From NCBI GenBank assembly GCA_963704015.1, contig CAVPGI010000011.1, positions 106,613-170,612 on the forward strand: a stretch of DNA of 64,000 nt. Reading direction: 5' to 3'. The notes beneath the pieces were generated by a model. The model had not been told where the DNA came from. It saw nothing but the letters and a program-made list of their open reading frames with translations, and ran no database searches. Shown one piece after another: positions 1-64,000 of this stretch. Both the position numbers and the translations under genes were made by a program. Within the stretch, counting starts at the first letter, position 1. Every line of letters starts with the position of its first letter. Origin of the DNA: an uncultured Gemmatimonadales bacterium (GTDB lineage Bacteria > Gemmatimonadota > Gemmatimonadetes > Gemmatimonadales > GWC2-71-9).

Positions 1-708
1 AGCACCAGGTACTACGCCTATTACCGGCGGGACAGCCTGGTGGTGGAGATGCCGGGTGGTGAAGGGCAGACGCAGACGGTCGGCCGTACCACTTTTCTCA
101 AGGTGACGGTCACCCCGGGTGACGCCGGATCGGGGGTCGAAATCGCGGTGGACTCGATCCGCCCCGACGATGACGCCGTGCTCCCCCGGGCCCTGCTCGA
201 CAGCACGGTCGGCGTCCGATGGACCGGTCGGTTGTCTCCCAACGGCCGCATCACCGATATCCAGGCCTCGGGCTCCTCGCTGTTCGCCGATCAGCTCAGG
301 GGACAGCTGCCGCTGCTCTTTCCGACCGTACCCGACGGCGGCCCCAAGCCTGGCACGAGTTGGAGCGACTCGAGCTCGGGCCCCATCCGAACCAGCTCCG
401 TGGCGGCCACTGAGCGCGCCGCGCTGAGCTGCCGGGCTGGCAACTACGAGACCTTCCGGGCGGCGCAGGCCCTGCGGGTCGAATGCTCCCGCCAATCGTC
501 CTTCGCCGGACAGGGACAGCAGTTCGGCCAGGACATGACGCTCAGCGGGACCGGGCGCGCCTCGTTGCTCTATCACCTGAACAACGGCGGACAGATCGTT
601 GGCCTCGAGGGCCAGGAGACCAATGACCTCACGATCACCGTGCTGACCGTGGGTCAGGCGGTGCCCGCGCGCCAGGAGGCGCGCTTCACGTTGACCCCTC
701 TCAACTAG
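1..708 (+). CDS. hypothetical protein, 5' end outside window (beta-rich, probably exported)
   Basis: Frame 1 open from base 1 to TAG 706-708; GC3-rich codons; no recognised motif. Confidence 0.7.
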   Translation, partial: STRYYAYYRRDSLVVEMPGGEGQTQTVGRTTFLKVTVTPGDAGSGVEIAVDSIRPDDDAVLPRALLDSTVGVRWTGRLSPNGRITDIQASGSSLFADQLRGQLPLLFPTVPDGGPKPGTSWSDSSSGPIRTSSVAATERAALSCRAGNYETFRAAQALRVECSRQSSFAGQGQQFGQDMTLSGTGRASLLYHLNNGGQIVGLEGQETNDLTITVLTVGQAVPARQEARFTLTPLN

Positions 709-804
709 CCTATCCAGTCAAGCGACCCGCACTCCGGACGCTCCAGCCCGGCGCGGTGGAAGCGGATAGCCGCTCTGGCAGCGGGTTTCTTCTGCCTCTG
801 GCTG

Positions 805-1614
805 GTGGCGGTCTGGCCACCCCCATCGTGGTATCGGTCCCACTGGCCGGCGGAAACCGCCTTCATGCGGATGCGGGGCGGGCATCGTCTCTACCGGCCG
901 GTTCCGCTCGATTCGATCGCCCCGGCCGTCGCGCAAGCGGTGATGGTGGGGGAAGACCAGAATTTCAAAGACCACGGCGGTATCGACTACTCCGCGCTCC
1001 TGCAGGCGCTGGGCTATAGTCGCGCCGACTTCCATTGGACGTCCTCGAGGGACTTGGGGGAGCTGATCCGCCTGTTGCCGCACGTCTGGGCCCGTCGAGC
1101 CGCGATTCGGGGCGCCAGCACCATCACCCAGCAGCTGGCCAAGAATCTCTACCTCTCCCCGTCGCGCAATCCCCTCAGGAAGGTCAAGGAGGCCGTCAGC
1201 GCGTACCGGCTGGAGGCCGCGCTCGGAAAGCAGCGCATTCTCGAGCTGTACCTGAACGTGGTGGAGTTGGGAGACGGGGTCTGGGGCGTGGAGGCGGCGA
1301 GTCGCAAGTACTTCGCGCGTTCGGCTCAGGATCTCTCTCGGGAACAGGCCGCGGCTATCAGCGGCTCGCTGCCCTTTCCGTTGCGGTCCAATCCCGGCCA
1401 CCGTCCCGCGCGCATGCGTTGGCGGCAGGAGCTCATCCTGCGCAGAATGCAGGGCGAGCAGATCGAGGTGCCGCGGGAAGTGGAGGAAGCCGCTGATACG
1501 GCAGCGCAGACGGTCGAGCCGGCGGCAGATTCCTCGCCCCCTGCCGCGTCGGGCGAGGCCGAGCCGGCCGCGACCGCGGATTCCACGCCCCCCAGCGACT
1601 CAGCCGAGCGGTAG
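805..1614 (+). CDS. mtgA: monofunctional biosynthetic peptidoglycan transglycosylase (GT51); true start probably further upstream
   Basis: GT51 motifs EDQNFKDHGG, GASTITQQLAKNLYL, RKVKE, KQRILELYLNVVELG; in-frame membrane anchor RWKRIAALAAGFFCLWLV lies upstream of 805. Confidence 0.88.
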   Translation: MAVWPPPSWYRSHWPAETAFMRMRGGHRLYRPVPLDSIAPAVAQAVMVGEDQNFKDHGGIDYSALLQALGYSRADFHWTSSRDLGELIRLLPHVWARRAAIRGASTITQQLAKNLYLSPSRNPLRKVKEAVSAYRLEAALGKQRILELYLNVVELGDGVWGVEAASRKYFARSAQDLSREQAAAISGSLPFPLRSNPGHRPARMRWRQELILRRMQGEQIEVPREVEEAADTAAQTVEPAADSSPPAASGEAEPAATADSTPPSDSAER

Positions 1615-3000
1615 CTCGAAGCTCTCGCCCTGGCGAGGGATGACCGCCTGGCGTACGCCCTCCTGGCGCAGCAGCGAAGCCATGGCCTCCGCGGCGGTGG
1701 GCTCCCCGTGGACCACGAAGGCCCGCCGGATGGGCCCCCCCAGGCGGCGCACCCAGGCGCGGAGCTCGTCCTTATCGGCGTGTGCCGAGTAGCCGCCGAT
1801 GGTCTCGACCTCCGCGCGCCGGGTGAACTCCTGGCCGAAGATCTTCACCGTCGTTTGGCCTTCCTGAATCCGCCGCCCCAGGGTGTGCTCGGCTTGGAAC
1901 CCCACGAAGAGGATCAGGTTACGGTGGTCCCCGATGCCCTGCGCCAGGTGGTGGAGGATGCGGCCCGATTCCACCATACCGGAGGCGGCGATGACGACCG
2001 CGGGACCGGGAGACTGGGTCACCGCCTTGGAATCGTCCACCTCCCGGACATAGGTGAGCAGCGGGAAGTCGAAGAGCTTGGACCCCTCCGAGACCAGCTG
2101 TTCGCGTTGATCGAAAACCTCGGGATGCAGCCGGAAGATCTGGGTAGCGTCTACCGCCAACGGGCTGTCGACGTAGATCGGGATGCCCGGGATCTTGCCG
2201 GCCCGGTGGAGCTGGTGGAGGGTGTAGACCAGCTCCTGGGTCCTTCCGACCGCAAAGGCGGGCACCAGAACTTTCCCGCCGCGGCCCGCCACGCGCCGGA
2301 CGATCTCACCCAAACGCTCCTCCGCCTCGGCCACCGATTCGTGGGAGCGATCCCCATAAGTGGACTCGACGATGAGGGTGTCGATGGGACCGGCAGGCGG
2401 ATCGGGGTCGCGTACGATCGCCAATCCGGTGCGGCCGATGTCTCCGGAAAAGACCAGACGGTGGCCGCCGCCCTCGGTCAGTCGCAAGTCGACGCTGGCC
2501 GAGCCCAGGATGTGCCCGGCCTCGGTGAACTCGAAGGCCAGGTGTTTGCGGACGTGATGCGGGCGGCGATAGGGCAGTCCCACCATCAGGTCCTGCACCG
2601 CCACCGCGTCCGCCAGCGAGTAGAGAGGCTCGCTCTCCGGACCGACCTTCCCCAAGCGGCGTAGGTGCTCCACATCCCGTTGCATGATGTTGGCGGAGTC
2701 CGCCAGCATGGGAGCGCACAAGTCGCGCGTGGCGGCCGTGGCGTAGATCGCTCCGTGAAATCCGCGACTCACCAGGAGCGGCAGGCGACCGGAGTGGTCG
2801 ATGTGGGCGTGACTCAGAATCACCGCGTCGATCCGGCGCGGATCAATCGGCAGATTGGCATTGAGCGCGTGCGCTGGCGCCCGCCGCCCCTGAAACAGCC
2901 CGGCGTCGAGCAGGAGCTGGGCGCCGGCGGCCTCCAGAAGATGCATGGAGCCGGTGACCTGGCCCGCCGCGCCGTGAAAAGTGAGGCGGGCGAGGGGCAT
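1600..3000 (-). CDS. MBL-fold beta-CASP ribonuclease (TTHA0252/YSH1-like)
   Basis: GAAGQVTGS start, HAHIDH, AGHILGSA, FSGDIG, ESTYG, PAFAVGRTQE, YSAHAD, VHGE motifs. Confidence 0.9.
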   Translation of the reverse strand: MPLARLTFHGAAGQVTGSMHLLEAAGAQLLLDAGLFQGRRAPAHALNANLPIDPRRIDAVILSHAHIDHSGRLPLLVSRGFHGAIYATAATRDLCAPMLADSANIMQRDVEHLRRLGKVGPESEPLYSLADAVAVQDLMVGLPYRRPHHVRKHLAFEFTEAGHILGSASVDLRLTEGGGHRLVFSGDIGRTGLAIVRDPDPPAGPIDTLIVESTYGDRSHESVAEAEERLGEIVRRVAGRGGKVLVPAFAVGRTQELVYTLHQLHRAGKIPGIPIYVDSPLAVDATQIFRLHPEVFDQREQLVSEGSKLFDFPLLTYVREVDDSKAVTQSPGPAVVIAASGMVESGRILHHLAQGIGDHRNLILFVGFQAEHTLGRRIQEGQTTVKIFGQEFTRRAEVETIGGYSAHADKDELRAWVRRLGGPIRRAFVVHGEPTAAEAMASLLRQEGVRQAVIPRQGESFELPLG

Positions 3001-3116
3001 GGTCGCGCTCCGTTGACGAATGGCGGTCGGTGATCAGGATCGGCCCGGCGATTGATGCCAGGCACGGGGGAAGAATATGTGCGGGGCGACGAGCGAGAGG
3101 AAGGCGGTGGGATGCC

Positions 3117-3527
3117 TCAGAGCGTCAGGACCACCACCCGACAGACTCGCTCCCCAGCCGGGCAGACGCCGACGCGCACCAGACCGCGGGGAGGATCGGG
3201 GTCGGAAAGGTCGAGGTATGGCTCGATGGTGTAGTAGCCGGAATCGGCGGGGAGTTGTGGAGCGTCGAAATACAGGACCCTGCCATCGGACTGCTCCAGC
3301 GCTGGTCTGACCCGGGCGTTGATACGGGCTCCCTTGGCCGGCACCAGGGTCAGATGGTGGCCGGCGGCCGTTTGGTCGACCCGCACCGAGACCAGCGGGG
3401 TTTGCTGAGCGCAGGCCATCGCGGCCGCCAGACAGGCACCCGTGAGGATCCCCTGCCACCGCGTCCTCCCGTTCCCCGTTCCCTGTTCCCCGTTCACCGC
3501 TTTTCCGTTCCCCCGTTCCCCGTTCAC
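3117..3527 (-). CDS. small lipoprotein with C-terminal Cys pair (nDsbD-like Ig fold, tentative)
   Basis: GTG overlaps the TGA of the upstream redoxin gene; lipobox-like LAAAMAC; C-terminal VGVCPAGERVCR. Confidence 0.6.
   Translation of the reverse strand: MNGERGNGKAVNGEQGTGNGRTRWQGILTGACLAAAMACAQQTPLVSVRVDQTAAGHHLTLVPAKGARINARVRPALEQSDGRVLYFDAPQLPADSGYYTIEPYLDLSDPDPPRGLVRVGVCPAGERVCRVVVLTL
3468..3525. repeat. 7-bp tandem repeat (CCCGTTC), about 8 degenerate units
   Basis: cccgttc cccgttc cctgttc cccgttc accgctt ttccgttc ccccgttc cccgttc. Confidence 0.85.
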
Positions 3528-4141
3528 CTTCCCTTCCCCGCTTCCCCCAGCAACTCCTGGATCCACCCGTCCCACTTCTGGTAGATCTCGTCGTTCAGGT
3601 GGAACTCCCCGTAGCCGTAGTGGCGGATCTCTCCCTTGGCATCGATCAGCACGAAGCTGGGCCAGTAGCGGATCCCGTAGAGGTTCCAGGTCGCGTCGTC
3701 GTTGTCCTGCGCGTTGGGGTAGGTGATGCCGTACTGTTCCAGCGCCCGCGCGAGCTTCTTCTTGTCATGCTCGCCCGAGTAGGGCGGGAATTCCGGCGTG
3801 TGGATACCGATGATGGTCAGCCCCTGGTCCCGGTACTTCCGGTCGAAATCCACCAGGGAGGGGACCGTGTTGGTGCAGTTGTAGCAGGTGAAGACCCAGA
3901 AGTTGAGCAGTACCACCCGGCCCCGCAGCGACTCCAGGGTGATGGGGTGGTCGGTGTTGAGCCAGCTCTGGTTCTTCCAGGCGGGGGCGGGGCGGCGGGC
4001 GCCGGCGATCGGATTCACCAGGGTCCAGCGGGGCCGGGGGTTGAGCAGGGCGCCCTCGCCTTGACGGGCGCTCGCCTCGAGGCCGAAGGCTCCCGCGCCC
4101 GCGAGGACCACCGACGCTGCCAGCAGTGGAACGGTTCTCAT
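3524..4141 (-). CDS. exported redoxin (TlpA/DipZ-like thioredoxin fold)
   Basis: Signal peptide MRTVPLLAASVVLAG; LRGRVVLLNFWVFTCYNC (CxxC), IGIHTPEF, YWP cis-Pro. Confidence 0.88.
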   Translation of the reverse strand: MRTVPLLAASVVLAGAGAFGLEASARQGEGALLNPRPRWTLVNPIAGARRPAPAWKNQSWLNTDHPITLESLRGRVVLLNFWVFTCYNCTNTVPSLVDFDRKYRDQGLTIIGIHTPEFPPYSGEHDKKKLARALEQYGITYPNAQDNDDATWNLYGIRYWPSFVLIDAKGEIRHYGYGEFHLNDEIYQKWDGWIQELLGEAGKGR

Positions 4142-4221
4142 GGAGACCTCATGTCGCCTTGGTACCAGGCTAACGTTGCGGGCTACGCCTCGGTTCCGTG
4201 CGGTGTGTGGGTGCCCATAGC

Positions 4222-4358
4222 GTCCGCCCTGTCCGTCTTGTCTGTCCACAGATTGCACAGATTACGCAGATTAGCAGATTATTGGTCCTGACCGCCCTCA
4301 CCGCCCTGACCGTCTTGTCCGCCTTAGTTTTCTCCGCCTTGTCCGCCCTGTCCGCCTT
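4222..4358. repeat. stacked 9-bp tandem repeat blocks (GTCCGCCCT-type and CAGATTRCR-type)
   Basis: gtccgccct gtccgtctt gtctgtcca; cagattgca cagattacg cagattag cagatt; ctgaccgcc ctcaccgcc ctgaccgtc ttgtccgcc; ttgtccgcc ctgtccgcc. Confidence 0.85.
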
Positions 4359-4367
4359 TTCTATATT
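4339..4367 (+). promoter_or_regulatory. sigma70-type promoter of tRNA-Phe
   Basis: TTGTCC (4339-4344), 17 nt, TATATT (4362-4367), 12 nt before the tRNA. Confidence 0.6.
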
Positions 4368-4379
4368 CCCGCGCCTCAC

Positions 4380-4452
<73 letters not shown>

Positions 4453-4480
4453 CTCCGCACCCCCGAACGAAACAGTATTC

Positions 4481-4518
4481 GCGCCCTCGCCGCTTCCGGC
4501 AAGGGCGTCTTCACTTCT
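4481..4518 (+). terminator. probable terminator hairpin after tRNA
   Basis: GCGCCCTcGCCG-cttc-CGGCaAGGGCGT followed by pyrimidine-rich tail. Confidence 0.45.
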
Positions 4519-4541
4519 GAGAGTGAGGAGAGAACGAGGCG

Positions 4542-7343
4542 CTAGGCGGCCGGCGCGGGCACGATGATCTGCCCGGTGCTGCCGGGGTGGTCCTCGCGCG
4601 CGTGCGCCATCGGCGAGGCCAGCAGGCGATCCACCCCTTCAGGCGGGAGGGCCGGGGAGAAGTAGTGCCCCTGACCCAGGTCGCAGCCCAACGCTACCAG
4701 GGCGGCGCGCTGTTCCGTAGTCTCGATCCCTTCCGCGATAGTCCGCAGCTTGAGCGTGTCGCCCAGACCAATGATCGCGCGAGCCAGCGCGGCTTTTTCC
4801 ACGCCGGCGCCCACGTCGTCCACGAACGGCTTGGCGATCTTGAGAATGTCGATCGGGAACCGGCGCAGGTAGCTGAGCGAGGAGTAGCCGGTCCCGAAGT
4901 CGTCGATCGCCAGCCGCACGCCAAGCGCCTTGAGCTGCCGCAGGCGCTCGAGGACGAACTCGGTCTGCTGCATCAGCACGCTCTCGGTGATCTCCAGGAT
5001 GACCGCGTCGGGAGCTACACCGGTCTCCAGGAGCGCGGCCCGAGTCTCCTCGACGATGCCCAGCTCCTGCAGCTGGCGCCCCGAAATGTTGACCGAGACC
5101 GCCAGCGGGACCAGCGGATTGGTGGCGCGCCAATGCTGGATCCGCCGGCAGGCCTCCCGCAGGACCCAACCGCCCAGCCGGACGATCAGGCCGGTCTCCT
5201 CCGCCAGCGGGATGAAGTGCTGGGGCAGCAGGCGGCCGTAGCGCGGATGCTCCCAGCGGAGCAGCGCCTCGACGCCCTGGATCTCCCCGGTCCGGAGCCC
5301 CACGATCGGCTGGAAATGCAGCAGCAGGGAATCGCGCTCGATGGCAGTCCGGAGTGCGGCCTCCATCTCCAGGCGCGCGCGGATATCGGCGTACATGTGG
5401 GCCTGATACGTCTCCGAACGACCCTTGCCCTTGCGCTTGGCGCTGTACATCGCGACGTCCGCGTTGCGGAGCAGGTCGTCGGCCGTCTCGTCCCCCGCCG
5501 CGGTGGCGATCCCGATGCTGGCGTTGACCTGGACCTCATTGCCCCCCAGCATGAAGGGACGGCGCATAGCCTCGGACAACCGCTCCACCAGGCCCCCGTG
5601 CCCCTCCTGCCCAGCCAGATCCTCGATCAGGATGGCGAATTCGTCGCCGCCCAGCCGTGCAATGGTGTCCGCCGCCCGCGCACAAGTGTTGAACCGCTCC
5701 GCCGCGGCGATCAGCAACCGGTCTCCCTCGGCATGACCCAGGCTGTCGTTCACCTTCTTGAAGTCGTCCAGGTCCAGGAACAGGACGCTGATGGAGTGCC
5801 CTTGCCGCCGGGCCAGCGCCAGCGCGTGGCTCACCCGGTCGCGGAACAGCGCCCGGTTGGCCAGGCCGGTGAGCGGGTCATGGAAGGCCTGATGGGTCAG
5901 CTGATCCTCGAGCCGCTTCCGCTCGCTCACGTCACGGGTGTTGAGAACGATGCCGCGGACCGACGGGTCGTCGAGGAGATTGGTCGCGATGGTCTCCGCG
6001 TTCAGCGACGAGCCGTCCGGTTGGCAGAACCGCCACTCGACCGGCGCTGAGACGCCGGGCGTGCGGGCCGTCTCGCGGAGGAAGTCTGAGGCTCGGTCGC
6101 GGTCTTCCGCATGGATCAGGCTGACCAGGGACCGCCCCAAAAGCCCGGCCGGATCGTAGCGCAGCACGCGGGACGCGGAGGGGCTGACGAAGCGGACGGT
6201 GCCGTCGAGACGAATGACCAGGATGACGTCCGAGGAGTGCTGCACCAGGGAGCGGAATCGGGCCTCGTTCTGGCGGGCGGCGTTCTCCGCCAGGAGTCGC
6301 ACGTTTTCGCGAACGGCGAGAACCTGTCGTACCACCACCAGCACCGTGATCAGGATCGCTCCGATCGCGATACCGCTGACCGGATCGACCCAGGGCTGGA
6401 GGACCGTGGCCAGCAGGAGCGCGTAGGTGGTGGCCACCGCCAGGTAGGGCAGGGGACTGAGCGGTTGGAGCCGCGTCTTCCGGTGTGCCGTCGGCGCCGC
6501 CTGAGGCACCGGAGTCCGGTAGAAGACCTCCGCACTCGCGATCATCAGCACATACGACAGCAGGTACACCGCGTCGGTCCAGGCCGCGCTCCGAGTCCCC
6601 GTTTCCATCAGCTCCAGGTCGAAGCTGAGATCGGCGATGACGCTCACCAGCACTCCGCCCACCAGGAGCCGGAAGGCCAGGCGGTTCCCGTCCAGCGGTC
6701 CGCGCAGCAGCACCGTGACGATCCCCAGCAGCACCAGGAGGCTGACCAACGGATACGCGAAGGCCAGCACGGTGACCACGATGCCGTTGTCGGAGGAGGC
6801 CGCCGTCGGGCGGACCGTGAAGTACCAGATGGCGACCCCACCGCCGATCAGGACCATCGCGGCGTCCATCACGAATTTCCACCGCTCCAGCCGGGTGCGG
6901 GTGGCGAGCGGGAACGAGAGCAGGGCGACCAGGAGGATGAGACTGTCGGAGAGATAGAACGGGTCGGCCCAAGTGACGGGCGGATTGGTTCGGAGGACCG
7001 CCACGTAGTAAGCCGAGATGCTATTGCCGATCAACACCATCAGGGAGCCGGCCGCCAGCAGGCGCAGAGCCTGGCGAATGCTGGGGGCGAGGCTCCGGTG
7101 TCGGGAGGCCAGAGCGTTGAGCACCACCACGCCCAGGTTGAGCGGCATGAAGGCGACGTTGCCGACCAGGTCACGCAGGCTGGAGGAACCCCACCCGGCT
7201 CGCTCCCAGATCAGATAGACAAGCGAGTAGACGACGGTGAGCAACGTCACAGGACCGGGACGCTCGCCGGGCCCCGAGGCCTCCAGCTCGGGTTCAGGCG
7301 CCGTTTCCTGCTCGACGTTACTACCCACCTTGATCGAGTCCAC
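4542..7343 (-). CDS. membrane-anchored PAS-GGDEF-EAL diguanylate cyclase/phosphodiesterase
   Basis: About 9 hydrophobic helices, PAS (RFRSLVQHSSD), DPLTGLANR, RLGGDEF, EALLRW, EITE, DDFGTGYSSLSYL. Confidence 0.95.
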   Translation of the reverse strand: MDSIKVGSNVEQETAPEPELEASGPGERPGPVTLLTVVYSLVYLIWERAGWGSSSLRDLVGNVAFMPLNLGVVVLNALASRHRSLAPSIRQALRLLAAGSLMVLIGNSISAYYVAVLRTNPPVTWADPFYLSDSLILLVALLSFPLATRTRLERWKFVMDAAMVLIGGGVAIWYFTVRPTAASSDNGIVVTVLAFAYPLVSLLVLLGIVTVLLRGPLDGNRLAFRLLVGGVLVSVIADLSFDLELMETGTRSAAWTDAVYLLSYVLMIASAEVFYRTPVPQAAPTAHRKTRLQPLSPLPYLAVATTYALLLATVLQPWVDPVSGIAIGAILITVLVVVRQVLAVRENVRLLAENAARQNEARFRSLVQHSSDVILVIRLDGTVRFVSPSASRVLRYDPAGLLGRSLVSLIHAEDRDRASDFLRETARTPGVSAPVEWRFCQPDGSSLNAETIATNLLDDPSVRGIVLNTRDVSERKRLEDQLTHQAFHDPLTGLANRALFRDRVSHALALARRQGHSISVLFLDLDDFKKVNDSLGHAEGDRLLIAAAERFNTCARAADTIARLGGDEFAILIEDLAGQEGHGGLVERLSEAMRRPFMLGGNEVQVNASIGIATAAGDETADDLLRNADVAMYSAKRKGKGRSETYQAHMYADIRARLEMEAALRTAIERDSLLLHFQPIVGLRTGEIQGVEALLRWEHPRYGRLLPQHFIPLAEETGLIVRLGGWVLREACRRIQHWRATNPLVPLAVSVNISGRQLQELGIVEETRAALLETGVAPDAVILEITESVLMQQTEFVLERLRQLKALGVRLAIDDFGTGYSSLSYLRRFPIDILKIAKPFVDDVGAGVEKAALARAIIGLGDTLKLRTIAEGIETTEQRAALVALGCDLGQGHYFSPALPPEGVDRLLASPMAHAREDHPGSTGQIIVPAPAA

Positions 7344-7552
7344 GACGCTCCTCGGCCGCTCCGTCCCAACGGCGGCCTCTCATCCTGCAAGGGCGGCTTT
7401 GGCGGCCTCCCGTGGCGGCGGTTTCACTCTGAAACATGAAGCCGCCAACGATGAGCCAACCTCACTAGCCGCAGAGTATTAGGCTTCCTAGCCCAAGACC
7501 CTTATGGGTTCCCATCGGGTGTAATGGCAATGATGATGCCGGTGGGCATGTC

Positions 7553-7590
7553 GGAAAACGAAACGGCCCGTCCGCGATGGACGGGCCGTT
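7553..7590 (-). terminator. intrinsic terminator of the outer-membrane protein gene
   Basis: AACGGCCCGTCC-gcgat-GGACGGGCCGTT 12-bp stem with T-rich tail on the minus strand. Confidence 0.75.
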
Positions 7591-7615
7591 ATAGCCTCGG
7601 TTCCTATGAGCCCGC

Positions 7616-8239
7616 TTAGAAGCCGAGCCGGAACCCGAAGACGATGGGCACCACTTGGCCGTCGCGCTGATAGAGCCAAGCGTAGTGGTATCGGGACTCG
7701 ATGTAGAACATCCCCTGCCCGTAGTTGTAACCGATCGCGCCACCGCCGTTGATTCCGAACCCATTGTCGGTTCGCGAGGCCAGCGTGACGTTTCCGGTGC
7801 AGGGAATCCACCAGTAATACGGGTAGCAGGGGACCGTGACCGACCCCCCGTCGATGGAGAGATAGCGGCTGTAGAATCCGCCGCCGGCCATGAGGTACCA
7901 GTTCAACCCTCTGTAGTGGGTCTTGCGCACCGGCATCAGCATCGCGTTCAGGGTCAACGACCAGAGGTTCTGATGCCCGCCCGTGGCTGCCCCAAGGTTG
8001 CTCTGGAGGTTATCGAAGCTCGACCACGAGTTGTTGAACTCGAAGGAGAAGCCGAAGGGCTTCTTGGGGATTCTCATCACGGCGCCCAGCTGCCCGTTCC
8101 AGCCATCGCTAAGACGATCGGCCGTTGGTCCGGTAATGATCCCCACGCCACCACCGATCTTCATGCCCCATTGGGCCTCCGCCCTACAGGGGAGAACCAA
8201 CGCCAGCGCTGCGGCAGCCACCAACCATTTCCGACCCAT
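7616..8239 (-). CDS. outer membrane beta-barrel protein (OmpA/OmpW-like 8-strand)
   Basis: Signal peptide ending AEAQ, alternating aromatic/Gly strands, C-terminal Phe (FGFRLGF). Confidence 0.8.
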   Translation of the reverse strand: MGRKWLVAAAALALVLPCRAEAQWGMKIGGGVGIITGPTADRLSDGWNGQLGAVMRIPKKPFGFSFEFNNSWSSFDNLQSNLGAATGGHQNLWSLTLNAMLMPVRKTHYRGLNWYLMAGGGFYSRYLSIDGGSVTVPCYPYYWWIPCTGNVTLASRTDNGFGINGGGAIGYNYGQGMFYIESRYHYAWLYQRDGQVVPIVFGFRLGF

Positions 8240-8297
8240 ACACGGAACTCCTTTCTCACAAGCTCTGGTGGCCAACCGGTGGGTTGGCTGGGAAAGA

Positions 8298-8762
8298 CTA
8301 CTTGACGAGCGGAATCTGCTCCATCAGTCCGGCCGAGACGATGGTATCCAGCCGGTTCTCGATCTGCACGAAGCGAGTCACCGTCTTGGCCGGCAGGATC
8401 TTCTGGAACCTGGCGACCCACTTCTTCCTGGTTTCGAGTTGGTCCTTCTGAATCGCGAACCACTCATCCGTCATCCGCTTGGCCTGCTCATCGGTCAGCG
8501 TCTGGTAGTTCTTGGCGTAGTCCAGGATCAGCTGCTGGATCCGATCTCCGCCCTGGGCCATCTCCTGGCGGTACTCACGGTACTGGGGCCAGAACACATT
8601 TCCCAGGCTGTCGGGCAACCCGAGGTTGATGGCCACAATTTCCTGGCGCCTGGTCTGGATCTCCTGCCGCGTCAGGGCCAGATCGTCGTTGACCTGGGCG
8701 TGGAGCGGGCCGGCGACGGAGCCGGAGACGGCGAGGCAAACCGCAAGGGCCAACACTTTCAT
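8298..8762 (-). CDS. exported helical hypothetical protein (Spy/CpxP-like, tentative)
   Basis: Signal peptide MKVLALAVCLAV..LHAQ; FWPQYREY and LTDEQA repeats; ORF-track extension to 9269 overlaps the next gene. Confidence 0.7.
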   Translation of the reverse strand: MKVLALAVCLAVSGSVAGPLHAQVNDDLALTRQEIQTRRQEIVAINLGLPDSLGNVFWPQYREYRQEMAQGGDRIQQLILDYAKNYQTLTDEQAKRMTDEWFAIQKDQLETRKKWVARFQKILPAKTVTRFVQIENRLDTIVSAGLMEQIPLVK

Positions 8763-8875
8763 GACGAGTGGTCCGGGTTGGGGTGCACGCCAATTAGAAC
8801 TGGTACCGGGGGGCGACGTTAAGAATCGAACAATGTAACCGTCGGGGAACTGGCCAGGTAGTGCCCCCCGCCCTC

Positions 8876-10915
8876 TTACACGGTTACGCTGGGGTTGGGG
8901 CCCGAGTTTCCGCCCCCTGGGGCGGCGCTCGGCGGCAAGATGAAGTCCAGCGGTGATTGGACGAAGTGACGGCCCAGTCGCCGGAGCATCTCCCGGGCTT
9001 CCTCCCTCGGAAGATTGTAGGCGTGGATGGCGCTGTAGAGCGAGAGGAAGAAGCTCACCCCCAGGTTGAGAACAAACATCACGGCGATCCCTCCCAGCGC
9101 CCAGAAGAACCAGCCTCCCAGGAGCAACCGGTACCCCAGCGATGCACTGGCGAGCGAGAGGAGACCGGTGCTGAGTGTTACGTGCCGGACATCCAGAGGC
9201 ACCCCGAGAAAGTGACCCAGGGCCGGCGTGATGCCGAGCATCAAGCCCAGGGAGACGTTGGTCCCCCAACCGGAGATGTTATGGCTGATGGTTTCAGCCC
9301 ACCGCTGCATCCGGTCTCGGCCGAGGCGCTTCCCCAGCGAGTGCTCCGCGATGGCCAGTGGGAGACGATTATAGACCGACCAGTTGTCCAGCCAGCCGCC
9401 GAACATGCTCGCGAGCCACAGAATGACTCCGGTCAGCGCCGCGTAGAACACCGTGCCGCTGTTCACCGGGCTCAGGGTCTCGAACACGTGCTGCGCCTCG
9501 GCCTCGGCCAGATAGGGATGGCCGCCGAGCCAGCGCCAGAGGCCGTCGATGGCATAGGCGCCGATCGAGACCAGCAGCACGTTCCCGAACGCGGCTCCGA
9601 CCTGGGAGCGGCAGATCCGGATGGTGAATTCCACGATGTCGTCCAGCCGCTTATCGGCTTCTCGGTCGCGTAGAATGGTGGCCAGGGTCGCGGCGGTCAT
9701 GGCCGGCTGCTTGGTGGCCAGTACGAGACCGAAGGCCTGCAGCAGGAGGAAGCTCACCGCGTAGTTCATCCCATAGGCCAGTCCTTCAGGGAAGGGCGCG
9801 AGGCTAACCCCGGCGACGGTCATTTTCACCGCCGCCGTCACCGAGGTGAGCAGCCCGCCACCCGCGGCGGCGATCAGGAGCTGGCGGTACTCCTTCCGGT
9901 CGGCGGCGATGTAGTGCTCCCCGGTCTTGCTCGCGCGGTCGACGATCTTCCGGTGGTGCAGACTGAGATTGGTGCTGGCGAGATGGCGGAGGCTCTTGTC
10001 CTGGTGAACGAAGGTTGCCAGCCGGAAGAGGAACCGGTGGATGGCTTGCGAGCGGCGGGGCCCCTGCGGGGACTCCATGATTTCCACCATGAGGCCCATG
10101 CGGGTCAGGCAGCGCTCGAGCACCTCGAGACCGAAGACGATATCGACGTTGACGCCCTTGGTCTCCAGATGCTCGCGAACCGCGGCCATCTCCAGGCGAC
10201 ATTCCGCCTGCTCGCGGCGCCACGCGGCTCCGGAGATCGCTTCGCCGGCCAGCCAGCTGCGGACCAGGGACTCGCTCACCCCGGCGATTCGGAAGAACGG
10301 GGAGCCGCTCACCGGCTGGCCTCTCCCTCGGGACCGGAGATTGCGCGCGAGTCCCTGAGCTTGGATTCTCGCCGCAAGCAGCCGGAAGCCATCGGCAAAG
10401 CTGGTGCGGATGGGCACCCAGAGCTCCGGTCGATCGGCCGGCGTCACCAGGGCCACCTCCCGGTCGAACAATCCTTCGGGTAACCGTCTCAGCAGGTCGA
10501 CCTCCGCCTGGGTGGCATAGGCGCGCCGGAGGAGTTTGGTGAGATCCCGATCGTCCCGGGGAGCCGGAAGCAGGTGCTGCGCGAGCCGGTCTCCCGCTTC
10601 CGCGAAGAACCCCCGGTCACTCGGCAGCCCCGCTACGCCGAACAGATTGGTGGCGTCGGTCTCGACCAGTATCGAGGCAAGAGCCGTGAGGAAGCGCTCC
10701 CGCACCTCGGGCATTCCCTCGAGAAGCTCCAGGGCCAGGTGGCTTCCGCGTTCTTCGCGGGCCGATTGCAGCAGACTCAGAAATCCGTCCAGCCGATCCC
10801 CCAGCTCCCTCGCCTCGATGAACTCCTCCAACCGGCGTGCCAAGTCTACGACGAAGCGGTCCGCCCGCCGGTCCGGCGGGAAGAATCCAATCACCATGTC
10901 GTGGACTGTGGTCAT
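8876..10915 (-). CDS. Gcr-family ('site-specific recombinase', COG4389-like) polytopic membrane protein
   Basis: GEHYIAADRKEY, AAGGG, LATKQPAMTA, LDVRHVTLSTG, LNLGVSF motifs; several C-terminal TM helices. Confidence 0.8.
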   Translation of the reverse strand: MTTVHDMVIGFFPPDRRADRFVVDLARRLEEFIEARELGDRLDGFLSLLQSAREERGSHLALELLEGMPEVRERFLTALASILVETDATNLFGVAGLPSDRGFFAEAGDRLAQHLLPAPRDDRDLTKLLRRAYATQAEVDLLRRLPEGLFDREVALVTPADRPELWVPIRTSFADGFRLLAARIQAQGLARNLRSRGRGQPVSGSPFFRIAGVSESLVRSWLAGEAISGAAWRREQAECRLEMAAVREHLETKGVNVDIVFGLEVLERCLTRMGLMVEIMESPQGPRRSQAIHRFLFRLATFVHQDKSLRHLASTNLSLHHRKIVDRASKTGEHYIAADRKEYRQLLIAAAGGGLLTSVTAAVKMTVAGVSLAPFPEGLAYGMNYAVSFLLLQAFGLVLATKQPAMTAATLATILRDREADKRLDDIVEFTIRICRSQVGAAFGNVLLVSIGAYAIDGLWRWLGGHPYLAEAEAQHVFETLSPVNSGTVFYAALTGVILWLASMFGGWLDNWSVYNRLPLAIAEHSLGKRLGRDRMQRWAETISHNISGWGTNVSLGLMLGITPALGHFLGVPLDVRHVTLSTGLLSLASASLGYRLLLGGWFFWALGGIAVMFVLNLGVSFFLSLYSAIHAYNLPREEAREMLRRLGRHFVQSPLDFILPPSAAPGGGNSGPNPSVTV

Positions 10916-11041
10916 CGGTCGACCCGAGGGACGGGAGGGGAATGCATTCAGCCTCTACGGCGTGGCCTCAGGCTGGCGACTCAGGAATTGGGTGCGGGCC
11001 TTGGAGGCTCCCGCCGCCTAGCGCAGTGTCCAGTCCCTCAG

Positions 11042-11374
11042 TTATGCGCCGGCGAGCTGCTTGCGCCGGGTCGAGGCCTCGTGCTCCAGCCTGCCACACA
11101 TAAGCTCGCAGAGTCGGAACACATCGGCGTCGGCCAGCCGATAGTAGGTACTGACCCCCGCCTTTCGACGTTCGACATACCCCGCCGCCAACAAGGTCTG
11201 CAGGTGCTTGGACACATTGGCCTGGCCCAGGCCCGTCTCACTGAGGATTTCGCTCACCGAGAGCTCGCCCCGCCGAAGCGCGCCGAGGATCTGCAGCCGG
11301 GAGGGCTCGGCCAGGGCCTTGAAGCGTTCGGCGACGAGGCGGAGCTGCAACGGGGACATGGGCTTGCGAACCAT
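11042..11374 (-). CDS. ArsR/SmtB family transcriptional repressor
   Basis: FKALAEPSRLQIL, ELSVSEI, QANVSKHL wHTH; C-terminal LCELMC. Confidence 0.92.
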   Translation of the reverse strand: MVRKPMSPLQLRLVAERFKALAEPSRLQILGALRRGELSVSEILSETGLGQANVSKHLQTLLAAGYVERRKAGVSTYYRLADADVFRLCELMCGRLEHEASTRRKQLAGA

Positions 11375-11466
11375 GGGCGCCCTAGGGTTCGGGGTGCAAC
11401 AGCGACCGGCACCGGCAGAATGTGCCGGGAGCCTCGGGGGAGAGCAAGTCGGGGATCGGAGTCGCC

Positions 11467-11500
11467 TTGACATAATGCTTATATAACTATATAGTCATGT
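11467..11500 (+). promoter_or_regulatory. sigma70 promoter with overlapping palindromic ArsR-type operator
   Basis: TTGACA (11467-72), 17 nt, TATAGT (11490-95); perfect ACTATATAGT palindrome 11486-95 within an imperfect 20-bp inverted repeat; AT-rich island in GC-rich DNA. Confidence 0.8.
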
Positions 11501-11521
11501 AGTCTCCCGAGCAAGAGGCCC

Positions 11522-12877
11522 ATGCCCCGTACGATTCCGGTCCTTCTCATCACGATCCTTTCGGCGGTGCCGGCCGCCGGGCTCGCCCAGGCCCATCGCC
11601 TCACGCTCACCGAGGCGCTGCAACGCGCCGACCAGGGGGCCTATGCCAACCGCATCGCAGCCGGCCGTACCGAGACCCAATCCGGCCAGGCCCTGGCCCC
11701 TCTGCAGGGGATTCTGCCCACCATCCGACTGGAAGGTGGGTATGTCAGGACGACTGACCCGCTCAACGCGTTCGGATTCACCCTGCGGCAGCGCTCGGTG
11801 ACCCAAGCGGCCTTCGATCCGGCGCGGCTCAACTACCCGCCGGCCTCCGGCAACGTGGCCGCGGGGCTGGTGCTCGAGCTGCCCCTCCTCAACGCCGACG
11901 CCTACGCCGGCCGCGGTGCGGCGACCAAAGCGCGGGACGCCTCGGAGGCGGCCCAGGCCTGGACCCATCAGGCGACCGCGCTCGACGTGGTCCGCGCCTA
12001 CTACGGGACCACACTCGCAGCGGAGCGGACCAGCACCCTCGAGGCGGCCTATCGGGCCGCTCAGGCCCACGTCCGGGAAGCGGAGAGCCTCGAGCGGAAC
12101 GGGATGGCGACGCATTCCGACGTTCTTCTAGCCGAGGTGAAGGCAGGCCAAATCGAATCGGACCTCATCGCCGCTCGGAGCCAAGCCGTCATCGCGCGGC
12201 GCCAGCTGGCGGTGCTGCTTGGGGCGCCGGCGGATAGTGGCCTGGAGGTGCCCGACAGCCTGCCTGCGGCCGACCGGGTTCGGCAGTTGACGATGGAGAA
12301 GGACTCGGCGGCCGTCGCGGGGCGGGGCGACGTGCGCGCGGCCCAGCTGGGGCTCGAGGCCGCCGGTCGGGACGTGCAGCGGGCCCATTACCTGTACCTC
12401 CCGCGCGTCAACTCCTTTGGCCGGCTCGACTGGAACGATCCCTCCACGCCGTTCGGGGGCCAGAACTCATGGACCGTCGGGCTCATGGTGTCGTGGTCTC
12501 CGTTCGCGGGGGCATCTGAGCGGGCCGAAATCGTAGCGGCCGGAGGCCGCCGGGCGGAGGCCGCCGCGATGGCCGAGGCCGCGGAGGCCCGAGCAACCGT
12601 GGAGCTCGCGGAGGCGACCGATCAGCTCGCGGTCGCGCTGGCGCGATTGGACATCGCGGAGCGTGCCGTCCGCCAGAGTGAGGAAGCGCATCGGATCATG
12701 GGAAGGAAATACGAAGGCGGCCTGGCCAGCGTGGTGGAGCTCTTCGACGCTGCGGCGGCCGAGACCCAGTCCCGGCTCCAACTCACGGCCGCTCGCTACG
12801 ATGCGATCGTCGCGGCCGGGGCCCGACGGGTCGCCGGCGGGCTCGACCTGTCCGTGCTCTCGAATCTGGAATCGTGA
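11522..12877 (+). CDS. TolC family outer membrane efflux protein
   Basis: Signal peptide, LTLTEALQRA, two OEP repeats (VVRAYY; YEGGLASVVEL). Confidence 0.9.
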   Translation: MPRTIPVLLITILSAVPAAGLAQAHRLTLTEALQRADQGAYANRIAAGRTETQSGQALAPLQGILPTIRLEGGYVRTTDPLNAFGFTLRQRSVTQAAFDPARLNYPPASGNVAAGLVLELPLLNADAYAGRGAATKARDASEAAQAWTHQATALDVVRAYYGTTLAAERTSTLEAAYRAAQAHVREAESLERNGMATHSDVLLAEVKAGQIESDLIAARSQAVIARRQLAVLLGAPADSGLEVPDSLPAADRVRQLTMEKDSAAVAGRGDVRAAQLGLEAAGRDVQRAHYLYLPRVNSFGRLDWNDPSTPFGGQNSWTVGLMVSWSPFAGASERAEIVAAGGRRAEAAAMAEAAEARATVELAEATDQLAVALARLDIAERAVRQSEEAHRIMGRKYEGGLASVVELFDAAAAETQSRLQLTAARYDAIVAAGARRVAGGLDLSVLSNLES

Positions 12878-12899
12878 TGCAGCCATGGGATCGGAGTCA

Positions 12900-13934
12900 A
12901 TGATGCGACACAAGGTGATCCCCATCGCCACGCTGGGCCTGGTGGTCCTGGCCGCCTGCGGCGGAGAGAAATCGAGGGCCAATCCACCGGTCGAGCAGGG
13001 TCCGCCGGAGGCAACCCTCACGGTGCGGGATACCCTGGTACCGGCGGTGCTCGAGGCGGCGGGGATTGCGGAGCCGTATCAGCGCTCGGTCCTCAGCACC
13101 CGCCTCATGGGGTCCGTCACCGCGGTGCTGGTGCAGGAGGGAGATCGGGTCCAGGCGGGCCAGCTGCTCGGGAAGATCGACTCCCGGGAAATCATGGCCA
13201 AAGGGGCGCAAGTCGAGGCGGGCATCGTCGCCGCGGAAGCCCAGCATCAGGAGGCCCTCAGGCAGGCGGAGCGGATCCGCGGTCTCTACGCCGACAGTGC
13301 GGCCACCAAGGCCCAGTTGGACGCGGCGGAGACCGGTCTGGCCCAGGCCGAGGCGGGGCTGCGCACCGCCAGGGCGGCGCGAGCCGAGGTCGAGGCGGTG
13401 AGCGCGTACGCTGAGATCAGGGCTCCCTTTGCCGGGGAAGTGACCCGTCGGTTCGTGGATGCCGGCGCGTTTGCCGCACCGGGGGCTCCCCTGGTCGAGC
13501 TGCAGGACGCCTCCCGGCTCAGGGTTACGGTCAGCGTCTCACCGGGGACGGTGACGGGGCTGCGGCGTGGGACCAGGTTGGACGCCACGATCGAAGATCG
13601 TCCGGCACAGGCCGTCGTGGAGGGCGTCATACCCGCGCCCGGCGGTGCGCTCTACACCGTCAACGGGATCGTGGAGAACGGGGATCGCCGCTATCTCCCG
13701 GGCAGCGCCGCGGTTCTGCTGCTGCCGCAAGGGACGCGGCGCGCCATTCTGGTTCCGGAGACCGCGGTCATTGCGGAAGGCGATCTCTCGGGCGTCAGGG
13801 TCGTCGGGGAGCGAGGGAGCGAGCTGCGCTGGGTGCGGTTGGGACGCCGGAGTGCCGGGCAGGTGGAAGTGCTGTCCGGCCTTCAGGCCGGGGAGCGCGT
13901 CTTGATCGGCGCCACCGCGGGAGGGGTGGACTGA
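12900..13934 (+). CDS. RND efflux periplasmic adaptor (MFP), lipoprotein
   Basis: Lipobox LAAC, VQEGDRVQAGQLL, IRAPFAG, VEVLSGLQAGERV; SD GGAG 12893-96. Confidence 0.9.
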   Translation: MMRHKVIPIATLGLVVLAACGGEKSRANPPVEQGPPEATLTVRDTLVPAVLEAAGIAEPYQRSVLSTRLMGSVTAVLVQEGDRVQAGQLLGKIDSREIMAKGAQVEAGIVAAEAQHQEALRQAERIRGLYADSAATKAQLDAAETGLAQAEAGLRTARAARAEVEAVSAYAEIRAPFAGEVTRRFVDAGAFAAPGAPLVELQDASRLRVTVSVSPGTVTGLRRGTRLDATIEDRPAQAVVEGVIPAPGGALYTVNGIVENGDRRYLPGSAAVLLLPQGTRRAILVPETAVIAEGDLSGVRVVGERGSELRWVRLGRRSAGQVEVLSGLQAGERVLIGATAGGVD

Positions 13935-16900
13935 TGGGACTGGCCGGCCGCGTCGCACGCCGCTTTCTGCGGATGAAGTTGACGCCGCTCATCGCCGTGG
14001 CGGCGCTGGGGGCCGGTGTGCTCGCCATCGTGGCCACCCCGCGCGAGGAAGAGCCGCAGATCTCGGTCCCGATGATCGACGTGATCGCGATGCTGCCGGG
14101 CGCGACCCCGCAGGAGGTCGAGAACCTGCTCGCCCGCACCGATCGAGCAGCGGATGTGGGAGATCCCGGCCGTCGAGCACGTGTACACGATGTCGGGCGA
14201 GGGCTATGCGCTGGTCACGGTGCGCTTCAAGGTCGGGGAGGATCAGGAGCGAAGCGTCACCCGGGTCCATGCCAAGCTGGCGGCCTCCGTGGATCGCCTC
14301 CCCGCCGGGGCGCTCCCGCCGCTGGTCAAGCCGCACTCGATCGATGACGTGCCGATCCTGACCCTGACGCTGTCCTCGCCCCGATACGGCTCCGATCAGC
14401 TCCGCCAGGTGGCGACCCATCTTGCCGACGAGATCCGCACGATTCCCGATGTGGCGGAGACCGGTGTGATCGGCGGGCAGCCCAAGCAGGTGCGCGTCAC
14501 CCTCAACCCGGCTCGCCTGGTCGGGGCCGGCGTGACTCCCGGCGAGGTCGCGCTTGCGCTCCAAGGGACCAACGCCCGGTTGGAGGCGGGCGAGTTCAGC
14601 GCCGGCGACCGGGTCTACCGGGTTCAGGTCGGTGCGCCGCTGGCGACCGCTGCCGACGTCGGGGGTGTGGTAGCGAGCGTTCGCGGCGGGACCCCGGTCT
14701 ACGTGCGGGACGTCGCCTCGGTCGTGGAGGCCTTCGGCGAGCCCACCGACTACGTGACGCACACCGGGCGGGAAGGGGAACCGGCCAGCGCGGTGACCAT
14801 TACGGTCGCCAAGCGCAAAGGGGCCAACGCCACCCTCGTGGCGCGCGCCGGTGCTTGGCGCGAGTGGAGCAGGCCCGGGCCCGCCTGGTGCCGCCGGACA
14901 TCCAGCTGACCGAAACCCGCAACTACGGGGAGACCGCGCGGGAGAAAGCCAGCGAGCTGATCCTCCACCTCGGCCTCGCCACGCTCTCGGTCACCGTGCT
15001 CATCGGGCTCTTCCTGGGGTGGCGCGAGGCACTCGTGGTGCTGGTGGCGGTCCCGGTGACGCTCGCGCTGACGCTGTTCAGCTACTACGCGCTCGGCTAC
15101 ACCCTCAATCGCATCACCCTCTTCGCGCTGATCTTCTCCATCGGCATTCTGGTGGACGATGCCATCGTCGTGGTGGAGAACATCTACCGACATCTCGCGC
15201 TGGGAGGAAAGGATCCTGAAACCGCGGCGGTGGAGGGCGTCGACGAGGTCGGCAATCCGACCATCCTGGCGACCTTCACCGTCATCGCGGCGATTCTGCC
15301 GATGGCCTTCGTGAGCGGCCTGATGGGTCCCTACATGCGGCCGATCCCGGTCGGGGCCTCGGTCGCCATGCTGGCGTCCCTGGCGGTGGCGTTCATCATC
15401 ACGCCGTATCTCGCGCTCCGCCTGTTGCGGGGGCATGTCGTTGCGGGGCAAGAGCGAGGGCCCCGAGGCCGAGGGGCGCCGGTTCGCACGGGTCTACCGC
15501 AGCGTGATGAATCGGCTCATGGAGCCACGCCCGCTGGCGGTACGGCTTCTATGGCGGCGTGGTGACGCTGCTGCTGCTTTCGATGGGGCTGGTCGCCGCC
15601 CGCGTGGTGCAGGTGAAGATGCTCCCCTTCGACAACAAGCGGAGTTCCAGGTGATCCTCGACCTGCCCGAGGGCACCACCCTCGAGAGCAGCGCCGCGCT
15701 GGGCGCCGAGGTCGCCGGCCTACCTGCGAACGGTGCCCGAGGTTCGCGGGACCGAGGTGTACGCCGGGACCGCGGCACCCTTCAACTTCAACGGCCTGGT
15801 CCGGCACTACTTCCTGCGCCGCGGCCCCAACGTGGCCGACGTGCAGGTGAACCTGGTGCCCAAGGGGGAGCGGCGACGCCAGAGCCACGCGATCGCGGTG
15901 GCGGTGCGTCCGGCGATCGACTCGCTCGCCCGACGGTATCAGGCCAGCGCCAAGATCGCCGAGATCCCACCCGGGCCGCCGGTGCTCTCCACCCTCGTGG
16001 CCGAGGTCTATGCCGGCTCGGACAGCACCCGGCTGGAGGCTGCTCAGCGAGTCAAGACGATCTTCGAGACCACCCCAGGCGTGGTGGACGTGGACTGGAC
16101 CGTGGAGGCGCCCGCAGCCGCGCCTCGCGCTCCGGGTGGATCGGGTCCGGGCCGCCGCAGCCGGGGCGAGCGTGGAGCAGATCGTGCCGCACCGTCTGCG
16201 CTGGCCGCAGTCCGGCGTCGCCGGTCGGCCTGGCGGCCATGCCGACGGCACGCGAGCCGGTGGCCATCGTGCCCCGGCTCTCGCTGGACGCGGCGGTCGT
16301 CGGCCGAGGCGCTGCTCACCGTGCCGATCGCCACGGCGACCGGCCCCCGACGCCGCTGGCTCGCTTCGTCACGGTCGATTCGACGGTCCGGGAGCCTGCC
16401 CGATATCGCCGGGACCTCCGCCCGGTGATCTACGTGACCGGCGACGTGGCCGGCAGCATCGAGTCTCCGGTCTACGCCATCCTCGCCATGAACCGGCGCG
16501 CTCGACACGGTGCGGGTGGGCGGGGCCCCGATCGGACGCTACAACGCGGTCCAGCCCGACCGGCTCGACGAGACGGCGCTCAAGTGGGATGGCGAGTGGC
16601 AGATCACGATCGAGGTGTTCCGCGACCTGGGGCTCGCCTTCGCCGCGGTGCTGGTGCTGATCTACGTGCTGGTGGTGGGCTGGTTCGAGTCGTTCACGAT
16701 TCCGCTCGTCATCATGGCGCCGATCCCACTCACGCTGATCGGCATCCTGCCGGGTCACGCCCTCACCGGGGCCTTCTTCACCGCCACCTCGATGATCGGG
16801 ATGATCGCCCTGGCCGGGATCATCGTGCGGAACTCCATCCTGCTGGTGGACTTCATCCAGCTGGCGGAGGAACGCGGGCGCCCGCTTCCGCGAGGCGGTG

Positions 16901-17111
16901 ATCGAGGCGGGCACCGTGCGCTTTCGGCCCGATCGCGCTCACGGCGGCCGCCGTGGTGGTCGGGGGGCTGGTGATGGTGCTCGATCCGATCTTCCAGGGC
17001 CTGGCGGTGGCGCTCATGAGCGGGGCGGTGGTGGCCACCCTGCTCACGATGGTCGTGGTGCCGCTGCTCTACTGGGAGCTGCGCCGGCGGTGGGAAGGGG
17101 TGAAGCCTTGA
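13934..17111 (+). pseudogene. RND efflux permease broken by at least 10 frameshifts (sequencing error or pseudogene)
   Basis: [51 protein letters not shown] segments lie in changing frames; indels near 14138, 14850-56, 15445, 15531, 15640, 15718, 16115-16500, 16885-16930. Confidence 0.85.
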
Positions 17112-17162
17112 AGATGGTGTTGATCATGTACAGCGGTCTTTCCTCTAGCATGGAGATGTCGC

Positions 17163-17402
17163 ATGTGTAACGAGATGGTCATTCGCCGTTTCGCCGGCGG
17201 ATTCGTCCTGGCCTCGCTGGCGTTGGGATGGTGGGTGAGTCCCTGGTGGTTTCTCTTTACCGCCTTTGTCGGGGTCAACCTGATTCAGTCTTCACTGACT
17301 GGATTCTGCCCCCTCGAGCGCATTCTGGCGCGGTTGCGCATCCTCGGATGCCGCCCGGCCCGGGAGGCGACGGAGAGCGGGCCGCTCTCGCCGCGGGGGT
17401 GA
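17163..17402 (+). CDS. DUF2892 (YgaP-like) membrane protein
   Basis: IRRFAGGFVL..FVGVNLIQSSLTGFCP motif; SD GGAG. Confidence 0.88.
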   Translation: MCNEMVIRRFAGGFVLASLALGWWVSPWWFLFTAFVGVNLIQSSLTGFCPLERILARLRILGCRPAREATESGPLSPRG

Positions 17403-17427
17403 GCGCGAACCTCATCAGGAGAGCGAC

Positions 17428-19053
17428 TCATGCGCTCGGGGTCAAGAGGCGTTCCGTCGGGGCTTCGCTGGAGGTCCGACCCGATCCGGCCGCTGCCGGG
17501 ACAGGTCGATACTCCGCCCACCAGGCGGCCGCCCGTTCCGCGGTCCATCGCTCTTCGAGTCCCAGCTCCCCGAGTTGGCGAGACAGCTCGCCGGCGGTCT
17601 GCGGCCGCTTGGCGGGATCCTTCTCGAGACAGCTCGAGATCACCCGCTCGAGCCCCTCTGGTATCGGCTGTGAGCACTGCGCGGAGAGCGCCGGTGGGGG
17701 CTCCTTGAGGTGGGCGATCAGCACTGACATGGTGGTCGGCCCGGCGAAGACCTCCTTGCCGCTCAGCAGCCAGTAGCCCACGCAGCCCAGGGCATACAAG
17801 TCCGCCCGGCCGTCCACTCCGCCCACGCCGGCGACCGTCTCCGGGGCCATGAACCCCGGCGTCCCCGCCACCATCCCGGCCTGCGTCACCTGCAGCTCGG
17901 GTCGCTGTGAGGTGTCCACGTTCTTGACCAGTCCGAAGTCGAGCACCTTGACGAAGTCGACCTCGGTGGCGTAGCGGCAGAGGAAGATGTTGGCGGGCTT
18001 GATGTCCCGATGGATCAGCCCGCGCTGGTGCGCTTCGAACAGGGAGTGGCAGGCCTGACGGAGAATGTGGACCACGCGTTCCGGGGATTGGGGACCATGG
18101 CCCTGTACCAGGGACGACAGGTCGAGACCGTCGAGCAGCTCCATCACGTAGTAGAAAGTCCCGTCCCGCGAGATCCCGAAGTCGTATACGTTGATCGTGT
18201 GTGGCGACTGCAGCGAGGCGGTGGCCTGGGCCTCGCGCTCGAAGCGCCGGAGGATGGTGGTGACGGCCTGCGGCTCGCCCTCACCCAGCTCCTCGCGGCG
18301 GACCAGTTTTACCGCGGCGGGCCGGGCCAGGAACTTGTGCGTCGCGCTCCACACCTCCCCCATGCCCCCGGCTCCCAGGCGCTCACCGAGGTGATAGCTG
18401 CCCATCGCCTTCGCCTTGCCCAGCTCCTCCCCCATGCGGTAGAGCAAGCGCGAGACCCCGACCGCGACAGCGACCGCCACGGCGCTTTGGGCTAGAAGGC
18501 GCAGGAAAGCGGCGGTGCCAGGTGGGGGGACAACGCCGAGCTGGATGTACAGCGCAAGGGCGGCCGGGACCGTGGCCGACGAGAGAATAGCAGCGACCAG
18601 GGCCCGGCCGGTGAGGCTGGGAACCACCACCGGGTAGATCACCACCAGCAGGTGAACCGTCGACCAGAGCAGGGGTGAGCGAGCGCCGCTGGCCCAAGTG
18701 CTCGGCACGTTGGTCAGGGCGATGGTGACCGCGATGAAGACTTCATAACCCAGGCCCAGGTCGATCAGAGCGCCCGGGGACAGCTGGGCTCGTCGGACCA
18801 CCAGCAATACCGCGAGACTGACCAGGATCCGTACCGCGGTGCCGGCCAGCCAGGACCCATGATGGATCGTCGCGCCGAAATTGATGAGCAGGCCCAGCAG
18901 CGTGTAGCCGATCATCATGACGCAGATGAACTGCAAGCGGCGGGCGATGTCCTGCAGCAGTTCGGGCGGAAGGCCGGGCTGCGAGCGCTCCTTGAACCGG
19001 ACTCGTTTGATGTCGTCCTGCGACATCGGTTGCAGCGAGATATGGCTCTGCAT
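17428..19053 (-). CDS. membrane Ser/Thr protein kinase with N-terminal TM sensor
   Basis: About 6 TM helices then GAGGMGEV, AVK, HRDIKPAN, DFGL, GTPGFMAPE. Confidence 0.93.
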   Translation of the reverse strand: MQSHISLQPMSQDDIKRVRFKERSQPGLPPELLQDIARRLQFICVMMIGYTLLGLLINFGATIHHGSWLAGTAVRILVSLAVLLVVRRAQLSPGALIDLGLGYEVFIAVTIALTNVPSTWASGARSPLLWSTVHLLVVIYPVVVPSLTGRALVAAILSSATVPAALALYIQLGVVPPPGTAAFLRLLAQSAVAVAVAVGVSRLLYRMGEELGKAKAMGSYHLGERLGAGGMGEVWSATHKFLARPAAVKLVRREELGEGEPQAVTTILRRFEREAQATASLQSPHTINVYDFGISRDGTFYYVMELLDGLDLSSLVQGHGPQSPERVVHILRQACHSLFEAHQRGLIHRDIKPANIFLCRYATEVDFVKVLDFGLVKNVDTSQRPELQVTQAGMVAGTPGFMAPETVAGVGGVDGRADLYALGCVGYWLLSGKEVFAGPTTMSVLIAHLKEPPPALSAQCSQPIPEGLERVISSCLEKDPAKRPQTAGELSRQLGELGLEERWTAERAAAWWAEYRPVPAAAGSGRTSSEAPTERLLTPSA

Positions 19054-19241
19054 GGCGACGGACTCCCGCTTCGGGATGCGAGGGTGCCGGGCAGATATAC
19101 TCGAAGACCGCCTTCGATGCCAACCCCTCTCCCTACTCGTTGCAGCGCTCGTTCGTGGGTTGGGCGTTAGCCGCGCCGTGGGGCTATATTGGGGGCCGCG
19201 TCACCTCCCGCGCTTCGCCACTGGTTCCAGGAGATCCCTGC

Positions 19242-19931
19242 ATGAGATTGCTCACAGCCCTGCTTTGTATCGGGCTGGTGTCCTGCAAGGGCGCCATGTC
19301 CAAGTCCTCGTCCTCCCTTTCCACGCAGGACGAGAAGCTCGCCTACACCCTGGGGTACCAGATGGGAAAGGGTCTGAAGGACCAGGGGCTCACGGTGTCC
19401 GCCAGCCAGATCACCGCCGGCATTCAGGACGGAAACTCCGGGGCCAAGGCCCAATTGACCGACGCGGAAATGCAGGAGGTCATGTCGGCGACCCAGGCGG
19501 ACCTGATGGCCAAGCGCCAGAAGAAGGATTCGTCCGATGCCGTGACCAATCGGAAGGCCGGGGAGGATTTCCTGGCGGCGCACAAGTCCAAGCCGGGGGT
19601 GAAGACCACGGCGAGCGGGCTCCAGTACAAGGTCCTCAAGGAAGGCTCGGGCGCCCACCCCGCCAAGGCCAGCGTGGTCACCGTCCACTATCGCGGGACC
19701 ACGATCAGCGGGGACGAGTTCGACAGCTCGTATAAGCGCAACGAACCCGCCACCTTCCCCCTCAACGGAGTGATTCCGGGTTGGGCGGAGGCGGTGCAGC
19801 TGATGAACACCGGCGCCAAGTACGAGTTCGTGATTCCGTCGGACCTGGCCTACGGCGAGCGTGGATCCCCGCCCGCGATCGGCCCTAACCAGACGTTGAT
19901 CTTTGAGGTAGAGCTGTTGTCGTTCAAGTAA
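19242..19931 (+). CDS. FKBP-type peptidyl-prolyl isomerase (FkpA/Mip-like), lipoprotein
   Basis: Lipobox LVSC, TTASGLQY, VHYRG, FDSS, VIPGW, LAYG, LIFEVEL. Confidence 0.95.
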   Translation: MRLLTALLCIGLVSCKGAMSKSSSSLSTQDEKLAYTLGYQMGKGLKDQGLTVSASQITAGIQDGNSGAKAQLTDAEMQEVMSATQADLMAKRQKKDSSDAVTNRKAGEDFLAAHKSKPGVKTTASGLQYKVLKEGSGAHPAKASVVTVHYRGTTISGDEFDSSYKRNEPATFPLNGVIPGWAEAVQLMNTGAKYEFVIPSDLAYGERGSPPAIGPNQTLIFEVELLSFK

Positions 19932-19991
19932 ACCGACCTCTCGATCGCGGGCGCTTTGGCTGAGCGCTCGCGATCCACGGCTCCTCGAGGT

Positions 19992-22643
19992 ATGCCCGAC
20001 CTCCTTGCCCGCATCGCCGCCGCGCTCGCGGACCGCTACACCCTCGAGCGCCAGATCGGTACCGGCGGCATGGCCATGGTCTTTCTGGCCGAGGACCTCC
20101 GTCACCAGCGGAAGGTGGCGGTCAAGGTGCTCCGTCCCGAGCTGGCCGCGACGCTCGGCGGAGACCGGTTCTTCCGCGAAATCCAGATCGCCGCGCAGCT
20201 TCAGCACCCGCACATCCTGCCCCTGCTCGATTCCGGCGAGGCGGACGGTTTCCTCTACTACGTCATGCCCTACGTCGAGGGCGAGTCACTTCGGGAACGG
20301 TTGGCTCGCGGGGGGGAGCTGCCGGTCCAGGAAGCGGTGCGCTTGCTCATCGAGGTGGTGGACGCGCTGGCCTACGCGCACGCTCGTGGCGTGGTCCACC
20401 GGGACATCAAGCCGGACAACGTGCTGCTCTCGGGCCGGCATGCCCTGCTGAGCGACTTCGGCGTGGCCAAGGCGGTGAGCGAGGCCACCGGGCGCCAGCA
20501 ACTCACCACCGCGGGTGTGGCGCTCGGCACGCCCGCCTACATGGCGCCGGAACAGGCGTCGGCCGATCCCCACGTCGATCACCGCGCCGACCTCTACGCC
20601 GTCGGTGTCCTGGGCTACGAGCTGCTCGCGGGTCGCCCCCCATTTACCGGCAGCTCGGCCCAGGAGGTGCTCGCCGCCCACGTCACCCAGGCGCCCACAC
20701 CGTTGGGAACCCTTCGTCCTACCGTTTCGCCCGCGCTGGCCGCCGTCATCATGCGCTGCCTGGAGAAGCGCCCCGCCGACCGCTGGCAGTCGGCCGATCA
20801 GCTGCTGGCACAGCTCGAGCCCCTGGCCACCCCGAGCGGGGGACACACCGCGGCCGGGATCCCCGCGGTGCCCCGTGGCAAGCCGACGATGCCGGTGCGT
20901 TGGCTCTTTCTGGGCGGGGTGGCGGTCGGCGTAATCGGCCTGGTGCTGCTCGCGTCGCGACTCAACCGCCCCGGTGTGCCCGCGATGCAGATCGGGCGGC
21001 GGATTCAGGCGACCCTGGATCCCGGCCTCGAGATCCAGCCCTCGCTCTCGCCCGACGGGAAGATCCTCGCCTACGCCGCCGGCGCTCTCGAGCCGCGGGT
21101 CTTCGTCCGCCAGGTCGACGGGGGAACGCCGATTCCCGTCGCGCGCGATCTGCCCGGCCCCCAGATCGGCCCGGCTTGGTCTCCCGATGGGAAGTTGCTC
21201 CTGTTCCGGTCGCAGCGCGGCATCGAGCTGGTCCCGGCGCTGGGCGGCACGCCACGGCTGCTGGCCCCCGACCCGAGTCCCCTTTACACGTTCGCGAGCG
21301 CCTGGTCTCCGGACGGCCGCCAGGTGGCATTCCGCCGGGGCGAGACGCTGTATGTGGCGGCGGTGGACGGAGGCTCCAGCCGCGCGCTCCTGACCGGCGT
21401 GAACATTCACTCGATGGCCTGGTCGCCCGATGGGAGGTGGATCGCCTATGTCTACGGCAATCCGGCGGCGGTCGTCCACGGCACCTTCTTCGGGAATCTG
21501 GCTCCCAGCGAGATTCGGGTCAGCGGCGTGGCGGGCAACGCGACGGTGCGGATCACGGACGACACCACGGCGAACTCGAGCCCCGCCTGGACTCCCGACG
21601 GGACGTTGCTCTTCATCTCGAACCGGGACGGGGGACGGGACCTCTATGCCATCCGGCTCGGACGCGACGGGCAACCTCAGGGGTTGCCCACCCGGCTCAC
21701 GACCGGCCTCAACGCGCAGGCGATCGCGGTGTCGGGCGACGGGAGCCGCATCGCCTATACGCTCTTCACCGAGACCTCGAACGTCTGGAGCCTCCCTGTG
21801 CCCGCGTCCGGCGCGATCTCCATTGGCGCGGCGACGCCGTTGACCAGCGGGACTCAGGTGATTGAGAACTTCGACGTCTCCCGGGACGGCCATTGGCTGG
21901 TGTTCGACTCCAATCGGCGGGGCAATTCCGACATCTACCGCATACCCCTGGATCGCCCCGGAGAGCCGGAGCAGCTCACCAGTGGGCCGCTCGACAAGTT
22001 CTTCCCCCACTTTGCCCCGGACGGCAAGGACGTCGCCTACCACTCCTTCGTGCAGGGGCGGCGACAGATCTTCGTGATGCCATCCGCCGGAGGAACGCCG
22101 GTATCGATTGCTCCGGAGCCAGACGACGACCGGGCGCCTCAGTGGTCGGCCGATGGCCGGAGCATCTACTACACCGCCAACTACGCCTCGGCGACAGCCA
22201 TCGAGTCCCGCGTCGTGTCTCGGGATGCGACTGGTGCCTGGGGCAGACCGAAGCGGTGGCGGGCGGGGTGCTTCGTGGCGCTGGCCTCCCCCGACGGGAG
22301 CATGGTGGCATGCCTGCAACTGGACCAGAACACCTATCTCGCCAACACCGCGGGTGACTCGCTCCGAGTCCTGCCCACCGCCCCATTCACGTTCGGCGTC
22401 TCCGGCACATTCACCTGGAGTCCCGACTCGAAGGCGCTTTACTACCTCAAGCCCAATGGAGACTCCGCCGGGGTTCGCCGCGTGCCCGTCTCCGGCGGCC
22501 CCTCGCAACTGGTGGTTCGGTTCGACGACCCGACCCGCCAGTGGCACCGATTCGGTTTTCTGAGCGCGGGCGATCGACTCTATTTGACGCTGGGTGATCT
22601 GCAGAGCGACATCTGGGTGGCCGAGGTAGAGCGGAAACGATAG
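19992..22643 (+). CDS. Ser/Thr kinase with TM and TolB-like (PD40) beta-propeller
   Basis: GTGGMA, HRDIKPDN, DFG, GTPAYMAPE; repeated PAWSPDG/SPDG. Confidence 0.93.
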   Translation: MPDLLARIAAALADRYTLERQIGTGGMAMVFLAEDLRHQRKVAVKVLRPELAATLGGDRFFREIQIAAQLQHPHILPLLDSGEADGFLYYVMPYVEGESLRERLARGGELPVQEAVRLLIEVVDALAYAHARGVVHRDIKPDNVLLSGRHALLSDFGVAKAVSEATGRQQLTTAGVALGTPAYMAPEQASADPHVDHRADLYAVGVLGYELLAGRPPFTGSSAQEVLAAHVTQAPTPLGTLRPTVSPALAAVIMRCLEKRPADRWQSADQLLAQLEPLATPSGGHTAAGIPAVPRGKPTMPVRWLFLGGVAVGVIGLVLLASRLNRPGVPAMQIGRRIQATLDPGLEIQPSLSPDGKILAYAAGALEPRVFVRQVDGGTPIPVARDLPGPQIGPAWSPDGKLLLFRSQRGIELVPALGGTPRLLAPDPSPLYTFASAWSPDGRQVAFRRGETLYVAAVDGGSSRALLTGVNIHSMAWSPDGRWIAYVYGNPAAVVHGTFFGNLAPSEIRVSGVAGNATVRITDDTTANSSPAWTPDGTLLFISNRDGGRDLYAIRLGRDGQPQGLPTRLTTGLNAQAIAVSGDGSRIAYTLFTETSNVWSLPVPASGAISIGAATPLTSGTQVIENFDVSRDGHWLVFDSNRRGNSDIYRIPLDRPGEPEQLTSGPLDKFFPHFAPDGKDVAYHSFVQGRRQIFVMPSAGGTPVSIAPEPDDDRAPQWSADGRSIYYTANYASATAIESRVVSRDATGAWGRPKRWRAGCFVALASPDGSMVACLQLDQNTYLANTAGDSLRVLPTAPFTFGVSGTFTWSPDSKALYYLKPNGDSAGVRRVPVSGGPSQLVVRFDDPTRQWHRFGFLSAGDRLYLTLGDLQSDIWVAEVERKR

Positions 22644-22721
22644 CAGGGCCGCGCACGGCCACCTCTACGTAGGACCCTGGCCCCATCGCCTGGCCCGCCC
22701 TATACTCTGCCATCCTTTCCG

Positions 22722-25700
22722 TTGGGGACTCCCCTGCCAGACGCACCGGCCCAGCTCGTCGCCGCTCTCGCCGACCGGTACGCCATCCTGCGCGAAGTCG
22801 GCGCGGGGGGCATGGCGACGGTCTACCTGGCGGAGGACCTCAAGCACCGCCGCAAGGTGGCCCTCAAGGTCCTGCGCCCCGAGCTGGCCGCGACCCTGGG
22901 CCCGCGAGCGGTTCCTGCGCGAGATCGAAATCGCGGCACAGCTGCAGCACCCGCACATCCTGCCCTTGCTCGATTCCGGCGAAGCCGAGGGATTCCTCTA
23001 CTACGTCATGCCCTATCATCGACGGCGAGTCGCTCCGGGACCGCCTCGCACCGTCAGGGCGAGCTTCCCGTTCCCGAGGCGGTGCGGATCCTTGCCGAGG
23101 TGGCGGACGCGCTGGCCCACGCGCACTCGCGCGGCGTGGTGCACCGAGACATCAAACCCGACAACGTGATGCTTACCGGCCGCCACGCGCTGGTGACCGA
23201 CTTCGGCGTGGCCAAGGCGGTGAGCGAGGCGACGGGACGCCAGACCATGACCACCGCCGGCGTGGCCCTCGGCACGCCGGCCTACATGGCGCCGGAGCAG
23301 GCCACCGCCGATCCACACGTCGATCACCGTGCCGATCTCTACGCCCTGGGCGCGATGGGGTATGAGCTGCTGACCGGCCGACCGCCCTTCACCGGCATCA
23401 CCCCGCAGCAGGTCCTCGCCGCACACGTCACCCAGGCCGCCGATCCGGTTACGGCGCATCGTCCGTCGGTTTCGCCGGTGCTGTCTGATGTGATCATGAA
23501 ATGTCTGGCCAAGCGCCCCGCCGACCGGTGGCAGAGCGCCGACGAGCTGCTGGCCCAGCTCGAGCCCCTGGCCACGCCCAGCGGCGGCAGCACTCCCACC
23601 CAGACCGCGCCGATCACGGGTGTGGCACCTGCCCTCGACCCGTGGCATGGCCATCCCATCCGGGTGGGCGGCCTCTTCCTGCTGGCGGCGGTCGCGGTGC
23701 TGGGCGTGGTCTTCTTCCTGACCATTCAACTCGGGCTCCCCGACTGGGTGCTGCTCGCTGCGCTGGGGCTGCTCGGGATCGGGCTGCCGATCATGGTGAT
23801 CACCGGCCTAGCGGAACGGCGGCGCGCCACGGCCCATGCTACCGGCTTGATGCCGGCCACGGCCGGGTTGCAGGGCTGGCTCACCTGGCGGAAGGCGATC
23901 GGTGGTGGCGTACTCGCATTCTCCGTCCTCGCCGTTGGAACCGTGGTGTACACAGTGATGCGCCTGCTGGGTCTGGGTCCAGTGGGCACGCTGGTCGCTG
24001 CCGGCAAGCTGAGCGCGCGGGATAAGGTGCTGGTGGCCGACTTCGCCAACCGAACCGCCGATTCCACGCTGGGGCAAACGGTAACCGAGGCCTTCCGCAT
24101 CGACCTGGCGCAGTCACCGGTAGTCTCCGTGATGGCGTCGGCGGCGGTGGGAGAAGCGCTCCAGCGCATGGAGCGGGATCCCTCCAAGCCTCTCGACGCG
24201 GCCGCCACGCGGGAGGTGGCCCTGCGGACTGGCGCCAAGGCCATCGTCGAAGGAGAGATCAGTCCGATTGGGAAGGGGATGGTGCTCACCGCCCGTCTGG
24301 TCACTCCGACCGACGGCGCCGAGTTGGTGGCGCTCCGGGAAACGGCGGAAAACGACGCTGGGATCCTGGCTGCGATCGACCGGCTCTCCAAGCGGATGCG
24401 GGAGCGGATCGGCGAATCACTGCGGAGCATCAGGAGCAATGAGCCGCTGGACCAGGTCACCACCGGATCCCTGGAGGCGTTGCGGCTCTACACCCAGGGA
24501 GCGCATGCCACCGACGCGGGCAACTTCGAACAAGGGATTTCTCTGCTGCAGCAGGCCGTGGGGCTGGACACCGGCTTTGCGATGGCATGGCGCAAACTCG
24601 GCGTCGCGTTCATCAACTCCAGCGCGGACTACTCCAGGACGGTCGCGGCGTACACCAAGGCGTTCCAGCACCGGGATCGCCTCCCCGAGGTGGAGCGCTA
24701 TCTGACCGCCGCCTCTTACTACGACAACGTGGAGTACGACCTGGACAAGTCGATGGCGGCCTACCGGGCGGTGCTGCAGATCAGCCCCGACCAAACCACG
24801 GCCCTCAACAACCTGGCCGGCGGCCTCCTCACGAGGCGTCAGTACGCCGAGGCGGAGCAGCTACTGCTCCACGCGGTCGAGGTCGACCCGACCGGGATCA
24901 CCTTCTACAACCAGGCGATCCAGGCCCAGCTGCTCCAGGGCAAGCGCGCCGAGGCCCCCACGACGGGTGACCGGTTGGCGAAGGCGGCGCCGGAGAGCCC
25001 CTTCCTCCCGATTGTGTTGGGTCAACTGGCCACCAGCCGGGAGGCCTACGACAGCGCGCAACGCTTCTTCCGGCTCGCGGCCGGGCGCCCAGAGCCCGCC
25101 ATCCAGTCGTATGCCTTGAATAGCTTGGCCTCGATCGAGATGATCCACGGCCAGTTGGCCAATGCCGAGCGGACCTATCGGGAGCTGATAGCGGTAAGCG
25201 AGAAGCGAGGCCAAGCAGGGTCATACGTGGCCAACGCCGCCTTGATCTCCGACCTGGGCGCCATTTACCGGCGCGACAAGAGCGGAACCCTCAAGCCCGT
25301 AGAGGCGGCTCTGCAGCGCTACCCGCTGGCCAAGTTGTCACCCCTGGATCGGCCCTACTCCGAGCTCGCGATCGCCTATGCGCTAGCCGGACAGCCGGCG
25401 CCAGCCAAGCAAATGCTCGCGGAGTATGAGGCCAATGTGCCGGAGGCCATCCGGCGCGCCAATCCATGGCGGCACTACGCCGCGGGACTGGTCGCCCTCG
25501 CCGATGGGCGGGCCCCGGATGCCATCACGGAATTCCGGGCCTGGTGCGAGGAATTGGGCTGCCCTGACCCGGCCAGGTTCGAGCTGGGGCTTGCCTACGA
25601 CGCGGCGAAGCAAACGGATTCGGCCCTGGCCGTGTATCAGCGTGCCGTGACAGTCCCCAAGCATCTGTTCACATTCTACAGCGACGCTTACGATCTCGCG

Positions 25701-25871
25701 CGCAATTATCAACGATTGGGCGAGCTCTACGAAGAGCGCGGCGAGAAGGACAAGGCGGCCGACTACTACGGGCGTTTCATCAAGCTCTGGAAGGACGCCG
25801 ATCCTGAGCTCCAGCCACAGGTGAAGGAAGCGAAAGAACGGCTGGCGCGACTGGTGGGGGAGAAGCCGTGA
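22722..25871 (+). CDS. Ser/Thr kinase with 3 TM and TPR repeats; likely CTG start at 22734; internal compensated frameshift 22904-23052
   Basis: Kinase motifs as in the upstream paralog; TolB-N-like VADFAN and TPR repeats; the HPHILPLLDSG segment is out of frame. Confidence 0.9.
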   Translation: MGTPLPDAPAQLVAALADRYAILREVGAGGMATVYLAEDLKHRRKVALKVLRPELAATLGPRAVPARDRNRGTAAAPAHPALARFRRSRGIPLLRHALSSTASRSGTASHRQGELPVPEAVRILAEVADALAHAHSRGVVHRDIKPDNVMLTGRHALVTDFGVAKAVSEATGRQTMTTAGVALGTPAYMAPEQATADPHVDHRADLYALGAMGYELLTGRPPFTGITPQQVLAAHVTQAADPVTAHRPSVSPVLSDVIMKCLAKRPADRWQSADELLAQLEPLATPSGGSTPTQTAPITGVAPALDPWHGHPIRVGGLFLLAAVAVLGVVFFLTIQLGLPDWVLLAALGLLGIGLPIMVITGLAERRRATAHATGLMPATAGLQGWLTWRKAIGGGVLAFSVLAVGTVVYTVMRLLGLGPVGTLVAAGKLSARDKVLVADFANRTADSTLGQTVTEAFRIDLAQSPVVSVMASAAVGEALQRMERDPSKPLDAAATREVALRTGAKAIVEGEISPIGKGMVLTARLVTPTDGAELVALRETAENDAGILAAIDRLSKRMRERIGESLRSIRSNEPLDQVTTGSLEALRLYTQGAHATDAGNFEQGISLLQQAVGLDTGFAMAWRKLGVAFINSSADYSRTVAAYTKAFQHRDRLPEVERYLTAASYYDNVEYDLDKSMAAYRAVLQISPDQTTALNNLAGGLLTRRQYAEAEQLLLHAVEVDPTGITFYNQAIQAQLLQGKRAEAPTTGDRLAKAAPESPFLPIVLGQLATSREAYDSAQRFFRLAAGRPEPAIQSYALNSLASIEMIHGQLANAERTYRELIAVSEKRGQAGSYVANAALISDLGAIYRRDKSGTLKPVEAALQRYPLAKLSPLDRPYSELAIAYALAGQPAPAKQMLAEYEANVPEAIRRANPWRHYAAGLVALADGRAPDAITEFRAWCEELGCPDPARFELGLAYDAAKQTDSALAVYQRAVTVPKHLFTFYSDAYDLARNYQRLGELYEERGEKDKAADYYGRFIKLWKDADPELQPQVKEAKERLARLVGEKP

Positions 25872-25873
25872 TA

Positions 25874-25945
25874 GGGCACCGGGCACCTGGTACCGGGTGC
25901 CTGGTCCCTGGTGCCGTTCTGCTTACGACCATCAACCATCGACTC
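25874..25945. repeat. 7-bp tandem/inverted repeat blocks
   Basis: gggcacc gggcacc tggtacc gggtgcc tggtccc tggtgcc; then cgaccat caaccat cgact. Confidence 0.75.
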
Positions 25946-25949
25946 GCGC

Positions 25950-27251
25950 ATGCATAGCGCTCTTCGGATTGCTGCTCTCTCCCTGCTGCCGGCCGGTCTC
26001 TTCGCCCAGGCCGCGCCGCCAGCCTCGCTTCGTCAGGACATCGACCGCCGCACCCAGGCGGTGATGGACAGTGTGGTCGCCTGGCGGCGGGACATCCACC
26101 TGCATCCCGAGCTTTCCGGCCAGGAGGTCCGCACGTCCGCCCTCGTAGCGGAGCGGCTGCGCGCCCTCGGTCTCGAGGTCCGGACCGAAGTGGGTGGACA
26201 CGGGGTCGTGGGGCTGCTCAAGGGAGGCAAGCCCGGGAAGGTGGTCGCCCTACGAGCGGACATGGATGCCCTACCGGTGACGGAGCCCAGCGGCCTCCCT
26301 TTCGCCTCCACCGTCCGCGCGCGCTACAACAACCAGGACGTCGGGGTGATGCACGCCTGCGGTCACGACACCCACGTCGCCATGCTGCTCGGCGTGGCCC
26401 AGGTACTGGCAGGGGTACGCGGCCAGCTTCCGGGGAGCGTCAAGTTTCTCTTTCAGCCCGCCGAAGAGCAGACGCCCGACGGCGGTGCCAAACCGATGAT
26501 CGAGGCCGGGGCGCTCGACGACCCCAAGGTTGATGCCATCTTCGGCCTCCACGTGACCCCCATGCGGGTCGGCACTCTCCAGTATCGCGCCGGTCCCTTC
26601 ATGGCGAGCGCCGATAACCTCCTGATCGTGGTGCACGGGCGGCAGACCCACGGGGCCAAGCCGTGGGCGGGGGTGGATCCGATTGTAGTGGCGTCCCAGA
26701 TCGTGCTGGGTCTGCAGACCGTCGTCAGCCGGCAGGCGGATCTGGTGCGCGCACCGGCGATCGTGACCATCGGCGTCATTCAGGGTGGCGTGCGGTTCAA
26801 CATCATCCCGGACAGCGTGGTGATGCAGGGCACCATTCGGGCACTCGACGACGCCATGCGAGCGGATATCAACGCCCGGATCAAGCGGACCGCGGAGATG
26901 ATTGCCCAGAGCGCGGGGGCTACGGCCACGGTTACCATCGATTTGGGTTACCCGGTGACGGTCAACGATCCCGCGCTGACCGAGCGGATGCTTCCCACCC
27001 TCCAACGCGTGGCGGGACCCGAGCGGGTCACCGAGATTCCGCCCGCCACCTGGAGCGAGGACTTCTCGCGCTACGAAGAAAAGGTGCCCGGGATGTTCTT
27101 CAACCTCGGGGTGACACCGGACGGCGTCGATCCGGCCACCGCCGCACCCAATCATTCGCCTCTCTTCTTCGCCGACGAAGCCGCCTTTCCCACCGGAGTC
27201 CGGGCCCTCGCGAACCTGGCGGTGGACTACCTGTTCGGCGCCAAGCGCTGA
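25950..27251 (+). CDS. exported M20D amidohydrolase
   Basis: RRDIHLHPELS, LRADMDALP, MHACGHD, FQPAEE, SEDF; signal peptide. Confidence 0.93.
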   Translation: MHSALRIAALSLLPAGLFAQAAPPASLRQDIDRRTQAVMDSVVAWRRDIHLHPELSGQEVRTSALVAERLRALGLEVRTEVGGHGVVGLLKGGKPGKVVALRADMDALPVTEPSGLPFASTVRARYNNQDVGVMHACGHDTHVAMLLGVAQVLAGVRGQLPGSVKFLFQPAEEQTPDGGAKPMIEAGALDDPKVDAIFGLHVTPMRVGTLQYRAGPFMASADNLLIVVHGRQTHGAKPWAGVDPIVVASQIVLGLQTVVSRQADLVRAPAIVTIGVIQGGVRFNIIPDSVVMQGTIRALDDAMRADINARIKRTAEMIAQSAGATATVTIDLGYPVTVNDPALTERMLPTLQRVAGPERVTEIPPATWSEDFSRYEEKVPGMFFNLGVTPDGVDPATAAPNHSPLFFADEAAFPTGVRALANLAVDYLFGAKR

Positions 27252-27267
27252 CGGAGACGGGGAGACT

Positions 27268-28224
27268 ATGAATGCCAAGTCAGGCAAGCGCGCTCCCAGG
27301 AAGAAGAAGACCCCCGAGGCTCGGGGCCTGACGGCGGCAGAGCTCTCGACCGGCCACGCACCCGCTGAGGTGATCGAGTTGGCCATGCAGATCGAGGGGG
27401 AGGGCGGGAGCGTGCTCGCGACCTATCGCGATCCGCTCGGAGCGCATTGGCAGATCCTGGCCGGCCTACCGATCGAGCAGGTCGCTCCCACGCCCTATCA
27501 GCGCGACCTCTCCGAGACCCATGTGAAGCGCCTGGTTCAGGCGATCGACCAGCTGGGCCGATTCCTCGACCCCGTGATCGCGGTGCGCGCGCCCGACAGT
27601 ACCTACTGGACCCCCAACGGCAATCACCGCCTGGCCGCGCTTCGAGCCCTGGGCGTCCGGTCGATCGTCGCGCTGGTGATTCCGGATCCCCAGGTGGCCC
27701 ACCGCATTCTGGTGCTCAACACCGAGAAAGCCCACAACGTCCGGGAACGAGCCCTCGAGGTCATCCGGCTGGCCGAGGGCTTGGCGGAGCTGGATCCCCG
27801 GCCCGAGCAGGAGTTCCTGGTCGAGTTCGAGGAGCCCGCGCTACTGACGCTGGGGCTGTGCTATCTGCAAAACGGACGCTTCGCGGGAGGCGTCTATCAT
27901 CCGGTGCTCAAACGGATCGACAGCTTCCTCGAGGACAAACTGCCTCGGGCGCTCGATCGCAGGCGCAAGCGGGCCGAACGCCTCTTGAAGCTCGACGAGG
28001 CGGTGGGAGAGGCGGTGGCGGCGCTCAAGGAGAAGGGGTTTGACAGTCCCTATCTCAAGGCCTTCGTGGTGGCTCGGATCAACCCACTCCGATTCCGGCG
28101 CGGGGCCCGCGCGGAGTTCGACGCTACGATCGAGCAGATGACCGCCGCGGCCCGGAAATTCGACGTCGGCAAGATCAAGGCAAGCCAGGTGGCCAAGACC
28201 GGAGGCGCCCCGGAGGAAGCCTGA
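27268..28224 (+). CDS. stand-alone ParB/Srx N-terminal-domain protein
   Basis: PTPYQRD, FLDPVIAV, PNGNHRL, LNTE motifs; no parA neighbour. Confidence 0.75.
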   Translation: MNAKSGKRAPRKKKTPEARGLTAAELSTGHAPAEVIELAMQIEGEGGSVLATYRDPLGAHWQILAGLPIEQVAPTPYQRDLSETHVKRLVQAIDQLGRFLDPVIAVRAPDSTYWTPNGNHRLAALRALGVRSIVALVIPDPQVAHRILVLNTEKAHNVRERALEVIRLAEGLAELDPRPEQEFLVEFEEPALLTLGLCYLQNGRFAGGVYHPVLKRIDSFLEDKLPRALDRRRKRAERLLKLDEAVGEAVAALKEKGFDSPYLKAFVVARINPLRFRRGARAEFDATIEQMTAAARKFDVGKIKASQVAKTGGAPEEA

Positions 28225-28241
28225 CGAGCCGGGCTTGTGGA

Positions 28242-28730
28242 TTACCGCGCCGGCGTAGGGTTCGCCCCGCCGATTACCCGCTCGATGATGCGGGCGGCGC
28301 GGCTCAGGGTCTCCAGCTCACCCGAGCTCAGCCCGACCAGTCGCGCCGCCAGAGAACGTACTCTCCGGTCCCGCCCCTCGAGCAGGAGACGGCGCCCCTT
28401 CTCCGTGGCCCGGACCCGCACCACTCGACGGTCCTCAGCGTCCACCGCGCGGCTCACCAACCCATCCCCTTCCAACCCCTGTACCAGTCGAGTCATGGTC
28501 GGCGCCTTGACCTGCTCCGCCACCGCCAGGGCGCCGAGGGTGATGGGGCCAGCGAACACGATGACGGAGAGGGCCGAGAGCCGGGGACCGCTGATGCCGC
28601 TCACCGCATCCTGCAGGCGGAGCCGTCGCAGCAGGTGGATGGCTGCACTGTGCAGGCGGTCGGCGGCCTCCTCCTCCGCGTGGACACGTGCGAGGGTGGG
28701 GGGTCTTGCGCGACTCGGGGTCGGCGCCAT
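28242..28730 (-). CDS. MarR family transcriptional regulator
   Basis: LAVAEQVKAPTMTRLVQGLE..LVSR..DRR..TEKG. Confidence 0.92.
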   Translation of the reverse strand: MAPTPSRARPPTLARVHAEEEAADRLHSAAIHLLRRLRLQDAVSGISGPRLSALSVIVFAGPITLGALAVAEQVKAPTMTRLVQGLEGDGLVSRAVDAEDRRVVRVRATEKGRRLLLEGRDRRVRSLAARLVGLSSGELETLSRAARIIERVIGGANPTPAR

Positions 28731-28732
28731 AT

Positions 28733-28751
28733 TACTTAGCCAAGCTAACTA
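28733..28751. promoter_or_regulatory. MarR-type operator between divergent genes
   Basis: TAcTTAGC-caa-GCTAAcTA inverted repeat. Confidence 0.7.
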
Positions 28752-28798
28752 TTCTCGACTGCCGTCGCAACCGGGGCGCACGTCTCAAGGAGGACATC

Positions 28799-29197
28799 AT
28801 GCCGGGCACCGCCACCACCGCGTTCGGGCTCAGTGAGATTGGCCAGATCAGTATCAACGTCAAGAATCTCGATCGGGCAGTCGCGTTCTACCGGGACCAG
28901 TTGGGTGTCCGTTTCATGTTCGCCGCGCCGAACCTGGCCTTCTTCCAATGCGGCACCGTGTCCTTGATGCTGGGGCCACCGGAAACCGCCGAGTTCGACC
29001 ATCCCTCGTCGGTACTCTACTTCACGGTGCCCGACATCGGCGCCGCGTACAAGGCCCTCAAGGAGCGGAAGGTACCGTTTCGGGACCAGCCCCACCGGGT
29101 GCACCGCATGGCCGATCGGGAGCTCTGGATGACCTTCTTCGACGACACGGAAGGAAATACTCTGGCCCTCATGGCTTGGAAGCCGGTCGCCGCATAA
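28799..29197 (+). CDS. VOC/glyoxalase family protein
   Basis: IGQISINVKNLDRAVAFYRDQLG, FFDDTEGN; SD AAGGAGG. Confidence 0.9.
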   Translation: MPGTATTAFGLSEIGQISINVKNLDRAVAFYRDQLGVRFMFAAPNLAFFQCGTVSLMLGPPETAEFDHPSSVLYFTVPDIGAAYKALKERKVPFRDQPHRVHRMADRELWMTFFDDTEGNTLALMAWKPVAA

Positions 29198-29273
29198 CCA
29201 CGGGATCGGATGAAAACGGCTCGCGGTACGAATCACTCTCGTATCGCGAGCCGTCCTCGTGAGGAGTGCTCGG

Positions 29274-30791
<1,518 letters not shown>

Positions 30792-30822
30792 GATCCCACT
30801 CCTTCCTCTTGATGGTCTCTCA

Positions 30823-31785
30823 TCATCCTACGCCCATTACTCGGCGTGCGGAGGAGATGAACAACATCGGGCCCTTGGACGTCGCCTCAGGCGCGAGGCC
30901 CTGATACAGGCCCGGAACCAGCCCCGCCTCCTCAAACCAGCCTGTCACCTGCTCCTTCGCAAACCCCTGCCACAGATGCCCCATGGTCTGGCGATACTCA
31001 GACCGTTCGTGCGGCATCATGTCCACCAGCAGGAGCCGACCCCCCGGCCGTAGCACCCGGCCCGCCTCCGCCACCACGGCCGCCGGATCCTCCACGTAGT
31101 GCAGCACCAAAGCGATGATCGCCACGTCGAGGGAGCCATCCTCGATCGGGAGGGCCTCGAGCTCGCCCCGCCGCAGGTCGACCTGGGCCAGGCCATTGAG
31201 CCGGACTCGGGCCGCCTTGAGCATGGCCGGCGACTGGTCGACCGCGATCACCCGCCTCACCAGGGGTGCGAGGGTGGCCGTCAACTGACCGGTCCCACAA
31301 CCCAGGTCTCCCACAGTCCAGGTCGGCTCGACCAGGCCCAACAAGGGCAACAACTCGGTGCGGCCGCCGAACAGCTCCGTCCGAACCCGGTCCCACTGGC
31401 CTGCGGCTGAGGAGAAGAACTCCTGTGATCGCGTGGGCCGGCGGGCCAGCACCGCCCGCAACCGTTCCGTATCCTGGGCCGCCTCGGGCAGCTCGGCGAT
31501 CTGGTCCCGAACCGCTTGCCAGAGGCGCCTGACCGGCGCCGAGAGCGGTGAGGCCATGCGGTAGAAGTTGCTGGCTCCATCGGCCCGGGAGTCCACCCAT
31601 CCCTCGTCACCCAGGACCTTGAGGTGGCGGCTCACGGTTGATTGAGGAAGCTGCAGGGTGGCGCACAGCTCGGACACCGTGAGCTCCCGCCGTTCCAGCG
31701 CCAACAACAGACGGCCGCGGGTGGCGTCCGCCAGGGCGGTCATCCGATCGATGATGCTGGTGCTCAGCGGTCCCTCTCCTATCAT
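30823..31785 (-). CDS. sahR: ArsR-HTH / SAM-methyltransferase fusion regulator (SahR-like); start may be CTG 31767
   Basis: [14 protein letters not shown] plus DLGCGTG SAM motif and LVLHY; directly upstream of ahcY. Confidence 0.85.
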
Positions 31786-31825
31786 CCGGTCATCCGGATG
31801 ATAACATTATTCTGGCTGGAGTCAA
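31780..31825 (-). promoter_or_regulatory. sahR-ahcY promoter and perfect 24-bp operator
   Basis: TATCATCCGG-tcat-CCGGATGATA (31780-31803); minus-strand TTGACT, 16 nt, TGn-TATCAT overlapping the operator. Confidence 0.8.
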
Positions 31826-31862
31826 GCCTCGCCATTCCCGGGATGCGATAGATTCCGCCCCC

Positions 31863-32858
31863 GTGACCAATCCCCCACGCCCCCACCATGGGCCCGATGG
31901 TCGGTTCCTCAATCCTTGGCCGGGAGGCGAGATCCAGGGCCTCCCGGGCCTGTTCCGATGGGGCCTCCAGCGACTCATCCGGGGGACGGGGCCGGTTCCA
32001 GCCCCGGATCCATCCCTGTTCCGTCGAGTCCAGCCCAGCCTGGGGGACCCCAACGGGTCAGGGCTGGCCGTGACCTGGCTGGGCCATTCGACGGTGCTCA
32101 TCCAGACCGCCGAGGCGACCATCCTGACCGACCCGGTGTGGGCCGATCGTGTTTCGCCCTTCCGGTTCCTGGGACCCAGGCGGTGGGTCCCAGCCCCCTT
32201 GGCGCTCGAGGCCCTGCCGAGACTCGACCTCGTACTCCTCTCCCACAACCATTATGACCATCTCGATGAAGCGACGGTGCGGAGGTTATCGGAGCTTCAG
32301 CCCCAGGTGCCTTGGGTGACGCCGTTGAGACTCTCGGGATCGCTGAGGCGCTGGGGTGTCCGAGAGGCGATCGAGCTGGACTGGTGGGACGTCTATCGAG
32401 CGGGTGCGGTCGAGATCGGTTCCACGCCGGCCATGCATTTCAGCGCCCGTGGTCTGTTAGACCGCAACCGGACGCTCTGGTGTGGTTGGGGAATCCGGCT
32501 GGGCGGGCGGCGGGTCTTCTTCGCTGGCGATACCGGATACCATCCCGAATTCCCGGAGATCCGGAAGCACTTCGGGCCATTCGATCTCGTCTTGCTCCCC
32601 GTGGGCGCGTACGAGCCTCGATGGTTCATGCGACCGGTTCACATGAACCCGGAGGAGGCCGTCCTGGCCTACCGGGAGCTGGTTTCCGGTGCTGGCGGGT
32701 CCCCCGTCATGGTCCCCATTCACTGGGGCACCTACAAACTGACCGATGAACCGATGGACGAGCCTCCCGGGCGGACCCGCCGGGCGTGGCAGGCGTCGGG
32801 GCTTCCGGAAGGAAGTCTCTGGGTCCTGCAGCACGGAGAGACGAGGCAGCTCGGCTGA
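31863..32858 (+). CDS. MBL-fold hydrolase, NAPE-PLD/RomA-like
   Basis: TWLGHS, SHNHYDHLD, FAGDTGY, PVGAYEPRW, HMNPEEA, IHWGT. Confidence 0.92.
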   Translation: MTNPPRPHHGPDGRFLNPWPGGEIQGLPGLFRWGLQRLIRGTGPVPAPDPSLFRRVQPSLGDPNGSGLAVTWLGHSTVLIQTAEATILTDPVWADRVSPFRFLGPRRWVPAPLALEALPRLDLVLLSHNHYDHLDEATVRRLSELQPQVPWVTPLRLSGSLRRWGVREAIELDWWDVYRAGAVEIGSTPAMHFSARGLLDRNRTLWCGWGIRLGGRRVFFAGDTGYHPEFPEIRKHFGPFDLVLLPVGAYEPRWFMRPVHMNPEEAVLAYRELVSGAGGSPVMVPIHWGTYKLTDEPMDEPPGRTRRAWQASGLPEGSLWVLQHGETRQLG

Positions 32859-32863
32859 GGGCT

Positions 32864-34150
32864 CTAGACGCCCCGCTTGATGGCCTCGAGCAGCTTGTCT
32901 CCCAGGAGATCCACTTCGTCGGGGGAGGTGTACACGTTGGGGGTGACCCGGAGCCCGTCGAATTCCGGATGGACGATGGGCGTCGCCACGATGTGGTGCC
33001 GGTCCCAGAGCCACTGCGCGAGGGCGACCGGCTCGATCCCGTCGATATGGATCAGTCCGATCCCTCCCGCGTTGGGGCCGTCCAACTGAGTCAGGATCTT
33101 GACTCGATCGCTTTCCTTCTGGAGTCGCTTGGCCCAGCGGTCTCTAAGGTAGCGCAGCCGGGCGATCTTTCGGTCCCCGCCAATCCCGCGGTGAAACGCG
33201 AGCGCCAGGGCAATGGCGTTGTGATTGGCCGCCGGGTGGGTGCCGATCTCCTCGTATTTCCGCACGTTCTCGACCATTTCGGCGGGCGCGGCCATGAGGG
33301 GCCAGAGGTCGCGCTGCCTTTCCTTCTTCACATAGAGAAATCCGGTCCCCACCGGAGCCAGCAGCCACTTGTGTAGGCTGGTGCCGTAGTAATCGCAGCC
33401 CAGCTCGTCGCGGGTGAAGGGGAAGTGGGCGAAGGCATGGGCGCCGTCCACCAACACCGCGATGCCCAGCGGCCGCGCCAGAGCCGCCAGCTCGCGGACC
33501 GGCATAATCTGCCCGGTGAGGTTGGTGATGTGGGTGACCTCGATGACCCGGGTACGGGGCGTGAGGGCCTGGCGAAACTGCTCGACCAGGTAGTCCTGGG
33601 AAGGGGGAGGCACCTTGAAGGAAACCTGCTTGAGGACGACCCCCTCGCGGTGCACCCGCTGCTGCCAGCTGGTGATCATCCTGGGGTAGTTCTGATTGGT
33701 CAGCACGATCTCGTCGCCCGGGTTGAGATCGAGACCGAAGATCAGGATCTCCATGGCCTCCGAGGCATTTCGGGTGACGGCCATCTCCTCGGGGTCGCAG
33801 CCGAACTCCCTGGCCAGATCTCTGCGGACGCTTTCGATCCTGGGCTCCAGCACCTTCCACATGTGCTCCACGGGCAGCTCGTTGCTGAACCGCAGGTCGC
33901 GGATCATGGCCTCGAGCACATGGCTGGGCGTGGGGCTCACCCCGCCGTTGTTCAGATTGACCAGGGTTCCGTCGAGATCGAAAGCCCGCCGGATCTCGAT
34001 CCAGTAGGCCTCGTCGGAGGCGATGGCACTCGGGGGTTCGCGGCCCGCGACGGCTTCGGCGCGCGCGAGTCGCCGGAACGCATCGGGTCGGAAGCCGGGC
34101 GCAAGCGCCCCGGCGGCCAGCGTGGTGATGAAAGAGCGCCGAGTCGGCAG
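32864..34150 (-). CDS. Tat-exported class V PLP enzyme (isopenicillin-N epimerase/cysteine desulfurase-like); CTG start
   Basis: TRRSFI Tat motif, NLNNGG, RNASE, VDGAH, SLHKW (PLP Lys); GGGGAGG 6 nt before CTG 34150. Confidence 0.85.
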   Translation of the reverse strand: MPTRRSFITTLAAGALAPGFRPDAFRRLARAEAVAGREPPSAIASDEAYWIEIRRAFDLDGTLVNLNNGGVSPTPSHVLEAMIRDLRFSNELPVEHMWKVLEPRIESVRRDLAREFGCDPEEMAVTRNASEAMEILIFGLDLNPGDEIVLTNQNYPRMITSWQQRVHREGVVLKQVSFKVPPPSQDYLVEQFRQALTPRTRVIEVTHITNLTGQIMPVRELAALARPLGIAVLVDGAHAFAHFPFTRDELGCDYYGTSLHKWLLAPVGTGFLYVKKERQRDLWPLMAAPAEMVENVRKYEEIGTHPAANHNAIALALAFHRGIGGDRKIARLRYLRDRWAKRLQKESDRVKILTQLDGPNAGGIGLIHIDGIEPVALAQWLWDRHHIVATPIVHPEFDGLRVTPNVYTSPDEVDLLGDKLLEAIKRGV

Positions 34151-34169
34151 CGCGGGCCTCCCCGGAGGT

Positions 34170-34577
34170 CTAAGGGGTGGAGGTACCCTGAATCTTCTTG
34201 ATCGCCTTCTTAGCCATGAAGGCCACGTCGTCATCCACGTCATCCTCGGCGTCGGTCAACGCGGGAATGGCGTCGGCGGCGGCCGGCCCGATCTCGCCCA
34301 GGGCGTACGCAACGGCATAGCGCACTGTGCGGGCCGGATCCTTGAGCGCTTCGATCAGGGCGGGGACCGCCGCTTTGGCGTGCGGGCCCAGAGAGGAGAT
34401 GGTGTAGGCGGCTCGGTGACGGCTGTAGGGGGCCTCGGCCTTGAGGTCCTCGATCCAGGCGCTGAGGGGGCGCCCCTCCCAGGTGGTGTCGTTGGTCAAT
34501 TGGGGCAGGGCCTGGGCACGGGCCCGAGGGGCCAAGACCAGTGGGGCCAGCAGGCCCAGGATCAGCACTCGCTTCAT
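34170..34577 (-). CDS. small exported HEAT/PBS-repeat protein
   Basis: Signal peptide ending ARAQ; AVPALIEALKD, VRYAVAYALGEIG. Confidence 0.8.
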   Translation of the reverse strand: MKRVLILGLLAPLVLAPRARAQALPQLTNDTTWEGRPLSAWIEDLKAEAPYSRHRAAYTISSLGPHAKAAVPALIEALKDPARTVRYAVAYALGEIGPAAADAIPALTDAEDDVDDDVAFMAKKAIKKIQGTSTP

Positions 34578-34794
34578 GGGTGGTTCAATCTCCCGCCTGA
34601 CCTTGCACTATGGCGATGGCCGCTTCAGGCACGCGACCAGGCCGGAACATCCCCCAGCAGAATACCCTGCTGCGGGCTCCTCCGGCAATCGAGTCTCCCC
34701 GCTTCAATTCCTCGCGACCCGCGGGTAGATTCTCCCCGCTCAAAATGGCCGTCCTCTTGGGCGGCCGCAGCCGAATCACCCAGGGACCGTACTC

Positions 34795-35358
34795 ATGGCC
34801 ATCAACGCCACTGAAATCCGCCGCGGCATGTCGATCCTCTTCGAGGGGGAACCGTGCCGGGTGGTCGACTTTCGCCACCATACGCCCGGGAATCTCCGGG
34901 CCATGGTGCAGGCCAAGCTCAAGAAGCTTCGCACCGGCAACACCTTCGAGCATCGCTTCCGGGCCACCGACTCGGTGGATGTCGCGTCGCTGGAGACCCA
35001 CGAGCTCGAGTTCCTGTACCACGCGGCGGACGACTATCACTTCATGAATACCGAGACGTTCGATCAGCTGGAGCTGGACGCCGAGACGCTGGGGGACGCC
35101 GCCAAATGGATGAGCCCCGGCATGAAGCTCCAGGCCGAGTTCTTCAACGGAAGGCCCATTGGCATCCAGCTGCCCAACGCGCTGGTGCTGGAGATCGTGG
35201 AAACGGCGCCGGTCATGAAGACCGCGACCAAGACGTCCTCCACCAAGCCGGCCAAGCTCGACAACGGGGTCACGGTCAACGTGCCCGAGTTCCTGCAGAC
35301 CGGCGAACGGATCCGGGTCAATCCGGAGAGCGGGGAGTACATCGACCGGGCAAAATAG
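34795..35358 (+). CDS. efp: translation elongation factor P (PGNLR loop variant)
   Basis: EIRRGM, FLY, FMNTETFDQ, KPAKLDNG, VPEF, GEYIDRA. Confidence 0.95.
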   Translation: MAINATEIRRGMSILFEGEPCRVVDFRHHTPGNLRAMVQAKLKKLRTGNTFEHRFRATDSVDVASLETHELEFLYHAADDYHFMNTETFDQLELDAETLGDAAKWMSPGMKLQAEFFNGRPIGIQLPNALVLEIVETAPVMKTATKTSSTKPAKLDNGVTVNVPEFLQTGERIRVNPESGEYIDRAK

Positions 35359-35475
35359 GCGGCCGGACGCCCGTTTGACCCCTCCGATCCCCTTGCCACT
35401 GGGCGGCGATCTGGTAGGTTAAGATCGTCGCCCCTTGCATTTGGTGCGGAGGATCTTGATCGCCCTCGCCGCGGA

Positions 35476-37554
35476 GTGTCGCCCGTCGTGACCCGCCCCT
35501 CGGTCGCCGACGAACGTCGGTTCCTGTCCCGCGAACTCTCCGTTTTTCTCGTCCAGTTTTCCATCGCGCTGCACAAGAATACGACTTACCCTCGCGGGCA
35601 TCCGTTGCTCCAGTCTGCGGTGGAGGCCGTGGTCCTCCGGCTGACGTCGCTCCTGGTCGAGCGCCCGACCCTCTCCATCGGCATCGCCCGCAACCAGCTC
35701 ATCATCGATGGCGTGGCCACCGATCCGGACAATCCGGTCCTTCGGGAGCTGGCGGAGCGGCTCCACCGCCATCAGCTGGGGGCGCTCAAGTTCTCCCAGG
35801 GCGTCGGGGGAGACGAAGTGGTGGACCTCCTCGCCACCATCGGGACCGCGAGCAAACGGGGGGACCAACCGCTGGGCATCCGCCCCAAGGACGAGCTGGA
35901 GCGCTGGGCCCATATCCGGCTGTTTCCCCTGGCATTCGACAATCTGGAGCTGCTCGACAAGGAGGAAGCGGAAGAGGAGAAGGAAACCGGCCGGGCTAAC
36001 CAGCTATGGCTGGGGCTGGCCGCCGCCGCCCTGCTGGACCAACGGGGCGGGGAATTCGCCCCCTCGTTGGACGGGGGCGATTTGGCCCAGGCCATCAACG
36101 AACACCGGCGGGACACCAGCTATGCCAAGGTCATCGTCGACTACCTGATGCAGTTGGGCCGGGAGCTCCGGATGGGGGAAGGGCAGGAGCAACAGGCGCT
36201 GCAGAAGCGGCTGAGCGCATTGCTGACCGGACTCCGGCCGGAGGTGCTCAAGGAGCTCCTGGAAGTCGGCGGTGACCTGGCCAAGCGTCGGGAGCTGGTC
36301 ACGGAAGTGGCCCAGACGATGCCGATGGGGGCGGTGCTGGAGCTGGTGCAGGCGGCGGCGGCGGCGTCGCAGAAGACGATCTCCCACTCCCTGCTCAGGA
36401 TGTTGACCAAGATCGCGGTCCACACCGAGGCCGGCACCCCCATCAGCCGGCAGGACGCGGACTCGGCGCTCCGCGAGACGGTGCGCCGCCTCGCCTCCAA
36501 CTGGACGCTGCAGGACCCTAATCCGGGCGGTTACACCAGTCTGCTTGACCGGTTGTCGTCCGGGAGCGAGGGGGCCGCGGTGGCGGACGCCGAACGGCCG
36601 TCGGAGGCTCCGCGTCTGGTCAAGATGGGCCTCGAGACCGGAGTAACCGGTGAAGCCATCTGGCGATCGGTGGACGAGATGGTGGATACCGGCCGGCTGG
36701 CCGAGCTGCTGGAGATTCTGGACAACGCGGCCGGGCTCGAGGCCACCGTCGAGGAATTTTGGCGCCACCTCTCCACCCCGGACAGTCTGCGTCAGATCCT
36801 CATGGACGAGCAACGGGGCATGGAGGCCGTGGAGCGGATCATCCAGCGCATGGGTCTGGCCGCCGCGGAGCCGATGCTGGACGTCCTCGAGGTCACCGAG
36901 TCGCGCCACATCCGCCGGCGCCTGCTCACCCGGCTGACCCAGCTCGGGAATGACGTCGGCCCGTTGCTGCAGGCGCGCCTACCCGGGGCGCCGTGGTTCG
37001 TGCAGCGTAACCTGCTGGCGCTCATGGCCGCCCTGCCGACCTGGCCCCCGGAGTTTTCCCCGCGGCCCTACGCGGAAAACGAGGATCCGCGGGTCCGGCG
37101 CGAGGCGCTGAAACTGATGCTCAAGGTGCCCGAGACGCGGGAGGAGGCCATCCTCTCCGGTATCGCAGACGACGATGATCAGATCATCAGGCTGGCGCTG
37201 GGTGCCGGCATGGAGCGCTGCCCGTCATCGGCGGCCTCCAGGCTGGTGAGCCTCATCAACAACCGCTCCCGGGATCCCGAGCTCCGGGCCCTCGCCATCC
37301 GAGTGCTGGCCCAGGTGCCGACGGTGGCCACCCGAAACTGGCTGCTGGAGCATGCCATGACCAAACGCCAGTGGTTCCGCCCCCGAAAGCTGCTGCCCAA
37401 GTCACCCGAGCTGCTCGCGATCCTCTCCGTGTTGGCCAGTCGTTGGGCCAACCATCCCGCAGCGGCGGAGGTCATCAAGATCGCGTCGCGGAGCCCCGAT
37501 CCCGATGTCCGAACTGCGGTCACGTCGCCTCCTTCGCCGGCGCCCCCATCATGA
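35476..37554 (+). CDS. HEAT-repeat protein with YPxGHP N-terminal domain
   Basis: TYPRGHP, PWFVQRN, DPRVRREALK repeats; ATGA overlap with HD-GYP gene. Confidence 0.8.
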   Translation: MSPVVTRPSVADERRFLSRELSVFLVQFSIALHKNTTYPRGHPLLQSAVEAVVLRLTSLLVERPTLSIGIARNQLIIDGVATDPDNPVLRELAERLHRHQLGALKFSQGVGGDEVVDLLATIGTASKRGDQPLGIRPKDELERWAHIRLFPLAFDNLELLDKEEAEEEKETGRANQLWLGLAAAALLDQRGGEFAPSLDGGDLAQAINEHRRDTSYAKVIVDYLMQLGRELRMGEGQEQQALQKRLSALLTGLRPEVLKELLEVGGDLAKRRELVTEVAQTMPMGAVLELVQAAAAASQKTISHSLLRMLTKIAVHTEAGTPISRQDADSALRETVRRLASNWTLQDPNPGGYTSLLDRLSSGSEGAAVADAERPSEAPRLVKMGLETGVTGEAIWRSVDEMVDTGRLAELLEILDNAAGLEATVEEFWRHLSTPDSLRQILMDEQRGMEAVERIIQRMGLAAAEPMLDVLEVTESRHIRRRLLTRLTQLGNDVGPLLQARLPGAPWFVQRNLLALMAALPTWPPEFSPRPYAENEDPRVRREALKLMLKVPETREEAILSGIADDDDQIIRLALGAGMERCPSSAASRLVSLINNRSRDPELRALAIRVLAQVPTVATRNWLLEHAMTKRQWFRPRKLLPKSPELLAILSVLASRWANHPAAAEVIKIASRSPDPDVRTAVTSPPSPAPPS

Positions 37555-38747
37555 GCGATCCGCTCCGGTTTCTGACTTCGATGGGGCAGGCGCTTGCGAG
37601 CATGTCCCTCTACTCGAGCGGCCATCCGGCTCGCGAACGCGCCATTGACGCGTCGTTCGAGCAGCTGCTCAACCTGGTCGCCACGGACGCCAACGCCCAG
37701 GTCTCCTTCATCGACGGAGAAGTGGTCTACAAGGGGCAGGTGATTCGGGAGCTCAAGGAGTGGGATTGGAGCACCAAGCTGGCCAAGATCGGGGTGCAGC
37801 GTATCGAGTTCGTTCCCCCGGTGCAGCGGGAGGACTTCGACGGGTTCCTGAGCGACGTGCACGAGCGCCTGAGCCAGGCGTCGATCGACACCGCCGAAGC
37901 GCGACAGATGGGGCGGCCCAGTATCCGGTTCGGGGCCATCGGCGTCCGTGGGGCGGAGACCGAGACCGCGGTCACGATCGCCACCGCCACCATCGCCTAC
38001 AGCCTGCGCGAGGAGGCCGAAGCGATCGCCTGGATCCACGAAGAGGTGGAAGGGGCCGATTCCCTGCCTCTCCTCGAGGCGGAAACGGTGGTGCGGTCCC
38101 TTTCGCTGGCCATGCACAGCGAGAGCCAGATGCTGCTGCCGCTGTTGCAGCTCAAGGAATTCGACCAATACACGACCACCCATTCCAGCAACGTCTCGGT
38201 ACTCGCCATGGCCCTGGCGGAGCAGCTTGGTCTGGGCCCCAAGGAGGTCCGCGAGTTCGGGGTCGCCGGCCTCCTCCATGATCTGGGCAAAGTGCGGATT
38301 CCCAAGGACATCCTCACCAAACCCGGGGCTTTTACCGACTCCGAGCGGGCGCTGATGCGCCGGCACCCGGTGGACGGCGCCAAGATGATTCTGGAGCGCG
38401 AGAAACGACTGGACACCGCAGCGGTCGTGGCCTACGAGCACCATATCATGTTGAACGGCGGGGGCTACCCCACGTTCAAGTTCCCCCGGGATTGTCATTA
38501 CGCGAGCAAGCTGGTCCACGTCTGCGACGTGTACGATGCCCTCTGTACCAACCGCCCCTACCGGGAGGCGTGGCACTCGGAAATGGCGTTGGCCTATCTG
38601 GAAGAAAAGGCGGGACACGAGTTCGACGCAGATATCGTCACGGCCTTCTCCGCAACGGCGCGCAATTCCAGCTTCCAGCGCGTGGTGCTCGAGGAGACCG
38701 GCGTCGATCAATCCCCCCCAACTACGGCTCGACCTGCTTCGCCTTGA
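37551..38747 (+). CDS. HD-GYP cyclic-dinucleotide phosphodiesterase
   Basis: YTTTHS, LLHDLGK, EHHIMLNGGGYP, CDVYDAL..RPYR. Confidence 0.92.
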   Translation: MSDPLRFLTSMGQALASMSLYSSGHPARERAIDASFEQLLNLVATDANAQVSFIDGEVVYKGQVIRELKEWDWSTKLAKIGVQRIEFVPPVQREDFDGFLSDVHERLSQASIDTAEARQMGRPSIRFGAIGVRGAETETAVTIATATIAYSLREEAEAIAWIHEEVEGADSLPLLEAETVVRSLSLAMHSESQMLLPLLQLKEFDQYTTTHSSNVSVLAMALAEQLGLGPKEVREFGVAGLLHDLGKVRIPKDILTKPGAFTDSERALMRRHPVDGAKMILEREKRLDTAAVVAYEHHIMLNGGGYPTFKFPRDCHYASKLVHVCDVYDALCTNRPYREAWHSEMALAYLEEKAGHEFDADIVTAFSATARNSSFQRVVLEETGVDQSPPTTARPASP

Positions 38748-39609
38748 CCAGGGTGGGCGGGCTCCCCATGGCCCACTGGACCAGGAAGCGATCTCCCTCC
38801 GTGAGCGAGAGGTACCCCGAGCCGGACACGGTGCCGTGCGGCATGAGCTGCATGAAGCCGTCGAGCCCGTAGACATCCATGGTCAGCCGATAGCTGTGAA
38901 ATCCGGCGGGCACGCTGGTGACCTCGAGCGCCGTCGGACTGCGCAGGTTGGAGACCTGCCCCACCAGCTTCCCATCGATCCAGACCTTCGCTTCCCGCCC
39001 GATGTCGTCGTCGCCCAGGGGGGCCGTGCTCACCGTGAACCGGACCGGTTCGGCGTAGCCGCTGACCGGGCCGTTCTCGATTCCGGTCTCCCCCGTGGGC
39101 CGTAGCCAGCCGTTCGCCCCTTGGTCGGGCAGGCAGCTCAGGATGCGGGTGGCCCGCTGGGCACCGGTGGGGTGGAAGGCATCGAACCGGAACGGCCCCA
39201 GGCGGGTGAAGAACCGGATCGCCGCCTCCACTGCCTCCCGATCCCGCCCCCCCAGTTGAGCGGCGGCGTAACAGTCCGCCTCCAGCTCCTGGGCCTGCAA
39301 CAGAGAATCGCGGACCCCGTCGCTCATCCCGGCCAGGCCCGCCCGGGTGTGGTGATACTGAAGATGGCCGTATTCGTGAGCGAGGAAGAACGCGGCGAGA
39401 CGCGGCCCGTAGCGATTCAGCAGGCGCGGGTTGTAGTAGATGGTCGGCTCGGCATCATCCACCGCCGCGATGGCCACATCCGGCAGGGTATCGACCGAGA
39501 TCTCCAACACGTTGGGTATCAGGTGCAGGCCCTGAGCGGCCGTGGTCGCGGGAGCGGCGGCGAGGCCCAGCAAGAGTACGGGCAGGCGGGCACGGAGCGG
39601 GACCCCCAT
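38722..39609 (-). CDS. exported HExxH metallopeptidase-like protein (M48-like) with extra beta domain
   Basis: FFLAHEYGH, QELEADCYAA, HPTGAQRA; signal peptide. Confidence 0.75.
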   Translation of the reverse strand: MGVPLRARLPVLLLGLAAAPATTAAQGLHLIPNVLEISVDTLPDVAIAAVDDAEPTIYYNPRLLNRYGPRLAAFFLAHEYGHLQYHHTRAGLAGMSDGVRDSLLQAQELEADCYAAAQLGGRDREAVEAAIRFFTRLGPFRFDAFHPTGAQRATRILSCLPDQGANGWLRPTGETGIENGPVSGYAEPVRFTVSTAPLGDDDIGREAKVWIDGKLVGQVSNLRSPTALEVTSVPAGFHSYRLTMDVYGLDGFMQLMPHGTVSGSGYLSLTEGDRFLVQWAMGSPPTLVKAKQVEP

Positions 39610-39705
39610 ACCCTAATGTAGGACTCTCGGCAGGTGGCGCTATGCCCCGTGGCGAGGCCTGCGACTATCGGGCTGACGGCGATGGTTCGGGGTGCGACGC
39701 GCGAT

Positions 39706-40188
39706 TCAGGGCAGGCAGGCGAGAATGCGGGCCGCGCGCTGGGCGCCGGTCGGATGCTCGTGGTCCATCTGCCGGCTTCCCATGCGGCTGAAGAAGCGAG
39801 CCGCCGCGTTTACGGCCGCCCGGTCGATGGGGGCCAATTCTCTCGCCGCGAAGCAGTCGGCCTCGAGTTCGCGCGACTGGAGTAGGGAGTCCCGTCCGGC
39901 GGGCCGCAATCCGAGGGCGCTCGCCCGGGTATGGTGAAAGGCAAGATGGCCGTATTCGTGGGCAAAGAAGAAGGTGCGCAACTCGGGAGTGAAGTTGCCC
40001 ATCAGATCAGGATTGTAAAAGATGACCGGGCGTTGGGAGTCATAGACCGCCACGGCCACGTCCCGCAGCGTTGGGCTCGCGACGAACGACACCCGACTCA
40101 CCGGTTGGGCGGTGGGCGCTACTTCCCCGGTGCGAAACAGCAGCGAGGCTGTTCCGGCCAATGCTAAGACAACGGTCCTGGTCATCAT
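39706..40188 (-). CDS. exported HExxH metallopeptidase-like protein, paralog of the neighbour
   Basis: FFFAHEYGH, RELEADCFAA, HPTGAQRA; SD GGAGG. Confidence 0.75.
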   Translation of the reverse strand: MMTRTVVLALAGTASLLFRTGEVAPTAQPVSRVSFVASPTLRDVAVAVYDSQRPVIFYNPDLMGNFTPELRTFFFAHEYGHLAFHHTRASALGLRPAGRDSLLQSRELEADCFAARELAPIDRAAVNAAARFFSRMGSRQMDHEHPTGAQRAARILACLP

Positions 40189-40235
40189 CCCGCGGTCCTC
40201 CACGGCTTCCTACCGCCGTATCTCCTGCGCCCAGC

Positions 40236-40270
40236 AAAAACGCCCCCGCGCTGACCGGTCGCGGGGGCGT
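40236..40270 (-). terminator. intrinsic terminator, minus strand
   Basis: ACGCCCCCGCG/CGCGGGGGCGT 11-bp stem with TTTTT on the minus strand; no convincing gene upstream. Confidence 0.8.
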
Positions 40271-40460
40271 ATTCCTGAGGCAGCCTATCCGACTACCTGC
40301 GCTTCCTCCCCGAGCCGGGCCCACCCCCACCCCCCGGCGATGGATCGCACCGCCGGCCGCTCATCCCACGCGCCCTCAATGCGAAACTCCGGCGCAGATG
40401 AACGCTCCTCAGGTTCTGTTTTCCAATCCGCCTAGGCACGGCGGCTGGCCTCTGTGCCCT
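40236..40460 (-). ncRNA. candidate structured sRNA or leader RNA
   Basis: Bounded by a sigma54 box and a terminator; long-range stems CCUGAGG/CCUCAGG and CUGCGC/GCGCAG; CCGGCGGUG/CAUCGCCGG hairpin. Confidence 0.45.
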
Positions 40461-40470
40461 CCGATACATG

Positions 40471-40486
40471 AGCAAGCGTCATGCCG
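40471..40486 (-). promoter_or_regulatory. sigma54 (-24/-12) promoter
   Basis: CGGCATGACGCTTGCT, GG-N10-GC with TTGC. Confidence 0.6.
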
Positions 40487-40611
40487 CTCCTCCTGCCTTG
40501 TGCCATGGGCCCTTGTCCAGCCGGTGCGCTGGATCACCCGTGTGGCCGGTTCGACCCCGCAACACCCCCGGTACGACACTTCGGTGTCGTGGATTGATGC
40601 GCCTTTGGGCG

Positions 40612-40639
40612 TTGACCACCGAACCCACGCCGTTACCAT
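40612..40639 (+). promoter_or_regulatory. sigma70 promoter of thiC leader
   Basis: TTGACC, 16 nt, TACCAT just before the riboswitch. Confidence 0.55.
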
Positions 40640-40642
40640 TGA

Positions 40643-42499
<1,857 letters not shown>

Positions 42500-42545
42500 A
42501 CGCCTACCAGGATCGAATACCCTGACCCCACAACGGAGAGCCACG

Positions 42546-43499
42546 TTGACCTACGAACTTCGACTCACCAACGCACTCCTTCTTTCCGCGGTTCTGCTCG
42601 GAGGCTGCGGGCGCAAGGAAGCCCCGCCGCCCGCCAAGGCGGCAGCCGATAGCACCCCGGCGCCGGCGGAGCCCACTCGCATTTCCTCGATCGAAGGCTT
42701 CAAGACGCCCGAGTCGGTCCTCTGGGACGCGGAGCAGGGAGTCTGGTTCGTCTCCAACATCGACGGCAACCCTTCGCTCAAGGACAACAATGGATTCATC
42801 AGCCGACTCAAGGCCGATGGTTCCGTGGATAGCCTGCGCTTCATCGCCGCCGGGCGGGGTGGGGTCACGCTCAACGCCCCGAAGGGTATGGCGCTGGTGG
42901 GGGACACGCTTTGGGTGGCCGACATCGATGCGGTCCGCGGGTTCAACCGCCGCACCGGTGCGCTGGTCGCCACGGTCGAGGCCGGGCACCAGGCCAAGTT
43001 CCTCAACGACGTGGCCGCGGCACCTGACGGTATCCTGTACATCACCGACACCGGGGTCCTCTTCGACGCTAAGGGCCAGCCCAGCCATCCCGGCCCCGAT
43101 CGGATCTTCGCCCTGAAGGGCAGGAAACTCGCCGTGGTCGCGGAAGGCGATTGGCTCGAGTGGCCCAACGGGATCACCTGGGACCGGGCCAACGCCCGCT
43201 TCCTGCTGGCGCCCTTCGGCGGGCCCCACATTACCGGGTGGAAGCCCGGGGTCGCCAAGGTCGACACGGTAGCAACTGGGCCGGGCGGTCAGGACGGGAT
43301 TGAAGTCCTCCCCGATGGCCGGACCCTGATCACCAGTTGGACCGACTCGACGGTCTTCACCCCGACCGCGGGGGGCACCAAGAAGCTGATTACCGGAGTC
43401 GCCTCCCCCGCGGATATCGGTGTTGACCCCGCGCGGGGTTGGTTGGCGATCCCAGTCTTCACGGGCAATCGAGTCGAGTTCTGGAACATCGGGAAGTAA
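42546..43499 (+). CDS. SMP-30/gluconolactonase-like beta-propeller lipoprotein
   Basis: TTG start with SD GGAGAG, lipobox LGGC, PESV, PKGM, FLNDV, PNGI, DGIE. Confidence 0.82.
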   Translation: MTYELRLTNALLLSAVLLGGCGRKEAPPPAKAAADSTPAPAEPTRISSIEGFKTPESVLWDAEQGVWFVSNIDGNPSLKDNNGFISRLKADGSVDSLRFIAAGRGGVTLNAPKGMALVGDTLWVADIDAVRGFNRRTGALVATVEAGHQAKFLNDVAAAPDGILYITDTGVLFDAKGQPSHPGPDRIFALKGRKLAVVAEGDWLEWPNGITWDRANARFLLAPFGGPHITGWKPGVAKVDTVATGPGGQDGIEVLPDGRTLITSWTDSTVFTPTAGGTKKLITGVASPADIGVDPARGWLAIPVFTGNRVEFWNIGK

Positions 43500-43510
43500 C
43501 TGACTTCGCT

Positions 43511-44557
43511 CTAGGGCCTCGGATGGTCATGTGGCTCCGGGGATGGCTGAGCGGCCGGCGGGGGGAAGGGTCCCACCGCCGGCCCTCCCATTTTGTCCAG
43601 CCCCATCATCTCCCCCATCATCCACCAGTGCTCCATCGGAAGGACGTCGCTGGTCGGGTCCTGGAAGCGGCGCAGGGCAGCGTAGATCTCCCTCTGTTTC
43701 AGGGCTCGGGGCACCGTAGGCGAGACCAAGATGTCCGAGATGATGTCGTGGAGCATGTGGAGATTGTCGAAGATCAACGCCGCCCGCGGATGACGACGGC
43801 TGAATTCCGGAGCCACCGCCGAGGTCATGGGCATCACCGATGGAAGGCGCGCCGGTGGGTCTTCGAGCATGCTCCAGAATCGCGCCACTGCGGCATCGAT
43901 TGCGGCCTTCCTGGCTGAGGGTGTCTCGGCGGTGATGAGCGCCTCGTAGAGTCCCACCTGCAGCCAGTGATAGGCCCAGATCAGTCCGTTGAACTTGGGA
44001 TTCCGGCGAAGAAAAGCGCCGCTGTAATCCTGGCTGTCCATCAACGCCATCGACTTGGGTACCGCGACGAAGGCCGTGCGCTCCTTGCTGAGGTAATAGT
44101 CGGTCAGGCGCTCGATCAATGAATCCCTGACCTGGGGGCTCAAGCGCTCATCGGCATAGGCGTCGTAGATCTGGCGATGAAGCATATGGGCCCAGTCGAA
44201 CGCCAGCTTGGCCCTCCAGGCTAGCCGGGAATAATCCGGGGCCACGCCCTCCTCGGCCACGGCCAGGCGGGGAGGCCGGCGCAGCAGGTTTCCGGTGATG
44301 TACTCGAACTCCTTGGTCTCGAGCGCCTCCGGTGATGCGTCCGGCTGAGTCCAGAGGCGCTGGTACAACACGGCGTGCCCGTAGTCGAAGGCATTGAAGA
44401 GCCCGGCCGCCTCGGGGTAGGTACGCAGGAACGACCAGTTGAACGAACCGGGATAGTAGAACTGCTCGTCGCGCTGGGCCTGCGCCGAGAGCGGGTTGAC
44501 ACCGCTGTACAGGAGGGCGAGGGCGGCGAGGGAGCGGAGTCTCCAGGCCTGGCTCAT
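43511..44557 (-). CDS. exported His/Met-rich helical hypothetical protein
   Basis: Signal peptide ending AQAQ; FDYGH, FDWAHMLH, WAYHWLQ, FDNLHMLHD; Met-rich tail. Confidence 0.8.
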   Translation of the reverse strand: MSQAWRLRSLAALALLYSGVNPLSAQAQRDEQFYYPGSFNWSFLRTYPEAAGLFNAFDYGHAVLYQRLWTQPDASPEALETKEFEYITGNLLRRPPRLAVAEEGVAPDYSRLAWRAKLAFDWAHMLHRQIYDAYADERLSPQVRDSLIERLTDYYLSKERTAFVAVPKSMALMDSQDYSGAFLRRNPKFNGLIWAYHWLQVGLYEALITAETPSARKAAIDAAVARFWSMLEDPPARLPSVMPMTSAVAPEFSRRHPRAALIFDNLHMLHDIISDILVSPTVPRALKQREIYAALRRFQDPTSDVLPMEHWWMMGEMMGLDKMGGPAVGPFPPPAAQPSPEPHDHPRP

Positions 44558-45378
44558 GGGGAGCTCCCGCCGGAGCGCCCGATCCGGGGCATCAAGCCGG
44601 TCAAGGCGAAGGAATGGCTCAGGCCGATAGTAAGGGCGAAATCCGGCCCGGTGGATGTGAGGCGGCGAGCCAGTCCCAGATCGATCACCAGGGTCGGCGT
44701 CCACTGGTGCCGGAGGCCGGCGGACAGCACGACCGTCGCCGACTCGTGGTCCGTTGCCTGTCGGGCGTCCACATCCGCGATGACCAGCAGACTCTGGCGG
44801 AAGAACGTGTAGTCGGCGGCCAGGCCAGCCGACCACCGCGGAATTCCCTCGCTGGCGGAGGCGCGCGCGAAGTCGCCCAGCCCGTAGGATCCGTTCAAGT
44901 GAATTCGGCTCCGGCCCCAAGATCGGGTGGCAATGCCCTCGAGTCCGACCTGCCCTCCGTCTCCGGCCAGGGAGCCCACGGGGAAGCCTGCGTCCACGCG
45001 GAGGGCCACGCCCGGCCAGTGCAGGGTTTCGGTGGCGAGGTTGTAGAGCGCGAACACCCGAAGTCCCGCGATCCCTGCCTCGCTACTCCCCGAGGCGCTC
45101 TGCACCGCCAAGGGCAGCTTGAGTCCGATCTGCGTGTTGGGGAAGATTCCGAAACCGAGCTCCGGGGTGACGGTATGCACCGTCTCCCCACCGGCGTTCC
45201 GCTCTCCCTGGTACGGCAGCATGAGCTCGAACGCATAGCGTTCGATCGGATAGGCGTCTTCAGTCGCCGTAGGCCGATCGTCATCCAGATTTCGATAATC
45301 GACCTGCGCCCAGGCCGGAGATACCGGCCACCGCAGGATGACCACCGCGGCAACGGCGGTGGCGGGCAGGTACTTCAT
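44554..45378 (-). CDS. outer membrane beta-barrel (transporter/MetA-pathway-like, tentative)
   Basis: Signal peptide ending AWAQ, DYRNLDDDRP, amphipathic strands, GLSHSF; ATGA overlap with the downstream gene. Confidence 0.72.
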   Translation of the reverse strand: MKYLPATAVAAVVILRWPVSPAWAQVDYRNLDDDRPTATEDAYPIERYAFELMLPYQGERNAGGETVHTVTPELGFGIFPNTQIGLKLPLAVQSASGSSEAGIAGLRVFALYNLATETLHWPGVALRVDAGFPVGSLAGDGGQVGLEGIATRSWGRSRIHLNGSYGLGDFARASASEGIPRWSAGLAADYTFFRQSLLVIADVDARQATDHESATVVLSAGLRHQWTPTLVIDLGLARRLTSTGPDFALTIGLSHSFALTGLMPRIGRSGGSSP

Positions 45379-45579
45379 GACCACCCCTCGAGTCGGAGTC
45401 GGAGCGAGTGTTCGGTACGACTACGCGGTGGTTCGGGGCGGCGCTTTAGGGGGTGAGACTACGCAGGTGCGATCGTCATCCGGTGCCATCGAACCGGAAT
45501 CCTACCCGGCCGGCCCTCCCAACGGCAAGCAGGCCATGTACCTTATACCGCGATTCCAACGAACCCCGGGACCAGGATC

Positions 45580-47007
45580 GTGATCTTCACCCGTTTCTAC
45601 GACGACAAGCTCGCCGCGGCCAGCTATCTGATCGGCGCCTCGCACAGTGGGGAGGCCGTGGTGGTCGACCCAACCCGCGATCCCACGGCCTACCTCGAGG
45701 CGGCGGAGAGTGAGGGGCTCCGGATCACCGCCGTGGCGGAGACCCACATCCATGCGGACTTCATCAGCGGGGCGCGCGAGCTGGCTCACCGAAGCGGTGC
45801 CCGGTTGTATCTCTCGGATGAGGGTGGACCGGACTGGCGGTACCCCTATGCGGCCGCCGATGGCGCGGTGCTGCTCCGCGATGGGTCCTCGTTCATGCGG
45901 GGCGAGATCCAGCTCGAGGCGCGGCACACGCCGGGACATACACCCGAGCATATGAGCTTCCTGGTGACCGACCAATCGGTCGGAAACTCCCCGATGGGGG
46001 TGCTGACCGGCGACTTCGTGTTCGTGAACGATGTCGGCCGACCGGACTTGCTGGAAAAAGTGGCCGGGGCGGCGGGTTCCGCGGAGCGGGCCGCCCGAAC
46101 CCTCTTTCGCAGCCTGCAGCGATTCAAGGAGGCTCCCGACTACTGGCAGATCTGGCCGGCGCACGGAGCCGGCTCCGCCTGCGGCAAGAGCCTGAGCGCG
46201 GTGCCTCAGTCCACGGTCGGGTATGAGCGGCGGTTCAACTGGGCGTTCCAGATCACCGACGAGGATGAGTTCGTCCGGGAAATCCTCGCCTCTCAACCCG
46301 AGGCGCCCCGCTACTTCGCGCAAATGAAGCGTCTTAACCGCGAGGGCCCTGCCATCCTCGGACCCTTTCGCCGGCCGGTACGGCTGGAGCCGTCCCGGTT
46401 GCCGACTCTGCTGTCGGACGGGGCGGTCGTCGTCGACATTCGGAGCGGCGCAGACTACGCGGCGGGCCACGTGCCGGGAATGCTGAATCTCCCGCTCAAC
46501 CAGAGCTTCACCACGTGGGCGGGGTGGCTTCTGCCCTACGACCGCGAGCTTTTCCTTCTCTCCGGCGGGGGCTCGCCCGCGGAGCTGGATCGCGCGGTGA
46601 AGGACCTGGCCATGATCGGGCTGGATCGCGTCAGCGGGTGTTTTGGCTTCGATGCGCTGGACTCCTGGGCCCGCTCCCACGGGGGGCTAGAGACCACGCC
46701 GCAGATCTCCGCCGCCGAGTTGGCGGCGAAGCTCGGCCAGGGTGCCTTTACCGTGGTCGATGTGCGGGGCGCCTCGGAATGGAAGGCCGGGCATATGGCC
46801 GGGGCGCGACATATACCGCTCGGCAGCCTTCCGGAGCGGCTCAGTGAGATTCCGAGTGGCGGCACGGTGGTGGTGCACTGCCAGGGAGGAAGCCGCTCGG
46901 CGATCGGGGCCAGCCTGCTGCAGACACTGGGTCGCACCAACGTCGTCAACTTGCCGGCGGGCCTCACCGGATGGCAGGCCGCGGGACAACCCGTAGTCCG
47001 GGACTGA
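45580..47007 (+). CDS. MBL-fold persulfide dioxygenase fused to two rhodanese domains (CstB-like)
   Basis: ETHIHADF, TPGHTPEH, DVGRPDL, PAHGAGSACGK, HCQGGSRS. Confidence 0.9.
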   Translation: MIFTRFYDDKLAAASYLIGASHSGEAVVVDPTRDPTAYLEAAESEGLRITAVAETHIHADFISGARELAHRSGARLYLSDEGGPDWRYPYAAADGAVLLRDGSSFMRGEIQLEARHTPGHTPEHMSFLVTDQSVGNSPMGVLTGDFVFVNDVGRPDLLEKVAGAAGSAERAARTLFRSLQRFKEAPDYWQIWPAHGAGSACGKSLSAVPQSTVGYERRFNWAFQITDEDEFVREILASQPEAPRYFAQMKRLNREGPAILGPFRRPVRLEPSRLPTLLSDGAVVVDIRSGADYAAGHVPGMLNLPLNQSFTTWAGWLLPYDRELFLLSGGGSPAELDRAVKDLAMIGLDRVSGCFGFDALDSWARSHGGLETTPQISAAELAAKLGQGAFTVVDVRGASEWKAGHMAGARHIPLGSLPERLSEIPSGGTVVVHCQGGSRSAIGASLLQTLGRTNVVNLPAGLTGWQAAGQPVVRD

Positions 47008-47071
47008 TTCGACATCGCCGCCGGGGTCGCGGCGGTTTCGTGATTTTCACCTCTCAGGGAAAGGAAGCGGC

Positions 47072-49363
47072 ATGGCTCCGCTGCAGCGCGGCGCATCACC
47101 CATCCTCGCACTCGGCGGGTTCATCGCCCCGCTCATGCTCTGGCCCGCGATCGGAGGTGACCAACCTCCCGCGCTGGCCGGTTACTCCCCCGAGGCGGCC
47201 CGTGTCGAGGTCGAATGGGAGACCAAGTTCCGGGCCATCCCCCAGACCGACAATCTGCGCGAGACCATGCGGCGGCTCGCGGCGCGCCCCCACCACGTGG
47301 GCTCGCCCTACGACCGGGACAACGCGCAATGGATCCTGGAACGCTTCCGCTCCTTCGGGCTGGAGGCCCGGATCGACAGTTTCATGGTGCTCTTCCCGAC
47401 TCCCAAGGAGCGGGCCGTCGAACTGGTGGCGCCGACCAAGTTCGTCGCCAAGCTCCAGGAACCCACCCTCTCCGTGGATCCGACCTCGGGCCAGCGGTCG
47501 GACCAGCTCCCGACCTACAACGCCTACTCCGCCGATGGCGACGTGACTGCCCCGCTGGTCTACGTCAATCACGGCGTCCCGGCCGACTACGAGCGTCTGG
47601 ATCGGCTGGGCATCAGCGTGAAGGGCGCCATCGTGATCGCGCGGTACGGCGGATCGTGGCGTGGTATCAAGCCCAAGGTCGCCGCCGAGCATGGGGCGCT
47701 CGGCTGCCTGATCTATTCCGACCCGAAGGATGACGGGTACTTCGAGGGAGAGGTCTATCCGCAGGGGCCCTATCGCCCCAAGGACGGGGTTCAACGGGGA
47801 AGCGTGGCCGACATGCCCACGTATTCTGGTGACCCGTTGACTCCGGGTGTAGGGGCGACACCGGACGCCAAGCGTCTGCCCCTGTCCGAAGCCACGACCC
47901 TCACCAAGATCCCGGTGCTCCCGCTCTCCTACGGAGATGCCCAGCCGCTGTTGGCTGCCATCAAGGGACGGGTGGCGCCGGCCGAGTGGCGGGGAGCGCT
48001 GCCGATCACCTATCACGTCGGCCCCGGCCCGGCCAAGGTGCACCTCAAGGTCAAGGCCAATTGGGACCAGAAACCAGTGTACGACGTGATCGCGACCATC
48101 CGCGGTTCCTCGGCCCCCGACCAGTGGATCGTGCGAGGCAACCACCACGACGGTTGGGTGAATGGTGCGGAAGACCCGATTTCCGGACAATCCGCGCTGC
48201 TCGAGGAGGCACGCGCGCTCGGAGAATTGCTCAAGCAGGGATGGAAGCCGCGCCGGACCATCATCTACGCCGCCTGGGACGGTGAAGAGCCCGGACTGCT
48301 CGGCTCCACCGAATGGGTGGAAGCGCATATGGACGAGCTGCGCGCGCACGCCGCGGTCTACATCAATACCGACGCCAACGATCGGGGCTATCTGGCCATG
48401 TCCGGGTCGCACACCCTGGAGAAGTTCATCAACGACGTCGCGCGGGACGTTCAGGACCCGGAGACGGGCGTCTCGGTTTGGAAGCGGGATCAGCTCCGGC
48501 GAATTCGGAACGGGACGGCGGAAGAGCGCAAGGAGGCCCGGGACCGGAGCTCGCTGCGGATCGAAGCCCTGGGATCCGGTTCGGATTTCACACCCTTCCT
48601 CCAGCACGCCGGGATCGCCTCGTTGGACCTGGGGTTCGACGGCGAAGGCGACGGCGGGATTTACCATTCGATCTACGACGACTTCTACTGGTACACCCAT
48701 TACAGCGACACCAGCTTCGTCTACGGCCGAGCGCTGGCCCAGGTCGTAGGCACGGCGGTCCTCCGGCTGGCCGACGCCGAGCTCTTGCCCTACGACTTCA
48801 CCGGCCTGGCCGAAACGGTCACCAAGTATTCCGACGAGCTTCAGAAGCTGCTCCAGGAGCAGCAGGACACGCTCCAGGAGCGGAACCGACAGTTGGATGA
48901 GGGGGTGTACGCAGCCACCACGGATCCCTGGGAGCCGGAGCAGTCGCCTGCCCGTGAGGGGGTGCCACCGTTCTTGAACTTCGCGCCGCTACGGAACGCG
49001 GCCGACTCGCTGACCCGCGCCGCCGCCCGGTACGATCGTGCGGTCACCAAGATTCGCGAGGGCGGCGGTGCCGGCTTCTCCAGCCTGCCGCTCGAGAGGA
49101 TCAACGCGAGTCTGGTGGCGGCTGAGCAACGGCTGACCGATCCGCAGGGCCTGCCCGGCCGCCCCTGGTTCCAGCACCTGCTCTACGCTCCCGGGTACTA
49201 CACCGGCTACGCGGTCAAGACGATCCCCGCGGTCCGGGAAGCGTTGGAGCAGAAGCAGTGGCAGTCGGTAGAGCCGGAGGTGGTGCGGGTCAGTCGCGCG
49301 CTTCTGGCGGAGGCCGCCCTGGTGAGCGAGCTGGCGGCACAGCTGGAGGGGGGCGGGAACTAG
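47072..49363 (+). CDS. M28 glutamate carboxypeptidase II / transferrin-receptor-like peptidase
   Basis: PA domain (WRGIK), GDPLTPG, GNHHDGW, WDGEE, GSGSDF, YHSIYD, GLPGRPWF. Confidence 0.92.
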   Translation: MAPLQRGASPILALGGFIAPLMLWPAIGGDQPPALAGYSPEAARVEVEWETKFRAIPQTDNLRETMRRLAARPHHVGSPYDRDNAQWILERFRSFGLEARIDSFMVLFPTPKERAVELVAPTKFVAKLQEPTLSVDPTSGQRSDQLPTYNAYSADGDVTAPLVYVNHGVPADYERLDRLGISVKGAIVIARYGGSWRGIKPKVAAEHGALGCLIYSDPKDDGYFEGEVYPQGPYRPKDGVQRGSVADMPTYSGDPLTPGVGATPDAKRLPLSEATTLTKIPVLPLSYGDAQPLLAAIKGRVAPAEWRGALPITYHVGPGPAKVHLKVKANWDQKPVYDVIATIRGSSAPDQWIVRGNHHDGWVNGAEDPISGQSALLEEARALGELLKQGWKPRRTIIYAAWDGEEPGLLGSTEWVEAHMDELRAHAAVYINTDANDRGYLAMSGSHTLEKFINDVARDVQDPETGVSVWKRDQLRRIRNGTAEERKEARDRSSLRIEALGSGSDFTPFLQHAGIASLDLGFDGEGDGGIYHSIYDDFYWYTHYSDTSFVYGRALAQVVGTAVLRLADAELLPYDFTGLAETVTKYSDELQKLLQEQQDTLQERNRQLDEGVYAATTDPWEPEQSPAREGVPPFLNFAPLRNAADSLTRAAARYDRAVTKIREGGGAGFSSLPLERINASLVAAEQRLTDPQGLPGRPWFQHLLYAPGYYTGYAVKTIPAVREALEQKQWQSVEPEVVRVSRALLAEAALVSELAAQLEGGGN

Positions 49364-49375
49364 CCCCTTCGGGCA

Positions 49376-50632
49376 TCAACCGTTGATAACGCCGGGGAAA
49401 TGGGCCGAGCTCAGTTCGTGATCCGGAAACACGCCGGAAAGCTCGGTCCCACCCAGGTGGCGGGCCAGGACTTCGCCGAAGAGATCGCGGAAATCGGTGG
49501 TGACGGCGAGGTCGCGGCCCTCAAACCGGTCGGCTGGATCCAAGCCAGGCCAGCGGCCCAGGACTCTTCCGCCGCGAACCGGACCCCCCAGCACCAACAT
49601 GGCGGTGGCGTGCCCGTGGTCGGTTCCAGCGCTTCCGTTCTCGTGTACCGTCCGGCCGAACTCCGACATGGTCAACACCACCACCTCGGCCATGCGGTCG
49701 CCGAGATCGGTGGACAGCGCCACCAGTGCCTGGCTCAAGTCCCGCAGCCGGTTGGCCAGCTGGCCGTCTCCCGCGCCCTGGTTCACGTGCGTGTCCCACC
49801 CGCCCACGTCCGCGAAGGCAATCTCCAATCCCAGGTCGGCCTTGATGAGCTGCGCGATCTGGAGCAGCGTGCGTCCTAAGGGACTCCTCGGGTAGTCGGC
49901 CCCATTGGCAGGACTGTAGCGCATGGGGTCAACGGTCTTGAGCATCCGAACCGCCTCGAACCCTTCCTGGGCCGAGGTCGCCAGCAGGCCCGTCTGCGTC
50001 CCCTCGTACATCGCCTCGAACGCCCGCGTGATCCGATCCGACGCAGGTCGGCTCCCCGCCTTGATCCCGAAGGCGCGGAGGTCATTGATCGCCAGGCTGG
50101 GTGCGCTGCCCGAAAGGATACGGGGCAGCTCGGGACCGAATGCTACCGAACGGAATGGGGTCTCGGCGTGCTCGCGCTGATGGCTGCAGTAGCGGTTCAA
50201 CCACCCGTCCGGCGTAGACTTTCTTCCCGGGGTGCCGCTCTCCATGTAATCCTGGGCGTCGAAATGGCTTCGGCTCCCATCCGGCGAGCCTACCGCGTGC
50301 ACGACACCCAGGCTGCCCTTGTCCCACCAGGGCTTGAGCGGCGCCAGCGCGGGATGGAGTCCGAAGTAGCCGTTCAGATCCACGACCTCCTGACGGGGGA
50401 TCGCGATCCGCGGTCGCTCCCGGTAGTACAGTGCGTCCCCGTGCGGCACGATCATGTTGAGCCCGTCCACCGCCCCCCGCTGGAACAGACAAATCAGGAT
50501 CGGCTGGTCCGACCGCCCCGCGACCGGTGCCCGGCGGGCATAGGCGGCCCGGTTCAGGAACAGAGGGTCGAGCCCGAAGCTGCACAGGGCGAGACTCCCG
50601 GCCCGGAGGAACACCCGGCGCGTTACGTCCAT
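49376..50632 (-). CDS. DUF1501 family Tat-exported protein
   Basis: TRRVFL, FQRGAVDGL, SRSHFDAQ, GGWDTH, SEFGR, GTDHG. Confidence 0.9.
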   Translation of the reverse strand: MDVTRRVFLRAGSLALCSFGLDPLFLNRAAYARRAPVAGRSDQPILICLFQRGAVDGLNMIVPHGDALYYRERPRIAIPRQEVVDLNGYFGLHPALAPLKPWWDKGSLGVVHAVGSPDGSRSHFDAQDYMESGTPGRKSTPDGWLNRYCSHQREHAETPFRSVAFGPELPRILSGSAPSLAINDLRAFGIKAGSRPASDRITRAFEAMYEGTQTGLLATSAQEGFEAVRMLKTVDPMRYSPANGADYPRSPLGRTLLQIAQLIKADLGLEIAFADVGGWDTHVNQGAGDGQLANRLRDLSQALVALSTDLGDRMAEVVVLTMSEFGRTVHENGSAGTDHGHATAMLVLGGPVRGGRVLGRWPGLDPADRFEGRDLAVTTDFRDLFGEVLARHLGGTELSGVFPDHELSSAHFPGVING

Positions 50633-50639
50633 GGGGACC

Positions 50640-52265
50640 TCATTGCCGTTGGAACTCGGGACTTCCCAGGGCCAGACCAATGGCGAGCGCCCGCCCTCGC
50701 TCGGGATCTCCTACATCCTTGAGCTCGTTGGCGATCGCCTCGCGGGTGTGGGCCGACATGGTTCCCTCGAACAGGGTCTGGTCGATGGCATCGAGCAGAC
50801 GATGGTATTCGGCCGTCACGGGGGTCAATCTGTCGAGATCCACGGTAGCTCCCGGCATGGTCCCGCCCGCCAGCGCCACAGCCAGGTTCATCCGTTGAAG
50901 CAGGGCCCCGCTGTTGACCCACTCTTCCTGGCTCTCGGAATAGCCGGCCGGCGATGCCTGAAGGTAAAGGGGCTGCCCCAGGCGGGCGATCGCCTGGGCC
51001 ACGCGGGGCGTGGTATCCGGCTCGGCGCCGACGGCCCGCATGGCGCTGACCATGAATTCGAGCGGAGTCTTGATCTTGCTGCGCATCGCCGCCGGGGCCC
51101 AGAACTCGGGTGATTGAAAAATCGCCTGCAGCACCTGGCGGATATCCCCTCGGGAGCGCTCCCAGGCGCCCACCGCATCGTCCACGCAGCCGTCGGGCGG
51201 CTCATCACTCACGAACCGGGCGCAAAGCTTTCGGCTCACATGGTGCATGGTGGCCGGATGGTTGGCCAGCATCTTGAGCAGTCGAACGCCCTCATCCATC
51301 CCGTGGCCGGCGGGGAAGCGGACACCCAGGACGGCCTTCTCCCCCTCGTCGTGGGCCCAGTCATGGAATTCGAATCCGCCGCTCTGATTGGCCCGGCCGA
51401 TGCCCCAGCCCGTGAGGATCCGGGCGACGTTGATCACGTCCTGCTGAGTGTAGCCGCCGTCGACGCCGAGGGTGTGGAGCTCGAGCAGCTCTCGGGCGTA
51501 GTTCTCGTTGATCCCCTTGGGCTGGTTCTTGCCGGCCTGTGGCTGAGGGAATCTCCCCCAGCGGCGACGTGACGGCGGCTCCGCTCCCGGCGCCACGCTC
51601 TCCGCATTGTCGAGGTAGAAGAGCATGGCCGGGCTCTTGGCCGTCGCGATCAGCAGATCCTCGAAACGCCCCAGGGAATTGGTGCGGATGGTCCGCTCGA
51701 TGTAAGCCGGGACCAGGGCGCGATCGAGGCCCTTCTGAAGGTTGACGTTGAAGTGGTTGGTCCAGAAGTCGACCATCACCTCGCGGAGCTGGAAATCCGC
51801 CGCCGTGGCGCGGATCAGCGCCAGCTGCTGGAGTTCCCCGGCCAGCCGCCGCGCCTCCGAGGGAGGCGAAGCCATAGGAGGTTGCTCGTCCATCTCCTTC
51901 TCGTCCCTCCCGGACTTCTCGCGCTGCCGATTCCGCCGCTCTTCGGCGTACCGCGCCGCCAGCTCACGCGGTTCCATCTGCAGGATCGCGTAGCGCGGCT
52001 CCACCCTGGTCAGGGCGCGGTCGTCGGGCCGTTCGGAAGCCAACTGGCCCTTGATCCAGTCCTGGACTCCGGTCTTCGCGATGCGGTCCACGTCCCCCGG
52101 GCGGGGTCCGTAGGCCAGCCGATTGAGGACATGGAACGCGGAATCCCGGGGCGTCAGCACCGAGCCGGAGCCGGTGGCGGCATCCATCGTCTGGCTGGCG
52201 ACCCTCTTGGGGACCGTCATTGCCCCCGCCATCGTCACCAGGACGAGAACGCGAATGGTTCGCAT
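50640..52265 (-). CDS. DUF1800 family protein
   Basis: FWTNHFNV, AMLFYLDN, NENYARELLELHTLG, KTPLE, SPEFQ. Confidence 0.9.
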   Translation of the reverse strand: MRTIRVLVLVTMAGAMTVPKRVASQTMDAATGSGSVLTPRDSAFHVLNRLAYGPRPGDVDRIAKTGVQDWIKGQLASERPDDRALTRVEPRYAILQMEPRELAARYAEERRNRQREKSGRDEKEMDEQPPMASPPSEARRLAGELQQLALIRATAADFQLREVMVDFWTNHFNVNLQKGLDRALVPAYIERTIRTNSLGRFEDLLIATAKSPAMLFYLDNAESVAPGAEPPSRRRWGRFPQPQAGKNQPKGINENYARELLELHTLGVDGGYTQQDVINVARILTGWGIGRANQSGGFEFHDWAHDEGEKAVLGVRFPAGHGMDEGVRLLKMLANHPATMHHVSRKLCARFVSDEPPDGCVDDAVGAWERSRGDIRQVLQAIFQSPEFWAPAAMRSKIKTPLEFMVSAMRAVGAEPDTTPRVAQAIARLGQPLYLQASPAGYSESQEEWVNSGALLQRMNLAVALAGGTMPGATVDLDRLTPVTAEYHRLLDAIDQTLFEGTMSAHTREAIANELKDVGDPERGRALAIGLALGSPEFQRQ

Positions 52266-52394
52266 GTGCCTAGCCTGACGGGGCCTCCGAGTAGCCGTTA
52301 AGACCCGATTGTCGTTTTCGCAGGGCCGAGCCCTTCCAGGCTGCCAGGACGTACACCTCGGCTGTCAGTTTGACCAAAATGGCGGTCTTTCTCC

Positions 52395-52410
52395 TGGCAC
52401 GGCGGCTGCC
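52395..52410 (+). promoter_or_regulatory. sigma54 promoter of hsp20
   Basis: TGGCACGGCGGCTGC, GG-N10-GC. Confidence 0.65.
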
Positions 52411-52488
52411 CATACACCGGCCGAGGCCGCTGGGGCGCTGCGCTCCGGTAGTGGCCAATCCCAGAGCATGAGCAAAGGAGAACGCTGT

Positions 52489-52947
52489 ATGACTACGACC
52501 GTGACTCGGCGCCTGTATGAGGTGCCGGATTTCTTTGGATTCCGGGGGTTGAACCGGCTGTTGGACGAAGGGTTCGCCAACTGGACCGGGGGTCTGCCCC
52601 AGAACGGAACCGTGCCCTCCTGGACCCCGGCGACCGACGTCTCCGAGGACAAGGAGTCGGTGAAGATTCAGATCGAGCTCCCCGGCGTGAAGGCTGAGGA
52701 CATCAAGCTGTCGCTGGAGAATCAGACGCTCACGATTCGTGGAGAGAAGAAGCAGGTGGCCGAAGAGAAGAGTGATCGGCTGCATCGGTACGAGCGCACG
52801 TTCGGAAGCTTCGAGCGGGTCTTTGCGCTTCCCAACTCCGTCGACGCCGAAAAGGTGCGGGCGGCCTACGAGGCCGGCGTCCTGACCGTGACCCTTCCCA
52901 AGGCCGAGCGCGCGCGGCAGCGGGAGATTCCGGTGTCGGTGAAGTAA
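52489..52947 (+). CDS. Hsp20/alpha-crystallin small heat shock protein
   Basis: ELPGV, LTIRGEK, ERTFGSFER, GVLTVTLPK, terminal IPV; SD AAGGAG. Confidence 0.95.
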   Translation: MTTTVTRRLYEVPDFFGFRGLNRLLDEGFANWTGGLPQNGTVPSWTPATDVSEDKESVKIQIELPGVKAEDIKLSLENQTLTIRGEKKQVAEEKSDRLHRYERTFGSFERVFALPNSVDAEKVRAAYEAGVLTVTLPKAERARQREIPVSVK

Positions 52948-52965
52948 ATAGATGCGGTGCGGTGT

Positions 52966-53000
52966 AACGGGGGGAGCCTAAGCTCCCCCCGTTTTCTTTT
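52966..53000 (+). terminator. intrinsic terminator after hsp20
   Basis: AACGGGGGGAGC-ctaa-GCTCCCCCCGTT then TTCTTTT. Confidence 0.85.
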
Positions 53001-53010
53001 CGGGACCCTC

Positions 53011-54600
53011 CTACCGGTCCCTGAGGATCTCCCGGGCGGCATTGTAGCCGCAGGCGCCCATCACACCGCCGCCAGGATGGGTGGCGGCACCGCAGAGATA
53101 GAGTCCTTTGACCGGCGTACGGTAGTCGGCGTACCCGGCCAGGGGCCGCATGAAGGCCAGACTCGAGAGCGACATGGTTCCCTGCATGATGTTGCCACCA
53201 GTCAAACCGAATCGGGTCTCGAGATCGGCTGGCGCCAGCACCTGATAGTCGATGACCGCCTTTCGGAAATTCGGCGCGTAATCCGTCATGATGTCGATGC
53301 AGCGCTCGGCATAACGCCGGCGGTTCTCCTCCAGCGTTCCTGCATCGGGTGCCAGCTTGTAGGGGAAGTATTGGGTGAACATCGACATGACGTGCTTGCC
53401 CTTGGGAGCCACCGTGTCGTCCAGTGAAGAAGGGATGGTGGCCTCGATGATCGGATTAGCCGAGATATGTCCGTATTTCGCGCGATCGAAGGCCTTTTCG
53501 ATGTAGACGCGGTCGGGACAGAGGTGAATCGTCCCGCGGTGCTGCGGCCCCGGAGTGGTTCCGGGCAGGCAGGTGAAATTCGGGACCTCGCTCAACGCCA
53601 GATTGATCTTGCAGCTTCCACTGGCGTAGTCCAGATGTCGGACCCCATCCACGAACTCCCCCGGCAGCTCCTTGGTGTCCATCAGCTTGAGAAATGTGAC
53701 GTTGGCGTCCACGCCCGAAGCGACCTTGCGAGCCAGCAGCTCGGTCCCATCCGCCAATACGACGCCGGTGGTTCGGCCCTCGCGGACCAAGATCCGGCTG
53801 ACTGTGGCGTTGGTCCGGATCTCGGCCCCCCGCTCCCTGGCGGCGGCCGCGATCGCGTTGCTCAACCCGCCCATGCCGCCGCGGACGTATCCCCAGACCC
53901 CCCGCACCCCGTCGCATTCGCCCATCACATGGTGAAACAGGACGTAAGCGGTGCCGGGCATCGAAGGCGTGGCGAAAGCGCCGATGATGGCGTCGGTAGC
54001 GAGCGTCGCCTTGAGCTCTTCAGACTCGAACCACCGATCCAGGATCGGATTGGCGGCACCGGTGAGGACCTCGATGGCCCGCACGCCGTCGGTTCCCAGG
54101 CGGCGGAAGCCCAGTCCCATCCTCGCCAGCTCGAGCAGGTTCCGCGGCGCCAGCGACCAGGGATTGGCCGGGGTGCGGACCAGCGTGGGCTCGATCCACT
54201 CCGCCACCCTTTCCAGCATCGCCTCGTAGTTGGGAAGGTTCTCGGCGTCCTTTCTGGAGAATTTCGAGATTTCCCGATGGGTCATCTCCTTGTCCGGCCC
54301 CATGAGCAGGTACCGGCCGTCGGGGAAGGGTGTGAAGGACGATGGACTTCGGGGGAGCATCTCGAAGCCGTGCCGCTTCAGTTCCAGGTCCCGGATGATC
54401 TCTGGCCGGAACAGGCTGTTGACGTAGCTGGCGGTGGACACCTTGAAGCCGGGCCACAACTCCTCGGTCACCGCGCAGCCACCCACCATCTCTCGGCGCT
54501 CGAGCACCAGCACCTTGAGACCGGCCCGCGCCGTATACGCGGCCGTGACCAAGCCGTTGTGTCCACCGCCGATGATGATGAGGTCGTAGGTCGCGGGCAC
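53011..54600 (-). CDS. phytoene dehydrogenase-like NAD(P)/FAD oxidoreductase (PYROXD2-like)
   Basis: IIGGGHNGL, GGMG, LYLCGAATHPGGGVMG. Confidence 0.9.
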   Translation of the reverse strand: MPATYDLIIIGGGHNGLVTAAYTARAGLKVLVLERREMVGGCAVTEELWPGFKVSTASYVNSLFRPEIIRDLELKRHGFEMLPRSPSSFTPFPDGRYLLMGPDKEMTHREISKFSRKDAENLPNYEAMLERVAEWIEPTLVRTPANPWSLAPRNLLELARMGLGFRRLGTDGVRAIEVLTGAANPILDRWFESEELKATLATDAIIGAFATPSMPGTAYVLFHHVMGECDGVRGVWGYVRGGMGGLSNAIAAAARERGAEIRTNATVSRILVREGRTTGVVLADGTELLARKVASGVDANVTFLKLMDTKELPGEFVDGVRHLDYASGSCKINLALSEVPNFTCLPGTTPGPQHRGTIHLCPDRVYIEKAFDRAKYGHISANPIIEATIPSSLDDTVAPKGKHVMSMFTQYFPYKLAPDAGTLEENRRRYAERCIDIMTDYAPNFRKAVIDYQVLAPADLETRFGLTGGNIMQGTMSLSSLAFMRPLAGYADYRTPVKGLYLCGAATHPGGGVMGACGYNAAREILRDR

Positions 54601-54701
54601 GGATGCCTCGGCTGATTTGGGAAGCAACGTGGGCCCCGTTTCCGGGAGGCACAAAGATAATCCGCGGGCGCCTCGCGGGAGACGACCGGGGACGTGTCGG
54701 C

Positions 54702-55553
54702 TTAGCGGGGCGCTCCGCCGAAGCCCCTGGACCAGCTCACCATGATGCCGAACCAGGCCTTGGTATCGTCGCTATTGAAGCCGGATGGGCTGCCGGGTTC
54801 GCCCTTGGTCCACTTGGTGAAGGGGTCCTCGTTCACCTGGAAGTTCGCGCTGGGAACGATCCGGAAGGCGCGGAGCGTAATCGGTATCGCTATGGAAAAG
54901 CGAGCGGCGGTAAACCCGCTCTCCTTGAACCAGAAATTCTCGGTGGGTTTCTGCGCGTTCTTTTCCTGGCCGGCGGAGAACCCCGCGGTGGCGTCCAGCT
55001 GGATTCCCGCGATGGGTCCCAGGGGAAAGTGTTGACCCAGGCTTGCCTCGTAGAACAAGCCGTTGACCTTGTCGATGTCGTACCAGAGCTTGACTTGGGG
55101 ATGGAGGGGAATCCTGAGCTCCGCGCGCCCGTTGACCTCGAAGGTGTTGGAGAGCTTCGGCTGGCCGCCCCAGGTGACGCCGTCGGGATAGTACAACCCG
55201 TTGACACCACCGACCACGCGGAGGATCCCCACGTCCGCGCCGAGGTTGGCGAAGTAATCCAGCTCCGTCACGCTGAAGCTGCCTTGCCCGCCGTTCATGC
55301 TGATGTCGGTCGGGCCGTTGTACTGACCCAGTTCGATGTTGGGAGAGACCCCCACCGAAAATCCCGCCGGACCCAGCGGGGCGTTGAAGTAGAGCGCCGG
55401 CTGGAAGACCGGGTTGTTGGTCAGCGTCAAACCCCGCCAGACGTACTGGCTGTTGAAGGCCAGATCCATACCGATCGATGCCTGGGCCGTCGCCTTGGGG
55501 GCGAGCGCCGCACTGATGATGACGGCGCCCAGGATGCTGCGTCTCAGCCTCAT
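54702..55553 (-). CDS. outer membrane beta-barrel (TorF/TIGR02001-like putative porin)
   Basis: Signal peptide ending ATAQ, SQYVWRG, ELDY; SD GGGGAG; longer ORF-track version is shadow of the next gene. Confidence 0.72.
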   Translation of the reverse strand: MRLRRSILGAVIISAALAPKATAQASIGMDLAFNSQYVWRGLTLTNNPVFQPALYFNAPLGPAGFSVGVSPNIELGQYNGPTDISMNGGQGSFSVTELDYFANLGADVGILRVVGGVNGLYYPDGVTWGGQPKLSNTFEVNGRAELRIPLHPQVKLWYDIDKVNGLFYEASLGQHFPLGPIAGIQLDATAGFSAGQEKNAQKPTENFWFKESGFTAARFSIAIPITLRAFRIVPSANFQVNEDPFTKWTKGEPGSPSGFNSDDTKAWFGIMVSWSRGFGGAPR

Positions 55554-55694
55554 GGTGTCTCTCCCCGACTCGAGTGGCGGCGTATGGCCGGAATGTAGCC
55601 TACCCAGCGCGCATTCTGGACCCTCACCGCCCCGTTTTCGAGGCCCCCGTTGTTGCACCCTAGGCGGCGGCGAGGCAATTTCCACGGTGCCGCC

Positions 55695-57086
55695 ATGACT
55701 GACGACGCGTCGCCCCGCTCCGGATACGATTCCCCCTTCGCCGAAAGCCTCGATCGGCTGGTGACGCTGCTGCGCACCGGCACCGAGAGCGGCCCCAAGG
55801 TGGAGGAGGCGCTCAAGGCCGCCATCGCCAAGCTGGCCAAGGGACCCGCCCTGCTCGAAGCGGGGGTCGAGAGTTCCGCGGCGATGGAGGACGTCTCGCT
55901 CAAGGGCCGGCTGCTGGCCCGGCAGATCGACACGCTCCGAGTGGAGTCCGGAGTGGCGCCGGAGGAGCTTCTGGCGCTGGCCCGCGCGCTGGTCACGGAC
56001 AACCTCCCCCTGGAGAGCAGCGCGCACGTGAAGGTCGAGTTGATCCCGATGGCGCCGCCACCCCCGCCCAGCTACGGCGCGCCCTCCGTCTCCCGCTCCC
56101 AGACCTCGGCGATTGAGATCCCGGCCGGTCCCAGGCGGGAAGGCACCATCGACAACCTCGCCGAGTGGATCGCGTCGCTCACGCGAGGACTCACCGACGG
56201 GCTGCAGCGGCATGCCATCCGGGAAGCACTGCATGCCGCTCAAGGGCTGATCCGGGTTCTCCCGGCCGTTCCGGAGCATTCCCGACGAGGGGTGGCGATC
56301 TCGGTGCGGCGGTATCTCTCCCGGCCGATCCTGGAGACCTTCCTGCAGTTCGCCTTGCGGACCCCGGAGGAGCAGGCTCGCGCCACCGAGGTGCTGAAGT
56401 GGTGCGGACTCGACGGGGCCGAGGTGATGCTCGAAGTCGTGCGCCAGTCGGAGGCGGTCGGCCCCCGGGGTTTCCTCCTGGAGAGCCTGGGAGAGATGCC
56501 CGAGGCGATCCCCCTGATCCTGCCGCTGCTCCAGAGCACCAAGTGGCACGAGATCCGTCACGCCGCGGAGTTGGCGGGCCGGCTTCGAGCCACTGAGGCG
56601 ATCGAGCCGCTCAAGGTCCTGGTCGCGCACCCCGACGAGCGGGTGCGCACGGTGGCGATCGAGGCCCTCGGCCGCTTCTCCGACAAGAGCGTGGTGGAGC
56701 CCTTGCGGCAGTCCCTGGCCCACCGTTCCCCGCAGACCCGCGCCGTTGCGGGTCGCGCGCTGGCGAGCCGGGGGAGCAGTGCCCTGGCGATGCCCCTCCT
56801 TGCCGCCATCGAGGCGGAAAAGGACGCCTCGGTCTTCCGCGAGCTGTTGGGGGCGCTCAGTGGCATAGAGGGGCCCGAGGCCGTGAATGGGCTGGTCCGG
56901 CTGGCCACCGAGCGCAAGCCTCTGCTAGGCCGGGGAGGGCACCCGTTGGGGCAACGACTGGAGGTAGTCACCGCCTTGGCGCAGGCGGGGACACCTTCGG
57001 CGCGGCAGGCGCTGGCCCGCATCGCCGCGGAGGCCGACGCCCCGCTCCGGGATGCCGCGCGCAAGGCGCTGGGCACGACGGGGTAA
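55695..57086 (+). CDS. HEAT-repeat protein
   Basis: WHEIRHAAELAG, HPDERVRTVAIEALG repeats. Confidence 0.82.
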   Translation: MTDDASPRSGYDSPFAESLDRLVTLLRTGTESGPKVEEALKAAIAKLAKGPALLEAGVESSAAMEDVSLKGRLLARQIDTLRVESGVAPEELLALARALVTDNLPLESSAHVKVELIPMAPPPPPSYGAPSVSRSQTSAIEIPAGPRREGTIDNLAEWIASLTRGLTDGLQRHAIREALHAAQGLIRVLPAVPEHSRRGVAISVRRYLSRPILETFLQFALRTPEEQARATEVLKWCGLDGAEVMLEVVRQSEAVGPRGFLLESLGEMPEAIPLILPLLQSTKWHEIRHAAELAGRLRATEAIEPLKVLVAHPDERVRTVAIEALGRFSDKSVVEPLRQSLAHRSPQTRAVAGRALASRGSSALAMPLLAAIEAEKDASVFRELLGALSGIEGPEAVNGLVRLATERKPLLGRGGHPLGQRLEVVTALAQAGTPSARQALARIAAEADAPLRDAARKALGTTG

Positions 57087-57187
57087 GGGCAGGGGAGGTC
57101 GGGAACCGAGGCGTCGCGAGTTGCGGCTCCTCGCGGCGTTGGGTAACCTACGGTAGTCAGTACACCCCTCCAGCCGAGGTCGAGACG

Positions 57188-57373
57188 ATGGAGCTGGTTG
57201 GCCGCATCTTCGCCACCATCGGGGCCGGCGCCGTGCTCTTCGGGCTGACCTTCGTAACGCTATTGATCGGGGTCCTGATCCACGGGATGATCGTCCTGAT
57301 GGCGGGCAAGCAGATCGACGGCATGCTTCGCAAGCGGGGTCACCGGGTCTTCGAGCCCGGCAGTCTGACCTAG
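57188..57373 (+). CDS. small membrane protein
   Basis: 61 aa, long hydrophobic segment, SD GAGGT. Confidence 0.55.
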   Translation: MELVGRIFATIGAGAVLFGLTFVTLLIGVLIHGMIVLMAGKQIDGMLRKRGHRVFEPGSLT

Positions 57374-57741
57374 CGTCCGGGGCTCCCCTCCTCGGCACCC
57401 GGCAGGACCTCGGGGGTGGTGGCGCTTCTCATGGACATGTCGTAGCCGCTCTTGAGGCTGACCAGCAGCTCTCGCAGTCCCTGCACCTTCATCTGTAGCC
57501 CTCCCCCCCGCCGGGCCATGGTGGACATCAGGCCCGCCGTATCCGCGAGCGTGTTGATGCTCAGCTGGTTCGCGTTGGCCTTGATCTCGTCGAGCATCCG
57601 GCAGAAGCCCTTGAGGGCGAGATCGTCCACCCGGAGACTGCTCATTTCTTCGATGACGGTCTTGATGCGATGGAACTTGGGTGGCAGGGTCTCCAAGTAG
57701 GCTAGCTGAGCCTGCTGCTTGGAGGAGAGCTTGGCGCCCAT
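57370..57741 (-). CDS. HPt-like helical protein lacking the phosphoacceptor His
   Basis: CRMLDEIKANANQLSINTLADTA resembles RxxHxLKGxAxxLGxxxL. Confidence 0.55.
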   Translation of the reverse strand: MGAKLSSKQQAQLAYLETLPPKFHRIKTVIEEMSSLRVDDLALKGFCRMLDEIKANANQLSINTLADTAGLMSTMARRGGGLQMKVQGLRELLVSLKSGYDMSMRSATTPEVLPGAEEGSPGR

Positions 57742-57948
57742 GATCAAGTAGTATAAGGATCTGGGCCCCCTCTGGCGACCTTCCGGGCCACCCCGGGCGG
57801 CCCCTCCGGACCCTTCCTTCCCACTCCCGGAATACTTACGTTCCCCTCCCTGTCCCGAGGCTGAAACCGGGGCGGCAAATCCTCGTCAGGTGGGTCTGCT
57901 CTCTCCGGCTTCCCAACCCATCGATGCCATCGCCCGCTAGGTGATGCC

Positions 57949-60900
57949 ATGACGCTTTCGGACATTTCGATCCGGCGACCGGTTCTCGCCAGCATGTTGA
58001 GCGCCGCCCTGGTGCTCTTCGGCGCGATCGGTTACTCGCAGCTCTCGGTTCGGGAATTCCCGGACGTCGACCCGCCGGTCATCTCGGTCTCGACGACCCT
58101 ACCCGGGGCCAATCCCCAGGTGGTCGAATCCGCCGTGACCGACATTCTCGAGGAGGAGCTGAGCACGGTGCCCGGTCTCCGCACCCTGACCAGCTCCAGC
58201 GCCGAGGAATCCAGCAACATCACTCTGGAATTCACCCTCGACCGTAAGGTGGAGGACGCCGCGCAGGACGTGCGGGACAAAGTGTCCCGAGTCCGGGGAT
58301 TGCTCCCCGAGGATGTGCTCGAACCCGTGGTCGCGAAGCAGGAAGCGGACGCGTCGCCCTTCTACTGGTTGGCGCTCTCCGGGACCAACTACGATATGCT
58401 GCAGCTGTCGGACATCGCGGATCGCAATGTCAAGACGCGGTTGCAGAGCCTGCCCGGTGTGGGCAGCGTCTTCATCGCCGGCGAGCGGCGCTATTCGATG
58501 CGGGTCTGGCTCTCGTCGGCCGAGCTTTCGTCACGGGGCCTGACGGTCCAGGACGTCGAGGCCGCGATCCAGAGCCGGAACGTCGAGATCCCGGCCGGGC
58601 GGATCGAGTCCGACCGGCGGGAGTTCTCGGTCCGCTCCATGGGCGAGCTCAAGACACCGGAAGAATTCGGCGAGCTGGTCGTTTCCAGCGGCCAGGGCCA
58701 ACTGGTCAAGCTACGGGACCTCGGCCGGGTCGAGCTGGGGCCTCAGGACGAGCGCAGCGCCTTGCGCTACAAGGGCGTGCCGGCCATCGGCATCGGCGTG
58801 GTCCGCCAATCCAAGTCCAACATGCTGACCGTGGCCGAGGAGATCGCCAAGCAGCTTCCGGCGATTCAGGCCTCGCTGCCGCCCGGATTGCAGATCGAGC
58901 CGGCGTTCGATCGCTCCATCTTCGTGAAGCGCTCGATCGAGGAGGCGCAGCAGACGCTGATCCTGGCAGGCTTCCTGGTCATCGTCATCATTTTCATCTT
59001 CCTCCGGAACTTCCGGGCCACGTTGATCCCGGGCCTGGCCATTCCGACGTCGATCGTGTCGACGTTCGCGATCATGTACGCCCTCGGGTTCTCGATCAAC
59101 AACCTGACGCTGCTGGCGCTCACGCTGGCCATCGGCATCGTGGTCGACGACGCGATCATCGTGCTGGAGAATGCCTTCCGGCATCAGGAGGAGTTGCACG
59201 AGGACCCCAACACCGCCGCGACCAACGGCACCCGCGAGATCGGTTTCGCCGTGATCGCGACGACCATCTCCCTGGTGGCGGTGTTCACGCCGCTCGCTTT
59301 CCTCAAGGGCAACACCGGACGCCTGTTCAACGAGTTCGGCATCGCGGTCGCCGGCTCGGTGGTGATTTCCGGTTTCGTGGCGCTTACCCTGACGCCCATG
59401 CTCTGCGCCAAGATCCTCCGGGTCCCGCCGCGCCACGGCGTACTCTACCAGTTGCTGGAGCGCGGGTTCAATGGCCTCGCCAACACGTATTCGAGAGGGC
59501 TCCGTTGGGCGGTGCACCACCGAGCAGCCGTGCTGGTGCTCACGGCCGTGGCGACCGGCGCCGCCGTGTTCTTCTTCAAGAATCTCAAGCGCGAGTTCGT
59601 ACCGCCCGAGGACCGCGGGTTCTTCATCACGGTGATCATCGCGCCCGAAGGCGCGACCCTGGCCTATACCGACGAGTATCAGCGCCGGGTGGAGGCGATT
59701 GTCGCCAAGACCAAGGACGTGCAGAGCTACTTCAGCGTGACCGGCGGGTTCCTGGGGAGTCCCAGCCGCGGCATCATCTTCACCAGGCTCAGGGACTGGA
59801 GCGAGCGGAAGCGCACGGTGCAGAACATCATTTCCGAGGTCCAGCCCCAGTTCTTCGGAATTCCCGGTACGCTGGTTTTCGCCATCAATCCGCCCGCCTT
59901 CGGCGGCTTCGGAAGCCCGGTGCAGTTCGTGATCCAGCACCCGGACTTCGCGACGCTCACGGTGGCGATGGACTCCCTCCTAGGCCGGGCCCGGCGCATC
60001 AAGGGGCTGGTGAACGTCGACACCGATCTGCGGGTCAACAAGCCGGAGCTGTCGGTCCATTTCGATCGCGATCGAGCCGAGGACCTCGGGGTCCCGGTAC
60101 GGGACGTGGCGGGCGCCCTGCAGACCCTCTTGGGCGGACGGCGGGTGAGCACGTTTACACGCAACAACAAGCTGTATGACGTCATTGTCCGGCTGTCGGC
60201 CGAGGAGCGGGCCACCCCCAACGACATGAAGGGGATCTATCTTCGCGGGAAGAACGGGGCGCTGGTGCAGCTCGATGCCCTGGCCACGGTGCAGGAAGGC
60301 GTCGGCCCCCGGCAGCTGAACCACTTCAACCGGGTCCGCTCCGCCACGCTCACGGCCAGCTTGCTGCCAGGGTTCGCTCTAGGCGAGGCCATCGACTCGC
60401 TGCGCGCGGCGGCCCATCAGGTGCTGCCGCCCGGGACCGGCATCGAGCTCGCCGGTGAGTCCCGCGAGCTGGAAGAGAGCGGGAGCGCGCTCTATTTCGC
60501 CTTTGCGTTGGCGCTGGTGGTGGTGTTCATGGTGCTGGCCTCCCAGTTCGAATCGCTGATCCACCCCTTCACCGTGCTCCTCGCGGTGCCGCTGGCGGTG
60601 ACCGGGGCCCTGGCCACCCTGTTCCTGTTCAAGTCCACCATCAATCTCTACAGCCAGATCGGCATGATCCTTCTGATCGGCCTGGTCACCAAGAACTCCA
60701 TCCTGCTGGTGGAATACACCAACCAGCTCAAGGAACGGGGACTGGATACCATCTCCGCCGTCCTGGAGGCCGGCCGGATCCGGCTCCGGCCCATCCTGAT
60801 GACCTCGGTGGCCACCATCATGGGGGCGATCCCGATCGCCATGGGGCTTGGGGCCGGGTCGATCAGCCGACGGCCGTTGGGCTATGCCATCGTGGGGGGC

Positions 60901-61038
60901 ATCATGTTCTCCACGGTGCTCACGCTCTTCGCGGTCCCCGTGGTCTACAGCCTGTTCGACCGGCTGCGGTCCCCCCGCCGGGCGGACGCCGCGCAGCCGG
61001 TCCCCGAGGCCCGGGCGGTCCCGGTGGGGGCGGAGTGA
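57949..61038 (+). CDS. RND efflux permease (AcrB/MdtB-like), intact
   Basis: [37 protein letters not shown]. Confidence 0.95.
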
Positions 61039-62297
61039 TCCTCGCGCTCGTCGGGCTCCTGCAACTGAACGCCGCCGTTCCTACGCTGACCCTGAGCGAG
61101 GCGCTGGAGCGCGCCACCAAACTGGACCCCAATTACGTCGAGGCCTTGGGGCAGATCGACAATGCCGAATGGGGACGCCGGCAGGCCATCATCTCGTTCT
61201 TCATCCCGGCGCTCTCGGCGGGCCTCGACGCCACCAAGTACTCGACCGAGTTCTTCAACATCGGGACCGGCCAGCTCCAGTCCAACGCCGTGAACGGACG
61301 CCTGGACGCCCATTACGAGGTGTTCAGCCTTCGGAAATTCACCGATCTGACGCGCACCAAGGCGGAGCAGGCCAGCGCCACCGCCGGTGAGCTCGAGGCC
61401 CGATTCCAGGCGGCCTTCGATACCGAACGTAGCTTCTACGACGTTCTGGCCGGCCAGGAGCTGGTGCGGGTGGCCCACGATCGGGTGCAGCGGGCCGAAG
61501 AGCAGCTGGGTATCGCCCGGGCCAGAGTCATCTCGGGCGCCGCGGTGCAGACCGACTCGTTGCAGCTGCTGCTCGAGTTGACCCGGGCGCAAGTGGACGC
61601 GCTCCGCCAGGAGACCCAGTACAGCGTCTCCCGTCTTGAGCTGGGCCGGCGGGTCGGTGAGGCCGGCCCCGCCGACGCGGTGCCGCTGGACACCCTGGCC
61701 GAGCCCGATCTCCCCCTCACGCTGGAAGACGCCGTGCGCCAGGCCCTGGAGCAAGGGCCGCAGTATGAGGTGGCCCGGGCCAACGAGCGCGCCGCCAATG
61801 CGACCCTGTTGGGTCTCAAGGGCGGCTACCTGCCGACCATCAGCCTCACGGCGTCCCACCTTCGGTTCGACGATCATTTCTTTCCCAACGCCCGGGCCGT
61901 TTCCCTAATTACCTTGAGTTTCGGGCTCACGATCTGGAACAATGCCCAGCGAGAAATCGACATTTCCGTCGCTCGGGTCAACCGGGACTTCGCCCGCGCG
62001 GTCAAAGAGGACATGCTGCGGTCGGCCTATCCGGAGGTGACGCGGGCGTACGAGGCGTATACCGCGGCCCAGGCCGCCACCAAGCTCTCACAGACCGCGG
62101 TGGTCGTGGCGGCAGAGAACTTCCGGGTCCAGCAGACCCGGTATCGTGTCGGCGCCACCACGATTCTGGACCTGGTCGATGCGCAGTTCAGTTTGAGCGA
62201 GGCCCAGGCCGGTCTGGTCCAGGCGCGCTACACCAACCGGCTCGCGCGGGCGGGGCTCGAGGCGATCCTCGGCACCCGCCTGTTTCCCACGCCTTGA
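61035..62297 (+). CDS. TolC family outer membrane protein
   Basis: LTLSEAL, RYRVGATTILDLVDAQ; GTGA overlap. Confidence 0.88.
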   Translation: MILALVGLLQLNAAVPTLTLSEALERATKLDPNYVEALGQIDNAEWGRRQAIISFFIPALSAGLDATKYSTEFFNIGTGQLQSNAVNGRLDAHYEVFSLRKFTDLTRTKAEQASATAGELEARFQAAFDTERSFYDVLAGQELVRVAHDRVQRAEEQLGIARARVISGAAVQTDSLQLLLELTRAQVDALRQETQYSVSRLELGRRVGEAGPADAVPLDTLAEPDLPLTLEDAVRQALEQGPQYEVARANERAANATLLGLKGGYLPTISLTASHLRFDDHFFPNARAVSLITLSFGLTIWNNAQREIDISVARVNRDFARAVKEDMLRSAYPEVTRAYEAYTAAQAATKLSQTAVVVAAENFRVQQTRYRVGATTILDLVDAQFSLSEAQAGLVQARYTNRLARAGLEAILGTRLFPTP

Positions 62298-63409
62298 GGT
62301 ACTCGGTGAGAAACGTTCTCCTGACAGGCGTCATGGTGTTGGCACTCGCCGGCTGCTCCAAGAGCGCGGCGAAGAAGACGGCTGGTCCTGCCGCAGGGGC
62401 AGGGGCCCCGGCGGGCCCGCCCGCGATGATGGTGGAAGTGGCGGTGGCCCGGGAAGACACGGTGGTGGACGCCATCGCCGCGACCGGTCAGATCGAAGCG
62501 TTCCAATCGCTCGACTTGCGCCCCGACATCGAGGGCCGGTTGGTCGAGATCTACGCCAAAGAGGGAACCGAGGTGGAAGATGGGACGCCCCTGTTCAAGG
62601 TCGACGACGCCGAGCTCAAGGCGGAGGTCGCCCGTGCGGAAGCCGATCGCGATCTCGCCGCCCAGGCCCTGACCCGGACCAGGGACCTCATGTCCCAGAA
62701 CGCCTCTTCGACGGCCGACCTCGAACGGGCCCAGGCCACGGCTAAGGGGACTCAGGCCCAGTTGGATCTGCTTCAGGTGCGGCTCTCCCATACCGTCGTT
62801 CGGGCCCCGTTCACGGGCGTGGTGGGCCAGCGGCTGGTCAGTCTGGGCGATTATCTGACCACCAGCACTCGACTGGCGACCATGCAGACCGTCAATCCGC
62901 AGCGGGCCGTGTTCCCGGTCCCGGAGCGCTACGCGCAGCGGCTCAAGCGGGGGCAGAAAGTGGCCTTCCGGGTGGCGGCGATCCCCGGCGAGGAATTCAC
63001 CGGCGTGGTCGACTTCATCGATCCGGTGGTTCAGCTGCCGGCCCGGACCATTCTCGTGAAAGCGCTGGTGCCCAACGGCCGCCGCCTGCTTCAGCAGGGC
63101 ATGTTCATCGAGGTTCGGCTGGCGACTGAGACCCGGCCCAAGGCCGTGGTGGTGCCGGAGGACGCGATCCTGCCGCTCCAGGGTGCGACCTACGTCTGGC
63201 TGGTACGGGACGCCAAGGCGACCCGCCGCCAAGTCGGGCTGGGAGTGAGAACGCCCGGCTTCGTGGAGGCAAAGAGCGGGGTCGACGCTGGAGACCAGGT
63301 GGTCGTGGGCGGCATCGAGCTCCTCTCGGAGGGCGCGCCGGTGAACGCCAAAGTCGTCGAACGCCGCGCCGGCCCCCCACCGGGTGCCGAGGCGGCACAG
63401 CAGCCCTGA
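62294..63409 (+). CDS. RND periplasmic adaptor (MFP), lipoprotein; start may be GTG 62306
   Basis: Lipobox LAGC, VRAPFTGVVG, GMF, VPEDAI. Confidence 0.92.
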   Translation: MRYSVRNVLLTGVMVLALAGCSKSAAKKTAGPAAGAGAPAGPPAMMVEVAVAREDTVVDAIAATGQIEAFQSLDLRPDIEGRLVEIYAKEGTEVEDGTPLFKVDDAELKAEVARAEADRDLAAQALTRTRDLMSQNASSTADLERAQATAKGTQAQLDLLQVRLSHTVVRAPFTGVVGQRLVSLGDYLTTSTRLATMQTVNPQRAVFPVPERYAQRLKRGQKVAFRVAAIPGEEFTGVVDFIDPVVQLPARTILVKALVPNGRRLLQQGMFIEVRLATETRPKAVVVPEDAILPLQGATYVWLVRDAKATRRQVGLGVRTPGFVEAKSGVDAGDQVVVGGIELLSEGAPVNAKVVERRAGPPPGAEAAQQP

Positions 63410-63435
63410 CCTCGCCGGTATCGGCTCTGTCCTCC

Positions 63436-63912
63436 ATGCTCACCATCGGTGCCCGCGCCCCCCGGTTCTCGCTGGCGTCCGATAGCGGATCCACGGTCGC
63501 CCTCAAGGATCTGAAGGGGCGGAAGGTGGTGCTCTACTTCTATCCCAAGGACGACACCAGCGGCTGCACTACCGAGGCCTGTGAGTTTCGAGACCGTTGG
63601 AAGGAAGTCGAGCGCCTGGGCGTGGTGGTCCTGGGCGTCTCCCCCGATCCCCTCGCCTCACACCTCAAGTTCAAACAGAAGTACCGGCTTCCCTTTCCGC
63701 TGCTCTCCGACCCCGATCACGCCGTGGCCGATGCCTACGGCGCCTGGGGCCCCAAGTCCATGTATGGCCGGACCTACGAGGGGATTCGACGAAGCACCTT
63801 CCTGATCGGTGAGGACGGCAAGATTCGGCGGATCTTTCGCAACGTGAAGCCCAAGGGTCATGCAGCGGAGGTACTGGAGGCCTTGGAAGCGGAGCCGGGC
63901 TCGTCGCCTTGA
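63436..63912 (+). CDS. bcp: thioredoxin-dependent peroxiredoxin (BCP/PrxQ)
   Basis: LYFYPKDDTSGCTTEAC, FPLLSD, RSTF. Confidence 0.95.
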   Translation: MLTIGARAPRFSLASDSGSTVALKDLKGRKVVLYFYPKDDTSGCTTEACEFRDRWKEVERLGVVVLGVSPDPLASHLKFKQKYRLPFPLLSDPDHAVADAYGAWGPKSMYGRTYEGIRRSTFLIGEDGKIRRIFRNVKPKGHAAEVLEALEAEPGSSP

Positions 63913-64000
63913 CGGCTCCCTGTTAGGGCGATTCTTTCCGGTCTGGCGCATCCTCGACGCCCCCGATCGCCGGTCTCCTGATTCCATCATCGCGAGCGTG

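Follow-up and report, generated by a model that had tools for sequence, protein, structure and literature searches.

A conserved leader with a sigma-54-type promoter box, a short open reading frame and a terminator upstream of a peptidase operon in Gemmatimonadales

The 64-kb stretch of Gemmatimonadales DNA that was analyzed here (the window) contains a divergent intergenic region of about 600 bp, which harbors the element in question on its minus strand. The question is whether this element is a gene for a small RNA of its own or belongs to the two peptidase genes that follow it. A sequence-only reading had proposed either a new sRNA, which might be a CsrA sponge or contain a G-quadruplex, or an attenuator for the peptidases, with a 23-aa ORF as a further alternative. 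All sequence features that it had described were found on the minus strand where it had placed them. Comparison with related genomes indicates that the element is a conserved, previously undescribed control element, which always has the same peptidase pair downstream. The genome that contains the window (G000) is a metagenome bin with a completeness of 69%, and the other genomes are metagenome bins as well.

The peptidase operon and its promoter

The first gene downstream of the element encodes peptidase 1 (39706..40188, minus strand, 160 aa), and the second encodes its paralog peptidase 2 (38722..39609, minus strand, 295 aa), which is 55% identical to peptidase 1. The gene 3' of peptidase 2 is convergent, therefore the operon comprises only two genes and ends with peptidase 2. 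Both proteins are HExxH metallopeptidases (Pfam: Peptidase_M78 with 27.6 bits, the score of peptidase 1, and a weak match to M48). Comparison of a peptidase profile with solved structures yielded weak matches, of which the nearest metallopeptidase-like chain was MJ1213 (E = 0.04). The N-terminus of peptidase 1, judged by eye, resembles a signal peptide, and secretion is predicted. The Shine-Dalgarno sequence of peptidase 1 is GGAGGA (40201-40196, minus strand), and the respective sites of the family are strong, with a mean of -8.4 kcal/mol (n = 39).

The divergent neighbor on the plus strand is thiC (Pfam ThiC_Rad_SAM; the in-frame ATG at 40790 was placed from the sequence). Its sigma-70-like promoter (40612-40639, plus strand) lies outside of the element, and a TPP riboswitch (40643-40742, plus strand; Rfam 60.1 bits, gathering score 54.3) also belongs to thiC. 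In 13 of 16 related loci Rfam placed a TPP riboswitch on the strand opposite to the element, therefore the divergent thiC neighborhood is conserved as well. For the element itself, the absence of a known RNA family, as claimed in the sequence-only reading, was confirmed: Rfam found nothing plausible in 40236-40590 on either strand (E up to 10), only the TPP riboswitch and a tRNA-Phe in 39900-41100 (E up to 10) and in the whole window (gathering scores), and nothing besides the neighboring TPP riboswitch in the 16 related loci (E up to 1).

The box CGGCATGACGCTTGCT is located at 40486-40471 on the minus strand, with GG at -24, GC at -12 and a predicted transcription start near 40460. Sigma-54 promoters have a TGGCAC-N5-TTGCW-like box, in which GG and GC are exactly 10 bases apart, and the spacing in CGGCATGACGCTTGCT fits this criterion. 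In agreement with the proposed type of promoter, the genome encodes rpoN (one Sigma54_DBD match, 214 bits) and has nine Sigma54_activat matches above 170 bits, i.e., genes for enhancer-binding proteins. However, the 3.31-Mb genome contains 32 matches to the loose pattern GGCAY-N5-TTGC, while about 60 were estimated by chance from the base composition, so the motif alone proves nothing. As single-sequence features were not above chance, the promoter was judged by its conservation.

This conservation is pronounced. A box of the type GGCAY-N5-(T/A)TGC was present in all 40 copies of the element that have enough upstream DNA (38 were found with the first pattern, L135 and L152 contain GGCAC-N5-TATGCG, and three further copies are cut by contig ends). 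It is situated 116-255 nt upstream of the invariant sequence GCCGGGG. In G001, a genome of the same genus, the box GCGGCATG(A/G)CGCTTGCTC is kept at 18 of 20 bases amid flanks that have diverged on both sides. In long-leader genera the box abuts the -35 region of thiC on the opposite strand (GGTCAATGGCACG). Among 28 loci with peptidase homologs that lack the core element, nine have a box on the sense strand in the 400 nt upstream of the gene, versus one on the other strand. Therefore, the promoter is that of the peptidase genes, with the leader located between promoter and genes. The assignment of a sigma-54-type promoter is supported, and we infer from the conservation of the box that transcription of the peptidase leader would start there.

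The sequence-only reading had also described a palindrome, ACGACAC-cgaa-GTGTCGT (40590-40573, minus strand). It is present in the window, but its sequence has decayed in G001, and a comparison across genera found neither a common inverted repeat nor a conserved enhancer site upstream of the box, which speaks against a role as enhancer site. Some sigma-54 promoters function without a nearby UAS, an example being nasR (PMC12591593).

Copies and structure of the leader

Of 151 genomes sampled from the family, 25 contain peptidase orthologs (15 of 78 genera), and many of these orthologs are preceded by the same order of box, leader and GC-rich hairpin. In a BLAST search of 61 related genomes with a 451-nt region, the only full-length match was in the same-genus genome; two further matches of just 22-34 nt were taken as chance. 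G001 aligns across the whole region with 78% identity, the identity rises to about 92% from GAACCTGAGG to GGCTGC, and the terminator is also kept. A pattern scan of 401 genomes had 50 matches, 25 of which were accepted as true because they have a constant span of about 96 nt as well as an internal ACGCG; the true copies occur once per genome. A covariance model was built on the 137-nt core, and its E-values are rough. It was applied to 66 peptidase loci from Gemmatimonadales and Gemmatimonadota metagenome bins and retrieved 37 full-length matches at E < 1e-8 and one weak match. Pooling with the earlier loci resulted in 46 matches, of which 43 are distinct copies, each located immediately 5' of a tandem metallopeptidase pair in Gemmatimonadales. 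Throughout these copies the promoter box, the geometry of a short ORF, the hairpins P1 and P3, the terminator and the linkage to the peptidase genes are conserved.

The ~225-nt RNA had been envisaged as structured. This is only partly true: it is conserved, and P1 and the terminator covary, but the 231-nt RNA of the window does not fold better than its shuffled versions (MFE z-score -1.18). RNAalifold, applied to MAFFT and to model-based alignments, the latter of which are biased toward the structure supplied to the model, yielded P1 (or P2) together with the terminator, but no large closed domain. The collection of homologs that had been suggested as a check revealed covariation in two hairpins, while the outer helices are not conserved. 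The proposed ~140-nt domain is not supported, because its closing helix CCUGAGG/CCUCAGG (40413-40407 with 40280-40274, minus strand) is not kept even within the genus; its 3' arm is lost in G001. The outer helix CUGCGC/GCGCAG (40397-40392 with 40302-40297, minus strand) is not conserved either. The 5' hairpin GGCAC/GUGCC (40458-40454 with 40439-40435, minus strand) is genus-specific: in the alignment G001 has exchanged a C-G for a U-A pair and an A-U for a G-U pair, and no counterpart was found in other genera.

P1 and the terminator are supported, with 92.6% of the cells paired and a covariation score that was reached by none of 500 shuffles. P1, CCGGCGGUG-cgauc-CAUCGCCGG, is a hairpin of 9 bp (40356-40334, minus strand; -14.8 kcal/mol), the 3' arm of which belongs to the invariant GCCGGGG. 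Its basal five pairs exhibit only C-to-U changes that retain G-U pairing; at the sixth pair UG, CG, GC and GU were observed and 23 of the 43 rows are unpaired; and in the extended stem a G-C pair is exchanged for an A-U pair between g1 and g34. A possible P2 would be formed by the GCCGGGGGG run and its partner GGGCCCGG (40315..40338, minus strand), which contains genus-specific G-tracts. It overlaps the 3' arm of P1 and rivals P1 for the CCGG. P2 (GGGG with CCCC) is not established, because 82.5% of the cells are paired but there is almost no covariation. P3 lies between the stop codon of the ORF and the terminator. This variable hairpin is formed by many unrelated stems. It has -4 kcal/mol or lower in 33 of 43 copies, with a mean z-score of -1.84, and is weak in g1.

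A pairing that could prevent termination was found in a part of the family. Element (c), GAAGCGCAGGUAG (40293..40305, minus strand), corresponds to ACGCGG..GGCUGA elsewhere, resembles the 3' arm of the terminator and ends in the stop codon of the ORF. Its pairing with the terminator 5' arm beats shuffled sequences in 26 of 43 copies; in the window (z = +0.52), G001, g16 and g8 it is no better than chance. Therefore, an antiterminator is plausible for much of the family and hypothetical in G000. The column pair 61-116 is AU in 22 copies, GC in 14, GU in four and different in three. On the peptidase tree this corresponds to about five changes, which is not significant, and the tree and the counts include the rows L163 and L178, which are wrong ORF picks (branch length 10).

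These properties have to be compared with the idea that a small molecule or an RNA-binding protein reads the leader as a cis-acting attenuator or riboswitch, and that the ORF is incidental or auxiliary. The segments GCCGGGG, CACCCC, ACGCGG and GGCU are the most conserved ones irrespective of codon position, which favors this idea. However, the conserved structure is small, it comprises two or three hairpins and no elaborate junction, it matches no Rfam family, and it is present in a single copy upstream of one operon, which differs from most riboswitch classes.

The intrinsic terminator, ACGCCCCCGCG-accggtcag-CGCGGGGGCGU (40270-40236, minus strand), has an 11-bp stem (-24.1 kcal/mol) followed by T5. 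It had been missed by a simple terminator scan, which is attributed to its 9-nt loop. It is kept in G001 and in all other copies as GCCCCCGCG-loop-CGCGGGGGC, whereby the core CCCCCGC/GCGGGGG does not vary at all, and covariation is seen in the outer pairs (CG 24, AU 9, GC 6). The U-tracts behind the hairpin are interrupted in many relatives. Only three such hairpins exist in the G000 genome, and the other two lack a T tail. Matches of the covariance model outside of the family were mostly to the terminator hairpin alone; the hairpins at L094, L113 and L114 follow what we take to be the 3' end of 5S rRNA. The invariance of the terminator is thus not specific for the element, because the same hairpin sequence ends other transcription units in the order.

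The distance from the terminator end to the ATG of peptidase 1 (40188) is 47 nt in the window, and 24-78 nt were found in the copies examined. No promoter-like site was detected between terminator and peptidase start in the window. Both observations confirm the description of a strong terminator ahead of the peptidase pair and support the reading as an attenuator for the peptidases. They also bear on the competing possibility of a free-standing, trans-acting sRNA that has its own sigma-54 promoter and terminator and is expressed separately from the peptidases. Promoter and terminator indeed bracket about 225 nt, but the short distance to the peptidase ATG leaves this possibility improbable, and the box is also found upstream of peptidase genes that lack the element. 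In addition, the features that had suggested an sRNA did not stand out. The nine GGA triplets are present, but their number is at chance (6.5 +/- 2.1 in shuffles, 17% of which reach nine) and their positions are not conserved, and csrA was not found in the three carrier genomes G000 (69% complete), G001 (95%) and G008 (100%). Like CsrB/RsmZ, the leader is an RNA of a few hundred nucleotides that extends from a promoter to a terminator and contains several GGA triplets, but it is unlike them in all of these other aspects, and a CsrA sponge can be dismissed. The same is true for the G-quadruplex: eight tracts of at least three Gs compare with 9.6 in shuffles, the run of tracts is confined to genus g1, and no quadruplex motif with loops of at most 7 nt was detected in G000. 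Nevertheless, terminated attenuator RNAs can act in trans, e.g., rnTrpL (PMC6614838), and a trans action of the terminated leader is conceivable.

A short ORF with conserved geometry

In the window a short ORF of 34 codons (40293..40397, minus strand) starts with CUG (40397-40395) and ends with TAG (40295-40293). It encodes the peptide LRRSFALRARGMSGRRCDPSPGGGGGPGSGRKRR and is preceded by the Shine-Dalgarno sequence GAGGAG (40410-40405, minus strand). The 23-aa ORF that had been mentioned as an alternative (ATG at 40364) came closer to the truth than had been assumed: it is the in-frame 3' part of this 34-codon frame. CUG is a rare start codon in bacteria. Nevertheless, all 13 short-leader copies, which span six lineages (g1, g34, g16, g8, g8b and L135/L152), contain a GGAG-type Shine-Dalgarno sequence, then 5-7 nt, and then a CUG that is in frame with the stop codon. 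The resulting ORFs have 29-34 codons. The frame across GCCGGGG varies between the lineages, yet GGAG and an in-frame CUG are retained.

The long-leader copies have an ATG instead, which is located 30-33 codons 5' of the stop in 27 of 30 cases (the exceptions are L137, L145 and L124). The distances from ATG to core are 49, 52 and 55 nt, and thus differ by multiples of three. These ATGs have no Shine-Dalgarno sequence at a suitable spacing; their values are mostly -2 to -4.6 kcal/mol, which resembles those of random positions.

The position of the stop codon is conserved as well. It lies 26-34 nt before the 5' arm of the terminator in 41 of 43 copies, including the window with about 28 nt, and 44 nt before it in two g8 copies. 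The other two frames have a stop 20-50 nt from the arm in only 6 and 9 copies, respectively, and are mostly open through the terminator. In the aligned rows the stop triplet is variously TGA, TAG or TAA, and TGG was not seen there. L137 and L138 contain an earlier TAA, and the triplet at their usual stop position has degenerated into TAC or TCC. Therefore, ORF length and stop position are kept across genera, while the peptide sequence is not.

The last point has to be considered in view of the explanation that the ORF is the gene for a functional micro-protein, and that the conservation of the RNA merely reflects this gene and its terminator. The conserved length, start and stop would be compatible with such a gene, and a C-terminal ..R-x-G* recurs in several lineages. 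However, radical amino-acid replacements occur throughout the peptide, the frame over the invariant GCCGGGG differs among lineages, and a synonymous excess is seen neither in g1 nor in g13: of the five changes between G000 and G001 in the 23-codon part, four are non-synonymous and one is synonymous, and the variable positions of the g13 copies do not have a third-position bias. Four of the short peptides did not match NCBIfam (E up to 1). We regard a micro-protein as highly unlikely.

For a leader that is read by a ligand or a protein, the lack of peptide conservation would be expected, and the long-leader copies without a Shine-Dalgarno sequence would also fit. However, start and stop of the ORF are upheld by differing codons in differing frames, and a model that involves only the RNA does not predict this. 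Taken together with its geometry, it is likely that the short ORF is translated and matters.

A codon run for one regulatory amino acid that would be common to the lineages was not found. The share of Arg in the short peptides ranges from about 6 to 26% across lineages, and an arginine-sensing attenuator, which had been considered, was dropped in the absence of a common codon run.

Comparison with known leaders and a possible mechanism

The nasF leader of Klebsiella oxytoca has a sigma-54/NtrC promoter and a leader terminator, and NasR is responsible for antitermination (PMC12591593). The element shares with it a sigma-54 promoter followed by a leader with a factor-independent terminator that has to be bypassed, and thus two stacked layers of control. 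This precedent also gives some weight to recognition of the leader by a protein. However, the reader of the nasF leader is an ANTAR protein, which binds two hairpins with hexaloops, and according to PMC12591593 position 1 of such a loop is A and position 4 is G. The P1 loops break this rule: none of 28 distinct loops contains both A1 and G4, and the commonest are TCAACC, TCAATG and GGAATG. A search for ANTAR genes had no match in five of five genomes; control genomes were equally silent. Further differences to nasF are the conserved short ORF and the downstream genes, which encode peptidases here and nitrate assimilation proteins in K. oxytoca. Overall, we consider reading by a ligand or an RNA-binding protein to be unlikely, albeit less so than a free-standing sRNA.

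The attenuators of the trp, his, phe and ilv operons contain a short leader ORF, and its stop codon is located just 5' of competing hairpins and an intrinsic terminator. In these amino-acid operon attenuators the peptide sequence is poorly conserved, in contrast to the geometry, and the same is true for the leader described here. In contrast to them, it does not have a codon run for a single amino acid, it has a CUG start in six lineages and a sigma-54 promoter, it precedes genes for predicted secreted peptidases, and an antiterminator is supported in part of the family only. Among known systems, the nasF leader comes closest in architecture, and classical leader-peptide attenuation comes closest in mechanism.

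We think that the element is probably a sigma-54-driven, transcription-attenuating leader of the two-gene peptidase operon, with the ribosome as its likeliest reader. The sigma-54 RNA polymerase together with an enhancer-binding protein would initiate transcription near 40460 and generate a leader of about 225 nt, which in the window would carry the 34-codon ORF with its CUG start behind a good Shine-Dalgarno sequence. The 3' half of the ORF would cross the conserved G/C-rich hairpins and halt about 28 nt before the strong terminator. The majority of the transcripts would stop at 40236, and expression of the peptidases would require bypass of the terminator. The G-rich and C-rich segments would compete for pairing, and the outcome would depend on where the ribosome is located on the short ORF. 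A ribosome at the stop codon would mask a segment that is able to sequester the 5' arm of the terminator, and termination would follow. If translation were slow or absent, this segment would be exposed, leading to read-through. In this way the production of secreted peptidases would depend on a check of translation or amino-acid supply in addition to the sigma-54 signal, which often represents nitrogen limitation. Like transcription from the box, the switch and the translation of the short ORF are deduced from the conserved sequence. The constant ORF length roughly matches what the ribosomal exit tunnel can accommodate, and it leaves room for a sensor that may respond to the nascent peptide or to a pause at termination.

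Gemmatimonadota are abundant in soil and wetlands and are known mostly from metagenome bins. To our knowledge, a regulatory RNA has not been described for this phylum, and a literature search for regulatory RNA in Gemmatimonadota did not reveal any. If the proposed mechanism is true, the output of secreted peptidases would be tied to a sigma-54 signal as well as to the translation status of the cell, and the locus offers a testable case of a two-layer control of extracellular proteolysis, with sigma-54-dependent initiation followed by attenuation. It would also suggest that attenuation by leader ORFs is not restricted to operons for amino-acid biosynthesis, and it would be a conserved example of a putative regulatory ORF with CUG initiation. 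For genome annotation, this would place the true 5' end of the peptidase operon at the element, and caution is advised against labeling it as an sRNA gene.

Related leaders exist in a sister family within Gemmatimonadales. The covariance model matches seven leaders there with up to 49.9 bits, and all seven contain an ORF of 27-33 codons that starts with ATG and stops 28-35 nt before the terminator. They share with the element a terminator of the GCCCCCGCG/CGCGGGGGC type, a hairpin at the position of P1 and the motif CGCGG..AGGCUAA. In contrast to the element, they have a sigma-70-like promoter (TTGACA..TAGGTT) and a downstream gene that starts with MRKHYLLVSDFDQTLSFND, and the GCCGGGG/CACCCC pair is missing. 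The common geometry is the strongest hint that a reusable attenuator module might exist in the order. It is conceivable, although we propose it only tentatively, that both belong to an undescribed family of ribosome-read attenuators in Gemmatimonadales that combines a fixed geometry with varied promoters and genes. Such a family would be characterized by an ORF of 27-34 codons, which starts with a CUG behind a strong Shine-Dalgarno sequence or with an ATG and stops about 28 nt before a GC-rich terminator. An amino-acid-specific codon run would not be a part of it, and its promoters would be of the sigma-54 type here and sigma-70-like in the sister family. Five of the seven sister-family peptides end with ..RRRG* or ..WRRG*.

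Divergent arrangement with thiC

The thiC gene (plus strand, ATG at 40790) lies under the control of a TPP riboswitch and a sigma-70-like promoter (window 40612-40742, plus strand), and it is transcribed divergently from the element, the conserved leader upstream of the metallopeptidase pair. In the long-leader genera, in most copies of which the short ORF of the element starts with ATG, the sigma-54 -24 element immediately adjoins the -35 element (TTGACC) of the thiC promoter on the opposite strand (GGTCAATGGCACG). Given this abutment of the sequence motifs, the thiC promoter and the sigma-54 promoter might mutually interfere.

At two loci of genus g19 (L020 and L021) the interval that separates the peptidase gene from the TPP riboswitch contains a small ORF of 43-44 codons instead of the core element, and no sigma-54 box was found there by pattern search. 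The N-terminal half of the encoded product is hydrophobic, and its tail is Arg-rich (MSAALILILGTLIVVLAARGRRSTAPVPVHTGTGRNRNRGRRV*).

A leader in the sister family and the shared terminator

Seven loci of the sister family f2 (L087, L088, L089, L091, L093, L112, and L116) share a conserved leader in which a sigma-70-like promoter is followed by a short ORF and a terminator. The ORF starts with ATG, comprises 27-33 codons, ends with ..RRRG* or ..WRRG* in five of the leaders, and has its stop codon 28-35 nt 5' of a GCCCCCGCG-type terminator; the downstream gene begins MRKHYLLVSDFDQTLSFND. This leader may represent another instance of the attenuator design proposed for the element.

The GCCCCCGCG/CGCGGGGGC hairpin of the element is also carried by three further loci (L094, L113, and L114), where it follows sequences resembling the 3' end of 5S rRNA. 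The order thus seems to favour this hairpin sequence as a terminator. Canonical intrinsic terminators appear to be rare in the G000 organism, the source of the window; a scan of its whole genome (3.3 Mb) detected only 10 perfect 8-bp hairpins followed by T4.

Additional observations

The short ORF of G000 encodes a Pro/Gly-rich stretch, PGGGGGPG, and the gene for elongation factor P is located 5 kb from the element (window 34795-35358, plus strand), which is probably a coincidence. A weak match to the covariance model of the core element (30.7 bits), with a similar terminator, is found at L107 (G110:C1:1058354-1058465) upstream of a small Cys-rich ORF (MKRCPEMCRCKCMCTPRGVDCASA...) that has no relation to the peptidases.
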